NCBI RefSeq assembly: GCF_045037415.1
Contig: NZ_CP173438.1
Direction: 5' to 3' (one strand)
Length of the DNA: 64,000 nt
Origin: Escherichia coli
Lineage (GTDB): Bacteria; Pseudomonadota; Gammaproteobacteria; Enterobacterales; Enterobacteriaceae
Shown here: positions 1 through 64,000 of the stretch, one piece after another
Numbering within the stretch: position 1 is the stretch's first letter
Layout of the letters: the number at the start of each line of letters is the position of its first letter
The notes under the pieces: generated by a model
The model's database searches: none
Seen by the model: only the letters and a program-made list of their open reading frames with translations
What the model was told of the DNA's origin: nothing
Position numbers and translations under genes: made by a program

Positions 1-535
1 GCTGCTGATTAATGCTTCGCGCGGTACTGTGGTGGATATTCCAGCGCTGTGTGACGCGCTGGCGAGCAAACATCTGGCGGGGGCGGCAATCGACGTATTC
101 CCGACGGAACCGGCGACCAATAGCGATCCATTTACCTCTCCGCTGTGTGAATTCGACAATGTCCTTCTGACGCCACACATTGGCGGTTCGACTCAGGAAG
201 CGCAGGAGAATATTGGCCTGGAAGTTGCGGGTAAATTGATCAAGTATTCTGACAATGGTTCAACGCTCTCTGCGGTGAACTTCCCGGAAGTCTCGCTGCC
301 ACTGCACGGTGGTCGTCGTCTGATGCACATCCACGAAAACCGTCCGGGTGTGCTGACTGCGCTCAACAAAATTTTTGCCGAGCAGGGCGTCAACATCGCC
401 GCGCAATATCTGCAAACTTCCGCCCAGATGGGTTATGTAGTTATTGATATTGAAGCCGACGAAGACGTTGCCGAAAAAGCGCTGCAGGCAATGAAAGCTA
501 TTCCGGGTACCATTCGCGCCCGTCTGCTATACTAA
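1..535 (+). CDS. serA: D-3-phosphoglycerate dehydrogenase, C-terminal part (5' end outside window)
   Basis: Frame is open to the window edge and ends at the stop at 533-535; the ORF-track protein (29..535) matches the SerA C-terminal regulatory domain; a hairpin plus T-run terminator follows. Confidence 0.93.
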   Translation, partial: LLINASRGTVVDIPALCDALASKHLAGAAIDVFPTEPATNSDPFTSPLCEFDNVLLTPHIGGSTQEAQENIGLEVAGKLIKYSDNGSTLSAVNFPEVSLPLHGGRRLMHIHENRPGVLTALNKIFAEQGVNIAAQYLQTSAQMGYVVIDIEADEDVAEKALQAMKAIPGTIRARLLY

Positions 536-555
536 ATCCCTTTCTCTGAAAATCA

Positions 556-587
556 ACGGGCAGGTCACTGACTTGCCCGTTATTTTA
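556..587 (+). terminator. Rho-independent terminator downstream of serA
   Basis: 7-bp GC-rich stem (acgggca/tgcccgt) followed by tatttta, about 20 nt after the serA stop. Confidence 0.6.
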
Positions 588-714
588 TCCCTTCTCCACA
601 CCGTTGCCGCGTTGCGCATTCTACTTTGCGAGTCTGCTCCAGAAAATAAATCAAAGTCAGATCAATGCGTTGTGTTTATTTAATGGGGATTTACGATGGC
701 GGGACTGTACAGGG

Positions 715-860
715 CTGTAACGGTAAAGCCCTCACCGAAGCGAGGGCTTGAAGGAGAAGGGTTATGATGCGACTTGTCATCATACTGATTGTACTGTTAC
801 TCATAAGTTTCAGCGCTTATTAACAGTCAGTCACAGGGGAGGAGCAATCCCCCCTTACCC
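715..860 (-). ncRNA. sibC: SibC antisense sRNA (antitoxin of IbsC); boundaries approximate
   Basis: Sib RNAs are about 140 nt and fully complementary to the ibs mRNA; a GC stem (gccctc..gagggc) plus short U-run on the minus strand near 720-750 fits a 3' end. Ends not determined from sequence alone. Confidence 0.45.
764..823 (+). CDS. ibsC: Type I toxin IbsC, 19-aa hydrophobic peptide
   Basis: Small ORF atgatgcgacttgtcatc... encoding MMRLVIILIVLLLISFSAY with an upstream gaaggagaa Shine-Dalgarno; sits in the serA-ygfA intergenic region where ibsC/sibC lies in E. coli. Too short for the ORF track. Confidence 0.7.
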   Translation: MMRLVIILIVLLLISFSAY

Positions 861-923
861 TTACTCACTAAATTAGGTTAAAGAATCAACGATGTCAATC
901 AGGGCGATGCAGGTGTGTCGCCC

Positions 924-1472
924 TCACCACTCCCAGACTTTCGACGGTGTAACCACCGCAGGCAGTGGGATATCCCACTCTTCAACGGGGAGTTTTTCCA
1001 CCAACTGACAATCATGCGCATAACCCACCGGTTGCATTTTATAGTGCTGCCAGTTTTGTAAGGTCCGATCATAAAAACCACCGCCCATTCCCAGGCGCTG
1101 ACCGTACTCATCAAAGGCGACCAGCGGTGTAATCAACACGTCTAATCGGGAAAGGGGTAGCACGTCACGCACATCCAGTTTTGGCTCATGGATCTTCAAC
1201 TTGTTCATCACCAGTTCGCTTTGTGGATGGTAATTCAGGAACAGCAAATTACCGGCACTAAAGGGATGCAAAACTGGAAGATATACGCGCTTACCGGCGC
1301 GCCAGAGTTGTTCTATGAGTGGCTGGGTGTCGAGTTCGCCATCAAAAGAGAGGAATACAGCGACCGTATGTGCCATCACCACCGGGGGATAAGTCATCAT
1401 CCGGGTAGCGGCTTGTTGACCCATTTCCTGCTGTTGTTCCGGCGTTAACGCACGACGACGTTGCCGAATCAT
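924..1472 (-). CDS. ygfA: 5-formyltetrahydrofolate cyclo-ligase
   Basis: ORF track 924..1670; the internal start MIRQRRRALTPEQQ gives 182 aa, the known YgfA length. The longer track ORF is an artefact of read-through across ssrS. Confidence 0.9.
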   Translation of the reverse strand: MIRQRRRALTPEQQQEMGQQAATRMMTYPPVVMAHTVAVFLSFDGELDTQPLIEQLWRAGKRVYLPVLHPFSAGNLLFLNYHPQSELVMNKLKIHEPKLDVRDVLPLSRLDVLITPLVAFDEYGQRLGMGGGFYDRTLQNWQHYKMQPVGYAHDCQLVEKLPVEEWDIPLPAVVTPSKVWEW

Positions 1473-1547
1473 TTTGCGGATTTCTTGTCGGGATAATGTC
1501 AGTGGGAGTTCTGGTAATTGCGTCATGGCTGGTGCCAGATAAGAAGG

Positions 1548-1730
1548 GAATCTCCGAGATGCCGCCGCAGGCTGTAACCCTTGAACCCTTGGTTCAAGGT
1601 GAATGTGTCGTCGCAGTTTTAAGGCTTCTCGGACGGACCGAGCATGCTCACCAACCGCGGAGCGCCACATTCTTGTGGTATGAAATATCGGCTCAGGGGA
1701 CTGGCCCGCTTGCGAACATCTCAGAGAAAT
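1548..1730 (-). ncRNA. ssrS: 6S RNA, regulator of sigma-70 RNA polymerase
   Basis: Minus-strand sequence begins AUUUCUCUGAGAUGUUCGCAAGCGGGCCAGUCCCCUGAGCC and ends ...GGCAUCUCGGAGAUUCCC, the E. coli 6S RNA; about 183 nt, immediately upstream of ygfA. Confidence 0.92.
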
Positions 1731-1771
1731 TTTGTCTTCACGGTTACTCTACCACAGTAAACCGAAAAGTG

Positions 1772-2167
<396 letters not shown>

Positions 2168-2268
2168 CTATAGCTACCCTGATGAGAAGAGACAAGCCCT
2201 TTTCTGGTCCACCAGGGCCCAAAGTGGTAGCATATCATGAATATTCCTCCCTTTGACGACGAATGCTT

Positions 2269-2847
2269 ATGTCTATACAGAACGAAATGCCTGGTTACAA
2301 CGAAATGAACCAGTATCTGAACCAACAAGGGACGGGTCTGACCCCTGCTGAGATGCATGGTTTAATCAGTGGGATGATATGTGGCGGTAACGATGACAGC
2401 TCATGGCTGCCGCTACTTCACGACCTGACGAACGAAGGCATGGCTTTCGGTCATGAGCTGGCACAGGCACTGCGCAAAATGCACTCTGCCACCAGCGATG
2501 CCCTGCAGGATGACGGCTTCCTTTTTCAGCTTTATCTACCTGATGGCGATGATGTCAGCGTTTTCGATCGGGCTGATGCGCTGGCTGGTTGGGTCAATCA
2601 CTTCCTGCTTGGTCTTGGCGTTACGCAACCGAAGCTGGACAAAGTGACCGGCGAAACCGGTGAAGCCATCGACGATCTGCGTAACATCGCGCAGTTGGGT
2701 TACGACGAAGACGAAGATCAGGAAGAGCTTGAAATGTCGCTTGAAGAGATCATCGAGTACGTCCGTGTTGCCGCGCTGTTATGCCACGACACCTTTACTC
2801 ATCCGCAACCGACCGCGCCAGAAGTACAAAAACCGACTCTACACTAA
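2269..2847 (+). CDS. ygfB: UPF0149 family protein YgfB
   Basis: ORF track 2263..2847; start at the third codon ([10 protein letters not shown]) gives 192 aa; divergent from zapA. Confidence 0.88.
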
Positions 2848-2872
2848 AAACAAAAAACGTAAGGAGAGTGTT

Positions 2873-4198
2873 ATGAGTGATATATCCCGGCAAGAATTTC
2901 AGCGTCGCCGTCAGGCCCTGGTAGAGCAAATGCAACCCGGCAGCGCCGCGCTGATTTTTGCTGCACCAGAAGTAACACGTAGCGCCGACAGCGAATACCC
3001 CTATCGTCAGAACAGTGACTTCTGGTACTTCACCGGCTTTAACGAACCGGAAGCGGTGCTGGTGCTGATTAAAAGCGATGACACTCATAACCACAGCGTT
3101 TTGTTTAACCGCGTTCGCGACCTGACGGCAGAGATCTGGTTTGGTCGTCGCTTAGGCCAGGATGCCGCGCCAGAGAAACTGGGCGTTGACCGCGCACTGG
3201 CATTCAGCGAAATCAATCAACAACTTTATCAACTACTTAATGGTCTGGATGTGGTTTACCACGCCCAGGGCGAATATGCATATGCTGATGAAATCGTGAA
3301 CAGCGCGCTTGAGAAACTGCGTAAAGGTTCGCGGCAAAATCTCACCGCACCGGCAACGATGATCGACTGGCGTCCTGTTGTTCATGAAATGCGCCTGTTC
3401 AAATCACCAGAAGAGATTGCCGTACTTCGCCGCGCGGGTGAAATCACCGCACTGGCGCATACACGGGCGATGGAAAAATGCCGTCCGGGGATGTTCGAGT
3501 ACCATCTGGAAGGCGAAATTCACCACGAATTTAACCGCCACGGTGCGCGTTACCCTTCCTATAACACCATTGTTGGCAGCGGTGAAAACGGCTGCATTTT
3601 GCATTACACCGAAAACGAGTGTGAACTGCGTGACGGTGACCTGGTGTTGATTGACGCGGGTTGTGAATACAAAGGTTACGCTGGCGACATTACCCGCACC
3701 TTCCCGGTCAACGGCAAATTCACTCAGGCTCAGCGTGAAATCTATGACATTGTGCTGGAGTCTCTTGAAACCAGCCTGCGCCTGTATCGTCCGGGAACTT
3801 CCATTCAGGAAGTCACTGGTGAAGTGGTGCGCATCATGGTTAGCGGTCTGGTAAAACTCGGCATCCTGAAAGGTGATGTTGATGAACTGATCGCTCAGAA
3901 CGCCCATCGTCCTTTCTTTATGCATGGCCTTAGCCACTGGTTAGGACTGGATGTTCATGACGTTGGTGTTTATGGTCAGGATCGCTCGCGTATTCTGGAA
4001 CCGGGTATGGTACTGACCGTAGAACCAGGACTGTATATTGCGCCGGATGCAGAAGTGCCAGAACAGTATCGCGGTATCGGCATTCGTATTGAAGACGATA
4101 TTGTGATTACCGAAACCGGTAATGAAAACCTCACCGCCAGCGTGGTGAAAAAGCCGGAAGAAATCGAAGCGTTGATGGCAGCTGCGAGAAAGCAATGA
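2873..4198 (+). CDS. pepP: Xaa-Pro aminopeptidase (aminopeptidase P II)
   Basis: Track ORF 2660..4198; real start at MSDISRQEFQRRRQ (RBS aaggagag) gives 441 aa; M24 metallopeptidase motif HGLSHWLGLDVHD. Confidence 0.93.
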   Translation: MSDISRQEFQRRRQALVEQMQPGSAALIFAAPEVTRSADSEYPYRQNSDFWYFTGFNEPEAVLVLIKSDDTHNHSVLFNRVRDLTAEIWFGRRLGQDAAPEKLGVDRALAFSEINQQLYQLLNGLDVVYHAQGEYAYADEIVNSALEKLRKGSRQNLTAPATMIDWRPVVHEMRLFKSPEEIAVLRRAGEITALAHTRAMEKCRPGMFEYHLEGEIHHEFNRHGARYPSYNTIVGSGENGCILHYTENECELRDGDLVLIDAGCEYKGYAGDITRTFPVNGKFTQAQREIYDIVLESLETSLRLYRPGTSIQEVTGEVVRIMVSGLVKLGILKGDVDELIAQNAHRPFFMHGLSHWLGLDVHDVGVYGQDRSRILEPGMVLTVEPGLYIAPDAEVPEQYRGIGIRIEDDIVITETGNENLTASVVKKPEEIEALMAAARKQ

Positions 4199-5373
4199 GC
4201 GTAATCATCGTCGGTGGCGGCATGGCGGGCGCGACGCTGGCGCTGGCTATTTCCCGGTTAAGTCACGGGGCGCTGCCAGTACATTTGATTGAAGCGACCG
4301 CGCCAGAGTCACATGCGCATCCGGGCTTTGATGGACGAGCTATTGCGCTGGCGGCGGGTACCTGTCAGCAACTGGCGCGCATCGGCGTCTGGCAATCTCT
4401 GGCTGATTGCGCAACTGCCATCACCACCGTGCATGTTAGCGATCGTGGTCACGCTGGATTTGTCACCCTCGCCGCAGAAGATTACCAACTGGCGGCGCTG
4501 GGGCAGGTTGTCGAATTGCACAATGTCGGGCAACGGCTGTTTGCATTGCTGCGCAAAGCACCTGGCGTAACGCTGCATTGCCCTGATCGCGTGGCTAACG
4601 TTGCCCGTACTCAGAGCCACGTTGAAGTGACGCTGGAGAGTGGCGAGACGCTGACGGGCCGCGTGCTGGTAGCCGCTGATGGCACCCATTCAGCGTTAGC
4701 CACCGCGTGCGGTGTTGACTGGCAGCAGGAGCCTTACGAACAACTGGCTGTGATTGCCAACGTTGCGACTTCCGTTGCGCATGAAGGGCGCGCTTTTGAA
4801 CGCTTTACACAATATGGCCCGCTGGCGATGTTGCCGATGTCTGACGGACGCTGTTCGCTGGTCTGGTGTCATCCACTGGAACGGCGCGAAGAGGTGCTGT
4901 CGTGGAGCGACGAGAAGTTCTGCCGTGAACTCCAGTCGGCCTTTGGCTGGCGACTGGGGCAAATTACCCACGCCGGAAAACGTAGTGCTTATCCGCTGGC
5001 GTTAACCCGCGCCGCCAAACCTATTACCCATCGTACCGTGCTGGTGGGGAATGCGGCGCAAACTCTGCATCCCATCGCCGGGCAAGGATTTAACCTCGGT
5101 ATGCGTGATGTGATGAGTCTTGCAGAAACCCTGACTCAGGCGCAGGAACGCAGAGAAGACATGGGTGATTACGGCGTATTGTGCCGTTATCAGCAGCGTC
5201 GACAGCGCGATCGCGAAGCAACCATCGGCGTCACGGACAGCCTTGTACATCTTTTTGCCAACCGTTGGACGCCGCTGGTTGTCGGGCGCAACATCGGGCT
5301 GATGACGATGGAATTATTTACCCCGGCACGCGATGTGCTGGCGCAGCGCACTCTTGGTTGGGTGGCGCGTTGA
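4195..5373 (+). CDS. ubiH: 2-octaprenyl-6-methoxyphenol hydroxylase (FAD-dependent)
   Basis: 392 aa; N-terminal FAD fold VGGGMAGATLA; ATGA start/stop overlap with pepP. Confidence 0.93.
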   Translation: MSVIIVGGGMAGATLALAISRLSHGALPVHLIEATAPESHAHPGFDGRAIALAAGTCQQLARIGVWQSLADCATAITTVHVSDRGHAGFVTLAAEDYQLAALGQVVELHNVGQRLFALLRKAPGVTLHCPDRVANVARTQSHVEVTLESGETLTGRVLVAADGTHSALATACGVDWQQEPYEQLAVIANVATSVAHEGRAFERFTQYGPLAMLPMSDGRCSLVWCHPLERREEVLSWSDEKFCRELQSAFGWRLGQITHAGKRSAYPLALTRAAKPITHRTVLVGNAAQTLHPIAGQGFNLGMRDVMSLAETLTQAQERREDMGDYGVLCRYQQRRQRDREATIGVTDSLVHLFANRWTPLVVGRNIGLMTMELFTPARDVLAQRTLGWVAR

Positions 5374-5395
5374 AGGCGGTTTTAAGGAATAAACA

Positions 5396-6598
5396 ATGCA
5401 AAGTGTTGATGTAGCCATTGTTGGCGGCGGCATGGTCGGGCTGGCGGTTGCCTGCGGCTTACAGGGTATCGGCTTACGCGTTGCCGTACTGGAGCAGCGC
5501 GTACCGGAACCTCTGGCGGCGGATGCACCACCACAACTGCGCGTTTCGGCTATCAATGCCGCCAGCGAAAAATTACTCACCCGTCTTGGCGTCTGGCAGG
5601 ACATTCTCTCTCGTAGGGCCTGTTGCTATCACGGCATGGAAGTGTGGGACAAAGACAGCTTTGGTCACATCTCGTTTGACGATCAAAGCATGGGCTATAG
5701 CCATCTTGGGCATATCGTTGAAAACTCAGTGATTCACTACGCGCTGTGGAACAAAGCGCTGCAGTCGTCAGATATCACTCTGTTGGCCCCCGCAGAATTA
5801 CAGCAGGTCGCCTGGGGTGAAAATGAAACCTTCCTGACGTTGAAAGATGGCAGCATGTTAACGGCGCGTCTGGTGATTGGCGCGGACGGCGCTAATTCCT
5901 GGTTGCGCAACAAAGCCGATATTCCGCTGACTTTCTGGGATTATCAGCATCACGCGCTGGTGGCGACCATTCGCACGGAAGAACCGCATGATGCGGTGGC
6001 GCGACAGGTTTTTCATGGCGAAGGCATTCTGGCCTTTTTGCCGCTTAGCGATCCGCATCTTTGCTCGATTGTCTGGTCACTGTCGCCAGAGGAAGCGCAG
6101 CGGATGCAGCAGGCAGGCGAAGACGAATTTAATCGCGCGTTAAATATCGCTTTTGATAATCGCCTGGGCTTATGCAAGGTTGAAAGTGAGCGCCTGGTGT
6201 TCCCGCTAACGGGGCGTTATGCGCGCCAGTTTGCCGCGCACCGTCTGGCGCTGGTGGGCGACGCCGCGCATACCATTCACCCGTTGGCGGGGCAGGGGGT
6301 AAATCTCGGCTTTATGGATGCTGCAGAGCTGATTGCTGAACTGAAACGGTTGCATCGTCAGGGTAAAGACATCGGGCAGTACATTTACCTGCGTCGCTAT
6401 GAGCGTAGCCGCAAGCACAGCGCGGCGCTGATGCTGGCTGGTATGCAGGGATTCCGCGATCTGTTTTCCGGGGCTAATCCGGCGAAAAAATTGCTGCGTG
6501 ATATTGGTCTGAAACTGGCTGATACGCTTCCTGGCGTTAAGCCACAACTTATTCGCCAGGCAATGGGATTAAACGATTTGCCTGAATGGCTGCGTTAA
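5396..6598 (+). CDS. ubiI: 2-octaprenylphenol hydroxylase (FAD-dependent; VisC)
   Basis: 400 aa; VGGGMVGLAVA dinucleotide-binding motif; paralogue of ubiH immediately upstream. Confidence 0.92.
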   Translation: MQSVDVAIVGGGMVGLAVACGLQGIGLRVAVLEQRVPEPLAADAPPQLRVSAINAASEKLLTRLGVWQDILSRRACCYHGMEVWDKDSFGHISFDDQSMGYSHLGHIVENSVIHYALWNKALQSSDITLLAPAELQQVAWGENETFLTLKDGSMLTARLVIGADGANSWLRNKADIPLTFWDYQHHALVATIRTEEPHDAVARQVFHGEGILAFLPLSDPHLCSIVWSLSPEEAQRMQQAGEDEFNRALNIAFDNRLGLCKVESERLVFPLTGRYARQFAAHRLALVGDAAHTIHPLAGQGVNLGFMDAAELIAELKRLHRQGKDIGQYIYLRRYERSRKHSAALMLAGMQGFRDLFSGANPAKKLLRDIGLKLADTLPGVKPQLIRQAMGLNDLPEWLR

Positions 6599-7045
6599 AA
6601 ATTTCTCTTCTGCTGTTTATTTGATACCCATCACACTTTCATCTCCCGGTTTTTTCGCCGGGAGATTTTCCTCATTTGAAATAAACTAATTTCACCTGCG
6701 ATTTCGCATTATATTTTCTAATGCCACGAATTTTTGATTTAGTGTTTTTTGACATTTTTTTAGTTCTTAATGTTGTCTTATTCAAATTAACTTTCTCATC
6801 TATTTATCTTTATATAGAGATTTGTTCATTTTTTGGTTTTTTATTCTGTTACGATTTTGGCGTTTTTTAACCATAAGCTAATGTGATGATCAATTTTACC
6901 TTATGGTTAACAGTCTGTTTCGGTGGTAAGTTCAGGCAAAAGAGAACGATTGCGTTGGGGACCGGGAGTGGCTCCGATGCTGGGTTTCGTGGTGATAATT
7001 TCGCCATAGAAAAGTTGTCAGCCCCGCTTATTCAATGAGGACAAG

Positions 7046-8140
7046 ATGGCACAACAGACTCCTTTGTACGAACAACACACGCTTTGCGGCGCTCGCATGG
7101 TGGATTTCCACGGCTGGATGATGCCGCTGCATTACGGTTCGCAAATCGACGAACATCATGCGGTACGTACCGATGCCGGAATGTTTGATGTGTCACATAT
7201 GACCATCGTCGATCTTCGCGGCAGCCGCACCCGGGAGTTTCTACGTTATCTGCTGGCGAACGATGTGGCGAAGCTCACCAAAAGCGGCAAAGCCCTTTAC
7301 TCGGGGATGTTGAATGCCTCTGGCGGTGTGATAGATGATCTCATCGTCTACTACTTTACTGAAGATTTCTTCCGCCTCGTTGTTAACTCCGCCACCCGCG
7401 AAAAAGACCTCTCCTGGATTACCCAACACGCTGAACCTTTCGGCATCGAAATTACTGTTCGTGATGACCTTTCCATGATCGCCGTACAAGGGCCGAATGC
7501 GCAGGCAAAAGCTGCCACACTGTTTAATGACGCCCAGCGTCAGGCGGTGGAAGGGATGAAACCGTTCTTTGGCGTGCAGGCGGGCGATCTGTTTATTGCC
7601 ACCACCGGTTACACCGGTGAAGCGGGCTACGAAATTGCGCTGCCCAATGAAAAAGCGGCCGATTTCTGGCGCGCGCTGGTGGAAGCTGGCGTTAAGCCAT
7701 GTGGCCTGGGCGCGCGTGACACGCTGCGTCTGGAAGCGGGCATGAATTTGTATAGCCAGGAGATGGACGAAACTATTTCTCCTTTAGCCGCCAATATGGG
7801 CTGGACTATCGCCTGGGAACCGGCAGATCGTGACTTTATCGGTCGTGAAGCTCTGGAAGCGCAGCGTGAACATGGCACAGAAAAACTGGTTGGTCTGGTG
7901 ATGACCGAAAAAGGCGTGCTGCGTAATGAACTGCCGGTACGTTTTACTGATGCGCAGGGCAACCAGCATGAAGGCATTATCACCAGCGGTACTTTCTCCC
8001 CAACGCTGGGTTATAGCATTGCGCTGGCGCGCGTGCCGGAAGGTATTGGTGAAACGGCGATTGTGCAAATTCGCAACCGTGAAATGCCGGTTAAAGTGAC
8101 GAAACCTGTTTTTGTGCGTAACGGCAAAGCCGTCGCGTGA
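7046..8140 (+). CDS. gcvT: Glycine cleavage system T protein (aminomethyltransferase)
   Basis: 364-aa [44 protein letters not shown]...; first gene of gcvTHP. Confidence 0.95.
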
Positions 8141-8163
8141 TTTACTTTTTTGGAGATTGATTG

Positions 8164-8553
8164 ATGAGCAACGTACCAGCAGAACTGAAATACAGCAAAG
8201 AACACGAATGGTTGCGTAAAGAAGCCGACGGCACTTACACCGTTGGCATCACCGAACACGCTCAGGAGCTGTTAGGCGATATGGTGTTTGTTGACCTGCC
8301 GGAAGTGGGCGCAACGGTTAGCGCGGGCGATGACTGCGCGGTTGCCGAATCGGTAAAAGCGGCGTCAGATATTTATGCGCCAGTAAGCGGTGAAATCGTG
8401 GCGGTAAACGATGCACTGAGCGATTCTCCGGAACTGGTCAACAGCGAACCGTATGCAGGCGGCTGGATTTTCAAAATCAAAGCCAGCGATGAAAGCGAAC
8501 TGGAATCACTGCTGGATGCAACCGCATACGAAGCATTGTTAGAAGACGAGTAA
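8164..8553 (+). CDS. gcvH: Glycine cleavage system H protein (lipoyl carrier)
   Basis: Track ORF 8161..8553; start at the second Met gives 129 aa; lipoyl-lysine context [11 protein letters not shown]. Confidence 0.94.
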
Positions 8554-8671
8554 CGGCTTTATTCCTCTTCTGCGGGAGAGGATCAGGGTGAGGAACATTT
8601 ACGCCTCACCCTCACTCTCTTCGTAAGGAGAGAGGTTCACAATTCACTGCACGTTTCAGGAACCATCGCTC

Positions 8672-11545
8672 ATGACACAGACGTTAAGCCAGCTTGAAAA
8701 CAGCGGCGCTTTTATTGAACGCCATATCGGACCGGACGCCGCGCAACAGCAAGAAATGCTGAATGCCGTTGGCGCACAATCGTTAAACGCGCTGACCGGC
8801 CAGATTGTGCCGAAAGATATTCAGCTTGCGACTCCGCCGCAGGTTGGCGCACCGGCGACCGAATACGCCGCACTGGCAGAACTCAAGGCTATTGCCAGTC
8901 GCAATAAACGCTTCACGTCTTACATCGGCATGGGTTACACCGCCGTGCAGCTACCGCCGGTTATCCTGCGTAACATGCTGGAAAATCCGGGCTGGTATAC
9001 CGCGTATACTCCGTATCAACCTGAAGTCTCCCAGGGCCGCCTTGAAGCACTGCTCAACTTCCAGCAGGTAACGCTGGATTTAACCGGGCTGGATATGGCC
9101 TCTGCTTCTCTTCTTGACGAAGCCACCGCTGCCGCCGAAGCAATGGCGATGGCGAAACGCGTCAGCAAACTGAAAAATGCCAACCGCTTCTTTGTTGCTT
9201 CTGACGTTCATCCGCAAACGCTGGATGTGGTCCGTACTCGTGCCGAAACCTTTGGTTTTGAAGTGATTGTCGATGATGCGCAAAAAGTGCTCGACCATCA
9301 GGACGTCTTCGGCGCGCTGTTACAGCAGGTCGGCACTACTGGTGAAATTCACGACTACACTGCGCTTATTAGCGAACTGAAATCACGCAAAATTGTGGTC
9401 AGCGTTGCCGCCGATATTATGGCGCTGGTGCTGTTAACTGCGCCAGGTAAACAGGGCGCGGATATTGTTTTTGGTTCGGCGCAACGCTTTGGCGTACCGA
9501 TGGGCTACGGTGGCCCACACGCGGCATTCTTTGCGGCGAAAGACGAATACAAACGCTCAATGCCGGGCCGTATTATCGGTGTATCGAAAGATGCAGCTGG
9601 CAACACCGCTCTGCGCATGGCGATGCAGACTCGTGAGCAACATATTCGTCGTGAAAAAGCGAACTCCAACATTTGTACATCCCAGGTCTTGCTGGCAAAC
9701 ATTGCCAGTCTGTATGCCGTTTACCACGGTCCGGTTGGCCTGAAACGTATCGCTAACCGCATCCACCGTCTGACCGATATCCTGGCGGCGGGCCTGCAAC
9801 AAAAAGGTCTGAAGCTGCGCCATGCGCACTATTTCGATACTTTGTGTGTGGAAGTGGCCGACAAAGCGGGCGTGCTGGCGCGTGCCGAAGCGGCTGAAAT
9901 CAACCTGCGTAGCGATATTCTGAACGCGGTTGGGATCACCCTTGATGAAACCACTACGCGCGAAAACGTGATGCAGCTTTTCAGCGTGCTGTTGGGCGAT
10001 AACCACGGGCTGGACATCGACACACTGGACAAAGACGTGGCTCACGACAGTCGCTCTATTCAGGCTGCGATGCTGCGCGACGACGAAATCCTCACCCATC
10101 CGGTGTTTAATCGCTACCACAGCGAAACCGAAATGATGCGCTATATGCACTCGCTGGAGCGTAAAGATCTGGCGCTGAATCAGGCGATGATCCCGCTGGG
10201 TTCCTGCACCATGAAACTGAACGCCGCCGCCGAGATGATCCCGATCACCTGGCCGGAATTTGCCGAACTGCACCCGTTCTGCCCGCCGGAACAGGCTGAA
10301 GGTTATCAGCAGATGATCGCGCAGCTGGCTGAGTGGCTGGTGAAACTGACCGGTTACGACGCCGTTTGTATGCAGCCGAACTCTGGCGCACAGGGCGAAT
10401 ACGCGGGCCTGCTGGCGATTCGTCATTATCATGAAAGCCGCAACGAAGGGCATCGCGATATCTGCCTGATCCCGGCTTCTGCGCACGGCACTAACCCGGC
10501 TTCCGCGCATATGGCAGGAATGCAGGTGGTGGTTGTGGCGTGTGATAAAAACGGCAACATCGATCTGACTGATCTGCGCGCGAAAGCCGAACAGGCGGGC
10601 GATAACCTCTCCTGTATCATGGTGACCTATCCTTCCACCCACGGCGTGTATGAAGAAACGATCCGTGAAGTGTGTGAAGTCGTGCATCAGTTCGGCGGTC
10701 AGGTTTACCTTGATGGCGCGAACATGAACGCTCAGGTTGGCATCACCTCGCCGGGCTTTATTGGTGCGGACGTTTCCCACCTTAACCTGCATAAAACTTT
10801 CTGCATTCCGCATGGCGGTGGTGGTCCGGGTATGGGACCGATCGGTGTGAAAGCGCATCTGGCTCCGTTTGTACCGGGTCATAGCGTGGTGCAAATCGAA
10901 GGCATGTTAATCCGTCAGGGCGCGGTTTCTGCGGCACCGTTCGGTAGTGCCTCTATCCTGCCAATCAGCTGGATGTACATCCGCATGATGGGCGCAGAAG
11001 GGCTGAAAAAAGCAAGCCAGGTGGCAATTCTTAACGCCAACTATATTGCCAGCCGTCTGCAGGATGCCTTCCCGGTGCTGTATACCGGTCGCGACGGTCG
11101 CGTGGCGCACGAATGTATTCTCGATATTCGCCCGCTGAAAGAAGAAACCGGCATCAGCGAGCTGGATATTGCCAAGCGCCTGATCGACTACGGTTTCCAC
11201 GCGCCGACCATGTCGTTCCCGGTGGCGGGTACGCTGATGGTTGAACCGACTGAATCTGAAAGCAAAGTGGAACTGGATCGCTTTATCGATGCGATGCTGG
11301 CTATCCGCGCAGAAATTGACCAGGTGAAAGCCGGTGTCTGGCCGCTGGAAGATAACCCGCTGGTGAACGCGCCGCACATTCAGAGCGAACTGGTCGCCGA
11401 GTGGGCGCATCCGTACAGTCGTGAAGTTGCAGTATTCCCGGCAGGTGTGGCAGACAAATACTGGCCGACCGTGAAACGTCTGGATGATGTTTACGGCGAC
11501 CGTAACCTGTTCTGCTCCTGCGTACCGATTAGCGAATACCAGTAA
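8672..11545 (+). CDS. gcvP: Glycine dehydrogenase (decarboxylating), glycine cleavage P protein
   Basis: 957-aa [33 protein letters not shown]...; length and sequence match GcvP. Confidence 0.95.
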
Positions 11546-11567
11546 TTTACTGATTCGACTATCTTCT

Positions 11568-11590
11568 AAAGGCGCTTCGGCGCCTTTTTC
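11568..11590 (+). terminator. Rho-independent terminator of gcvTHP
   Basis: ggcgc-ttcg-gcgcc hairpin followed by ttttt about 22 nt after the gcvP stop; flanked by A-run, so possibly bidirectional. Confidence 0.7.
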
Positions 11591-11710
11591 GCTTGTTAAT
11601 AAAGTGCGCTTTGTGTGTTTCGGTTGAGGCGTAATATAAAATATTGCGAGCTCAATATATTAAAAGAGTGCCAGGCCTGATGAGCGGAGCACATCAGGCA
11701 CATCGGCTAA

Positions 11711-13171
<1,461 letters not shown>

Positions 13172-13188
13172 TTACAGGAAATATTACC

Positions 13189-13500
13189 ATGCAGCCAAAC
13201 GACATCACTTTTTTTCAACGTTTCCAGGATGACATTCTGGCTGGGCGTAAAACCATCACCATCCGCGACGAGTCTGAATCGCACTTCAAAACGGGTGATG
13301 TGCTTCGTGTCGGACGTTTTGAAGATGACGGTTATTTTTGCACGATTGAAGTCACCGCAACCTCAACCGTAACGCTGGATACGCTGACGGAAAAACATGC
13401 AGAGCAGGAAAATATGACCCTGACTGAACTGAAAAAGGTCATTGCCGACATCTATCCCGACCAGACACAGTTTTATGTGATTGAATTTAAATGTCTTTAA
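13189..13500 (+). CDS. yqfB: ASCH-domain protein YqfB
   Basis: 103-aa [31 protein letters not shown]...; divergent from bglA. Confidence 0.9.
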
Positions 13501-13660
13501 ATTGAACTCACGCCTGTTAGTTGAAATTTCGCATTTAATTTCATGATTTTTCGGAGATTAATCTCAAATCAGAATTTATTTTAGCTAACAGGTGTTCACT
13601 GGAACTATTCTCAGTTACGCTGGAGAGGTATACATGTGCGTGTACGTTTTTCCGGAGTAA

Positions 13661-14323
<663 letters not shown>

Positions 14324-14329
14324 TTGGCG

Positions 14330-14395
14330 TGCCTTTGTAGGCCTGAAAAGACACACCAGTGTCGCATCAGGCGATAAATGCCTGATGCGATACAG
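14330..14395. repeat. REP-type palindromic elements
   Basis: Inverted REP-like units (gtcgcatcaggcg / gcctgatgcgat) between the convergent stops of yqfA and ygfZ. Confidence 0.5.
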
Positions 14396-14399
14396 AGAT

Positions 14400-15380
14400 T
14401 TACTCTTCCAGCGAATATGGCAGTGGCTCAATACGCAATGTATTCGCATCGTCACGCACGCGGAAGATGCTGTCCGGTTCCATATCGTTATTCATGACAA
14501 CCTGCACCACAACCTGACCATCTTCCAGTTTGACCGCAGCCAGCACCGTACCGGTACGACGCCAGTTCTCGCCCATTTTCAGCTCTAAGTCTTCACCAGC
14601 TTCCGGCAGTCGGCTGGCGCTACCCGTCAGCAACCAGAGCGCGCGTTTGTTGGCACCACGGAATTTTGCTCGCGCCACCATCTCTTGTCCGGTATAGCAG
14701 CCTTTCTTAAAGCTGATGCCGCCCAGCGCCTGGAGGTTGGTCGCCTGGGGGATAAACTGCCCGCTGTTGGCGGCATCAATCACCGGAAAACCCGCTTCAA
14801 TGTTTAATGCCAGCCACTGTTGGCTATTGTTCAGTTCCGCTTCACCGCGCAGTTTATCGGTCAGCATATTGGCAGTAGCTTCATCGGTTACGATCAGGAA
14901 ACGTTCTGCCGGGTGTTCAAACCATAGCAACGTGGTCGCGCCTTCTTTGACTACCTGTTTTTCTCTCGAAGGTAGTTCACTAAAGAGATTTGCCAACGCG
15001 GTGCGCGCCTGAAAACCGGCAACACCAAGCAGCACACGCTCGTCGTCTGGCGCGATGGTCACTTTAGAGAACACCGCATATTTTTTCAGTTCAGTCAGCT
15101 GCGGTTCACGCACGCTGCGCCGTTCAATCCATGCAAAGCCATCGCCGTCGCGGAACAGACGTAAATTGCTCCACATTTTACCTTTGGCGTCGCAATGGGC
15201 GGCGAGCAGGTGCTGATCTTCAGTCATCTGGCTGACATCTGCTGTCACCTGGCCTTGCATATATTTTTCGCTGTCCGCGCCAGTAATAGTGGCAAGCGCC
15301 CAGTCATCAAGCGTCATCAGCGTCAGTGGCAAACGGGCAGAAGCCGTAGGCTGACGGGGAGGAAAAGGTGTAAAAGCCAT
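14400..15380 (-). CDS. ygfZ: tRNA-modifying folate-binding protein YgfZ
   Basis: 326-aa [52 protein letters not shown]... Confidence 0.93.
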
Positions 15381-15610
15381 AATAGAGTCCTGAGTTGCTT
15401 AACGGCGTATTAATCACTAATGGTAAAAGAGCTATGAGGCAATGCAAGTGCTTTCACTGCGCGATCTGTGCCTTCTGCGAGGCGACTTCCAAAAAAATGA
15501 AGCCCTTGAATTGTTGTGAATTAATTTCGCGATCGCGATTGTGTTTACTGATATTCCCGTAAAAGAAGTCGAAAAACACGTTACAATAGCCGGGTACTGG
15601 ATTTTCGTGA

Positions 15611-16277
<667 letters not shown>

Positions 16278-16316
16278 AGATGACGGCAAAGCATATGTGC
16301 TAAGCCGTCAGTGACA

Positions 16317-16838
16317 TCAGGCGTAATGCTCTGCCATTTCGTTGAGGATTTGCTCGCACCAGCTTTGAATACGCTCGTCGCTAAGGTCATACTGGTTAGT
16401 TTCATCCAGCGCCAGACCCACGAACAGTTGCCCGTCAGCAATCACCGGTTTCGGACTGGTAAATTCATATCCTTCCGTTGGCCAGTAGCCGACGAACTTC
16501 ACGCCTTTGGTCGAGAGTTTGTCATGCAGCATACCGAGCGCATCGAGGAACCACTCGCCGTATCCCAGTTGATCGCCAAGCCCATACAGCGCAACAATTT
16601 TACCTTCGAGGTTCAGGTCGTCGAGCTGATCCCAGACGGCTTCCCAGTCTTCCTGGATTTCGCCAAAATCCCAGGTCGGGATACCCAGAATGAGCACATC
16701 GTACTGCTCCATTAATTTCGGGGAGTCGTCCTTGAGGTTATGTAAGGTCACCAGTTCTGGGCCGATAATATCGCGGATTTTTTCTGCCGCCATTTCGGTG
16801 TAACAGGTGCTGGAACCGTAAAAAAGACCCATATTCAT
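16317..16838 (-). CDS. fldB: Flavodoxin 2
   Basis: 173-aa [29 protein letters not shown]...; flavodoxin FMN-binding N-terminus. Confidence 0.93.
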
Positions 16839-16949
16839 AACGTAAGCTTCTCGATTCTGCTGTGGCTTTTGCGGCTAGTGTATCAGAATCGCTTTAGTCA
16901 CGGCACAATAAGGCATAATGGATCAAATGAGTGACCATAAGGGGCGCAA

Positions 16950-17846
16950 GTGAAACAGGATCTGGCACGCATCGAGCAGTTTCTTGATGCTCTGTGGCTG
17001 GAAAAAAATCTGGCTGAAAATACGTTGAACGCTTACCGTCGCGATCTGTCAATGATGGTGGAGTGGTTGCATCACCGCGGGTTGACGCTGGCGACGGCGC
17101 AAAGTGACGATTTGCAGGCATTACTGGCAGAACGGCTGGAGGGCGGGTATAAAGCCACCAGCTCAGCGCGTTTGCTGAGTGCAGTGCGCCGATTGTTCCA
17201 GTATCTTTATCGCGAAAAGTTTCGTGAAGATGATCCCAGTGCGCATCTCGCTTCACCGAAATTGCCCCAGCGTTTGCCAAAAGATTTAAGCGAAGCGCAG
17301 GTCGAACGTTTATTACAGGCACCATTAATTGATCAGCCACTGGAGCTACGCGATAAAGCCATGCTTGAAGTGTTGTATGCTACCGGACTGCGTGTCTCTG
17401 AACTGGTCGGGCTGACAATGAGTGATATCAGCCTGCGTCAGGGCGTGGTGCGGGTCATTGGTAAAGGCAACAAAGAGCGCCTGGTGCCGTTAGGTGAAGA
17501 GGCGGTTTACTGGCTGGAAACCTATCTGGAACATGGGCGTCCGTGGCTGTTGAATGGTGTGTCAATTGACGTGTTGTTTCCCAGCCAGCGTGCGCAGCAG
17601 ATGACGCGACAGACCTTCTGGCACCGCATTAAACATTATGCCGTGCTGGCGGGTATCGACAGCGAAAAGCTGTCACCGCATGTGTTGCGTCACGCTTTTG
17701 CCACTCACTTATTAAATCATGGTGCGGATTTACGCGTGGTGCAGATGCTACTGGGCCACAGCGATCTCTCCACCACGCAAATTTATACGCATGTCGCTAC
17801 CGAGCGTCTGCGACAACTTCATCAACAGCATCACCCGCGGGCGTGA
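16950..17846 (+). CDS. xerD: Site-specific tyrosine recombinase XerD
   Basis: 298 aa; catalytic C-terminal motifs LRHAFATHLLNHGADLRVVQMLLGHSDLSTTQIYTHV. Confidence 0.95.
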   Translation: MKQDLARIEQFLDALWLEKNLAENTLNAYRRDLSMMVEWLHHRGLTLATAQSDDLQALLAERLEGGYKATSSARLLSAVRRLFQYLYREKFREDDPSAHLASPKLPQRLPKDLSEAQVERLLQAPLIDQPLELRDKAMLEVLYATGLRVSELVGLTMSDISLRQGVVRVIGKGNKERLVPLGEEAVYWLETYLEHGRPWLLNGVSIDVLFPSQRAQQMTRQTFWHRIKHYAVLAGIDSEKLSPHVLRHAFATHLLNHGADLRVVQMLLGHSDLSTTQIYTHVATERLRQLHQQHHPRA

Positions 17847-17870
17847 TGTCTGAAAAGAACAGGAAAATTT

Positions 17871-18581
17871 ATGAAGAAAGGTTTTATGTTATTTACCTTG
17901 TTGGCAGCGTTTTCAGGCTTTGTTCAGGCTGATGACGCGGCAATTCAACAAACGTTAGCCAAAATGGGCATCAAAAGCAGCGATATTCAGCCCGCGCCCG
18001 TAGCTGGCATGAAGACAGTTCTGACTAACAGCGGTGTGTTGTACATCACCGATGATGGTAAACATATCATTCAGGGGCCAATGTATGACGTTAGTGGCAC
18101 GGCTCCGGTCAATGTCACCAATAAGATGCTGTTAAAGCAGTTGAATGCGCTTGAAAAAGAGATGATCGTTTATAAAGCGCCGCAGGAAAAACACGTCATC
18201 ACCGTGTTTACTGATATTACCTGTGGTTACTGCCACAAACTGCATGAGCAAATGGCAGACTATAACGCGCTGGGGATCACCGTGCGTTATCTTGCTTTCC
18301 CGCGCCAGGGGCTGGACAGCGATGCAGAGAAAGAAATGAAAGCTATCTGGTGTGCGAAAGATAAAAACAAAGCGTTTGATGATGTGATGGCAGGTAAAAG
18401 CGTCGCACCAGCCAGCTGCGACGTAGATATTGCCGACCATTACGCACTTGGCGTCCAGCTTGGCGTTAGCGGTACTCCGGCAGTTGTGCTGAGCAATGGC
18501 ACACTTGTTCCGGGTTACCAGCCGCCGAAAGACATGAAAGAATTCCTCGACGAACACCAAAAAATGACCAGCGGTAAATAA
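17871..18581 (+). CDS. dsbC: Thiol:disulfide interchange protein DsbC
   Basis: 236 aa; signal peptide; CGYC active site in TDITCGYCHKLH. Confidence 0.95.
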   Translation: MKKGFMLFTLLAAFSGFVQADDAAIQQTLAKMGIKSSDIQPAPVAGMKTVLTNSGVLYITDDGKHIIQGPMYDVSGTAPVNVTNKMLLKQLNALEKEMIVYKAPQEKHVITVFTDITCGYCHKLHEQMADYNALGITVRYLAFPRQGLDSDAEKEMKAIWCAKDKNKAFDDVMAGKSVAPASCDVDIADHYALGVQLGVSGTPAVVLSNGTLVPGYQPPKDMKEFLDEHQKMTSGK

Positions 18582-18586
18582 TTCGC

Positions 18587-20320
18587 GTGAAACAACAGAT
18601 ACAACTTCGTCGCCGTGAAGTCGATGAAACGGCCGACTTGCCCGCTGAATTGCCTCCCTTGCTGCGCCGTTTATATGCCAGCCGGGGTGTGCGTAGCGCG
18701 CAGGAACTGGAACGCAGTGTTAAAGGCATGCTGCCCTGGCAGCAACTGAGCGGCGTCGAAAAGGCCGTTGAGATCCTTTACAACGCTTTTCGCGAAGGAA
18801 CGCGGATTATTGTGGTCGGTGATTTCGACGCCGACGGTGCCACCAGCACGGCTCTAAGCGTGCTGGCGATGCGCTCGCTTGGTTGCAGCAATATCGACTA
18901 CCTGGTTCCAAACCGTTTCGAAGACGGTTACGGCTTAAGCCCGGAAGTAGTCGATCAGGCTCATGCCCGTGGCGCGCAGTTAATTGTCACGGTGGATAAC
19001 GGTATTTCCTCCCATGCGGGGGTTGAACACGCTCGTTCGTTGGGCATTCCGGTTATTGTTACCGATCACCATTTGCCAGGCGACACATTACCCGCAGCGG
19101 AAGCGATCATTAACCCTAACTTGCGCGACTGTAATTTCCCGTCGAAATCACTGGCGGGCGTTGGCGTGGCGTTTTATCTGATGCTGGCGCTGCGCACCTT
19201 TTTGCGCGATCAGGGCTGGTTTGATGAGCGCGGCATCGCAATTCCTAATCTGGCAGAACTGCTGGATCTGGTAGCGTTGGGGACAGTGGCGGACGTCGTG
19301 CCGCTGGACGCTAATAATCGCATTCTGACCTGGCAGGGGATGAGTCGCATCCGTGCCGGAAAGTGCCGTCCGGGGATTAAAGCGTTGCTGGAAGTGGCCA
19401 ATCGCGATCCACAAAAACTCGCCGCCAGCGATTTAGGTTTTGCGCTGGGGCCACGTCTCAATGCTGCCGGGCGACTGGACGATATGTCCGTTGGCGTGGC
19501 GCTGTTGCTGTGCGACAACATCGGCGAAGCGCGCGTGCTGGCAAATGAACTCGATGCGCTAAACCAGACGCGAAAAGAGATCGAACAGGGAATGCAAGTT
19601 GAAGCCCTGACCTTGTGCGAGAAACTGGAGCGCAGCCGCGACACGCTACCCGGCGGGCTGGCAATGTATCACCCCGAATGGCATCAGGGCGTTGTCGGTA
19701 TTCTGGCTTCGCGCATCAAAGAGCGTTTTCATCGTCCGGTTATCGCCTTTGCGCCAGCTGGTGATGGTACGCTGAAAGGTTCCGGTCGCTCCATTCAGGG
19801 GCTGCATATGCGTGATGCGCTGGAGCGGCTAGACACGCTTTACCCCGGCATGATGCTCAAGTTTGGCGGTCATGCGATGGCGGCGGGTTTGTCGCTGGAA
19901 GAGGAGAAATTCGAACTCTTTCAACAACGGTTTGGCGAACTGGTTACTGAGTGGCTGGACCCTTCGCTATTGCAAGGCGAAGTGGTGTCGGACGGTCCGT
20001 TAAGTCCGGCCGAAATGACCATGGAAGTGGCGCAGCTGTTGCGCGATGCTGGCCCGTGGGGGCAGATGTTCCCGGAGCCGCTGTTTGATGGTCATTTCCG
20101 TCTGCTGCAACAGCGGCTGGTGGGCGAACGTCATTTGAAAGTCATGGTCGAACCGGTCGGCGGCGGTCCACTGCTGGACGGGATTGCTTTTAATGTCGAT
20201 ACCGCCCTCTGGCCGGATAACGGCGTGCGCGAAGTGCAACTGGCTTACAAGCTCGATATCAACGAGTTTCGCGGCAACCGCAGCCTGCAAATTATCATCG
20301 ACAATATCTGGCCAATTTAG
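18587..20320 (+). CDS. recJ: Single-stranded-DNA-specific exonuclease RecJ
   Basis: 577 aa; DHH phosphoesterase motifs (VGDFDADGATS, DHHLPG). Confidence 0.95.
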   Translation: MKQQIQLRRREVDETADLPAELPPLLRRLYASRGVRSAQELERSVKGMLPWQQLSGVEKAVEILYNAFREGTRIIVVGDFDADGATSTALSVLAMRSLGCSNIDYLVPNRFEDGYGLSPEVVDQAHARGAQLIVTVDNGISSHAGVEHARSLGIPVIVTDHHLPGDTLPAAEAIINPNLRDCNFPSKSLAGVGVAFYLMLALRTFLRDQGWFDERGIAIPNLAELLDLVALGTVADVVPLDANNRILTWQGMSRIRAGKCRPGIKALLEVANRDPQKLAASDLGFALGPRLNAAGRLDDMSVGVALLLCDNIGEARVLANELDALNQTRKEIEQGMQVEALTLCEKLERSRDTLPGGLAMYHPEWHQGVVGILASRIKERFHRPVIAFAPAGDGTLKGSGRSIQGLHMRDALERLDTLYPGMMLKFGGHAMAAGLSLEEEKFELFQQRFGELVTEWLDPSLLQGEVVSDGPLSPAEMTMEVAQLLRDAGPWGQMFPEPLFDGHFRLLQQRLVGERHLKVMVEPVGGGPLLDGIAFNVDTALWPDNGVREVQLAYKLDINEFRGNRSLQIIIDNIWPI

Positions 20321-20410
20321 CGTCATCTTCTCTATAAAAAAGAGCGTGGATTGGGTACAATCCCGCTCTTATCACCGCATTTTGACTAGCTCAATAAAAG
20401 AAATCAGACC

Positions 20411-21509
20411 ATGTTTGAAATTAATCCGGTAAATAATCGCATTCAGGACCTCACGGAACGCTCCGACGTTCTTAGGGGGTATCTTTGACTACGACGCCAA
20501 GAAAGAGCGTCTGGAAGAAGTAAACGCCGAGCTGGAACAGCCGGATGTCTGGAACGAACCCGAACGCGCACAGGCGCTGGGTAAAGAGCGTTCCTCCCTC
20601 GAAGCCGTTGTCGACACCCTCGACCAAATGAAACAGGGGCTGGAAGATGTTTCTGGTCTGCTGGAACTGGCTGTAGAAGCTGACGACGAAGAAACCTTTA
20701 ACGAAGCCGTTGCTGAACTCGACGCCCTGGAAGAAAAACTGGCGCAGCTTGAGTTCCGCCGTATGTTCTCTGGCGAATATGACAGCGCCGACTGCTACCT
20801 CGATATTCAGGCGGGGTCTGGCGGTACGGAAGCACAGGACTGGGCGAGCATGCTTGAGCGTATGTATCTGCGCTGGGCTGAATCGCGTGGTTTCAAAACT
20901 GAAATCATCGAAGAGTCGGAAGGTGAAGTGGCGGGTATTAAATCCGTGACGATCAAAATCTCCGGCGATTACGCTTATGGCTGGCTGCGTACAGAAACCG
21001 GCGTTCACCGCCTGGTGCGTAAGAGCCCGTTTGACTCCGGCGGTCGTCGCCACACGTCGTTCAGCTCCGCGTTTGTTTACCCGGAAGTTGATGATGATAT
21101 CGATATCGAAATCAATCCAGCGGATCTGCGCATCGACGTTTATCGCGCATCCGGCGCGGGCGGTCAGCACGTTAACCGTACCGAATCTGCGGTGCGTATT
21201 ACTCACATCCCAACCGGGATCGTGACCCAATGCCAGAACGACCGTTCCCAGCACAAGAACAAAGACCAGGCCATGAAGCAGATGAAAGCGAAGCTTTATG
21301 AACTGGAGATGCAGAAGAAAAATGCCGAGAAACAGGCGATGGAAGATAACAAATCCGACATCGGCTGGGGCAGCCAGATTCGTTCTTATGTCCTTGATGA
21401 CTCCCGCATTAAAGATCTGCGTACCGGGGTAGAAACTCGCAACACGCAGGCCGTGCTGGACGGCAGCCTGGATCAATTTATCGAAGCAAGTTTGAAAGCA
21501 GGGTTATGA
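20411..21509 (+). CDS. prfB: Peptide chain release factor 2 (requires programmed +1 frameshift)
   Basis: ATG opens a 25-codon frame ...AGG GGG TAT CTT TGA C; the +1 frame continues as [11 protein letters not shown]... into track ORF 20628..21509; GGQ motif ([13 protein letters not shown]) present. Joined product about 365 aa. Confidence 0.93.
20476..20490 (+). other. prfB programmed +1 ribosomal frameshift site (internal SD + CUU UGA C)
   Basis: Sequence agggggtatctttgac: SD-like AGGGGG, 3-nt spacer, slippery CUU followed by in-frame UGA. Confidence 0.9.
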
Positions 21510-21518
21510 GGAACCAAC

Positions 21519-23036
21519 ATGTCTGAACAACACGCACAGGGCGCTGACGCGGTAGTCGATCTTAACAATGAACTGAAAACGCGTCGTGAGAAGCTGGCGA
21601 ACCTGCGTGAGCAGGGGATTGCCTTCCCGAACGATTTCCGTCGCGATCATACCTCTGACCAATTGCACGCAGAATTCGACGGTAAAGAGAACGAAGAACT
21701 GGAAGCGCTGAACATCGAAGTCGCCGTTGCTGGCCGCATGATGACCCGTCGTATTATGGGTAAAGCGTCTTTCGTTACCCTGCAGGACGTTGGCGGTCGC
21801 ATTCAGTTGTACGTTGCCCGTGACGATCTGCCGGAAGGCGTTTACAACGAGCAGTTCAAAAAATGGGACCTCGGCGATATCCTCGGCGCGAAAGGTAAAC
21901 TGTTCAAAACCAAAACCGGCGAACTGTCTATCCACTGTACCGAGCTGCGTCTGCTGACCAAAGCACTGCGTCCGCTGCCGGATAAATTCCACGGCTTGCA
22001 GGATCAGGAAGCGCGCTATCGTCAGCGTTATTTGGATCTCATCTCTAACGATGAATCCCGCAACACCTTTAAAGTGCGCTCGCAGATCCTCTCTGGTATT
22101 CGCCAGTTCATGGTGAACCGCGGCTTTATGGAAGTTGAAACGCCGATGATGCAGGTGATCCCTGGCGGTGCCGCTGCGCGTCCGTTTATCACTCACCATA
22201 ACGCGCTGGATCTCGACATGTACCTGCGTATCGCGCCGGAACTGTACCTCAAGCGTCTGGTGGTCGGTGGCTTCGAGCGTGTATTCGAAATCAACCGTAA
22301 CTTCCGTAACGAAGGTATTTCCGTACGTCATAACCCAGAGTTCACCATGATGGAACTCTATATGGCTTACGCAGATTACAAAGATCTGATCGAGCTGACC
22401 GAATCGCTGTTCCGTACTCTGGCACAGGATATTCTCGGTAAGACGGAAGTGACCTACGGCGACGTAACGCTGGACTTCGGTAAACCGTTCGAAAAACTGA
22501 CCATGCGTGAAGCGATCAAGAAATATCGCCCGGAAACCGACATGGCGGATCTGGACAACTTCGACTCTGCGAAAGCGATTGCTGAATCTATCGGCATCCA
22601 CGTTGAAAAGAGCTGGGGTCTGGGCCGTATCGTTACCGAGATCTTCGAAGAAGTGGCAGAAGCTCATCTGATCCAGCCGACCTTCATTACTGAATATCCG
22701 GCAGAAGTTTCTCCTCTGGCGCGTCGTAACGACGTTAACCCGGAAATCACAGACCGCTTTGAGTTCTTCATTGGTGGGCGTGAAATCGGTAACGGCTTTA
22801 GCGAACTGAATGACGCGGAAGATCAGGCGCAGCGCTTCCTGGATCAGGTTGCCGCGAAAGATGCAGGTGACGACGAAGCGATGTTCTACGACGAAGATTA
22901 TGTCACCGCACTGGAACATGGCTTACCGCCGACAGCCGGTCTGGGAATTGGTATCGACCGTATGGTGATGCTGTTCACCAACAGCCATACCATCCGCGAC
23001 GTTATTCTGTTCCCGGCGATGCGTCCGGTAAAATAA
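21519..23036 (+). CDS. lysS: Lysyl-tRNA synthetase (constitutive)
   Basis: 505 aa, [33 protein letters not shown]...; 9-nt spacing after the prfB stop. Confidence 0.96.
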
Positions 23037-23056
23037 GCATTACGTTATGCTCACAA

Positions 23057-23080
23057 CCCCGGCAACCGTCGGGGTTTTTT
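23057..23080 (+). terminator. Rho-independent terminator after lysS
   Basis: ccccg-gcaaccgt-cgggg hairpin followed by tttttt; the convergent idi stop codon lies in the T-run. Confidence 0.75.
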
Positions 23081-23627
23081 ATTTAAGTTGGGTAAATGCA
23101 GATAATCGTTTTCTGGCTTCGCGATTTGTCGCCTGCATCACCATCCACGGACTGAACGCCCACGGCGTAGCATCAATACCGCGTAAAACCGCTGCTAAAT
23201 CACACCATTGATAATCCATCACTTCATCATCGTTGATCTGTAACGCACTGGTCGTGCGTGCGGCAAATACCGGACACACTTCATTTTCCACAATGCCATT
23301 CGGATCGGTGGCGCGGTAGCGAAAGTCAGGATAGATAGATTCAGGAGGCGTAATTTCTACGCCAAGCTCATAACGGCAACGGCGGATCACCGCCTCTTCG
23401 TTGCTTTCTCCCAGTTGTGGGTGCCCACAAACCGAGTTAGTCCACACGCCAGGCCATGCTTTTTTGCTAAGGGCGCGGCGGGTAACTAATAATTGCCCTT
23501 TGGCATTAAACAGCCAACTGGAAAACGCGAGATGTAAGAGGGTGTCTGCCGTGTGTGCGGCATACTTTTCCAGCGTACCCGTGGGAACTCCCTGTGCATT
23601 CAATAAAATGACGTGTTCCGTTTGCAT
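23079..23627 (-). CDS. idi: Isopentenyl-diphosphate delta-isomerase (Nudix)
   Basis: 182-aa [44 protein letters not shown]... Confidence 0.94.
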
Positions 23628-23876
23628 AATTTCTCACATGTAATTCTGATCACTCATCATTATAGATAATAGAAGAGTGAAATGATTAACCAAGTGAGCG
23701 TTTATCGACAACCGCCCGTTTTGAGCGGATGTCGACAGGTAAAAACCATTTAAAAAAGCAGCATCATATATTTGAAGCGACTTTCAATGGCCATTGCAAC
23801 ACAATCAGAAATGACAGGAATAGAGAGAGTAAAAAGCAACAGCAGACTGAATATAGCGCGCATTAAAAGATTCATA

Positions 23877-25325
23877 TTATTCTCCATGCTCATTTTTCTT
23901 CAGCTTGCGCATCAGAAGCCACATACGTACTGTCCTGACTTTTAAATCTTTATCAGAGACGGATTCCTTCACCAGGTCAGCATGATGCTGGTAGCCATTA
24001 AAGAAGACGTTCAGCACAACGGCGCTAAGGGTTGCGAGCATAATGCCGCTATGCAGCAACGGTTGCAGTACGGCCGGTAACTTAGAAAAGAAATCGTGAG
24101 AGAGCGTTGGCGTCATGCCAACACCGAGACTGATCGCCACAATATAGAGGTTGTAACGGTTAGTGGTGTAGTTACAGCGCGACAGAATTCGAATCCCTGT
24201 CGCCAGTACCATGCCGAACATCACCAGCCCCGCGCCGCCCAGCACAAATTGCGGAATGGAGGCGACCAGCACCGCCATTTTGGGCACCATGCCAAACAGG
24301 ATTAATATAATTCCCGAAGAAATACACACCCAGCGGCTGTGGACGCGCGTCACGCTGACCAGCCCGACGTTCTGCGAAAATGACGTATGTGGGAAGCTGT
24401 TAAACGTGCCTCCAATCATTGTCCCGACCCCATCTACGCGTAACCCACGAATAATGTCCTGGGAAGAGAGTTTGCGACCGACTATTTCACCCAGTGCCAG
24501 GAACATCCCCATTGACTCAATAAATACGATGATGAGTACTGCGGTCATGGTCAAAATGGAAACGGGATCGAAAATCGGCATACCAAATGACATCGGCGTG
24601 ACAATCGCAAACCATGAAGCATCATGTAGCCCGGATAAATTGACTTCATTCATCATCCACGAAAGTAAAAAGCCAAATACAATCCCCAGTAATACGGCGA
24701 CGTTGGACATAAATCCTTTCGCATAGCGAGTAATGAGCAAGATAAAAATTAAGACGGCAAAGGAGATACCTAAATAAACGGGATTACCATATTGCGGATT
24801 CCCTTTACCTCCGGCGGCCCAGTCAATACCCACCTGAATGATGCTAAGCCCGATAGAAGTAATCACCACACCGGTAACCAGTGGCGGGAATAAAGGCATC
24901 AAGCGACCGATAAGTGGCGCTAATAATGTGGTGATAAAACCCGCGGCGATAGTGGCACCGAATATCCCCAGCAGGCCGATATCCGGGTTCATACCAATGG
25001 CTATCATTGGTGTTACAGCGGCGAAGGTCACCGACATAATCACCGGCAGGCGGATCCCCATAAAGCGGCCGATACCGATACATTGCAATAATGTGACGAT
25101 CCCGCAGCAAAAGAGATCCGAGCTAATGAGCATCGCAATAGCTTCTTTTGATAGGCCGAGTCGGTCACCAATCATAAGAGGAACAGCGACTGCACCTGCG
25201 TACATGACAAGGACGTGTTGCAGACCGAGTATGATCAGCTTTCCTGGTGATAATATGCGGTCAACCTCATCAGTTGGGCGGTCTTGCCCAGAAGATGAGG
25301 GAAGTTGGGAATCTATGGCGCTCAT
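23877..25325 (-). CDS. uacT: Uric acid:H+ symporter (NCS2/NAT family)
   Basis: Track ORF 23877..25454; internal start MSAIDSQLPSSSGQ gives 482 aa; polytopic NAT-family membrane protein. Confidence 0.88.
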   Translation of the reverse strand: MSAIDSQLPSSSGQDRPTDEVDRILSPGKLIILGLQHVLVMYAGAVAVPLMIGDRLGLSKEAIAMLISSDLFCCGIVTLLQCIGIGRFMGIRLPVIMSVTFAAVTPMIAIGMNPDIGLLGIFGATIAAGFITTLLAPLIGRLMPLFPPLVTGVVITSIGLSIIQVGIDWAAGGKGNPQYGNPVYLGISFAVLIFILLITRYAKGFMSNVAVLLGIVFGFLLSWMMNEVNLSGLHDASWFAIVTPMSFGMPIFDPVSILTMTAVLIIVFIESMGMFLALGEIVGRKLSSQDIIRGLRVDGVGTMIGGTFNSFPHTSFSQNVGLVSVTRVHSRWVCISSGIILILFGMVPKMAVLVASIPQFVLGGAGLVMFGMVLATGIRILSRCNYTTNRYNLYIVAISLGVGMTPTLSHDFFSKLPAVLQPLLHSGIMLATLSAVVLNVFFNGYQHHADLVKESVSDKDLKVRTVRMWLLMRKLKKNEHGE

Positions 25326-25760
25326 CAGTGTTTCTCCTTTCGCCCGCCAGAGTAAAAAGCAACCGTTTATGTTCATGAAACTGTCTAAACACATGCTCGT
25401 GGAGTGCCAGTTTTTGCGAGGAAGGGGAGTTAGAGACAGGAATTGCGGAGGCAATCACATAATCGTGGTTAAACCACGAAAATGAGAAGAGAACCTGACA
25501 ATGGAATTATCTGTAATTTTCTCATATTGATATTTCATTAATCATTCTGGCATGTCGCACTCTCGCATTTAATCGTTTTTATCTGGATAGCATTCTTTTG
25601 ATCGGCAATGTTGAAATAATGAAAGCGGCATAGATTGAGGGGCAATAATTTGAACTCAGTTGCAAAATTATAATTAAAACGGTCATGCTACCTAATATAT
25701 GCCCGTTTATTGCATCGCGAAATTTGAGAAGACATAACTCATTAAATGAAAGGGATGCAA

Positions 25761-27680
25761 ATGAATAAGTTTATCGCTGCTGAAGCTGCGGAATGTATAG
25801 GCTGCCATGCTTGTGAAATTGCCTGTGCGGTGGCACATAATCAAGAAAACTGGCCGCTGAGTCACAGTGACTTTCGACCGCGTATCCACGTTGTAGGGAA
25901 AGGCCAGGCTGCGAATCCGGTGGCCTGCCATCACTGCAACAATGCCCCTTGCGTTACGGCTTGTCCGGTTAATGCTCTGACTTTCCAGTCCGATAGCGTA
26001 CAACTGGACGAGCAAAAATGTATTGGTTGTAAAAGATGCGCAATCGCTTGCCCCTTTGGCGTCGTTGAGATGGTCGATACGATTGCACAGAAATGCGACC
26101 TTTGTAACCAGCGCAGTTCCGGCACGCAAGCCTGTATTGACGTCTGCCCAACACAGGCGTTACGGCTGATGGACGATAAAGGGTTGCAGCAGATAAAGGT
26201 GGCCCGCCAGCGCAAAACGGCAGCAGGAAAAGCGTCATCAGACGCTCAGCCATCTCGCAGTGCAGCGTTGCTCCCCGTTAACTCGCGTAAAGGCGCAGAT
26301 AAAATTTCAGCGAGTGAACGGAAAACCCACTTTGGCGAAATCTATTGCGGGCTGGATCCACAACAAGCGACTTATGAGAGTGACCGCTGTGTTTATTGTG
26401 CCGAAAAAGCTAACTGCAACTGGCATTGTCCGCTGCATAACGCTATTCCGGATTACATCCGTCTGGTACAGGAAGGAAAGATTATTGAAGCGGCAGAACT
26501 TTGCCACCAGACCAGTTCCTTACCCGAAATCTGCGGCAGGGTATGTCCACAGGACCGTCTTTGTGAAGGTGCATGTACTTTGAAAGATCACTCTGGCGCA
26601 GTCTCTATCGGTAATCTGGAACGCTACATCACCGATACTGCGCTGGCGATGGGCTGGCGTCCCGATGTCAGCAAAGTTGTTCCCCGTAGCGAAAAAGTGG
26701 CGGTGATTGGCGCTGGACCTGCAGGATTAGGGTGTGCTGATATTCTGGCGCGCGCGGGAGTTCAGGTTGATGTCTTTGATCGCCATCCAGAAATTGGCGG
26801 TATGCTGACTTTTGGCATTCCTCCTTTCAAACTCGATAAAACGGTATTAAGCCAGCGGCGAGAGATATTCACCGCAATGGGAATCGATTTCCATCTCAAC
26901 TGTGAAATTGGCCGCGATATCTCTTTCAACGAATTAACGGCGGAATATGATGCTGTTTTCCTCGGCGTGGGGACTTACGGGATGATGCGAGCAGATCTGC
27001 CGCATGAAGATGCGCCTGGTGTCATTCAGGCGTTACCGTTCCTGACCGCCCATACCCGCCAGCTCATGGGATTGCCGGAGTCTGCAGAGTATCCGCTGAC
27101 GGATGTGGAAGGTAAGCGAGTTGTGGTATTGGGCGGTGGCGATACGACAATGGATTGTTTGCGGACTTCCATCCGCCTTAATGCTGCCAGCGTGACCTGT
27201 GCGTATCGTCGTGATGAAGTCAGTATGCCGGGTTCGCGCAAAGAGGTGGTCAATGCCCGCGAGGAAGGTGTTGAGTTTCAGTTCAATGTTCAGCCGCAAT
27301 ATATCGCTTGTGATGAAGATGGACGCTTAACGGCGGTGGGCCTGATTCGTACCGCTATGGGTGAGCCGGGGCCGGATGGCCGCCGTCGTCCTCGTCCGGT
27401 TGCGGGTTCAGAGTTTGAATTGCCCGCCGATGTTCTCATTATGGCCTTTGGTTTCCAGGCACATACCATGCCGTGGTTGCAGGGCAGCGGAATTAAACTC
27501 GATAAATGGGGCCTGATTCAAACCGGCGACGTCGGGTATTTACCCACCCAGACGCATCTGAAAAAAGTCTTTGCTGGTGGTGATGCAGTTCATGGCGCAG
27601 ATCTGGTTGTCACTGCAATGGCCGCAGGAAGGCAGGCGGCGCGCGATATGTTAACTCTGTTTGATACGAAGGCATCGTGA
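25761..27680 (+). CDS. ygfT: Fe-S / FAD-NAD(P) oxidoreductase YgfT (glutamate synthase small-subunit-like)
   Basis: Track ORF 25746..27680; start [11 protein letters not shown] gives 639 aa; 4Fe-4S motif [11 protein letters not shown] and dinucleotide fold VIGAGPAGL. Confidence 0.9.
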
Positions 27681-28168
27681 TGAAATCGTTAATTATCGTT
27701 AATCCGGCTGACTGTATTGGCTGCCGTACTTGTGAAGTGGCCTGTGTGGTCGCTCACCCTTCAGAACAGGAGTTGAATGCCGATATCTTTTTACCCCGGC
27801 TGAAGGTACAACGGCTGGATAGCATCAGTGCGCCGGTGATGTGCCATCAGTGTGAAAACGCCCCTTGTGTTGGCGCTTGTCCCGTGGGGGCGCTGACGAT
27901 GGGCGAGCAGGTGGTGCAGGCAAATTCTGCCCGTTGTATTGGCTGTCAGAGTTGCGTCAGTGCGTGCCCGTTTGGAATGATCACCATTCAGTCATTGCCG
28001 GGGGATACCCGGCAACAAATCGTGAAATGCGATCTCTGTGAACAGCGGGAAGAGGGGCCAGCCTGCGTTGAATCTTGCCCGACACAGGCGCTGCAGTTGC
28101 TGACTGAAAGAGAACTCAGGCGAGTCCGCCAGCAGCGTATTGTTGCCAGCAGTGAGAATCCTCTGTGA
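27677..28168 (+). CDS. ygfS: 4Fe-4S ferredoxin-type protein YgfS
   Basis: 163-aa ORF with repeated CxxCxxCxxxCP clusters ([23 protein letters not shown]); ATGA overlap with ygfT. Confidence 0.9.
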
Positions 28169-28203
28169 AAGAAATCTCCGCGCTGAAAGGCGCGGAGAAT
28201 CTA

Positions 28204-29571
28204 TTAGATTGCCCAACCACCCGCGTAAAACGCGACCAGTGCGGCAGTAATGATCACCGTACCAATATTCAGCTTTTGCCATTCGCGCGCAAAGACGCGA
28301 CCCACCACCAGTGTTACAAAGCCCAGCATAATACCGGTAACGATATTACAAGTCAGAACGATGAACACGGCACACACCAGGCCAGCCATTGCGTCAATAA
28401 AATCGTTGAAATCCAGCTTCGAGACGTTGCTTAACATCAGCAAACCCACGTACATCAGTGCGGGAGCTGTGGCATAACCGGGGATCAGAAACGATAACGG
28501 TGATAAAAACAGAATCATCAGGAACAACACACCAACCACGGTTGCGGTTAAACCGGTTTTCCCCCCGGCGGCGGTTCCTGCCGCTGATTCGATATAAACC
28601 GCCGCGGGCGCTGCGCCCACCAGGCCGGAGAATATTGAACTTACTGAGTCACTGGTCAGGGCTTTGCCGCCGTTGATGATCTGGTTGTCTTTATCCAACA
28701 AATTCGCCTGACCGGCGACGGCACGGATGGTGCCAGTGGCGTCGAACACTGCGGTCATCACCAATGCCAGTACACTCGGAAGTACAGTTGGCTGGAGTGC
28801 GCCCATAATATCGAGGCTGAAAATCAGAGACTTACCATCTTCGCCAGTCAGGCTTGGCATCGCCACCAGACCGTGGTACTTCACCGCTGGGTCAAAGATT
28901 AAGCCGATGATCGAAATTGCAATAATCACCAACAAGATCCCGCCGGGTACGCGGCACTTTTCCAGACCGAAGATGACCGCCAGCCCCAGTAAGCTCATCA
29001 TCACCGGGAAGGAGGTAAAGGCACCGAGCGCCACTGGCAAGCCTTCAATCGGGTTTTTTATAACCATTCCCACACCGTTAGCAGCAATCAGCAGCAGAAA
29101 CAGGCCGATACCGATACCTGTACCGTGAGCGATCCCCATCGGCAAATTACGTAAGATCCAGGTACGCACACCGGTTACGGAAATAGCGGTGAAGATGACG
29201 CCCATCAGAAAGACTGCGCCCAGTGCGACAGGAACGCTAATTTGTTGCCCGAGTACCAGACTGAATGCGGTAAACGCCGTCAAGGAAATAGCGCAACCAA
29301 TCGCCATTGGCAAATTGGCCCATAACCCCATCAGCAACGAGCCGAAGCCCGCGACCAGACAGGTGGCAACAAACACAGCTGCGGGAGGAAAACCTGCTTT
29401 GCCCAGCATTCCCGGAACGACGATAACGGAATAAACCATGGCCAGAAAGGTCGTTAAGCCAGCCAGTACTTCCTGACGAACGGTACTGCCACGAGCGGTA
29501 ATTTTAAAATAATTATCCAGCGCGCCCTGTGGCTTTGGTGCGTCCGGTGTTTGTAGGATGTCTCCAGACAT
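28204..29571 (-). CDS. ghxQ: Guanine/hypoxanthine permease (AzgA-like, YgfQ)
   Basis: 455-aa polytopic membrane [38 protein letters not shown]... Confidence 0.88.
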
Positions 29572-29606
29572 AATGATGTCCTCACGAGGATGTTAAAGTT
29601 TTATTA

Positions 29607-30926
29607 TTAGTTGCGTTCGTACACCAGACGACCATCAACGTAGGTGCGGTAGATCGAACGGTCATCGCCCAACGTCATCATCACGAACAATTTGTCGACT
29701 AAAGAAACAGAGTTGTCATAGCGCAGCTGCTGTAGCGGAGTGGCAGTGGGTTCCATCACCACGAAATCAGCCTCTTTGCCAGGTAAAAAGTTGCCAATCA
29801 AATCGTCAAGGCCCAGAGATTTCGCTCCGCCGAGCGTGGCCAGGTAAAACGCTTCATATGCCGAGAGGCGATAGCCTTGTAATTGCAATACCTTGTAGGC
29901 TTCGTTCAGCGTTTGCAGCATGTTAAAAGTTGTTCCGGCACCGATATCCGTTCCCATGCCCACTTTGACTTTCTTCTGCCATGCTTTTTTCAAGTTGAAT
30001 AAGCCGCTGCCGAGGTAAAGGTTGGAGGTCGGACAGAAAGCAATGCTGGATTTGGTTTCGCTGAGACGATCCCACTCTTTTTCTTCGAGATGGACGCAGT
30101 GAGCAAAGACGCAGTTTTTACCGGTCAGGCCGTACTGATGGTAAACATCAAGATAACCATCATGGTCAGGATAAAGCGATTTCACCCAGGCAATTTCATC
30201 TTTGTTTTCACAGAGATGGGTATGTACCCATGTATCCGGATATTCTTCTTTCAGGCGTTGCGCCATCGCCATCTGTTCAGGAGATGAGGTAGGGGCGAAG
30301 CGTGGCGTAATCGCATACAACAGACGACCATTTTTGTGCCAGCGTTCAATCAGTTCTTTGCTTTGGTGATAGCTGCTTTCGGCAGTGTCGAGCAGATAAT
30401 CCGGTGCGTTTCGGTCCATCATCACTTTACCGGCAATCATACGCATATTGATATGACTGGCGGCTTCAAACAGCGCATCAACGGATTGTGGATGAACAGT
30501 GCCAAACACCAGCGCCGTGGTGGTTCCGTTACGTAAAAGCTGCTTGATGAAGAACGCCGACATCTCGCGGGCGTACTCTAAATCCTCATAACGACGTTCA
30601 GTAGGGAAGGTGTGTTTATTCAACCACTCCAGCAATTGTTCACCATAGGCCCCCACCATTTCACTTTGCGGATAATGGATATGTGTATCGATAAAGCCCG
30701 GTACTATCAGTTTGCCGCGATAGTCGCGCACGCGAATGGTGTCAGGAATTTGATGCTTTCCGTCTTCCCATTCGCCAAACCATTCCACTTTTCCCTGTTT
30801 AATGAGTAATAAACCATCCTCAATAAACCGCAGCGCAGAGGCAATTTCTTCCGGGTTATCGACCGTACGGGTGACATCAATAAAACTGCCTCGTACCGCT
30901 TTTAACGTGTGTTCTCCTGACATCAT
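29607..30926 (-). CDS. guaD: Guanine deaminase
   Basis: Track ORF 29607..31046; start MMSGEHTLKAVRGSF gives 439 aa; amidohydrolase HxH motif PGFIDTHIHYPQ. Confidence 0.92.
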   Translation of the reverse strand: MMSGEHTLKAVRGSFIDVTRTVDNPEEIASALRFIEDGLLLIKQGKVEWFGEWEDGKHQIPDTIRVRDYRGKLIVPGFIDTHIHYPQSEMVGAYGEQLLEWLNKHTFPTERRYEDLEYAREMSAFFIKQLLRNGTTTALVFGTVHPQSVDALFEAASHINMRMIAGKVMMDRNAPDYLLDTAESSYHQSKELIERWHKNGRLLYAITPRFAPTSSPEQMAMAQRLKEEYPDTWVHTHLCENKDEIAWVKSLYPDHDGYLDVYHQYGLTGKNCVFAHCVHLEEKEWDRLSETKSSIAFCPTSNLYLGSGLFNLKKAWQKKVKVGMGTDIGAGTTFNMLQTLNEAYKVLQLQGYRLSAYEAFYLATLGGAKSLGLDDLIGNFLPGKEADFVVMEPTATPLQQLRYDNSVSLVDKLFVMMTLGDDRSIYRTYVDGRLVYERN

Positions 30927-30940
30927 TGACTCCTTTACTG

Positions 30941-32341
30941 TTAATCCATCTCTTCCGCTGAGGTAATACCAGGCAGAACGTTTTCCTGTCGGTAGCCACC
31001 AGGGAGGATAATATTTAATAAAATCGCAGTTAACCCGCCAGCACAAATAGGGTTTTCAACTAATACATAAATAGAGGCTGGCAATATTTTAAAAATTTCG
31101 GGATCGTAGGAGATACCAAGCCCTAAACCTAAAGAAGTGGCAACAATAAGCGTTTCACGGCGCTTTAAACCGTTGGTGATGATGATGCGAATCCCTGCGA
31201 TGGCAATCATGGAAAACATCAACGTCATTGCGCCTCCCAGAACTGCTGAGGGAATGGTCGTGAAGAAGCCGCCAATCATCGGAAATAAGCCGAGGATAAC
31301 CAGCATTACCGCGATGGTTCGCCCGACATAACGTGAAGCGACGCCAGTCATCTGAATAACCCCATTATTTTGCGCAAACGTGGTTAATGGTAATGAACCG
31401 ACAGCGGAGGCGATAACAGAAACCAGACCATCTGCCAGCACGCCGCCTTTCAGTCGGGACTGATACTCTTCCCCCTGAATGGGACGGCGGGAAACCATTG
31501 CCGTGGCGGTGATATCGCCGACAGCTTCCAGCACGCTAAGCAGATAAATCGTGCCAACCACCAGGAACTGATGGAAGCTAAAACTAAAGCCGTATTTGAA
31601 CGGATGCGGGATGGTGATTAACGGCAAATTGCGCATACTGCTGAAATCCACCATGCCCAGGCATAACGATGCGATATAGCCGACACATAGCCCAATGGCG
31701 ATCCCTCCCATGCGTAGCAACGGACTGCGACAGCAGTTAAAGCCGATCACCACAATCAAAACCAATAAACCAACGCCGAGATGTTCGTAATTGCCGAACG
31801 TACCGCTGCTTTTGGCTGCAAATCCTCCACCAAAATCAATAATGCCGACTTTAATCAGGCTTAAGCCGATCATCAGCACCACAATGCCGCTGACGGTAGG
31901 CGTAATAACCCGACGTAAATAGGGCAGGATAAAAGAAGAGCCGACAACCAGAAATGCGCCAACGAAGGAGACGCCGAGGAGCGACGACATGATTAACTCT
32001 TCGTGAAAACCGTCGCTTTTCATGCTGCTGCCCAGCGCAATCATGACCGTAACAAATGAAAAATTGACTGACTGAATTGAAAGTAAACCAGAACCGACGA
32101 TGCCGTAGCGGTTTACTTGTAACCAGGTACCAATACCAGAGGCGATCATCGCCATAGAAACAAGATAGGCAGTTGTTTCAGCGGAAAGCTGTAAGGCCGC
32201 ACCCACGATTAACGCGGGGGTTACCATCGGAACGAAAATTGCCAACAGATGGGTAATGGCACCTACGAGAGCCTGATGAAAGGGAGGGCGATCCTCCAGT
32301 TCAAATATAAGGTCAGAACCTGCATGGTTTATATCAGACAT
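30941..32341 (-). CDS. xanQ: Xanthine permease (NCS2/NAT family, YgfO)
   Basis: Track ORF 30941..32398; start MSDINHAGSDLIFELEDRPPF gives 466 aa. Confidence 0.9.
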   Translation of the reverse strand: MSDINHAGSDLIFELEDRPPFHQALVGAITHLLAIFVPMVTPALIVGAALQLSAETTAYLVSMAMIASGIGTWLQVNRYGIVGSGLLSIQSVNFSFVTVMIALGSSMKSDGFHEELIMSSLLGVSFVGAFLVVGSSFILPYLRRVITPTVSGIVVLMIGLSLIKVGIIDFGGGFAAKSSGTFGNYEHLGVGLLVLIVVIGFNCCRSPLLRMGGIAIGLCVGYIASLCLGMVDFSSMRNLPLITIPHPFKYGFSFSFHQFLVVGTIYLLSVLEAVGDITATAMVSRRPIQGEEYQSRLKGGVLADGLVSVIASAVGSLPLTTFAQNNGVIQMTGVASRYVGRTIAVMLVILGLFPMIGGFFTTIPSAVLGGAMTLMFSMIAIAGIRIIITNGLKRRETLIVATSLGLGLGISYDPEIFKILPASIYVLVENPICAGGLTAILLNIILPGGYRQENVLPGITSAEEMD

Positions 32342-32505
32342 CCCTTCACTCCTTTTAAAGTAAATTTGATCATCTGAATTAGTAAAATAAATTCCCACGA
32401 ATTTGGGGCGCAGGACGCCTTGAGAACGGCTTATCTCATTTTCGCAGTCACTATTTAGTCATCGTTCAAACAGAGAAACAGGCCGCCGAAGCGGCCATTT
32501 ATTAC

Positions 32506-35376
32506 TTATATTTTTTCCAGCGCGGTGAGTATTTTCTCCGGTGTGAAATGCCATTCGCGTAACCAGATGCCGCAGGCATCGTGAATTGCGGTAGCAATCG
32601 CCGGAGCTGCGCCATTTACACCGATTTCCGAGATCGATTTCGCCCCGAATGGGCCGACTTTATCGTCGCTCGGCACCAGCACAGCGCGGAAATCACGCGG
32701 AATGTCACCAATTTTCGGTGCGCCGTAACTGCGTAAATCACGCGTTAACGGGTGACCTTCGGCGTCATAAATGATCTCTTCGCTCATACTGTGGCCGATA
32801 GCACGCAGGGTGGCACCGTAGATTTGTCCCAACGCTAACTCTGGATTGACCGGTGTACCGCAGTCCAGCAAGGCGTAGAATTTATCCAGGCGGATTTCAC
32901 CCGTACGCGTGTTGACGGCAACTTCAGCGAAGTTTGCGCCATACGGGAAGGCGAAATCAGGTGTGATATAACTGCCAGTTCCCACCAGTGAACCAAAGCC
33001 GGTGCCGGTTTCGCCTTTATGGGCTATCTCTCCGAAACTAACTTCGCCTTTCTTGCCGCGAACGACGCCCGGCGTTGCTAGTTGAACATCTGCCACTGGC
33101 TCACCCAATATTTGCGCGCCGTGGAACAGGATTTTCTCCCGCAGATTTTCCGCTGCCAAACGCGCAGCGTTACCCGAGAAGCAAGTACCGGACGAGGCAT
33201 ATGCGCCTTTATCAAACAGTGCATGATCGGTATCACCAGAGATAACATGCACGTCCTGCGGTGGGCAGTGCAGCACTTCTGCTGCCAGTTTGGTCACCAC
33301 AGTATCCAGACCAGTACCAATATCCGCACCACCGGAATGAACGATAAAGGTGCCATCCGATTCCAGTTTGATCATGCAGTTAGCCTGATCGATATCCGGG
33401 ATACCCGATTTCTGCATGATAATGGCGACGCCGCGACCGATGTGCCAGTCACCATTTTGCGGTTTTGGTGAAGACCATTGGATCATCTCGCGACCCTGAC
33501 GCAGGATCTCTTCCAGTGCGCAGCTGGCGGCGGAAGGAACGGAGGTCGGCGCTTTACCTTCACCGATTGCACCGAGAATTTTCAGCTCTTGCCCTTCGTG
33601 TACCCGGTTACGTTCGATAATTTCCAGTTGGTCGATCTGTAACTGTTCAGCCAGTTCCGCTAATGCCATGGTGATAGCGAAGTTACCTTTCGGTGCGCCA
33701 TAACCCTGATAAGCACCATTTGGGCAAATGTTGCTGTAGTAGGTGGTGACCTGAAAATCGACGTTATCGCATGGATATAACGGCAGCGACAGCGCCGGTC
33801 CGTTACACGGTACGGTGAGTGAGTGGTTACCGTAAGGACCCGTGTTGGCGCGGAAATCCATCTTCACTGCCGTCAGGCGACCATCTTTTTTCGCGCCCAG
33901 TTTGACGGTGACTTTCGCGACGTGACGAGAGGTGTTAGCAATAAACTCTTCTTCACGGGTGTAGCGGAAAAGTACCGGACGCCCGGTCACGCAGGTTGCC
34001 CAGGCGCACACTTCTTCCAGCAGGATGTCCTGTTTGGAACCAAAACCGCCGCCAACTCGCTCTTTAATGACATGAACTTTATGCTGTTTCATGCCCACGA
34101 GGCGCGCGACCTGGCGGCGTAAGTGCCATGGTACCTGGGTGGAGGCGTGGATCACCAGACGATCGCCGTCCATACGGGTAAAGCAGATATGTGTTTCAGT
34201 CGGGCACTGCTGTGCCTGCGTTGAATTATAGGTTCGCTCAATGATCACATCGGCATCGGCAAAGCCTTTGTCCATATCGCCAATATGACCATGAATACTG
34301 GCGGCGATATTTTTGCGTGGGCGAGAACCGATCGGGAAGTTGATGATCATATGCTCGCCGCGCTGGGCTGCATGGCTGTTATCATCTTCCAGAGTATCTG
34401 GCGCACCAGCAACATACACCACCGGTTCATCGTGCACGACAGGCGCATCTTCCGCCATTGCCTCGTCAATCGACATTACCGGCTTAAGCACTTCATATTC
34501 AACGTCGATGAGCTTCAGTGCTTCGAGCGCAATGTCTTCACTTTCGGCTACTACCGCAGCAACGCGATCGCCGACGTGACGCATTTTCTTGCCGAACATT
34601 CGGCGGTCAAGCGGTGACGGTTCCGGTGCGCTCTGACCACCCGGGGTATAGTAAATATCCGGGCAATTCAGGTGAGTAATAACGTGAACGACGCCCGGTA
34701 AGGCTTCAGCTTTGCTGACATCCAGATGAGTAATCAGTGCGTGAGCGTGTGGGCTACGTAACATTTTAATGACGCAGGCGTCAGCCGTTACGCGATCTTC
34801 AACATAGCAGGGTTTCGCCTGCACCATTTTCGCGGCATCAGTTTTAGGATAATGCTTGCCAATGACTTCAAGGTCGTCACGGAAAGTCGGAGCGATATCA
34901 ATGGTGGCCTGCGGATTATTTTTACGTGCAACCGCCAGTTCAATGACCTGATAGTATTGCTGCCAGCCAGCATCGCGGCTAAACAGACCTGAGAGTGCGT
35001 CGTCGATCTCTTCGCGGGTAGGTGCGTCGATGCGATCGAGAAGATCGGTGATAATCAGAGCCGCAGCTGGATCGTTATAACCAGACTGCACCACGCCAAC
35101 ATCAACCATGGCCTGTTGAACCAGACTTAACTCATTCCATTTGCCCAGAGATTCTGCGGTACGAATATCTGCCTTCTCTAACTGTGCGGCGATAAGCAAG
35201 GACGCGTTAACGATATTACCGTTAAAGATAATTGCGTCAGAACCGGCAAACCCAAAGCCATCATCACTGTTGCGTACAGAGTGCATTCCCATGTTAAACA
35301 ACAGCTTTTGCACGTTTTCGCCTGGATTAACGGTTAGCTCCTGAGGCGCGCCATTTAAAGTAAAGTGGATGATCAT
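32506..35376 (-). CDS. xdhD: Molybdopterin-dependent hydroxylase, large subunit (putative selenium-dependent; YgfN)
   Basis: 956-aa ORF with N-terminal 2Fe-2S-like region and C-terminal aldehyde-oxidase/xanthine-dehydrogenase Mo-binding domains. Confidence 0.9.
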   Translation of the reverse strand: MIIHFTLNGAPQELTVNPGENVQKLLFNMGMHSVRNSDDGFGFAGSDAIIFNGNIVNASLLIAAQLEKADIRTAESLGKWNELSLVQQAMVDVGVVQSGYNDPAAALIITDLLDRIDAPTREEIDDALSGLFSRDAGWQQYYQVIELAVARKNNPQATIDIAPTFRDDLEVIGKHYPKTDAAKMVQAKPCYVEDRVTADACVIKMLRSPHAHALITHLDVSKAEALPGVVHVITHLNCPDIYYTPGGQSAPEPSPLDRRMFGKKMRHVGDRVAAVVAESEDIALEALKLIDVEYEVLKPVMSIDEAMAEDAPVVHDEPVVYVAGAPDTLEDDNSHAAQRGEHMIINFPIGSRPRKNIAASIHGHIGDMDKGFADADVIIERTYNSTQAQQCPTETHICFTRMDGDRLVIHASTQVPWHLRRQVARLVGMKQHKVHVIKERVGGGFGSKQDILLEEVCAWATCVTGRPVLFRYTREEEFIANTSRHVAKVTVKLGAKKDGRLTAVKMDFRANTGPYGNHSLTVPCNGPALSLPLYPCDNVDFQVTTYYSNICPNGAYQGYGAPKGNFAITMALAELAEQLQIDQLEIIERNRVHEGQELKILGAIGEGKAPTSVPSAASCALEEILRQGREMIQWSSPKPQNGDWHIGRGVAIIMQKSGIPDIDQANCMIKLESDGTFIVHSGGADIGTGLDTVVTKLAAEVLHCPPQDVHVISGDTDHALFDKGAYASSGTCFSGNAARLAAENLREKILFHGAQILGEPVADVQLATPGVVRGKKGEVSFGEIAHKGETGTGFGSLVGTGSYITPDFAFPYGANFAEVAVNTRTGEIRLDKFYALLDCGTPVNPELALGQIYGATLRAIGHSMSEEIIYDAEGHPLTRDLRSYGAPKIGDIPRDFRAVLVPSDDKVGPFGAKSISEIGVNGAAPAIATAIHDACGIWLREWHFTPEKILTALEKI

Positions 35377-36152
35377 ACGGCTTCCTCCCCAGCCTGTTGG
35401 CAGTCGGCATACAGGTCGGCTACCAGAACTCCCGTGATATAGCGTTTATAGGCCACGCTGCCCCGCAAATCTTCCTGCGGGAAAATGGCGTTGGCGACAG
35501 CCTGTTCCAGTGCATTGCCTTCCAGATTTTGAGTTTCAACATCATGCAGACGCAGTGCTTTACTGGCGACGCCATCCAGCGCAATTCGCATACCGTCGTG
35601 GTCTGTTATTGCAACGGCTGCCGTCACGACGGTTAAACCTGCCTGAGAACGGCTAATTTTGCGAGTCGCACAGGTGCGATACGGATCTTTAATGATAATT
35701 TCGGTTAACAGGCGATCGCATGGGCAGGCCAGGTAGTCCTCGATTGACAGCGTTTCGCCGTTGCCAAAAACCAGTTCAGCATCCAGTGCCAGCAGGACGG
35801 GAAGCAGCACTGACTCTTCTTGCCGGGCGGCAATTTCACCACCAATGGTCGACTGATTACGAACATGGCGAGAGTAGACAAAACCGAGAGCTTCCCGCAG
35901 TGCTGCAGGAATAAATCGCGCATCACGCAGTGGCTGCAAGCGAGACATTGCGCCAATTCGTAGTGCACCGTTATCCCAGTCAATCCAGTCCAGCTCCAGA
36001 TCCTGCAAGGAAATGGCAATCTTTTTATCGGTACGGGTTGGTGTAGCGTTGAGTTTGCTGCCCCCGGCGAACCAGACGGCTTCATCCTGGTAGCGGCGCT
36101 TCAGTTCCAGCGCCTGTTCGACAGAGTCGGGTCTGAAAAATTGTTCAATCAT
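35373..36152 (-). CDS. ygfM: FAD-binding subunit of molybdenum hydroxylase (CO-dehydrogenase medium-subunit-like)
   Basis: 259-aa ORF MIEQFFRPDSVEQALELKRRYQDEAVWFAGGSKLN...; stop overlaps the xdhD start by 4 nt. Confidence 0.88.
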   Translation of the reverse strand: MIEQFFRPDSVEQALELKRRYQDEAVWFAGGSKLNATPTRTDKKIAISLQDLELDWIDWDNGALRIGAMSRLQPLRDARFIPAALREALGFVYSRHVRNQSTIGGEIAARQEESVLLPVLLALDAELVFGNGETLSIEDYLACPCDRLLTEIIIKDPYRTCATRKISRSQAGLTVVTAAVAITDHDGMRIALDGVASKALRLHDVETQNLEGNALEQAVANAIFPQEDLRGSVAYKRYITGVLVADLYADCQQAGEEAV

Positions 36153-36202
36153 CGTCTTTCCTTAATTTCCCCTCTTCTCTGAAAGAAGAGGGGAGCTGTT
36201 AT

Positions 36203-37531
36203 TTATGCCAGCGCATCCATCCGACGCCACATACTGGCAGCGGCTTTTCTGGCTTGCGCATAAATGGAATCGCAATCGAAGTTAAACTGACGGTCTTCAT
36301 AGACCATCACACCATTGACCATCACGCTGTGAACGCTACCTGAGCCCATACCGAAAGCGATATGCCCGGCGATATTGTCTGCCAGCAGCGGCGTCGGCGA
36401 GTTGTAATCGCAAATGGTTAAATCGGCTTTGTAACCGGCTTCCAGAAGCCCAAATTTCGCGCCAAAGTTGCGGCTCATCAGTTCGTTGCCGTTAGCCAGT
36501 GCTTTGGCAAAACTGTCAGGCCACAGCGGGCCACCCGCATCGCGATGTTTAAAGAAGGCAAATTTCATCTCTTCAAACATGTCCGAACCAATGCCGTCCG
36601 TTCCCAACGCCAGATTGCGGATGTCGCTAAGGTGATGGTTGTAGCCGACATGGTTGTTCATGTTTGAACGGGCGTTATGCACCAGGAACGCATCGCGCTG
36701 ATTGAGTAGGACGATGTCATCTTTCGACAGGTACAGCCCATGAGCGACCAGCGTTTTGCTGTCGATGAGATCGAATTGCGCAAGTCGTGCCAGCAGGTCT
36801 TTGCCGTACCAATGGTGACTGTAGGAAACGTCGTAAAGGTCTTCCGCAACGTGAATATGCAAACCACGACCTGTGCTTTTCACGGCTTCACGCAGCATCT
36901 CCAGACCGGCATCCGGCACGGTAAACGGCGCGTGAGCGCCGATATGTGCTTCCACCAGATACGGCTCGGTTGCTGCTTTCTTCGCCTCATCAATCTGACG
37001 GGTGAAGCGGATGTTTTCTTCTACACCTTCCTGCAACTCTTTGATGCCGTTGTTACGGTCAGTAGTTTCAAAACAGGTCATCGCGCGCAGGCCAACTTTT
37101 AAAAATGCGTTGCGCAATGTGGAGAGCGACCCGTCGATATACGCCGGAGAGGCATGGTGATCGATAACCGATGTACATCCGCTCTTAATCGCTTCCAGGG
37201 AACAAATCAGTCCGCTGTAATAGAGCGACTCTTCATCAAGAGCGCGATCGAGCCGCCACCAGAGATTTTTCAGCGTTGAGATGAAATCCGGGCAGGGGGC
37301 GATGTTTGCCATAATTCCGCGGGAAAGCCCCGAGTAAAAATGGTTGTGCGAGCAGACAATTCCCGGCATCACAATCCGACCATGCATCTCTTTGTAGCTG
37401 GCATCGGGGTAGCGTTGCGTCAGGGCATCGCCGATAGCGACAATCACATCATTTTCGATGGCGATATCAACGCCTTCCTGCACTTTCGCCGGGTGTAACT
37501 GCACTGCGGTGACATTCTTCAGAATCAACAT
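36203..37531 (-). CDS. ssnA: Putative aminohydrolase SsnA (amidohydrolase superfamily)
   Basis: 442 aa; metal-binding HxH motif (GIVCSHNHFYSG). Confidence 0.9.
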   Translation of the reverse strand: MLILKNVTAVQLHPAKVQEGVDIAIENDVIVAIGDALTQRYPDASYKEMHGRIVMPGIVCSHNHFYSGLSRGIMANIAPCPDFISTLKNLWWRLDRALDEESLYYSGLICSLEAIKSGCTSVIDHHASPAYIDGSLSTLRNAFLKVGLRAMTCFETTDRNNGIKELQEGVEENIRFTRQIDEAKKAATEPYLVEAHIGAHAPFTVPDAGLEMLREAVKSTGRGLHIHVAEDLYDVSYSHHWYGKDLLARLAQFDLIDSKTLVAHGLYLSKDDIVLLNQRDAFLVHNARSNMNNHVGYNHHLSDIRNLALGTDGIGSDMFEEMKFAFFKHRDAGGPLWPDSFAKALANGNELMSRNFGAKFGLLEAGYKADLTICDYNSPTPLLADNIAGHIAFGMGSGSVHSVMVNGVMVYEDRQFNFDCDSIYAQARKAAASMWRRMDALA

Positions 37532-37533
37532 GA

Positions 37534-40500
37534 TTACACCTCCACGCGGCCCAGCAGATAATGATGATGCTGGTGGACATGGCTAATGATGCGGCACATA
37601 TCGTTCAGCTCCGGTGGTACGTTGTTGAACTGACCTTCGCTGTCGATGTTTAACACCCAGCTTTGGTTATTCAGACGTACGCGTACCCGGCAATCTTCCA
37701 CAAGGAAGCCTGGGTTACTGCTGTTATCAAAGTCTTGCGACAGGCTGAAGACGGTGATTTTGTCTTTGTACGGTTTACCGTTCCACGGGCAGAATTGGGC
37801 GCAGTTGCCGCATTCGTTGCAGTAGGCATCGAGATGCAGCGTCTGGAAACGGTTCTGGAAGCCAGGAACCGCAATGGATACGTTGGCGCGGTTCGGGCAG
37901 ACATCCACACACTTGCTGCAAACGTAGTTACATTCAAGGCAGCGTGCGGCTTCCTGTGCGACAAACGCGTCACGATCGTCACTGTTCACCAGAGTGACAG
38001 AGATATCGCCTTTACGTTGATAGATTTCCGCCGGATTTACGTTGTTCCAGTATTTATCGTTCTGGTGGGAACGGATATTTTCCCGACTAAGGATGGTATC
38101 GGTCGCCCGACGCGCGGTTCCGACAGCAGCGACAATGGAGGATGGTCCGCGCTGTACGTCGCCGATCATAAAGACGTCAGTCAGACGCGTTTCGCCATTA
38201 TGGTCGACGTCTGGCCAGCCGTTTTTGTCCAGCGGCACGCCCATCGCATTCAGGGCTTCAGTATCCTGCTGTTCACCAATGGCGGTGATCAGACTGTCCA
38301 CATGCAGTGTTACTGTTTCGTTGGTTTCAACCGGACGGCGACGACCTTTCTCATCAGGTTCGCCAAGCGACATAACGCGCAAGGTTAAGGTGCCATCAGC
38401 ATCGAAACGTTCCGGATTATTCAGAAAACGGAACTCCACGCCGTCGTGCAACGCTTCTTCATACTCTTCGCGCCATGCGGGCATTTCTTGCAGTGAACGA
38501 CGGTAAACGACCGTTGCTTTTTCTACGCCTGGAACGCGTAACGCCGCACGAGCGCAGTCCATTGCGGTGTTACCCGCCCCGACAACGACCACATGTTTGC
38601 CCAGCTTGAGCGCGGTGCCCTTGTTGTATTCACGCAGGAAAGGGAGTGATTTCCAGACATTTTGGTTGTCGCCCGCCAGTTTCACACCGCTATTTTTATC
38701 AGTGCCGGTGGCAATCAGAACATAGTGGAAGCCCTGATTTTTTAACTGTTCAACGGTCAAATCGGGTGAGCAACCGTACTCAAATTTCACGCCGTGAGCG
38801 GCAACAAAATCGATATCGTGCTGAATTAACTCTGCAGGAATACGGAACTGAGGAATGATATTTTTCACCACGCCGCCCGCATTGGCTTCGCGTTCAAACA
38901 GCGTGACCGGATGGCCCGCTCTGGCAAGGAAGTAACCTGCGGCCAGACCCGCCGGACCTGCACCAATCACGGCTACCGGATGGCGTGAACCGGAACCGGC
39001 TGGTTTGTGCCAGCGTTGCTTATATTCATCCCAACCTTTTTCCAGGGCGACTTTTTTCAGTTCGCGGATATTCAGCGCACTGTCGTAATCCAGGCGGGTA
39101 CAGTTGTATTGGCACTGGTGATCGCAAATATGACCGGTAATGGCGGGCAGGGCGTTGCGTTGATAGATGAGTTCCAGCGCGTCGGCATAGCGGTGTTCGC
39201 CAAGCAGACGGATGTATTCCGGAATATCTTGCTTGATAGCGCAGGCAGTAACACAGGGGGCAACGTAGCAATCGGTCAGCGGCAGGTCTTCAGCCACTTC
39301 AATACGCTCTTCTGGCTTCCAGTGTTTCTGGGTGTATTCCATGGTTAACGCGTCTGCTGCCAGTCTGTTCAGTCGTTCGACGTCAACGTGGTTAAGCTCC
39401 CAGGCGTCGGAGCCTTCCAGCTCGCGCATGCAGGCACTTAAGCGCAGATAGCCGCCAGGTTTCAGCAGGTCGGTTGCCATAGTAATAGGGCGAATACCAG
39501 TATCAAAAATATCGCGGATAGTCAGCTGACTGGCACCACCGGAATAAGAAATGGGCAGTTTGCCGTCAAAGGCGCGAGAGAGAACTGCTGCAACGTTGAT
39601 GGAGAGCGGGAACAGCGCACGGCCTGACATATACATCTCTTCACCGGGCAGTGCGCCTTTATTGTTGATGGTGCCGAGAGTGTTAGTCAGTTTTACGCCA
39701 AAGCCGAGTGATTTTTCTTTTGCCAGTGCCATCAGGCGTTCCAGCATTTCCAGTGCTTGCGTCAGCTTGAGGTCGTGATCAAATGACTCTTCTTTTAAGC
39801 CGATGTAACCGAAACCGCAGACATCGAGGATCTCACGAACACGCGCGTACCCCAGTAAGGTCGGGTTGAGTTTCACAAAGGTGTTGAGTCCTTTTTCTTC
39901 CAGCATGTAGCGGCAAATGGCTTCGATTTCATGCGGAGGACAGCCGTGCATGGTGGAGAGGGTAACACCTTGTACCATGCTGGTGGGGATGCGAGCGGGT
40001 AAGGCTTGCAAGCTTTCGCGTTTTTCCTGCAATCCGTGGCGGGCTAAAAATGCCTCATCCTGGAGTAGCTTATTAAGTGCATCGCGGTATTGAGCGAATT
40101 TCGGATGGTCAGATGCGTCCATCATATTGTCGATGAACTGCTGCATCGGCGGTTGCTTAATACCTTCGAGGTTGTAACCGACGCTCATATTAAAGATGAA
40201 CGATTTACCGGAATCAGAAGGCTGGAACATCGCTTCGAGAAGGTGCAGGGCAAACCAGGCTTTGAGGTATTCATCCCAGGCTTTAAGCAGGGTAAATTCG
40301 GTAGACCATTCGGTGTTAAAGCACTCGTCTTCGGCATCGATACAGGGCTTTTCCAGCTCCAGACGGTCAAGAATTTGGACGGTTTTTAGTTCGATGAAGC
40401 GTCCGCCAGTCAGCCAGGAAGTGACAATATTTTGCGCGAGTTGCGTGTGCGGGCCAGCGGCAGGGCCGACGGGAGTGGCACAGGTTTCACCGAAGACGCT

Positions 40501-40632
40501 AACAGTTTTACTTTTTACGGGTGAGTAAAACTGTTGCTCGGGAATACCAAAGATTGAGCGTTGTTGTTGGTATTCATCAAATATGCGCGTCAAAAGTTCC
40601 TCAAACGGAATGGGACGCATAATATCCCCCAT
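37534..40632 (-). CDS. ygfK: Fe-S flavoprotein oxidoreductase YgfK (putative selenate reductase component)
   Basis: 1032 aa; dinucleotide fold [14 protein letters not shown]; C-terminal cysteine cluster CLECNYVCSKCVDVCP; 2-nt spacing to ssnA. Confidence 0.9.
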   Translation of the reverse strand: MGDIMRPIPFEELLTRIFDEYQQQRSIFGIPEQQFYSPVKSKTVSVFGETCATPVGPAAGPHTQLAQNIVTSWLTGGRFIELKTVQILDRLELEKPCIDAEDECFNTEWSTEFTLLKAWDEYLKAWFALHLLEAMFQPSDSGKSFIFNMSVGYNLEGIKQPPMQQFIDNMMDASDHPKFAQYRDALNKLLQDEAFLARHGLQEKRESLQALPARIPTSMVQGVTLSTMHGCPPHEIEAICRYMLEEKGLNTFVKLNPTLLGYARVREILDVCGFGYIGLKEESFDHDLKLTQALEMLERLMALAKEKSLGFGVKLTNTLGTINNKGALPGEEMYMSGRALFPLSINVAAVLSRAFDGKLPISYSGGASQLTIRDIFDTGIRPITMATDLLKPGGYLRLSACMRELEGSDAWELNHVDVERLNRLAADALTMEYTQKHWKPEERIEVAEDLPLTDCYVAPCVTACAIKQDIPEYIRLLGEHRYADALELIYQRNALPAITGHICDHQCQYNCTRLDYDSALNIRELKKVALEKGWDEYKQRWHKPAGSGSRHPVAVIGAGPAGLAAGYFLARAGHPVTLFEREANAGGVVKNIIPQFRIPAELIQHDIDFVAAHGVKFEYGCSPDLTVEQLKNQGFHYVLIATGTDKNSGVKLAGDNQNVWKSLPFLREYNKGTALKLGKHVVVVGAGNTAMDCARAALRVPGVEKATVVYRRSLQEMPAWREEYEEALHDGVEFRFLNNPERFDADGTLTLRVMSLGEPDEKGRRRPVETNETVTLHVDSLITAIGEQQDTEALNAMGVPLDKNGWPDVDHNGETRLTDVFMIGDVQRGPSSIVAAVGTARRATDTILSRENIRSHQNDKYWNNVNPAEIYQRKGDISVTLVNSDDRDAFVAQEAARCLECNYVCSKCVDVCPNRANVSIAVPGFQNRFQTLHLDAYCNECGNCAQFCPWNGKPYKDKITVFSLSQDFDNSSNPGFLVEDCRVRVRLNNQSWVLNIDSEGQFNNVPPELNDMCRIISHVHQHHHYLLGRVEV

Positions 40633-40953
40633 AACCCTCTCCTTAGCTTATACAGATATCATTGAGTGACCGGTGTTGAGAAATCCGGTGGTTTAGGGGG
40701 ATAGAGCAACAATCGCACCACTCTTGCCAGGTTTGACGGGAAATATAAAAAAATGTGAGGCGGCTCGAAACTTAATGGCTTTTTGTGAATGAACTCACAG
40801 GTGCCAAATGAGAATTAAAATCACTCCTGAAAATTATTATTGCCAGCCCATTTATCACTTTTTCTCTTTTCTCAAAATCAGTGATTCCTTATCATTATGA
40901 TAAAGAGTGCTGGAGGGATTAAATATTTGAACGCAATCGTTTAACTACGTTTT

Positions 40954-41532
40954 CTAAATTTCAGTATACCTTTTCTTCGCTGTAATAAAGTCGTCCGGAG
41001 TATCAATATCTAAAATTATTTCTGCATTTTCTATTTCGACGGAATAATGTTCTCCCATAAGGAGTGCCTGACGCATATTGGTGACATTGGGGCGCTGGAT
41101 TGCCTGCATCAGGCATGGTTTTGACACTAAAATCGGATGGCCGGGGATGCCATTATGGAGTGGCAGTATTGCGCCATCATTTCGTAACGACCAGATTTTT
41201 CTAAAAATATCGATGGTGAGGGTTGGCATATCTCCGTGGGTGAGAAAACAATGTTCTGTTTGCACCGCGGGTACTGCGGCCTTTACTGATGTCAGTAAAC
41301 CCTGCGCATAATCTGGGTTGTGGATAATAGTGATATTGCTCTGGTTCGCATAACGTTCGTGCAGTTCATTACCACGATAGCCGGTGACTAAAATAATTCG
41401 GCTACAAAACTGCAACGCATTTTTGATACTTGTATCAAGAATTGTTCCCTGTTGCCAGGGTAACATCATTTTCCATTGCCCCATTCTTGATGATAATCCT
41501 GCGGCGGTAATTATACAGTCGATGGCTGACAT
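40954..41532 (-). CDS. mocA: Molybdenum cofactor cytidylyltransferase (YgfJ)
   Basis: 192-aa ORF MSAIDCIITAAGLSSRMGQWKMMLPWQQG...; nucleotidyltransferase G-rich loop. Confidence 0.9.
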   Translation of the reverse strand: MSAIDCIITAAGLSSRMGQWKMMLPWQQGTILDTSIKNALQFCSRIILVTGYRGNELHERYANQSNITIIHNPDYAQGLLTSVKAAVPAVQTEHCFLTHGDMPTLTIDIFRKIWSLRNDGAILPLHNGIPGHPILVSKPCLMQAIQRPNVTNMRQALLMGEHYSVEIENAEIILDIDTPDDFITAKKRYTEI

Positions 41533-41635
41533 AGTGATTCCATTATTTACAGGAGCTAATAACGCCTGATAATTGCGTTACTTCCTGATGGATTACGTTG
41601 AGGGTAATTTATCCCAGAGAGGTCCATAAAGACGC

Positions 41636-42406
41636 GTGAAAAGTATAATTGACCCATCGGCATTATTCATTGATTTAGGCGCGCAGAAACGTCCCACTGT
41701 GATTTCTATTGTTGGTGCTGGGGGGAAAACCAGCTTGCTTTTTTGGCTGGCAGAACTGTTCCAGGCGAGTGGCAGGCGTGTATTAATCACTACGACGACA
41801 CATATGTTTATGCCAACATCTCACTGGCCCGTGGTTTTCTGTCGTGATCCCGCCATGCTTCCTCATGCGTCTTTTATATCCCCCATTTCATTTTGTTTTC
41901 ACTGCTGGAAAGCGAACCAGGGAAAAGTGCAGGGATTTACGCCAGAAGCGATTGATGCACTGGTACAACGACCAGAGTGTGACGTAATTCTCATTGAGGC
42001 AGATGGCTCGCGTGGAATGCCGTTAAAAGCGCCTGATGAGCACGAACCTTGCATACCTAAAAGCAGTTGCTGCGTGATTGCTGTGATGGGAGGACATATT
42101 TTGGGTGCGAAAGTGAGCACAGAAAATGTCCATCGCTGGTCGCAGTTTGCTGATATTACTGGGTTAACACCTGATGCACCCTTGCAACTGAGCGATCTCG
42201 TTGCGCTGGTTCGCCACCCTCAGGGCGCGTTTAAAAACGTACCGCAAGGTTGTCGGCGAGTCTGGTTCATTAACCGTTTTTCTCAATGTGAGAATGCGAT
42301 TGCGCAAAGCGAGCTCCTTCAACCGCTGCAACAACACAACGTAGAGGCAATCTGGCTGGGCGATATACAAGAACATCCTGCAATCGCGCGCAGATTTGTG
42401 AATTAG
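41636..42406 (+). CDS. yqeC: Selenium-dependent molybdenum hydroxylase accessory protein YqeC
   Basis: 256 aa; P-loop-like VGAGGKTS near the N-terminus; divergent from mocA. Confidence 0.85.
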   Translation: MKSIIDPSALFIDLGAQKRPTVISIVGAGGKTSLLFWLAELFQASGRRVLITTTTHMFMPTSHWPVVFCRDPAMLPHASFISPISFCFHCWKANQGKVQGFTPEAIDALVQRPECDVILIEADGSRGMPLKAPDEHEPCIPKSSCCVIAVMGGHILGAKVSTENVHRWSQFADITGLTPDAPLQLSDLVALVRHPQGAFKNVPQGCRRVWFINRFSQCENAIAQSELLQPLQQHNVEAIWLGDIQEHPAIARRFVN

Positions 42407-42453
42407 CGGCCCGGGTATTCCGGGTTACTGAAAGGATATCCATTGAGGTTGGT

Positions 42454-44079
42454 ATGAATATTTTCACAGAGGCTGCAAAACTCGAAGAGCAAAATTGTCC
42501 GTTTGCGATGGCGCAAATTGTTGATAGCCGAGGCTCAACCCCCCGCCATTCTGCACAAATGTTAGTGCGCGCCGATGGTTCTATCGTCGGTACAATTGGT
42601 GGCGGAATGGTTGAGCGGAAGGTGATTGAAGAGTCGCTTCAGGCATTGCAGGAACGTAAGCCGCGATTATTCCATGGACGTATGGCTCGTAACGGTGCGG
42701 ATGCTGTCGGGTCAGATTGTGGAGGTGCAATGTCAGTATTTATCAGCGTCCATGGTATGCGTCCACGTCTGGTGTTGATTGGTGCGGGGCATGTCAACCG
42801 GGCGATAGCCCAGAGTGCGGCGCTATTAGGATTTGATATCGCCGTTGCCGATATTTATCGCGAAAGCCTCAATCCTGAACTATTCCCACCATCAACCACG
42901 CTTCTCCATGCTGAGTCGTTTGGTGCGGCAGTGGAAGCACTGGATATTCGCCCTGATAATTTTGTCCTGATTGCCACGAATAATCAGGATCGTGAAGCCC
43001 TCGACAAACTCATTGAACAACCCATTGCATGGCTGGGGTTGCTGGCAAGTCGCCGCAAGGTTCAGCTTTTCCTACACCAATTGCGTGAGAAAGGCGTGGC
43101 TGAAGAACATATTGCCCGTTTACATGCGCCCGTTGGTTACAACATAGGTGCGGAAACGCCGCAGGAGATCGCCATCAGCGTGCTGGCAGAAATATTACAG
43201 GTGAAAAATAACGCGCCGGGTGGGCTGATGATGAAGCCTTCTCATCCTTCCGGACACCAGCTGGTGGTGATTCGCGGTGCGGGGGATATCGCCAGTGGTG
43301 TAGCGCTACGTCTGTATCATGCGGGTTTTAAAGTGATCATGTTGGAAGTGGAAAAACCGACAGTGATTCGTTGTACCGTGGCGTTTGCCCAGGCCGTGTT
43401 CGATGGCGAAATGACGGTCGAAGGCGTCACCGCCCGCCTGGCAACCAGCTCTGCGGAAGCGATGAAACTTACCGAACGCGGATTTATCCCTGTGATGGTA
43501 GATCCCACCTGTTCATTGCTTGATGAACTGAAACCGCTTTGCGTGGTGGACGCTATTCTGGCGAAACAGAATTTGGGAACGCGGGCAGATATGGCACCAG
43601 TAACAATCGCGCTTGGGCCGGGCTTTACTGCAGGGAAGGATTGTCATGCGGTAATTGAAACAAATCGCGGGCACTGGCTCGGTCAGGTGATTTACTCAGG
43701 TTGTGCGCAGGAGAATACCGGTGTTCCCGGCAATATTATGGGGCATACCACCCGACGAGTGATCCGCGCTCCTGCTGCAGGCATTATGCGATCCAACGTG
43801 AAATTAGGCGATCTGGTGAAAGAGGGCGATGTCATTGCCTGGATTGGTGAGCATGAAATTAAAGCACCGTTGACGGGGATGGTGCGTGGCTTGTTGAACG
43901 ACGGACTGGCCGTGGTCGGTGGTTTTAAAATTGGTGATATCGATCCTCGTGGTGAAACGGCTGATTTCACCAGCGTTTCTGATAAAGCCCGGGCGATTGG
44001 CGGCGGCGTACTTGAGGCGTTAATGATGTTGATGCATCAGGGCGTTAAAGCGACAAAAGAAGTGCTGGAAGTGGCTTAA
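42454..44079 (+). CDS. yqeB: Selenium-dependent molybdenum hydroxylase system protein YqeB (XdhC/CoxI-like)
   Basis: 541-aa ORF MNIFTEAAKLEEQNCPFAMAQIVDSRGSTPRHSAQM... Confidence 0.85.
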   Translation: MNIFTEAAKLEEQNCPFAMAQIVDSRGSTPRHSAQMLVRADGSIVGTIGGGMVERKVIEESLQALQERKPRLFHGRMARNGADAVGSDCGGAMSVFISVHGMRPRLVLIGAGHVNRAIAQSAALLGFDIAVADIYRESLNPELFPPSTTLLHAESFGAAVEALDIRPDNFVLIATNNQDREALDKLIEQPIAWLGLLASRRKVQLFLHQLREKGVAEEHIARLHAPVGYNIGAETPQEIAISVLAEILQVKNNAPGGLMMKPSHPSGHQLVVIRGAGDIASGVALRLYHAGFKVIMLEVEKPTVIRCTVAFAQAVFDGEMTVEGVTARLATSSAEAMKLTERGFIPVMVDPTCSLLDELKPLCVVDAILAKQNLGTRADMAPVTIALGPGFTAGKDCHAVIETNRGHWLGQVIYSGCAQENTGVPGNIMGHTTRRVIRAPAAGIMRSNVKLGDLVKEGDVIAWIGEHEIKAPLTGMVRGLLNDGLAVVGGFKIGDIDPRGETADFTSVSDKARAIGGGVLEALMMLMHQGVKATKEVLEVA

Positions 44080-44119
44080 ATGAAAATGGCCGGATGGTAT
44101 TACCCATCCGGCCTTTAAA

Positions 44120-45052
44120 TTACTGACAAATCACCGTTCCGGTTTTGCCTTCAATCCCTTCTTTCGCTTTGCTCAATACGGTAATCAGTGCTTCACGACC
44201 TGCGCGAGAGCGAGCAAACGAGGCGGCAGCTTCCACTTTAGGCAGCATAGAACCTTTCGCAAAATGACCTTCTTCGATAAAGCGTTCAGCATCACTTAAT
44301 GACAGGCGATCGAGCCACTGTTCATTCTCTTTTCCGAAGTTAATGGCCACTTTTTCTACCGCAGTCAGAATGATCAGCATATCGGCATCGATCATTTCTG
44401 CTAAACGGGCACTGGCCCAGTCTTTATCGATAACCGCGCTGGCACCACGCAGATGGTTACCTTCACGAATAACAGGGATACCACCACCGCCAACGGTGAT
44501 CACCACCTGTCCGGCATCTACCAGAGCTTTAACCGTTTCTTTTTCAATGATATCAACCGGTTTTGGCGAAGCAACGACACGACGATAGCCGCGACCCGCA
44601 TCTTCTTTCAGAGTGTAACCCTGTTTTGTCAGTAGCTCTGCTTCTTGCTCGGTAAAGAACGAACCAATCGGCTTGGTCGGGTTGAGGAATGCCGGATCGT
44701 TAGCATCGACTTCGACCTGGGTAACCAGCGTTGCTACAGGTTTATTAATGCCACGAGAAAGCAGTTCTTCTCTTAAGGCGTTTTGTAGATCGTAACCAAT
44801 ATAACCCTGGCTTAAGGCAACACAGACAGACATCGGCAGCATTGGCGAGTGCGCTTCAGTTTTTGCGGCAGCTTCAAAGGCCTGGTTAATCATGCCCACC
44901 TGTGGCCCGTTGCCATGAGTGACGATGACCTCATGTCCCTGGGCAATTAAATCAACAATTGCCTGAGAAGTAATTTTTACCGCTTTCATTTGTCCGGCCA
45001 GGTCATCGCCCAGCGCATTCCCGCCCAGGGCGAGAACAATTTTCTTACTCAT
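44120..45052 (-). CDS. yqeA: Carbamate kinase-like protein
   Basis: 310 aa; amino-acid-kinase fold with LALGGNAL N-terminus. Confidence 0.9.
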   Translation of the reverse strand: MSKKIVLALGGNALGDDLAGQMKAVKITSQAIVDLIAQGHEVIVTHGNGPQVGMINQAFEAAAKTEAHSPMLPMSVCVALSQGYIGYDLQNALREELLSRGINKPVATLVTQVEVDANDPAFLNPTKPIGSFFTEQEAELLTKQGYTLKEDAGRGYRRVVASPKPVDIIEKETVKALVDAGQVVITVGGGGIPVIREGNHLRGASAVIDKDWASARLAEMIDADMLIILTAVEKVAINFGKENEQWLDRLSLSDAERFIEEGHFAKGSMLPKVEAAASFARSRAGREALITVLSKAKEGIEGKTGTVICQ

Positions 45053-45099
45053 TTTTCCTCACTCATCATTCTTGATTGTGTATAGATCCCTGGCAGTGG

Positions 45100-46485
45100 T
45101 TAGAGCACGGGAGGGACAAACGGTTTGCGTCGCAGGAAACGACCTCGCCCGGCTTTGCCTGTAAAGGTGCCGTCGCAGAAAATCGTTTCACCACGGGATA
45201 AGGTTCTGACAATCGCGCCCTGACAGGTAAAACCCTCCCATGGCGAGTAGTCAGCGTTGTCGTGGAGATGGCGATGCTGAATTTGTTGGCTCTGACGTGG
45301 GTCTATAATCACCACGTCGCCATCGGAACCGGGCGCTAATAATCCTTTTTGTGGCCACAGGCCAAACAGCCTGGCGGGCATTGCACTGGTTAACTCAACA
45401 AAACGCTCCGGTGAGATACGCCCCGTCATCACGCCACTGGAGAACAGCAGTTGCATGCGGTTCTCCACACCGGGTAAGCCATTTGGGCAGCGGCTGAAAT
45501 CGCCTTTAGAAATTTGCAGGCGTTGAGCCATCGAGAAGGTGCAGTGATCGGTTGCCACCACGTCAATCGCACCATCGCTGATGCCACACCACAGTTTGTC
45601 CTGCTCGCGTACGTTACGCAGCGGTGGGCTAAGAATGAACTTCATGCCATCTTCTGTATCGTAACTGCGTTCGTCCAACAGGAGATATTGTGGGCAGGTT
45701 TCAACCCAGACTGGCTGGTGATTCGCACGGGCAAGACGCAGATAATCCAGACCTAAGCCGTTAGACAGGTGCACGATATAGAGCGGGGCGTTACCGGCAA
45801 TTTGTGCCAGGTTAATCATGCGGGCGATGGCTTCCGCTTCGCATTCCAGAGGTCGACTCAAGGCATGATAACGCGGCGCGGTTAACCCTGCGGCGATAAA
45901 CTCCGCCCGCTTGCTGGCGATAGCTGCGTCATTTTCCGGGTGCACGGTGGTCAGCGCGCCGGACTCATGCAAGCGGCGTAATGCCTGCAACACTTCATCA
46001 TCGTTGAGTTTATATTGATAGGTTAAATAGAGTTTAAAACTGCTCAGTCCTTCCTCAACCATCATCGGAATTTCGTCGAGGATAGCGTGATTAATATGTT
46101 GAATGACACCGTGAAAGCTGTAGTCGATGACTGCTTTGTGGGCGGCATAACCGCGATAAACTTCCAGTTGATGGCGTAACCGGCAGCCATTTGGGCCAAA
46201 TCCCATATGGTCAATAATGGTTGTTGTACCGCCACACGCAGCTGCGCGGGTACCGGTAAAAAAATCATCACAACTGCGCGCGATGCCGACATCAATATTG
46301 AAATGCGTATGGACATCCACGCCGCCAGGGAAAACGTAACAGCCAGAGGCATCAATTTCTTCGCAAGGGAGTTGCGGCGAAATATCGGTACCCAACTGGC
46401 GAACAATCCCGCTTTCAATCAGCAAATCCTGCTTCGCCTGTCCATCTGCATTAACAACAATGCCGTTTTTTATCAATACGCGCAT
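45100..46485 (-). CDS. hyuA: D-phenylhydantoinase / dihydropyrimidinase-like cyclic amidohydrolase (YgeZ)
   Basis: Track ORF 45100..46497; start MRVLIKNGIVVNADGQ gives 461 aa; metal-binding GGVDVHTHF. Confidence 0.9.
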   Translation of the reverse strand: MRVLIKNGIVVNADGQAKQDLLIESGIVRQLGTDISPQLPCEEIDASGCYVFPGGVDVHTHFNIDVGIARSCDDFFTGTRAAACGGTTTIIDHMGFGPNGCRLRHQLEVYRGYAAHKAVIDYSFHGVIQHINHAILDEIPMMVEEGLSSFKLYLTYQYKLNDDEVLQALRRLHESGALTTVHPENDAAIASKRAEFIAAGLTAPRYHALSRPLECEAEAIARMINLAQIAGNAPLYIVHLSNGLGLDYLRLARANHQPVWVETCPQYLLLDERSYDTEDGMKFILSPPLRNVREQDKLWCGISDGAIDVVATDHCTFSMAQRLQISKGDFSRCPNGLPGVENRMQLLFSSGVMTGRISPERFVELTSAMPARLFGLWPQKGLLAPGSDGDVVIIDPRQSQQIQHRHLHDNADYSPWEGFTCQGAIVRTLSRGETIFCDGTFTGKAGRGRFLRRKPFVPPVL

Positions 46486-46537
46486 AGCAAACTCCAAAAA
46501 CCCTCCGGTGAACCGGAGGGGAATAAGTGAAGAGTAA

Positions 46538-47749
46538 TTATTCGGTTGCCAGCCAGCTTAATGGGATTGCAGCGTACATAGCGGCACAGGTTACCAGGTG
46601 AGATTTCCAGGTTTTTTCGTTTGGCGCGTGCGCTTCCGGTTCTTTACCGGGGCCAAAACCGATGACCGGAATGCCGTGGCGACCCATGATGGATACGCCA
46701 TTAGTCGAGAAGGTCCACTTATCAACGACAGGCGCTTTACCAAACAGCCCTTCATAAGCATTCACCAGTGCTTTAACGGTGAAGTGATCTTCTTCCACTT
46801 TCCAGGTCGGGAAGTAGCATTCGGTTGGGTAAACCAGGCCAGTCCAGGACGGGCGGTCGTAGTTGTACATAGAAACGACAGCATTCGCTTTTTGTACTGC
46901 AGGCAGGGCACGGATCTCGTCCAGCGCGCCTTCCCAGGTTTCGCCCCAGGTCAGACGACGGTCGATTGAAACTGCGCAGCTGTCTGCGACAGCGCAACGG
47001 CTTGGGGAGGTGAAGAAAATTTCAGAAACGGTGAGGGTGCCTTTGCCGAGGAATTCGTCATAACCCAGACGTTGGGAGAGTTCTTGTAATTCGCCAAGAA
47101 TCGGACCCATTTTGAAAATGGCGTTATCACCGCGTTCTGGTGCCGAACCGTGGCAGCTAACACCCTGAACATCAATACGAATTTCCATACGACCGCGTTG
47201 ACCACGGTATACCTGGCAGTCGGTTGGTTCGGTACTGACCACAAATTCCGGGCGAATGCCGGATTGTTCAATAATGTACTGCCAGCACAGGCCGTCGCAG
47301 TCTTCTTCCTGCACAGTACCGGTAACCAGCAGGGTATATTCATCTTCCAGACCGAGATCTTTAATGATTTTACCGGCATATACCATAGACGCCATGCCGC
47401 CTTCCTGGTCGGAAGTACCACGACCACCGATCAGCTCGTCGGTTTCCATGCCTTCATACGGATCGAAGTCCCAGTTTTTGATGTTGCCAATGCCGACTGT
47501 ATCGATATGAGCGTCCATTGCCACCAGACGCGGGCCGTGGCCGATATAACCGAGAACGTTGCCCATTGGGTCGATTTCAACTTTATCGAAGCCGACTTTT
47601 TCCATCTCTTCTTTAATACGATGTACTACGCGTTTCTCGTCGCAGCTTTCACTGGGAATAGCAACCATATCGCGCAGGAAGCGAGTCATGTCTGCCTGGT
47701 AATCTTTTGCTTTTTCAAGAATCAGTTTGAATGGAATATTCTTAGCCAT
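46538..47749 (-). CDS. ygeY: M20-family peptidase / amidohydrolase YgeY
   Basis: 403-aa [43 protein letters not shown]... Confidence 0.9.
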
Positions 47750-47806
47750 TATTTTTCTCCAGATTTTTTACTCCCCGTTTTGCAGGGAGCAGTTCCAATA
47801 GGGTGA

Positions 47807-49003
47807 TTAAGGTGCTACAGCGTGTTTGCCTTCCCAGACAACTTCGCGGTAGTGCTTCACGTCGGTGTCGCCTTCAGTGCTGATAACCAGCACCACGGCA
47901 TCTTTGTTCAGCGCCAGTTTTTCCATCAGGCTTTGACGTTGCGGGTGATAATGAACCGCTGCGAGAACGCCCAAACCGACAGCGCCGGATTCACCGGAGA
48001 TGATGCGCGGGTCGTTGCCGTACGGATTACCCAGCACGCGCATACCTAATGCGGCAACGCTGTCCTGGCAGGAGATGAATTGGGTGGCGCAGTTACGTAG
48101 GATTTCCCAGCCCAGCGGGTTAGGTTCGCCGCAGGCCAGGCCCGCCATGATGGTGGCCATATCACCGCCAACGTTGACGATGTCGCCTTTGACGCCGGAG
48201 CGATAAATACAGTCAGCTTTGTCAGGTTCAACAATAATGCTGTGCAGATTTTGCGGGCTATAGACGTCGACCAGATAACCCAGCACACCACCGGCCATTG
48301 CACCGACACCTGCTTGCAGCAGAACGTGTGTCGGGGTTACGCCCATTTCACGCATTTGCTCGACGGCTTCATCCGCCAGTGTTGCGTAGCCTTGCATGAT
48401 CCAGGTTGGGATTTTGGTGTAACCTTCCCATGCCGTGTCCTGTACCACTTCCCAGCCGTGCTGCTGCGCGTGTTGCATGGTCAGGCGAACGGTATCGTCA
48501 TAGTTCATATCCGTGACGATGCACTCGGCACCGAGGTTTAGAATGGCGTCAACGCGTTCCTGAGCAGAACCTTTCGGCATGTAAATCACCGCATTCTGTC
48601 CGAGTTGCTGAGCGGCCCATGCCACACCGCGCCCGTGGTTGCCGTCGGTGGTGGTCGCGAAAGTCATTTTTTCGCCAATGGCATTTTTCAGGTGCTCAAA
48701 TGATAGCGTTTCGATATCAAGATGATATTTTTCACACAATAATTGAGCGATGGCGTATGCGCCGCCGAGCATTTTGAAGGCGTTCAGACCGAAGCGTTTT
48801 GATTCGTCCTTAACGAGAATTTTCTTTACACCAAACAGGTTTGCGAGATCGTCCAGCGCACAAAGCGGTGTTGGGCGATAACCAGCAATTTTCTGGTGGA
48901 ACTGGCGTGCCAGTTTTGCCTGGCTTTGCGAAAAAAGCGGTGATGTTTCGCCGTTGAAAAATTTGTTATCGGCGATATCAATCTTTAATGAGAAAACGGA
49001 CAT
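47807..49003 (-). CDS. dpaL: Diaminopropionate ammonia-lyase (PLP-dependent; YgeX)
   Basis: 398-aa ORF MSVFSLKIDIADNKFFNGETSPLFSQSQAKLARQFHQKIAGYRPTPL... Confidence 0.9.
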   Translation of the reverse strand: MSVFSLKIDIADNKFFNGETSPLFSQSQAKLARQFHQKIAGYRPTPLCALDDLANLFGVKKILVKDESKRFGLNAFKMLGGAYAIAQLLCEKYHLDIETLSFEHLKNAIGEKMTFATTTDGNHGRGVAWAAQQLGQNAVIYMPKGSAQERVDAILNLGAECIVTDMNYDDTVRLTMQHAQQHGWEVVQDTAWEGYTKIPTWIMQGYATLADEAVEQMREMGVTPTHVLLQAGVGAMAGGVLGYLVDVYSPQNLHSIIVEPDKADCIYRSGVKGDIVNVGGDMATIMAGLACGEPNPLGWEILRNCATQFISCQDSVAALGMRVLGNPYGNDPRIISGESGAVGLGVLAAVHYHPQRQSLMEKLALNKDAVVLVISTEGDTDVKHYREVVWEGKHAVAP

Positions 49004-49060
49004 ATCCTATCCTTTTGGCCTCTGGAAATAGAGGGCCGACCAGCTGATCGGCCCGAGGGG

Positions 49061-50251
49061 TTATTTCACGCGTTCTTGCGCTTCTTTCAGCAGTTGCTCG
49101 AGCAGTGCACCTGGTTTGGCGTATTTACGGGACAGGATCATCGCGGCGATGATATAAGGCTTCCAGCTGGCTTCTTTGTAGGTAGCGATACGGTATTTTT
49201 CGAATACGCCTTCAGTCACTTCACCTTCTTTGCAGGATACGCCGCTGATATCAGCTGGCAGGCAGTGCATGTACAGGGCTTCGCCATCACGGGTCAGCTC
49301 CATCATCTCTTCGGTACAATGCCAGTCTTTGTGCTGTGCGTTCTGTGCCAGACACTGTTTTTCCAGCGCTTTCAGTCCTTCGTGATCGTTCGCACGCAGC
49401 AGTTCAGTACGCTCTTCCATCACTTTGTAAGGTGCCCAGGACTTCGGATAAACGATGTCTGCGTCTTTGAAGGCTTCTTCCATGCTGGTGACCTGACGGA
49501 AGCTACCACCGGAGGCTTTAGCATTGTTTTTAGCAACTTCAACGACATCCGGGATCAGGTCGTAGCCTTCCGGATGGGCCAGGGTGACATCCATACCGAA
49601 GCGGGTCATCAGACCGATGATGCCTTGTGGTACAGAGAGCGGTTTGCCATAGCTTGGGGAGTAGGCCCAGGTCATGGCGATTTTTTTACCTTTCAGGTTT
49701 TCCAGTGAACCAAAGTGTTCACGTAACCATGCCAGATCAGCCATTGATTGAGTCGGGTGGTCAATATCGCATTGCAGGTTCACTAAAGCCGGACGCTGCG
49801 GCAGCACACCCTGCTTGTAACCGTCATCAAGTGCAGCGCCAACTTCACGCATATAGGCGTTGCCTGCGCCCAGATACATATCGTCGCGAATACCGATAGC
49901 GTCAGCGCAGAAGGAGATCATATTGGCGGTTTCACGCACGGTTTCGCCGTGAGCGATTTGTGATTTACCTTCGTCAAGATCTTGTTGTGCAAGGCCGAGC
50001 AGGTTAAGCGCGGAAGCATAAGAGAAGCGGGTACGGGTGGAATTGTCGCGGAATACGGAAATACCTAATCCACTATTAAAGACTTTGGTTGAGATGTTTT
50101 CAGCACGCAGTGCTTTTAACGCGGCGGCAACGTCCAGTACTTGTTTCAGTTCGTCTGGCGTCTGTTCCCACGTTAACAAAAAATCTTTTTCATGCAGGTG
50201 AGAGGTCAGCGAATTGATATCCTTAATCAGCTCATTAACAGTTTTCATCAT
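49061..50251 (-). CDS. ygeW: Carbamoyltransferase-family protein YgeW
   Basis: 396 aa; ATCase/OTCase-like fold with STRTR motif (RDNSTRTRFSYASA). Confidence 0.9.
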   Translation of the reverse strand: MMKTVNELIKDINSLTSHLHEKDFLLTWEQTPDELKQVLDVAAALKALRAENISTKVFNSGLGISVFRDNSTRTRFSYASALNLLGLAQQDLDEGKSQIAHGETVRETANMISFCADAIGIRDDMYLGAGNAYMREVGAALDDGYKQGVLPQRPALVNLQCDIDHPTQSMADLAWLREHFGSLENLKGKKIAMTWAYSPSYGKPLSVPQGIIGLMTRFGMDVTLAHPEGYDLIPDVVEVAKNNAKASGGSFRQVTSMEEAFKDADIVYPKSWAPYKVMEERTELLRANDHEGLKALEKQCLAQNAQHKDWHCTEEMMELTRDGEALYMHCLPADISGVSCKEGEVTEGVFEKYRIATYKEASWKPYIIAAMILSRKYAKPGALLEQLLKEAQERVK

Positions 50252-50726
50252 AAAGTCCCGATAGTGGAATGACAGGCAAAGTGGTTTATTTCACTGTGAC
50301 GTGCCAAAGTGATTGGTGTTTTCACAGCTATACCTCGGACTAACAATAAGTGTGCCAGAATTATCCACGCGGCTGCGAAAGGCTAATTTGACGGATAATG
50401 TGTGGGGTTGATCACATATTGATGCCAGTTTCCGGTTGTTTGTAAAATACGAAAACGTTTGGCTTTTTTTATTACGTTATTTATTTGCTGCTAAGTATCA
50501 GAAATAAGATAAAGAGGCAGGCTATCTCTCTTCAGTTTGATAAACTTGCCGCTGTAATTCTCATATTGATATAGAAATGTGATATCTCTTCCATAATTTT
50601 ATTAGAAAGTGATAAAAATCTTATGTTTTTATCAAAGCCAATTTCGCCTGAGTTAATATCATCATGATCTGTGAACCATCAACGTCTTCAATGATCGACT
50701 TTTAAGTAAGTCTGGAAGGTAAAGCT

Positions 50727-52505
50727 ATGGAGCTTGCGACTACGCAGTCAGTATTGATGCAAATTCAACCAACAATTCAGCGTTTTGCCAGAATGCTTGC
50801 CAGCGTTTTGCAGCTTGAGGTTGAGATCGTTGATGAAAACTTGTGTCGCGTCGCCGGAACGGGCGCGTATGGGAAGTTTCTTGGCCGCCAGTTGAGCGGC
50901 AACTCACGTCTGCTCCGCCACGTCCTGGAAACGAAAACTGAAAAAGTTGTGACACAGTCTCGCTTCGATCCCCTTTGTGAAGGTTGCGATAGTAAAGAAA
51001 ATTGCCGCGAAAAAGCATTTCTGGGTACGCCAGTCATTTTACAGGATCGTTGTGTTGGGGTGATAAGTTTGATTGCCGTTACCCACGAGCAACAAGAACA
51101 TATCAGTGATAATTTACGCGAATTTTCCGATTACGTTCGCCATATATCCACCATTTTTGTTTCTAAACTTCTGGAGGATCAGGGACCAGGAGATAACATC
51201 AGTAAAATATTCGCGACCATGATCGATAATATGGATCAGGGCGTGTTAGTGGTTGATGCTGATAATCGGGTTCAGTTTGTTAATCAGACAGCTTTAAAAA
51301 CACTCGGTGTTGTACAAAATAATATTATTGGAAAACCTGTTCGTTTCAGACCATTAACATTTGAGAGTAATTTTACCCATGGTCATATGCAACATATTGT
51401 TTCGTGGGATGATAAAAGTGAATTAATCATTGGTCAGTTGCATAACATCCAGGGCCGACAACTATTTTTAATGGCGTTTCACCAATCGCATACCAGTTTT
51501 TCTGTAGCAAATGCACCTGATGAACCGCATATTGAACAATTGGTTGGCGAGTGCCGTGTTATGCGGCAATTAAAACGACTCATTAGCCGTATTGCACCCA
51601 GCCCATCCAGCGTTATGGTGGTTGGTGAAAGCGGCACGGGTAAAGAAGTCGTCGCCCGTGCAATCCATAAGTTGAGCGGAAGACGGAATAAACCCTTTAT
51701 TGCTATCAACTGTGCCGCGATTCCGGAACAGCTTCTGGAGAGCGAACTGTTCGGTTATGTTAAAGGCGCATTTACTGGCGCTTCTGCCAACGGTAAAACA
51801 GGGTTGATTCAGGCGGCGAATACGGGCACGCTGTTTCTCGATGAAATTGGTGATATGCCATTAATGTTGCAGGCTAAATTACTGCGCGCTATTGAGGCGC
51901 GTGAAATTCTGCCGATTGGTGCCAGTAGCCCAATACAAGTCGACATCCGCATCATTTCTGCAACTAATCAGAATTTGGCCCAGTTCATTGCCGAAGGTAA
52001 ATTCCGCGAAGATCTCTTCTACCGACTTAATGTTATCCCGATAACTCTTCCACCGCTGCGTGAACGTCAGGAAGATATTGAATTACTAGTGCATTACTTT
52101 TTACATCTGCATACCCGTCGTCTGGGATCGGTTTATCCTGGCATTGCTCCTGATGTCGTCGAAATATTGCGTAAGCATCGTTGGCCCGGAAACCTGCGCG
52201 AGTTAAGCAATTTGATGGAATATCTGGTTAACGTTGTTCCTTCAGGTGAAGTTATCGACAGCACGCTATTGCCGCCAAATCTGCTGAATAATGGCACAAC
52301 GGAGCAAAGTGATGTAACAGAGGCCAGTGAGGCGCACCTGTCACTCGATGATGCGGGCGGCACGGCGCTGGAAGAGATGGAAAAGCAAATGATCCGCGAG
52401 GCGCTTTCACGTCATAACAGCAAGAAGGAAGTTGCTGATGAACTGGGCATCGGCATTGCTACGCTCTATCGCAAGATTAAGAAATATGAGTTGTTAAACA
52501 CATAA
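50727..52505 (+). CDS. ygeV: Sigma-54-dependent transcriptional activator YgeV
   Basis: 592 aa; central AAA+ domain with Walker A (GESGTGKE) and the sigma-54-contact motif GAFTGA; C-terminal HTH (ELGIGIATLYRKIKKY). Confidence 0.93.
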   Translation: MELATTQSVLMQIQPTIQRFARMLASVLQLEVEIVDENLCRVAGTGAYGKFLGRQLSGNSRLLRHVLETKTEKVVTQSRFDPLCEGCDSKENCREKAFLGTPVILQDRCVGVISLIAVTHEQQEHISDNLREFSDYVRHISTIFVSKLLEDQGPGDNISKIFATMIDNMDQGVLVVDADNRVQFVNQTALKTLGVVQNNIIGKPVRFRPLTFESNFTHGHMQHIVSWDDKSELIIGQLHNIQGRQLFLMAFHQSHTSFSVANAPDEPHIEQLVGECRVMRQLKRLISRIAPSPSSVMVVGESGTGKEVVARAIHKLSGRRNKPFIAINCAAIPEQLLESELFGYVKGAFTGASANGKTGLIQAANTGTLFLDEIGDMPLMLQAKLLRAIEAREILPIGASSPIQVDIRIISATNQNLAQFIAEGKFREDLFYRLNVIPITLPPLRERQEDIELLVHYFLHLHTRRLGSVYPGIAPDVVEILRKHRWPGNLRELSNLMEYLVNVVPSGEVIDSTLLPPNLLNNGTTEQSDVTEASEAHLSLDDAGGTALEEMEKQMIREALSRHNSKKEVADELGIGIATLYRKIKKYELLNT

Positions 52506-52543
52506 CCTCTGAGAATCCGGCCTGAATTCAGGCCGGATATCTT

Positions 52544-53023
52544 TTACTTTGTTTTCTCGCAATCCAGAACTGTATTTACAATCATCTGATACCCCGTGCA
52601 GCGACAAAGATTTCCCGCCAGTCCACGACGAATTTCCGTAATGGTTAATGGCTTCTCGCGTGGTTTCGCCAGCATTGCCGTGGTAGCCATAATCAGGCCC
52701 GGCGTACAAAACCCGCATTGCACTGCACCAGATTTCGCATAAGCCAGTTGGACATGAGAAAGTTTACCGCCTTTCGCTTCACCTTCCAGCGTGCGGATCT
52801 CTTTTCCTTCAGCCCAGGCCGCAAGGAATAAGCAACTGTCTATCGCAGTGCCGTCGACCAGCACCGTACAGGCACCACATTCACCCACGCAGCACCCTTG
52901 TTTGACACTTAGCAGTCCTTGTTCGCGGAGTAATTCCGAGAGCGGCGTGCCTGGTGCGGCGTGAAGCTGAAAAGGCATCCCGTTAATGGTGCATTCGATG
53001 GTAATTGTTTCGCTGTGATTCAT
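52544..53023 (-). CDS. xdhC: Xanthine dehydrogenase Fe-S subunit
   Basis: 159 aa; 2Fe-2S cysteine motifs [11 protein letters not shown] and CGFCTPG. Confidence 0.93.
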
Positions 53024-53897
53024 TGCAATTTCCCCCCGCCGCGGCGACGGCTTCGCTAATCACTTTTTTGGTCATCGTCTGGATGAGATGCAGACGAAAC
53101 TCTTTACTGGCCCGCCATGACGAACGCGGGGCGACATCTTGCAGGACTGATTCGCTGATGGCTTCCAGCGTTTGCAGGTTTAATGGCGCATTTTGTGCAG
53201 TCTGTTCGGCATGTTGGCAGCGAATCGGCGTTGGCGCGGCAACACCAAATGCCAGGCGTAATTCGCTGAAATTGCCGTTATCCAGTCGGCAATGTGCGGC
53301 GCAGCCAATTGTTGAAATATCCATTGCGTCGCGCATGGCATATTTAAAATGCGCGCTGCCCGCGTGTTCTTTCGGCTGTGGCGGAAAATGAAAGGCGACA
53401 AGGATTTCGTCATGCTCAAGAGACACTTTGCCCGGCCCGGTGTGAAAGCCATTAATCGGGACGAAACGAACACCGCGCGGGGAGTGGATCTCCAGTTTCG
53501 CGTCATAAATTAGCGTTGGCGTGGCAGAATCTGCGCTGGTGGCACCGTTGCAAATATTTCCGCCGTAGGTGGCGACATTACGGATCTGCGGCCCGGCGAT
53601 TGATGCAGCCGCAGCACATAACGCCGGGAGATGACGTTGAGTTACAGGATCTTCAATGAGCTGGGTAAATGTCGTTGCAGAGCCGATACGTAGCGCGCCA
53701 TCTTCCGCCAGCGTAATTCCCCGCAGCTCCGCCAGATTATGAATATCAACAATATGGCGATAACGGTCATTGTGATGGTGAAGCTGTATCAGTACGTCAG
53801 TGCCACCGGCGAGCAGTTTGGCCTGCGGGTTGTCAGTCAGCAGGTTGATGGCATCGGCAAGGGTTGCTGCGCGATGGTAAGAAGCAAAATCAAACAT
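52983..53897 (-). CDS. xdhB: Xanthine dehydrogenase FAD-binding subunit (304-aa reading frame here, 41-nt overlap with xdhC)
   Basis: ORF track gives 304 aa ending ...[22 protein letters not shown]; I recall the K-12 protein as 292 aa, so the C-terminus appears altered (see findings). Confidence 0.85.
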
Positions 53898-53907
53898 GAT
53901 GTTATCC

Positions 53908-56166
53908 TCAAATCAATCCTGCCAGATGGAATTCTTCATATAATCGTTTTGGCGTTAGCGGCAGTGTATTGATTGCAACACCGGTAGCCATCTTCACCGC
54001 GTTACGAATAGCAGCGGCTACAGGAATTATGGGTGGCTCACCCAGTGACTTATGTCCGTATGCGGATTGCGGCTCATTGATTTCGACGAACGCGCTTTCC
54101 AGTTGTGGCAGATCCGGCATGGTCGGCATTTTGTAATCCAGCAGATTGGGGTTACGGACCACGCCGCTTTTCGCATCGATGATCATCTCTTCAAATAGCG
54201 CCCAGCCAATGCCCATCCCCATTCCGCCGTGTACCTGACCTTCTGCCAGCAGCGGATTAAGAATATGGCCCGAATCATGAACGTTGAGGATGCGGTTGAT
54301 GGTTACTTTACACAGTGCAATATCGACCGTCAGATCAACAAAGGTACAGCCAAACGCCGGTGGGTTAGTGGTGGTTTTGATGGAGCTTTCGGCAGAGAGC
54401 TGCCCGCCGCGTTCAGGGTGGTAGAAAGCGTCCATCGCCAAATCTTTTAACGACATTAACGGCTCTTCCGGTCGTTCAACCAGCACGATATGGCCTTTTA
54501 TCAGGGTCAGATTCATCGCTGACTGATGTAGCATGACTGCGGCGTGAGCGATGATTTTCTCTTTTAATAACAGTGCCGCACTGCGCAGCGCAGGCGCGGC
54601 AACATAGCTCTGACGTGAGGCAAATGCGCCGGGGTCGAATGGTGTAACGTCGGTGTCTTGTGTCGAAATTACGCGGACATCGCTGACCGGAACTCCCACG
54701 GTTTCTGCCACCATTTGCGAGAACACGGTGTCGGCACCCTGGCCGATTTCCGTCGCGCCGCTTTGCACGTTGATGGTTCCATCCTGATTCATCAACAGGC
54801 GCGCGCCTGCTATTTCTACGCCGACAGGCCAGGTGTTAGAGGTGTAGCTAAAACAGGCGACGCCAACGCCACGACGTAAATTGCCTTGCTGGTTCTGGCA
54901 CTCTGCACGGCGTTTTTCCCATTCAAAGATTTTCCGGCCTTTTTCAAGACACTCCGGCAACCCTGCGCTGTAAATACGTTTTCCCGTGAGCGGATTAGCA
55001 TCTCCTTCGCGGGCGGCGTTGCGTAAACGAATTTCAACAGGATCAATACCTAACGCTGTCGCGGCATCATCAAGCATAGACTCAACGGCAAATACGACTT
55101 GTGGCGCGCCATAACCACGCATCGCACCAGCCGAGGGGAGGTTGGTATAGCAGGTCTTTGAACTGTAAGCGTAGGCACAACGAGGATAAAGGTAAGCGAC
55201 TTTATTCCCCCCAGCAGAAGCAATGGAGTGCCCGTGAGATGCATAAGCGCCGGTGTTAGACAGAACATCCAGACTATAACCTTTCAATGTTCCGTCGCGG
55301 TTCACGCCCATTTGCCCGTCAATAGTAAAAGCGTGGCGGGTACGGGTTGCGAGGAAACACTCTTCACGGCTAAGAGAAACTTTCACCGGAATGCCGCCAA
55401 GTTTGCTTGTCAGGAATGCCGCCATTGGCTCTTCCAGTACATCCTGTTTATTACCAAAACCGCCACCGATAAACGGTTTGATGACTCGTACGCATGACCA
55501 GGGAATATCCAGCGCCTGACCAACCACGCGGCGAACAATGTGCGGGATCTGGGTGCTGGAAACGATGGTAATTCGCGAGTCATCCTCCATCCATGCCAGC
55601 GATGTCACGCTTTCCATATGACAATGTTGAATAACGGGCGTCTGATAGTGCCCCTGTACCTGGTAGTCGGCGGCATCGATTGTTTGTTGGACATTACCCG
55701 TCGACATCGTGCTTTGTTTCAGTAAATTGCCACCGTTATGGATTGGTGCAGCGTCTTCTGCCAGCGCCGCTTCTGACGAGGTGATAACGGGTAATTCTTG
55801 CCACTCAATGCTGACCAATTGCACCGCTTTTTCTGCCGTGAGTTCATCGCGGGCTACGACGATGGCAACGGCGTCACCATGATGACGAACATGACGCGTT
55901 AGCAGGGCACGATCGGCAGTATCGCGCTTGTTTTCGTCAAGTGTCCAGGCATGCCCTGCCGTGGCGAATGGGATTTCTGGCACATCTTCCCAGGTAAAAA
56001 TCGCCAGGACGCCCGGCAAACTCCTGGCTTGTTCATCATTAATACTTACGGCATAACCATGTGCGATAGGGCTACGTACATATTTCGCGTAACACATGCC
56101 CGCCATAACATAATCGTCAGTATATCGTGCCCGCCCGGTGACCTTAGCAATGGCATCGACGCGCAT
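53908..56166 (-). CDS. xdhA: Xanthine dehydrogenase molybdenum-binding subunit
   Basis: Track ORF 53908..56205; start MRVDAIAKVTGRARYTDDY gives 752 aa. Confidence 0.93.
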   Translation of the reverse strand: MRVDAIAKVTGRARYTDDYVMAGMCYAKYVRSPIAHGYAVSINDEQARSLPGVLAIFTWEDVPEIPFATAGHAWTLDENKRDTADRALLTRHVRHHGDAVAIVVARDELTAEKAVQLVSIEWQELPVITSSEAALAEDAAPIHNGGNLLKQSTMSTGNVQQTIDAADYQVQGHYQTPVIQHCHMESVTSLAWMEDDSRITIVSSTQIPHIVRRVVGQALDIPWSCVRVIKPFIGGGFGNKQDVLEEPMAAFLTSKLGGIPVKVSLSREECFLATRTRHAFTIDGQMGVNRDGTLKGYSLDVLSNTGAYASHGHSIASAGGNKVAYLYPRCAYAYSSKTCYTNLPSAGAMRGYGAPQVVFAVESMLDDAATALGIDPVEIRLRNAAREGDANPLTGKRIYSAGLPECLEKGRKIFEWEKRRAECQNQQGNLRRGVGVACFSYTSNTWPVGVEIAGARLLMNQDGTINVQSGATEIGQGADTVFSQMVAETVGVPVSDVRVISTQDTDVTPFDPGAFASRQSYVAAPALRSAALLLKEKIIAHAAVMLHQSAMNLTLIKGHIVLVERPEEPLMSLKDLAMDAFYHPERGGQLSAESSIKTTTNPPAFGCTFVDLTVDIALCKVTINRILNVHDSGHILNPLLAEGQVHGGMGMGIGWALFEEMIIDAKSGVVRNPNLLDYKMPTMPDLPQLESAFVEINEPQSAYGHKSLGEPPIIPVAAAIRNAVKMATGVAINTLPLTPKRLYEEFHLAGLI

Positions 56167-56618
56167 GCATGATTCACCCGTAGCGGTTGCTTCCCGCGCT
56201 TCCATAGAAATCCCCTCGGTTTGAACATTTGGTTCTTATGGCAAAGATTTAGTCTTAGCAGGCAAGAATTACGCCAGAAACGACTATATGCGTGAGGGGA
56301 GGAAGGAAGTGTGATGACGTTAAAAAAACACAGATATGATACGAAACAGGACTCTGAATAGGGACAGTGATACGTATCAATATGAGTGGCGATAAAATCA
56401 ATGTGATAAATTAGGATTATTACGCATCAAGGTGGGAAATAGGGTAAAAGTCAGGAAATTCGATACCACTACAGCAAATATTTTGCTGATGATACTTCCC
56501 TTTGCCAAATGAAATTAACCTCTTTCTCTATTACATCGTTTTTCCAGAAGCAAGAGATTGGGTATCAAGAGGCTGGCTGCTATGATATGGCGTCTTGTTT
56601 TTTAAGCGAGGAAAGATT

Positions 56619-57374
56619 TTGAGTGCGGGACGCCTGAATAAAAAATCTCTGGGTATCGTGATGTTGTTATCGGTTGGACTGCTTTTGGCGGGCTGTTCGG
56701 GTAGCAAATCATCCGATACAGGAACGTATTCCGGCTCCGTTTACACCGTGAAACGGGGGGATACGCTATATCGTATTTCGCGCACCACGGGAACCAGCGT
56801 AAAAGAACTGGCGCGACTGAACGGCATTTCCCCCCCTTACACCATTGAAGTAGGTCAGAAACTAAAACTGGGTGGGGCGAAAAGTAGCAGTAGTACACGT
56901 AAATCAACCGCCAAATCCACGACCAAAACCGCATCGGTTACACCGTCATCAGCGGTACCGAAATCTTCCTGGCCGCCAGTAGGGCAACGTTGTTGGTTAT
57001 GGCCAACGACAGGGAAAGTTATCATGCCGTATTCGACAGCAGATGGCGGCAATAAAGGGATTGATATCTCAGCTCCACGAGGTACACCTATTTACGCCGC
57101 GGGTGCAGGAAAGGTGGTGTATGTGGGCAACCAGCTGCGTGGCTACGGTAATCTCATCATGATTAAACACAGTGAAGATTACATTACGGCTTACGCTCAT
57201 AATGACACGATGCTGGTAAATAATGGGCAAAGCGTGAAGGCTGGGCAAAAAATCGCCACTATGGGGAGCACTGATGCGGCATCTGTTCGCCTGCATTTCC
57301 AGATTCGTTACCGTGCAACGGCAATTGATCCGCTACGTTACTTGCCGCCTCAGGGCAGCAAGCCAAAATGCTGA
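56619..57374 (+). CDS. ygeR: LysM / M23-peptidase-domain lipoprotein (septal murein hydrolase activator)
   Basis: Track ORF 56595..57374; likely TTG start (RBS gaggaaag) giving 251 aa; lipobox LLAGCSG; C-terminal M23 (LytM) domain. Confidence 0.88.
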   Translation: MSAGRLNKKSLGIVMLLSVGLLLAGCSGSKSSDTGTYSGSVYTVKRGDTLYRISRTTGTSVKELARLNGISPPYTIEVGQKLKLGGAKSSSSTRKSTAKSTTKTASVTPSSAVPKSSWPPVGQRCWLWPTTGKVIMPYSTADGGNKGIDISAPRGTPIYAAGAGKVVYVGNQLRGYGNLIMIKHSEDYITAYAHNDTMLVNNGQSVKAGQKIATMGSTDAASVRLHFQIRYRATAIDPLRYLPPQGSKPKC

Positions 57375-57452
57375 TGGCGAATTAATCAGCAGTCAGCAGC
57401 GTGGTACTTGCTAAGGAGAGCGTAAGGTTTATAATGCCTTACGCATCTCGAA

Positions 57453-57526
57453 GCGGGCGTAGTTCAATGGTAGAACGAGAGCTTCCCAAGCTCTATACGA
57501 GGGTTCGATTCCCTTCGCCCGCTCCA
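57453..57526 (+). tRNA. glyU: tRNA-Gly (anticodon CCC)
   Basis: 74-nt sequence gcgggcgtagttcaatggtagaacgagagcttcccaagctctatacgagggttcgattcccttcgcccgctcca; cloverleaf with CCC anticodon in the cttCCCaag loop; 3' CCA encoded. Confidence 0.95.
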
Positions 57527-57842
57527 ATTTATCTTCACATCATCTACCTGCCATTTTTGTTGTATCTGATTTTCTATATTATCTTAATTCAAGCGCTTCA
57601 GACTTTTCGCAATCGCCGTAATACTTCCCCATTTTTTTGTAAATAAAAAGCGTTTACGCAATGCAATCGTCATGTATCTTAAATAGTCTTATTTAAGATG
57701 TTCAGAACTCTTTGTGTGTTTAACTGGCTGATAATTATATAATATTACGAGAGAAGTGATAGAGCGGAATAATAACAAATGAACATTATGAAAACTGGGA
57801 TGGTTCAAAATTGAAGCAATTTTGAACCATCCACAACGGATA

Positions 57843-59072
57843 TTAGCTAAAGAACATTACCGATACGCACAGGATACCCACGATCAGGGTAATCAGATTT
57901 CCGATGGAACGCCAGGGTTTAAGCGCCGGGATGAGATACGTTGACAGCGTAGGCATGATGAAAAGTATCATGGCAATGAGCGGGCCGCTGATCGCGTAAA
58001 TCATCGAAATCGCGTTCGGGTTAATGCAACAAACAATGAAGGTAATCAGCGATACCAACATAATTGATAGTGCGCGGTTAAATGCACGACTTTTCTTTAC
58101 ACCAACCTGCTGTAATGTTGTTTTGACGACCTCTGTGGCACCTTCAATAACGCCAAAGTACGTACCCAGGAATGATTTCGACATCGCAACTACTGCGACA
58201 ATAATCCCGGAAATTGACAACCATGCTGGGGCGTTCGGCAGCATAGAAAGCGCCGATAAAATGGTAACCCCTTCTTCTTTAGCCGCTTCAATATACGAAG
58301 GTGGAATAGAAAGCAGGCAGCTAAAGACAAAGAACAATACACTTATGCAGATGATGAGATAAGCGACTTTCATAATTTTTTTGCATTTATCCATAGCATG
58401 TTCGCCATATTTTTCACGTCTGTCTATGGCAAACGTAGAAATAATGGGCGTATGGCTAAAAGCGAAAACCATCACGGGAATCGATATCCATATCTGGTGA
58501 AGGGTATTCTGATTGAACTCTACCTGGGTTGTTAATAGATCAGGTTGCCAACTACCGACCAGGTAAATAGAAAGAAATAAGAAATAGGCAATCAATGGGA
58601 ATACCAAAAATCCCATTACCCGAATAGTGGCATGGCGTCCCATCAGAAAAATGAGATTCAGGATTAATACAACCCCCAGACTCACTAGCATACGGATGCG
58701 AAGATCAATAACCATATGCTTTGCCAGCTGTTCCGTAAGTGAGTTGGTAATTGCCACTGCATATATCAACACGACGACAAAAAAGGCGATGAAGTACAGC
58801 GTGGTAATCAGATTACCAATCTTCTTGCCATAGTAGTGTGTTACCGCGCCCGTTATCCCTTCACCTGCTGATGTTTTCGATGAGAGGATGAACTGGCATA
58901 AGGCTTTATGTGGCCAATATGTTAAAGGCCAGGCGACCAGAGCAGTAATAAACAGGACCACAGCCCCCGCCGAACCTAACTGAATAGGAAGGAAGAGCGT
59001 GCCTGCACCAACGGCTGTGCCGTAGAGTGCGAAACTCCACAGAGTTTCTTCTTTTGACCAAATATTAGACAT
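57843..59072 (-). CDS. yqeG: Amino-acid (Ser/Thr-type, HAAAP family) transporter YqeG
   Basis: 409-aa polytopic membrane ORF MSNIWSKEETLWSFALYGTAVGAGTLFLPIQLGSAG... Confidence 0.9.
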   Translation of the reverse strand: MSNIWSKEETLWSFALYGTAVGAGTLFLPIQLGSAGAVVLFITALVAWPLTYWPHKALCQFILSSKTSAGEGITGAVTHYYGKKIGNLITTLYFIAFFVVVLIYAVAITNSLTEQLAKHMVIDLRIRMLVSLGVVLILNLIFLMGRHATIRVMGFLVFPLIAYFLFLSIYLVGSWQPDLLTTQVEFNQNTLHQIWISIPVMVFAFSHTPIISTFAIDRREKYGEHAMDKCKKIMKVAYLIICISVLFFVFSCLLSIPPSYIEAAKEEGVTILSALSMLPNAPAWLSISGIIVAVVAMSKSFLGTYFGVIEGATEVVKTTLQQVGVKKSRAFNRALSIMLVSLITFIVCCINPNAISMIYAISGPLIAMILFIMPTLSTYLIPALKPWRSIGNLITLIVGILCVSVMFFS

Positions 59073-59326
59073 TATCTGAACGTATCATCTACAAATTAAA
59101 CAAAATGGAGGGCAATTTACCATAAACCAGGTTAAGTATGGGAGATTAACGCCTTATCTACCTCTCTATTGGTGGGTTAGTGGTTGCAAACCTTACGTGC
59201 CAGTTATGTCTCTGACTACTACTCAGGCGTATTTCCTTTGTGATAATGGTCACTTTTTTTAAACAATTAAGATAACTGTAATTAACAATCATTTACTATT
59301 GCACTGTTAATTGGTGCGAGGTTGTG

Positions 59327-60508
59327 ATGAAAGACGTTGTGATTGTCGGGGCGTTACGGACACCTATCGGCTGCTTTCGTGGTGCGTTAGCGGGTCATTC
59401 CGCCGTGGAACTTGGCAGCCTGGTCGTCAAAGCGTTAATAGAACGTACCGGCGTTCCTGCATATGCGGTGGATGAAGTGATTCTTGGTCAGGTGTTGACT
59501 GCAGGGGCAGGGCAGAATCCGGCAAGACAATCGGCTATTAAAGGTGGTCTTCCTAATAGCGTTTCTGCAATCACTATTAATGACGTTTGTGGTTCCGGGC
59601 TTAAAGCACTGCATCTGGCTACTCAGGCGATACAGTGTGGCGAGGCTGATATTGTCATCGCCGGTGGCCAGGAAAACATGAGCCGCGCACCACATGTTCT
59701 GACTGATAGCCGCACCGGCGCACAGCTTGGCAATAGCCAGTTGGTTGATAGTCTTGTGCATGATGGGTTGTGGGATGCCTTCAATGATTATCATATTGGT
59801 GTCACCGCCGAAAATCTGGCTCGCGAATATGGCATCAGCCGTCAGTTGCAGGATGCTTACGCACTTAGCTCGCAACAAAAAGCGCGAGCGGCGATTGACG
59901 CCGGACGATTTAAAGATGAGATCGTCCCGGTAATAACCCAAAGTAACGGTCAGACGTTGGTTGTTGATACCGATGAACAGCCACGCACTGACACCAGCGC
60001 AGAAGGCTTAGCCCGTTTAAATCCTTCATTTGATAGTCTCGGTTCTGTGACAGCGGGTAATGCATCATCCATAAACGATGGGGCAGCTGCAGTAATGATG
60101 ATGAGCGAAGCCAAAGCACGAGCGTTGAATTTACCCGTGCTGGCCCGCATCCGCGCATTTGCCAGCGTTGGTGTGGATCCGGCATTGATGGGAATTGCGC
60201 CGGTGTATGCGACCCGCCGTTGCCTGGAGCGTGTTGGCTGGCAGTTGGCTGATGTCGATCTTATCGAGGCTAATGAAGCGTTTGCTGCACAGGCGCTTTC
60301 GGTTGGCAAGATGCTTGAATGGGATGAGCGTCGGGTCAATGTTAATGGTGGTGCGATCGCACTCGGTCACCCGATAGGCGCTTCCGGTTGCCGAATCCTG
60401 GTTTCTCTTGTTCATGAAATGGTGAAACGTAATGCCCGCAAAGGACTGGCAACGCTTTGTATCGGCGGAGGCCAGGGTGTGGCATTGACCATTGAACGTG
60501 ACGAGTAG
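59327..60508 (+). CDS. yqeF: Acetyl-CoA acetyltransferase (thiolase II family)
   Basis: Track ORF 59324..60508; start MKDVVIVGALRTPIG gives 393 aa; thiolase active-site region (NDVCGSGL, C-terminal GGGQGVA). Confidence 0.92.
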   Translation: MKDVVIVGALRTPIGCFRGALAGHSAVELGSLVVKALIERTGVPAYAVDEVILGQVLTAGAGQNPARQSAIKGGLPNSVSAITINDVCGSGLKALHLATQAIQCGEADIVIAGGQENMSRAPHVLTDSRTGAQLGNSQLVDSLVHDGLWDAFNDYHIGVTAENLAREYGISRQLQDAYALSSQQKARAAIDAGRFKDEIVPVITQSNGQTLVVDTDEQPRTDTSAEGLARLNPSFDSLGSVTAGNASSINDGAAAVMMMSEAKARALNLPVLARIRAFASVGVDPALMGIAPVYATRRCLERVGWQLADVDLIEANEAFAAQALSVGKMLEWDERRVNVNGGAIALGHPIGASGCRILVSLVHEMVKRNARKGLATLCIGGGQGVALTIERDE

Positions 60509-60794
60509 CTCTGCATTACCTCCTTACCGATAAATATCTGCCGTCATTAATCTGTTGAATAATGATGGCTGGTGAGTCGACATACCTTTTCAGGGCTCCC
60601 TGATTTTTCCATTCTCATGACATATTCGTGATCGACACTGCACTTTTTTTAATCCTTAACTTGAAAATGAAACATTGTTTTATTTTTAATTGAAAACCCT
60701 ATCCCATGGGCATATCATCCCCTCATAGAGAAAACGAAACAGTGTTTTATTATTGTTTTCTATTTTCACGCTTCACTGATTATCGGAGGTTGAT

Positions 60795-61631
60795 GTGGAC
60801 GTAAGACAGAGCATCCACAGCGCGCACGCAAAAACGCTGGATACCCAGGGGCTGCGCAATGAATTTTTGGTTGAAAAGGTATTTGTCGCCGATGAGTACA
60901 CCATGGTTTACAGCCACATTGACCGTATTATTGTTGGCGGCATTATGCCGGTAACTAAAACGGTTTCCGTTGGCGGGGAAGTTGGTAAACAACTCGGCGT
61001 AAGCTATTTCCTTGAACGTCGCGAGTTAGGTGTTATCAATATTGGCGGTGCCGGTACGATTACTGTCGATGGTCAATGCTATGAAATCGGTCACCGCGAC
61101 GCCCTGTATGTTGGTAAAGGTGCAAAAGAAGTTGTCTTTGCCAGTATTGATACCGCCACTCCGGCGAAGTTTTATTACAATTGCGCACCCGCGCATACGA
61201 CGTATCCCACCAAAAAAGTCACACCGGACGAAGTATCTCCAGTCACGTTAGGCGATAACCTCACCAGTAACCGTCGCACGATTAACAAATATTTTGTCCC
61301 GGATGTGCTGGAAACCTGCCAATTGAGTATGGGGCTGACGGAGCTGGCTCCAGGTAACTTGTGGAACACCATGCCGTGTCACACCCACGAGCGCCGGATG
61401 GAAGTTTATTTCTATTTCAATATGGATGATGACGCCTGCGTTTTCCACATGATGGGGCAACCGCAAGAAACGCGTCACATTGTGATGCATAACGAGCAGG
61501 CGGTGATCTCCCCGAGCTGGTCGATCCATTCCGGCGTCGGAACCAAAGCTTATACCTTTATCTGGGGCATGGTCGGTGAAAACCAGGTTTTTGATGATAT
61601 GGACCATGTGGCCGTTAAAGATTTGCGCTAG
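60795..61631 (+). CDS. kduI: 4-deoxy-L-threo-5-hexosulose-uronate ketol-isomerase
   Basis: 278-aa [47 protein letters not shown]... Confidence 0.94.
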
Positions 61632-61660
61632 TTGTGGGCATAAACGAATAAGGTATTGTT

Positions 61661-62422
61661 ATGATTTTAAGTGCATTTTCTCTCGAAGGTAAAGTTGCGG
61701 TCGTCACTGGTTGTGATACTGGGCTGGGCCAGGGGATGGCGTTGGGGCTGGCGCAAGCGGGCTGTGACATTGTTGGCATTAACATCGTTGAACCGACTGA
61801 AACCATCAAGCAGGTCACGGCGCTGGGGCGTCGTTTTTTAAGCCTGACCGCCGATCTGCGAAAGATTGATGGCATTCCAGCACTGCTGGATCGCGCGGTA
61901 GCGGAGTTTGGTCATATTGATATCCTGGTGAATAACGCCGGATTGATTCGCCGCGAAGACGCTCTCGAATTCAGCGAAAAAGACTGGGACGATGTCATGA
62001 ACCTGAATATCAAGAGCGTATTCTTCATGTCTCAGGCAGCGGCGAAACACTTTATCGCGCAAGGCAATGGCGGCAAGATTATCAATATCGCGTCAATGCT
62101 CTCCTTCCAGGGCGGGATCCGTGTGCCTTCTTATACCGCATCAAAAAGCGGTGTGATGGGCGTGACGCGATTGATGGCGAACGAATGGGCTAAACACAAC
62201 ATTAATGTTAATGCGATAGCTCCGGGTTACATGGCGACCAACAATACTCAACAACTGCGGGCAGATGAACAACGTAGCGCGGAAATTCTCGACCGCATTC
62301 CAGCTGGCCGTTGGGGACTGCCGAGTGACCTGATGGGGCCGGTGGTGTTCCTTGCCTCCAGCGCTTCAGATTATGTGAATGGTTATACCATTGCCGTGGA
62401 TGGCGGTTGGCTGGCGCGTTAA
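61661..62422 (+). CDS. kduD: 2-dehydro-3-deoxy-D-gluconate 5-dehydrogenase (SDR family)
   Basis: 253 aa; SDR motifs TGCDTGLG and YTASKSGV (YxxxK). Confidence 0.94.
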   Translation: MILSAFSLEGKVAVVTGCDTGLGQGMALGLAQAGCDIVGINIVEPTETIKQVTALGRRFLSLTADLRKIDGIPALLDRAVAEFGHIDILVNNAGLIRREDALEFSEKDWDDVMNLNIKSVFFMSQAAAKHFIAQGNGGKIINIASMLSFQGGIRVPSYTASKSGVMGVTRLMANEWAKHNINVNAIAPGYMATNNTQQLRADEQRSAEILDRIPAGRWGLPSDLMGPVVFLASSASDYVNGYTIAVDGGWLAR

Positions 62423-62736
62423 TTCATTCCTCTTACTTTTATGACCCTGTCGCATGGCAGGGTTTTTTATACCTGTAGATCATCATAATCCATATCATGG
62501 TTATGAAATAATCCATATCAATTATCAATTGATGAACTTTATGAATTTTATCTGCTTTAAAATTAGGTGGTTAATAATAATCTCAATAATTCAACTTAAT
62601 TTGAAAATTGGAATATCCATCACATAACGACATGTCGTAGCAATTTAATCCATATTTATGCTATTTCCGACCTGACACCTGTGTGAATTGTTCACGTATT
62701 TTTTCACTATGTCTTACTCTCTGCTGGCAGGAAAAA

Positions 62737-64000
62737 ATGGTTACTATCAATACGGAATCTGCTTTAACGCCACGTCCTCTGCGGGATACGCGGCGTATGA
62801 ATATGTTTGTTTCGGTAGCTGCTGCGGTCGCAGGATTGTTATTTGGTCTTGATATCGGCGTAATCGCCGGAGCGTTGCCGTTCATTACCGATCACTTTGT
62901 GCTGACCAGTCGTTTGCAGGAATGGGTGGTCAGTAGCATGATGCTCGGTGCAGCAATTGGTGCGCTGTTTAATGGTTGGCTGTCGTTCCGCCTGGGGCGT
63001 AAATACAGCCTGATGGCGGGGGCCATCCTGTTTGTACTCGGTTCGATAGGGTCCGCTTTTGCGACCAGCGTAGAGATGTTAATCGCCGCTCGTGTGGTGT
63101 TGGGCATTGCTGTCGGGATCGCGTCTTACACCGCTCCTCTATATCTTTCTGAAATGGCAAGTGAAAACGTTCGCGGTAAGATGATCAGCATGTACCAGTT
63201 GATGGTCACTCTCGGCATCGTGCTGGCGTTTTTATCCGATACAGCGTTCAGTTATAGCGGTAACTGGCGCGCAATGTTGGGGGTTCTTGCTTTACCAGCA
63301 GTTCTGCTGATTATTCTGGTGGTCTTCCTGCCAAATAGCCCGCGCTGGCTGGCGGAAAAGGGGCGTCATATTGAGGCGGAAGAAGTATTGCGTATGCTGC
63401 GCGATACGTCGGAAAAAGCGCGAGAAGAACTCAACGAAATTCGCGAAAGCCTGAAGTTAAAACAGGGCGGTTGGGCACTGTTTAAGATCAACCGTAACGT
63501 CCGTCGTGCTGTATTTCTCGGTATGTTGTTGCAGGCGATGCAGCAGTTTACCGGTATGAACATCATCATGTACTACGCGCCACGTATCTTCAAAATGGCG
63601 GGCTTTACGACCACAGAACAACAGATGATTGCGACTCTGGTCGTGGGGCTGACCTTTATGTTCGCTACCTTCATTGCGGTCTTTACGGTAGATAAAGCAG
63701 GGCGTAAGCCGGCGCTGAAAATTGGTTTCAGCGTGATGGCGTTAGGCACTCTGGTGCTGGGTTACTGCCTGATGCAGTTTGATAACGGTACGGCTTCCAG
63801 TGGCTTGTCCTGGCTCTCTGTTGGCATGACGATGATGTGTATTGCCGGTTATGCGATGAGCGCCGCGCCAGTGGTGTGGATCTTGTGCTCTGAAATTCAG
63901 CCGCTGAAATGCCGCGATTTTGGCATCACCTGCTCAACGACGACAAACTGGGTGTCGAATATGATTATCGGCGCGACCTTCCTGACACTGCTTGATAGCA
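62737..64000 (+). CDS. araE: Arabinose:H+ symporter (MFS), 5' part; 3' end outside window
   Basis: ATG at 62737 opens a frame running to the window edge: [49 protein letters not shown]...; MFS sugar-porter motifs. Not in the ORF track because there is no stop in the window. Confidence 0.9.

Follow-up and report, generated by a model that had tools for sequence, protein, structure and literature searches.

Absence of the ETT2 island between glyU and yqeG in a B2-type Escherichia coli: a probable secondary loss at a known polymorphic locus

E. coli K-12, like most other E. coli, carries ETT2, the second type III secretion island, between yqeG and the tRNA gene glyU; in K-12 it is a degenerate remnant running from yqeH to ygeQ. 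This remnant is missing from the 64-kb stretch of E. coli DNA analyzed here (the window), and the original prediction accordingly described the locus as an unoccupied glyU site in a strain that is not of the K-12 type. The locus thus raises the question of whether ETT2 never entered this site or was removed from it. We have addressed this by defining the junction that replaces the island, by counting it among complete E. coli genomes, and by comparing it with the corresponding region of other Escherichia lineages.

Anatomy of the locus and position of ETT2

The genes actS, glyU, yqeG and yqeF are contiguous in the window with no ETT2 gene between or near them (Table 1). glyU is the only tRNA gene in the 64 kb, and its sequence is identical in the window, K-12 and O157. 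The actS gene is 99.1% identical to that of K-12, its product is 99.6% identical over 251 amino acids to ActS of strain EC332 (tblastn), and the annotation of matching genomes also names it actS. A mechanical ORF starting from a TTG at 56595 has 259 codons; the reference annotation has 251, with the start used in Table 1. As read from the sequence, glyU and yqeG retain signals of their own, namely a predicted promoter-like site and a terminator hairpin, respectively. The hairpin is kept in the alignment of K-12, O157 and the outgroups. The number of sigma-70-like sites is not above that expected from shuffling, making the match upstream of glyU weak evidence for a promoter.

Table 1. Features of the actS-yqeF region of the window
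Feature	Position	Strand	Remarks
actS (ygeR), amidase activator, LysM/M23 domains	56619..57374	+	Left neighbor of glyU, conserved
Sigma-70-like promoter match (prediction only)	57408..57435	+	TTGCTA-16-TATAAT, 10/12 matches, upstream of glyU
glyU, tRNA-Gly(CCC)	57453-57526	+	ARAGORN; Rfam RF00005, 71.6 bits
Flank A, glyU side, 142 bp, G+C 0.33	57527..57668	+	92% identical to O157 (L002 10670-10811) and EC332
78-bp part of flank A	57537..57614	+	Missing in K-12; present in O157, EC332 and B2 strains
Junction	57668..57669		...GCAATGCAATC / GTCATGTATC...; blastn and mafft against K-12, O157 and EC332
Flank C, yqeG 3' flank, 174 bp, G+C 0.31	57669..57842	-	Common to all Escherichia examined
Perfect 10-4-10 palindrome, ATCTTAAATA-GTCT-TATTTAAGAT	57676..57699		Repeat search; in flank C
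yqeG intrinsic-terminator-like hairpin	57798..57832	-	16-bp stem, 3-nt loop, T-rich tail
yqeG, amino acid permease, 409 aa	57843..59072	-	ORF; 98.5% DNA identity to K-12 yqeG
yqeF, acetyl-CoA C-acetyltransferase	59324..60508	+	Right neighbor, conserved

The spacer between glyU and the yqeG stop codon at 57843 (57527-57842) is exactly 316 bp long with a G+C content of 0.32, as against 0.51 for the whole window, in agreement with the AT-rich spacer of about 316 bp first described. It holds no credible gene, the ORFs of at least 40 amino acids being of the kind expected by chance only (for example 57401-57646, which overlaps the tRNA), and no integrase fragment. An Rfam E-value scan of positions 56000-60000 returned nothing besides the tRNA and detected no hidden RNA genes. 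The short direct repeats of the spacer, each in two copies, match weakly and resemble chance. No second copy of the glyU 3' end occurs in the 64-kb window when 3 mismatches are allowed, so that the partial attachment-site repeats suggested as a possible trace of the island are not there. When 32 ETT2-region proteins from a nearly intact island were searched against the window by tblastn, only yqeG, actS and xdhA gave matches, and no ETT2 protein did. The ORF, tblastn, Rfam and repeat searches therefore uphold the original reading of the spacer as lacking an ORF, an integrase fragment and a tRNA 3'-end repeat, and ETT2 is wholly absent from the window, as that reading held.

Alignment with blastn and mafft resolved the spacer into two flanks that are joined bluntly at 57668/57669, a clean junction of the kind that the original prediction proposed to look for. 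No microhomology, IS, gene fragment or other scar is present at the join. In island-bearing E. coli, flank A sits between glyU and the GH15/ygeQ end of ETT2. Flank C is 90-92.5% identical to the corresponding sequence of K-12, O157 and EC332, 85.5% identical to that of MOD1-EC7003 (locus L004), and about 72% identical to that of Escherichia sp. E1V33 (L005) and of locus L006. The gap of 78 bp in flank A of K-12 MG1655 lies just downstream of glyU, near position 16974 of its locus (L001), and shows a 2-bp (TC) microhomology. Judging from the alignment, this gap is a separate small deletion of the K-12 lineage, unrelated to the attrition of ETT2. By eye, the two halves of flank A bear a loose resemblance to each other, and a duplicated att core was considered; it was dropped because the repeat search reported none and because the K-12 gap has only the 2-bp microhomology.

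At the position of the junction K-12 MG1655 has an 11,669-bp ETT2 remnant (L001 5252-16920), comprising yqeH to ygeQ with an IS2. The RefSeq gene order is kduI, yqeF, yqeG, yqeH, yqeI, yqeJ, yqeK, ygeF, ygeG, ygeH, ygeI, pbl, ygeK-ygeO, IS2, ygeP, ygeQ, glyU, actS, xdhA. The premise of the original prediction, that in K-12 the remnant separates yqeG from glyU, is thereby confirmed. O157 AR-0429 has about 27.5 kb at the same point (L002 10812-38330), and overall 27.5-29 kb of ETT2 is found in this place between the flanks in O157 and the 042-like strain EC332. These islands encode sctC, sctV, sctN, sctR-U, eprH and other T3SS genes together with regulators. When a 25-kb query was used, the matches of Sakai, EDL933 and other island-bearing genomes all ended at query position 18668, which is window position 57668.

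Where the site is occupied, as in O157 and EC332, 142 bp separate glyU from the start of the island. Occupied strains show no tRNA-end repeats at the limits of the island, and in the annotation of O157 and EC332 the genes nearest to glyU are those for GH15, a GhoT-like toxin and eivF, with no integrase among them. By this sequence evidence the ETT2 site adjoins glyU without lying in it, and the wording of an empty attB fits it poorly because the island lies 142 bp off the tRNA and has neither tRNA-end repeats nor an integrase.

Frequency of the junction and relation to phylogroup B2

A junction-spanning query (57593-57745) matched over its full length in 1217 of the 5426 complete E. coli genomes and was split in two in the rest. 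The larger 1.8-kb region 57300-59100 is contiguous in 1262 complete E. coli genomes, and the excess over 1217 includes genomes with an IS1 in yqeG and independent deletions such as that of strain E1739 (discussed below). Over 25 kb, several complete clinical genomes show 100% identity to the window, and K-12 shows about 97.3%. In the flanking genes the identity is 97-99% to K-12 and at least 99% to ATCC 25922. The source is thus not a K-12-type strain, which bears out the original prediction.

On the basis of these matches, the locus is the ETT2-null allele typical of phylogroup B2, including ST131-like clinical strains. Membership of the host in B2 is consistent with the 25-kb identity and with the likeness to ATCC 25922, as read from a 64-kb window rather than from typing. 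It has been reported that no ST131 (phylogroup B2) isolate contains any ETT2 element (PMC7058095), and that B2 is the exception to an otherwise ubiquitous presence of ETT2 in E. coli (PMC9241512, with reference to Ren et al. 2004). Because the absence of ETT2 is published for B2 and ST131, its absence here is a known and ordinary lineage marker. It marks the source of the window as a B2-type (ExPEC-like) rather than a K-12-like E. coli and bears out a textbook presence/absence polymorphism. At this locus the strain has neither structural nor regulatory genes of ETT2. The added value of the present analysis is small and lies in an outgroup comparison that favors secondary loss over the view that B2 never had ETT2.

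Strain 2020N21-246 (L086), which is 97.6% identical to the window over 25 kb, was considered as a non-B2 lineage with the same junction. Compared with window positions 39001-64000, it is at least 99% identical at 39-41, 56.5-59 and 61-64 kb and only 93-97% identical across 45-56 kb (the ygeW-xdhA region). These identity blocks point to recombination in the selenium/purine catabolism cluster beside the locus. The strain is a recombinant mosaic, and because its junction region is B2-like at 99% or more it is silent on an independent origin of the junction.

Secondary loss and alternative origins of the junction

Species-representative genomes were scanned with a YqeG query, and glyU, actS and ETT2 proteins were then located in the returned loci. 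The scan returned mostly other genera and four non-coli Escherichia lineages; E. fergusonii, E. marmotae and E. ruysiae were not among them. Synteny of yqeG, glyU and actS extends beyond Escherichia to Huaxiibacter, Lelliottia, Leclercia, Silvania, Enterobacter soli and Pseudenterobacter, with yqeG-glyU gaps of 0.9-9 kb, showing that this interval is generally variable. Within Escherichia, strain E1V33, whose flanking genes share 85-88% identity with the window, carries diverged copies of yqeH, yqeI, yqeJ and ygeH between yqeG and glyU (L005 11631-15947), with amino acid identities of 95%, 71%, 70% and, for the HilA-like ygeH product, 62%. The interval contains regulator-type genes only, with no secretion-apparatus genes. 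This block could represent a very old ETT2 in reduced form, or else suggest that yqeH-yqeJ predates the T3SS genes here. In SCPM-O-B-8794 yqeH adjoins yqeG. A scar of 1.3 kb in the E. albertii type strain preserves both ETT2 ends, as the start of the GH15 gene and the yqeH-side intergenic region. MOD1-EC7003, with flanks about 96% identical to those of the window, has an empty site of 286 bp (L004 11231-11516).

Alignment of the yqeG 3' region shows that flank C, after ...TTAAGATGCATAAC, runs unbroken into a further segment (TTAGATTCGCAAGATATCTTCTGGTCATTC... / TTAGATTCGCAAGATATCTTCTGGTCATTCAAAAACAATTTGCGATATAG...), which we call segment B. It is present in K-12, O157, EC332, E1V33, SCPM-O-B-8794 and E. 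albertii, and its first 41-46 bp are kept in MOD1-EC7003. The window departs from the alignment exactly at the boundary between flank C and segment B, and segment B is missing. An empty site in the sense of ancestral sequence with nothing missing is therefore not what the window contains. Of the original description as an unoccupied glyU site, the absence of ETT2 stands; the glyU site itself does not, the island not being at the tRNA end, and neither does the implied intactness, sequence conserved in the outgroups having gone.

The flanking genes of the outgroups are 85-97% identical to those of the window as compared with 97-99% for K-12, and B2 is consequently nested within lineages that carry segment B. 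Because the B2 flanks are closer to K-12 than the outgroups are, the simplest reading is that segment B and yqeH are ancestral in the genus and were deleted in B2. On the glyU side, global alignment of the glyU-to-GH15 interval of O157 with those of E. albertii and E1V33 gave no convincing homology until about 17 bp into the island, and flank A could not be traced. Since flank A is unrecognizable in the distant outgroups, only one side of the argument is polarized.

From these comparisons we consider it probable that the B2 arrangement is an old, clean secondary deletion and not a never-occupied site. A single old deletion in the B2 ancestor would have taken everything from the GH15/ygeQ end through yqeH together with the distal part of the yqeG-yqeH intergenic region, after which the deletion allele would have been passed on vertically and moved here and there by homologous recombination. 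We infer both that there was one ancient event and how much of ETT2 existed at that time; the scarless join by itself does not prove deletion. Secondary loss agrees with the acquisition of ETT2 before the split of E. albertii and E. coli (Ooka et al., PMC4700944). It disagrees with the view of Ren et al. 2004, as summarized in PMC7058095, in which the same absence is read as B2 never having acquired the island.

Complete loss of ETT2 has occurred several times with different end points, and the B2 event is probably one of these, old and fixed. E1739, a K-12-like E. coli from Bangladesh, has lost the whole remnant via an IS1B (L084 1728-2980) that is flanked by the region upstream of ygeQ and by the yqeG-yqeH intergenic sequence. 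In addition to the IS1, about 65 bp of the GH15/ygeQ end remain toward glyU and, toward yqeG, about 165 bp from the distal part of the yqeG-yqeH intergenic region. E1739 is thus an example of recent IS-mediated complete loss. In MOD1-EC7003 the proximal half of flank A is joined to the 41-46 bp of segment B at a 5-bp ATCGC microhomology; a junction of this type was found in none of the 5426 complete E. coli genomes.

The main alternative, which corresponds to the unoccupied site of the original prediction, is that B2 keeps the ancestral glyU-yqeG arrangement, and that ETT2, with the distal yqeG-yqeH intergenic sequence as its terminal part, entered E. coli only after B2 had branched. A junction free of IS, microhomology and gene fragments is what such a pristine site would look like, the summary of Ren et al. 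2004 in PMC7058095 takes this side, and yqeG-glyU-actS spacers are also short, at about 0.9 kb, in other genera such as Huaxiibacter and Lelliottia. Nevertheless, the presence of one and the same sequence directly beside flank C in non-B2 E. coli as well as in E. albertii, E1V33, SCPM-O-B-8794 and MOD1-EC7003 would then demand that it was inserted independently at the same nucleotide, with no integrase or att repeats to explain repeated site-specific insertion. The only other way to accommodate it is for B2 to be basal to the genus, which is contradicted by the flank identities given above. We therefore regard a never-occupied B2 site as unlikely.

The empty allele might instead have been imported, an ETT2-bearing B2 ancestor having exchanged the locus by homologous recombination with an unsampled lineage. 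That recombination acts on this region is shown by 2020N21-246, in which the B2-type junction lies in a mosaic of blocks with 99% and 93-97% identity. However, no donor with this junction was found outside B2-like genomes, and the sole other empty Escherichia site, that of MOD1-EC7003, has a different junction that the complete E. coli genomes lack. Flanks A and C are moreover E. coli-like, at 92% identity to O157. Import is accordingly an unlikely explanation, to be placed slightly below a pristine site. A collapsed or mis-joined contig, finally, is refuted by the identical 25 kb in independent complete genomes and by the occurrence of the junction in 1217 of them.

The deletion favored here has an end point close to a conserved element. 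The palindrome in flank C begins 7 bp (57669-57675) past the junction and is unique in the window. In the general form ATCTTAAATA-N4-TATTTAAGAT it occurs once in every Escherichia locus fetched (L001 5221-5244, L002 38338-38361, L004 11374-11397, L005 11375-11398, L006 11374-11397 and L083 1089-1112), including that of E. albertii, where its surroundings are poorly conserved. It is absent from 76 other fetched loci, mostly of other genera. The palindrome could be a protein-binding site. A more specific proposal, that there was one precise ancient deletion with an end point fixed by a functional palindrome acting as a protein-binding or recombination-prone site, is speculative and we give it little credence. 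If true, it would settle the question of whether B2 lost or never acquired ETT2 in favor of loss.

Two further observations concern the genes bordering the interval. In the Citrobacter sedlakii / C. amalonaticus group (L007, L009, L010 and L013) a yqeH homologue with 78-79% amino acid identity lies about 2 kb downstream of yqeG, and in C. sedlakii yqeI/yqeJ-like genes are also near yqeG. Neither glyU nor actS is found within 10 kb in these four loci, and a fimbrial-type operon comes next. The linkage of yqeG and yqeH may thus be old and independent of the T3SS genes. In E. albertii NBRC 107761 the tRNA-Gly(CCC) gene beside actS (L083 2297-2370) is clearly distinct in sequence from E. coli glyU, its acceptor and anticodon stems carrying many substitutions, and is followed by an unrelated downstream flank. 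One of the lineages may have had its tRNA gene replaced at this locus.

Comparison with related loci

The locus resembles the empty attB of an integrase-borne tRNA island in that a tRNA gene adjoins it and in that the missing DNA is AT-rich and foreign-looking. It differs in having no duplication of the tRNA 3' end, in the lack of an integrase from the full-length islands, and in the position of the island boundary, 142 bp beyond the tRNA.

The full-length ETT2 islands of O157:H7 and EC332 have boundaries that are identical relative to flanks A and C of the window. The K-12 MG1655 remnant (yqeH-ygeQ, b2846-b2863) likewise has the same flanking genes and flank sequences. K-12 differs from the window in having a degenerate island with an IS2 at the junction and in being without 78 bp of flank A.

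The nearest counterparts among independent losses are E1739, MOD1-EC7003 and the E. albertii type strain, in which, as in the window, glyU and yqeG are within 0.3-1.3 kb of one another. These three nevertheless have other end points and visible scars (IS1, the ATCGC join and the GH15 start, respectively), whereas the window has none. The closest match is to the ETT2-negative glyU-yqeG locus of B2, for which ATCC 25922 was examined. The junction is identical there to the nucleotide, and the 316-bp spacer contains one substitution, away from the join. Gene order, spacer length and junction are the same in the two, and nothing of substance differs between them.

Follow-up and report, generated by a model that had tools for sequence, protein, structure and literature searches.

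The glyU-yqeG spacer of a B2-type strain

The DNA analyzed here, which we refer to as the window, is a stretch of 64,000 nucleotides from Escherichia coli. In it the yqeG gene, which encodes a poorly studied permease, converges with the tRNA gene glyU, and the spacer between the two genes carries a palindrome located next to the yqeG stop codon (Table 1). The region 57380-58100 is 100% identical to the B2-type E. coli strains SK1144, Nissle 1917 and APEC O1:K1:H7, indicating that the window comes from a B2-type lineage free of ETT2. YqeG orthologs sharing 73-99% identity are found in 80 Enterobacteriaceae species representatives; thus, yqeG is a core gene and not island cargo. On the other side of the spacer, a promoter-like sequence (TTGCTA-16 nt-TATAAT, 10/12 matches) occupies 57408-57435, ending 18 nt upstream of glyU, and is probably the promoter of this tRNA gene.

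Table 1. Features of the glyU-yqeG spacer and its flanking genes, with positions in the window.
Feature	Position	Strand	Basis and remarks
glyU, tRNA-Gly(CCC)	57453..57526	+	tRNA detection, Rfam; convergent with yqeG; context, outside the predicted terminator
Segment Z	57535..57612		
Segment X	57613..57668		
Island-free junction	57668..57676	.	Breaks against K-12, O157 and O111; 122-130 bp from the hairpin; context, outside the predicted terminator
Palindrome I2	57676..57699		ATCTTAAATA-gtct-TATTTAAGAT
U-rich tail	57785..57794	-	UUUUCAUAAU, directly 3' of the extended stem; proposed release site; terminator scan, tail score
Extended stem	57795..57836	-	RNA folds; 19 pairs in total, one-base bulge at 57833
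Core hairpin	57798..57832	-	16-bp stem, 3-nt loop; RNA in the yqeG sense: GGAUGGUUCAAAAUUG-CUU-CAAUUUUGAACCAUCC
yqeG, amino acid permease (409 aa)	57843..59072	-	ORF; RefSeq annotation in a 100%-identical genome

A perfect inverted repeat follows the yqeG stop codon

Separated by 10 nt from the yqeG stop codon (57843-57845) and by 270 nt from glyU, the palindrome consists of two arms of 16 nt each, 57798-57813 (GGATGGTTCAAAATTG) and 57817-57832 (CAATTTTGAACCATCC), which are 100% complementary and spaced by 3 nt. Among the perfect inverted repeats of hairpin type in the 64-kb window, it is the longest. By our own arithmetic, a repeat with perfect arms of 16 nt around a short loop would be expected about 1e-4 times per 64 kb, and the palindrome is far beyond chance. 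A search of the window with the half-site returned the two arms themselves and no further copy.

On the minus strand, the 91-nt hairpin region folds with -24.9 kcal/mol, compared with -10.4 +/- 2.7 kcal/mol for shuffled sequences (z = -5.4), and none of the 200 shuffles folded as well. Three additional pairs, namely 57834/57797, 57835/57796 and the U·G pair 57836/57795, extend the stem and bring UUUU (57794-57791, minus strand) directly against it, with UUUUCAU abutting the extended stem on the yqeG-sense strand. The base of the stem is G/C-rich, as 4 of the 6 basal pairs are G-C, while the 16-pair stem contains 6 G-C pairs as a whole and is A/U-rich in its upper part.

An earlier note on this DNA, made from the sequence alone, had described near-perfect arms of 15 nt around a 5-nt loop. 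The palindrome it reported is real, with the corrections that the arms are perfect and 16 nt long and that the loop has 3 nt. The same note had placed the element just after the yqeG stop, with a U-rich flank on the minus strand, and had read it most simply as a terminator for yqeG. Position and flank agree with what we observed, and the terminator reading is backed by the stem and U-tract, by compensatory changes in Escherichia and by the hairpins that other genera have at this place.

The hairpin resembles a Rho-independent terminator

A terminator scan requiring at least 3 G-C pairs in the stem matched the site on the minus strand only, reporting 16 pairs (6 G-C), a 3-nt loop and the tail CAGTTTTCAT, which has 5 T in 8 positions. 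Two terminator-like sites were found by the consensus scan in 57300-58100, where 0.6 were expected. The TransTermHP-style tail score of the window hairpin was -4.35. On the plus strand, the sequence 3' of the hairpin reads ACAACGGAU and has no T-run. The site thus combines a stem-loop on the sense strand, a G/C-rich base, a U-tract, a post-stop position and a conserved structure, all of which are features of Rho-independent terminators. Against this assignment speak a short U-tract (4 U in the window, 5 U in K-12), the A/U-rich upper part of the stem and a stem length beyond that of most E. coli terminators.

We also looked for previous descriptions of the element. Neither yqeG nor yqeH appears in the four text supplementary files of the E. 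coli 3'-end mapping paper (Adams et al. 2021, PMC7815308), and a full-text literature search on yqeG returned no account of a yqeG terminator. Genomic SELEX is reported to show peaks of RNA polymerase holoenzyme between yqeG and yqeH of K-12; these bear on a yqeH promoter and not on the hairpin. When Rfam 15 was searched at a permissive threshold, no family reached its gathering score over the hairpin and only the glyU tRNA was significant; the matches on the hairpin itself were at chance level (mir-373, 16.8 bits vs 69; rli40, 9.7 vs 100).

The stem covaries within Escherichia

We searched 5426 complete E. coli genomes with the 61-nt hairpin region and with the 721-nt span from glyU to yqeG. 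Three 61-nt haplotypes that differ at stem pair 2 together account for 4963 genomes by exact match. The O157 type (2857 genomes) has A-U there, the K-12 type (947 genomes) has G·U, and the B2 type, to which the window belongs (1159 genomes), has G-C. This series is the classical compensatory route through a wobble intermediate. Pair 15 reads A-U in place of U-A in two genomes of the cryptic Escherichia clades, of which one also carries U·G at pair 14. In E. albertii, the apical stem has been replaced and the 13 basal pairs have been retained.

When seven Escherichia sequences were aligned, 94.6% of the cells were paired, versus 21.6-52.3% when the partners were slid. Two pairs had changed on both sides, and one more pair (G·U/U·G) on one side only. 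This sample of seven sequences is small, and the changes are supporting evidence, not proof, that the structure of the hairpin is under selection in Escherichia. We also used the wobble pairs as a test of which strand is folded: two of them speak for the yqeG-sense strand, one apical pair speaks for the antisense strand, and 105 (sense) versus 107 (antisense) of 111 cells are paired, with the E. albertii upper stem misaligned in this count. All Escherichia versions have a U-rich run directly after the stem, with tail scores from -2.6 to -4.35.

Hairpins follow yqeG in other Enterobacteriaceae

The first 70 nt past the stop codon were folded for 81 yqeG loci of the Enterobacteriaceae. At 62 of the 81 loci z was below -2 (median z -3.5), and the hairpin started at a median of 6 nt past the yqeG stop. 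The sequences of these hairpins are unrelated between genera, with G/C-rich stems in Citrobacter, Salmonella, Enterobacter, Kluyvera and Klebsiella. Such a constant position combined with sequence turnover is typical of terminators and contrary to what a sequence-specific protein site would show. At the same time, 4 or more T within the 8 nt after the parsed stem are seen at only 18 of the 81 loci, and the hairpins of Klebsiella and Raoultella have at most 3. Because so few loci carry a U-tract, the conserved role may be general 3'-end formation or protection, and not strictly factor-independent termination.

Two side observations concern this set. Among the Klebsiella and Raoultella loci, L054-L056, L063, L064, L071-L073, L076, L077 and L081 have stable G/C-rich hairpins that lack a clear U-tract (e.g. 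...GCCGCACGUUCUGCC), and these hairpins may not be classical intrinsic terminators. In addition, the YqeG encoded at locus L069 is enterobacterial (81% identity) although its contig bears the label Chryseobacterium sp. 18061, and the assembly is probably contaminated or mislabelled.

ETT2 junctions in the spacer

The contiguous island-free glyU-yqeG arrangement was found with the 721-nt query in only 1220 of the 5426 genomes. On the glyU side, similarity to island-bearing genomes stops at 57668 (57676 by BLAST), and on the yqeG side it begins at 57669-57676, as seen in K-12, O157:H7 and both island edges of O111:H8. In the non-contiguous genomes, the yqeG-side match starts at query positions 290-293, which correspond to 57669-57672 of the window. 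The true island-free junction of a B2-type strain can now be placed at 57668-57676, within the spacer to which the earlier note had correctly assigned it.

The order of segments in this region differs between lineages. Here, Z, X and I2 are the segments listed in Table 1, and Y is the island-side segment that adjoins I2 in island-bearing genomes (about 100 nt traced in K-12). The window, representing the B2 type, reads glyU-Z-X-GTCATGT-I2-hairpin-yqeG, and O111 reads glyU-Z-X-[ETT2]-Y-GTTATGC-I2-hairpin-yqeG. O157, O26 and O104 have the same Z-X beside glyU as O111, and the K-12 type has the O111 arrangement without Z. The island-free Escherichia sp. MOD1-EC7003 (L005, 4399-4516) reads glyU-Z'-Y-I2-hairpin-yqeG; X is absent, the join lies at a shared ATCGC, and the 53 nt of Y nearest I2 are kept. 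In the E. albertii type strain (L084, 953-2297), the region upstream of yqeH directly adjoins the 3' part of ygeQ.

The junctions of ETT2-free or ETT2-depleted Escherichia are thus of at least three kinds, in keeping with deletions of ETT2 that happened repeatedly and independently. The two fully island-free types cannot be converted into one another by a single event. The three junctions also agree with a published account in which ETT2 arrived before E. coli and E. albertii split (PMC4700944), followed by repeated loss. It has been suggested in discussion that B2 never had ETT2 (PMC7058095). The spacer data are compatible both with a virgin B2 site and with a precise deletion.

Some further details of the spacer were noted. 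The segment Z, 78 bp in length, follows glyU in the window and in the O157, O111, O26 and O104 types and is missing in K-12-type genomes, which keep only the 56 bp that follow it. GTCATGT, the 7-nt sequence at the B2 join, is similar to each of the two island edges, CTTTTGT and GTTATGC. Compared by eye as possible diverged direct repeats, X and Y show about 47% similarity in A/T-rich sequence.

A second palindrome, I2, starts at the B2 island-free junction

The best-conserved block of the spacer downstream of yqeG is I2, in every Escherichia locus examined, E. albertii included. It is single-copy and confined to Escherichia. As RNA it folds only weakly (-9.5 kcal/mol), and the changes within it do not compensate one another, which suggests that I2 may be a putative protein-binding site.

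Alternative explanations for the hairpin

Both the striking symmetry of the palindrome and its location, in the spacer that holds the island-free junction, had led the earlier note to suggest a junction or recombination scar, that is, an att-like remnant of ETT2 insertion or loss. This we now consider extremely improbable. The 61-nt hairpin region is present in single copy next to or under yqeG in 5379 of the 5426 genomes, so that, after subtraction of the 1220 island-free ones, at least 4159 island-bearing genomes carry it beside yqeG. Nor does the palindrome abut the insertion point in such genomes, as had been proposed as a check: divergence occurs at 57668-57676, and the hairpin, which starts at 57798, lies 122-130 bp inside the shared backbone. 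It is nearly unchanged there, with 0-3 substitutions relative to the island-bearing K-12, O157:H7 and O111:H8, two of them forming one compensatory pair, and it survives in three lineages whose loss of ETT2 left a different junction in each. By the condition that the note itself had set, an unchanged element distant from the junction in island-bearing genomes, the scar idea is refuted. Judged as an att scar, the hairpin neither adjoins the point of divergence nor distinguishes occupied from empty sites. A copy of a dispersed extragenic repeat, either REP/BIME-like or a miniature mobile element, has just as little to recommend it. The palindrome is intergenic, as such repeats are, yet it occurs at a single locus per genome in 5382 genomes, where REP/BIME members have many copies per genome. 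Its half-site is not repeated in the window, and no match was found in the phage collection or in the true plasmids of the plasmid collection (PLSDB). Three PLSDB entries that did match (NZ_CP141089.1, NZ_CP134663.1 and NZ_OL790696.1) are 4.8-4.9 Mb in size and evidently mislabelled E. coli chromosomes.

The perfect dyad symmetry, together with wobble-pair counts that favour neither RNA strand clearly, would also suit an element acting as DNA, such as a dyad site for a dimeric regulator or a site forming a cruciform. Operator half-sites are usually far shorter than 16-bp arms, though, and the palindrome sits at a gene's 3' end, where the consensus scan found nothing promoter-like nearby. Moreover, what other genera keep at this position is a hairpin of unrelated sequence, so that the structure is conserved and not the sequence, and the G·U form of pair 2, a mismatch at the level of DNA, is a stable haplotype of at least 947 genomes. 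We regard a DNA-level element as quite improbable. The main rival to termination is a hairpin that protects or processes the 3' end: transcription would end downstream, for example by Rho, 3' exonucleases would trim back to the stem, and the yqeG mRNA would be stabilised. The short U-tract in the window, the scarcity of U-tracts among the orthologous hairpins, particularly in Klebsiella and Raoultella, and the absence of yqeG from the supplementary 3'-end text files (PMC7815308) all favour this explanation. Against it stand the U-rich run kept after the stem by every Escherichia version and the agreement of the site with the terminator scan. Protection in place of termination therefore seems unlikely to us, if less so than the other alternatives, and the two roles are mutually compatible.

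A model for the end of the yqeG transcript

With good confidence, we propose that yqeG has a Rho-independent (intrinsic) terminator whose stem-loop is encoded by the palindrome. Its anatomy, its linkage to yqeG and its conservation were observed directly, and we infer from them both termination and its Rho-independence; it is thus a predicted terminator. Our model suggests that RNA polymerase on the minus strand would clear the yqeG stop codon, transcribe the 16-bp stem (19 bp with the extension) 10 nt further on and reach the U-tract UUUU(C)AU at once. The hairpin would then form behind a weak rU:dA hybrid, and the transcript would be released. In island-free strains, this would halt yqeG transcription before the convergent glyU; in island-bearing strains, it would keep yqeG apart from the co-directional regulator gene yqeH.

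Most likely, the hairpin is an ordinary terminator, and as a routine one it is of little consequence in itself. The useful outcome is a negative one, namely that the palindrome is no ETT2 scar. More speculatively, the hairpin might insulate yqeG from yqeH and, separately, I2 might be a protein-binding site tied to the regulation or loss of the island; we hold this to be a long shot. If it were true, the long perfect hairpin would set the read-through into yqeH, the first ETT2 regulator gene, and would be part of the regulatory wiring of ETT2.

Comparison with known systems

Like the att sites and direct-repeat scars of tRNA-linked islands, of which ETT2 at glyU is an example, the hairpin lies in the spacer of an island junction. 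In contrast to them, it sits off that junction and is present at occupied as well as empty sites. With REP/BIME elements it shares the form of an intergenic palindrome downstream of a gene, and it differs from them in being single-copy and in lacking the REP consensus.

A further likeness is to bidirectional intrinsic terminators, since the hairpin is a perfect palindrome that lies, in the island-free strain, between the convergent yqeG and glyU genes. Unlike these, it has no plus-strand U-tract and is located well away from glyU. The missing U-tract, together with the co-directional gene downstream in island-bearing strains, makes the yqeG element look unidirectional.

Compared with the Rho-independent terminators of the Enterobacteriaceae, the yqeG hairpin is unusual in its long stem (16-19 bp), in the A/U-rich upper part of that stem and in a U-tract of 4-5 U, and termination is predicted here from such features. 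In all other respects compared it resembles them: the stem-loop lies a few nucleotides past the stop codon on the sense strand, has a G/C-rich base and is directly followed by a U-run, and compensatory changes preserve its structure while the sequence turns over between genera.
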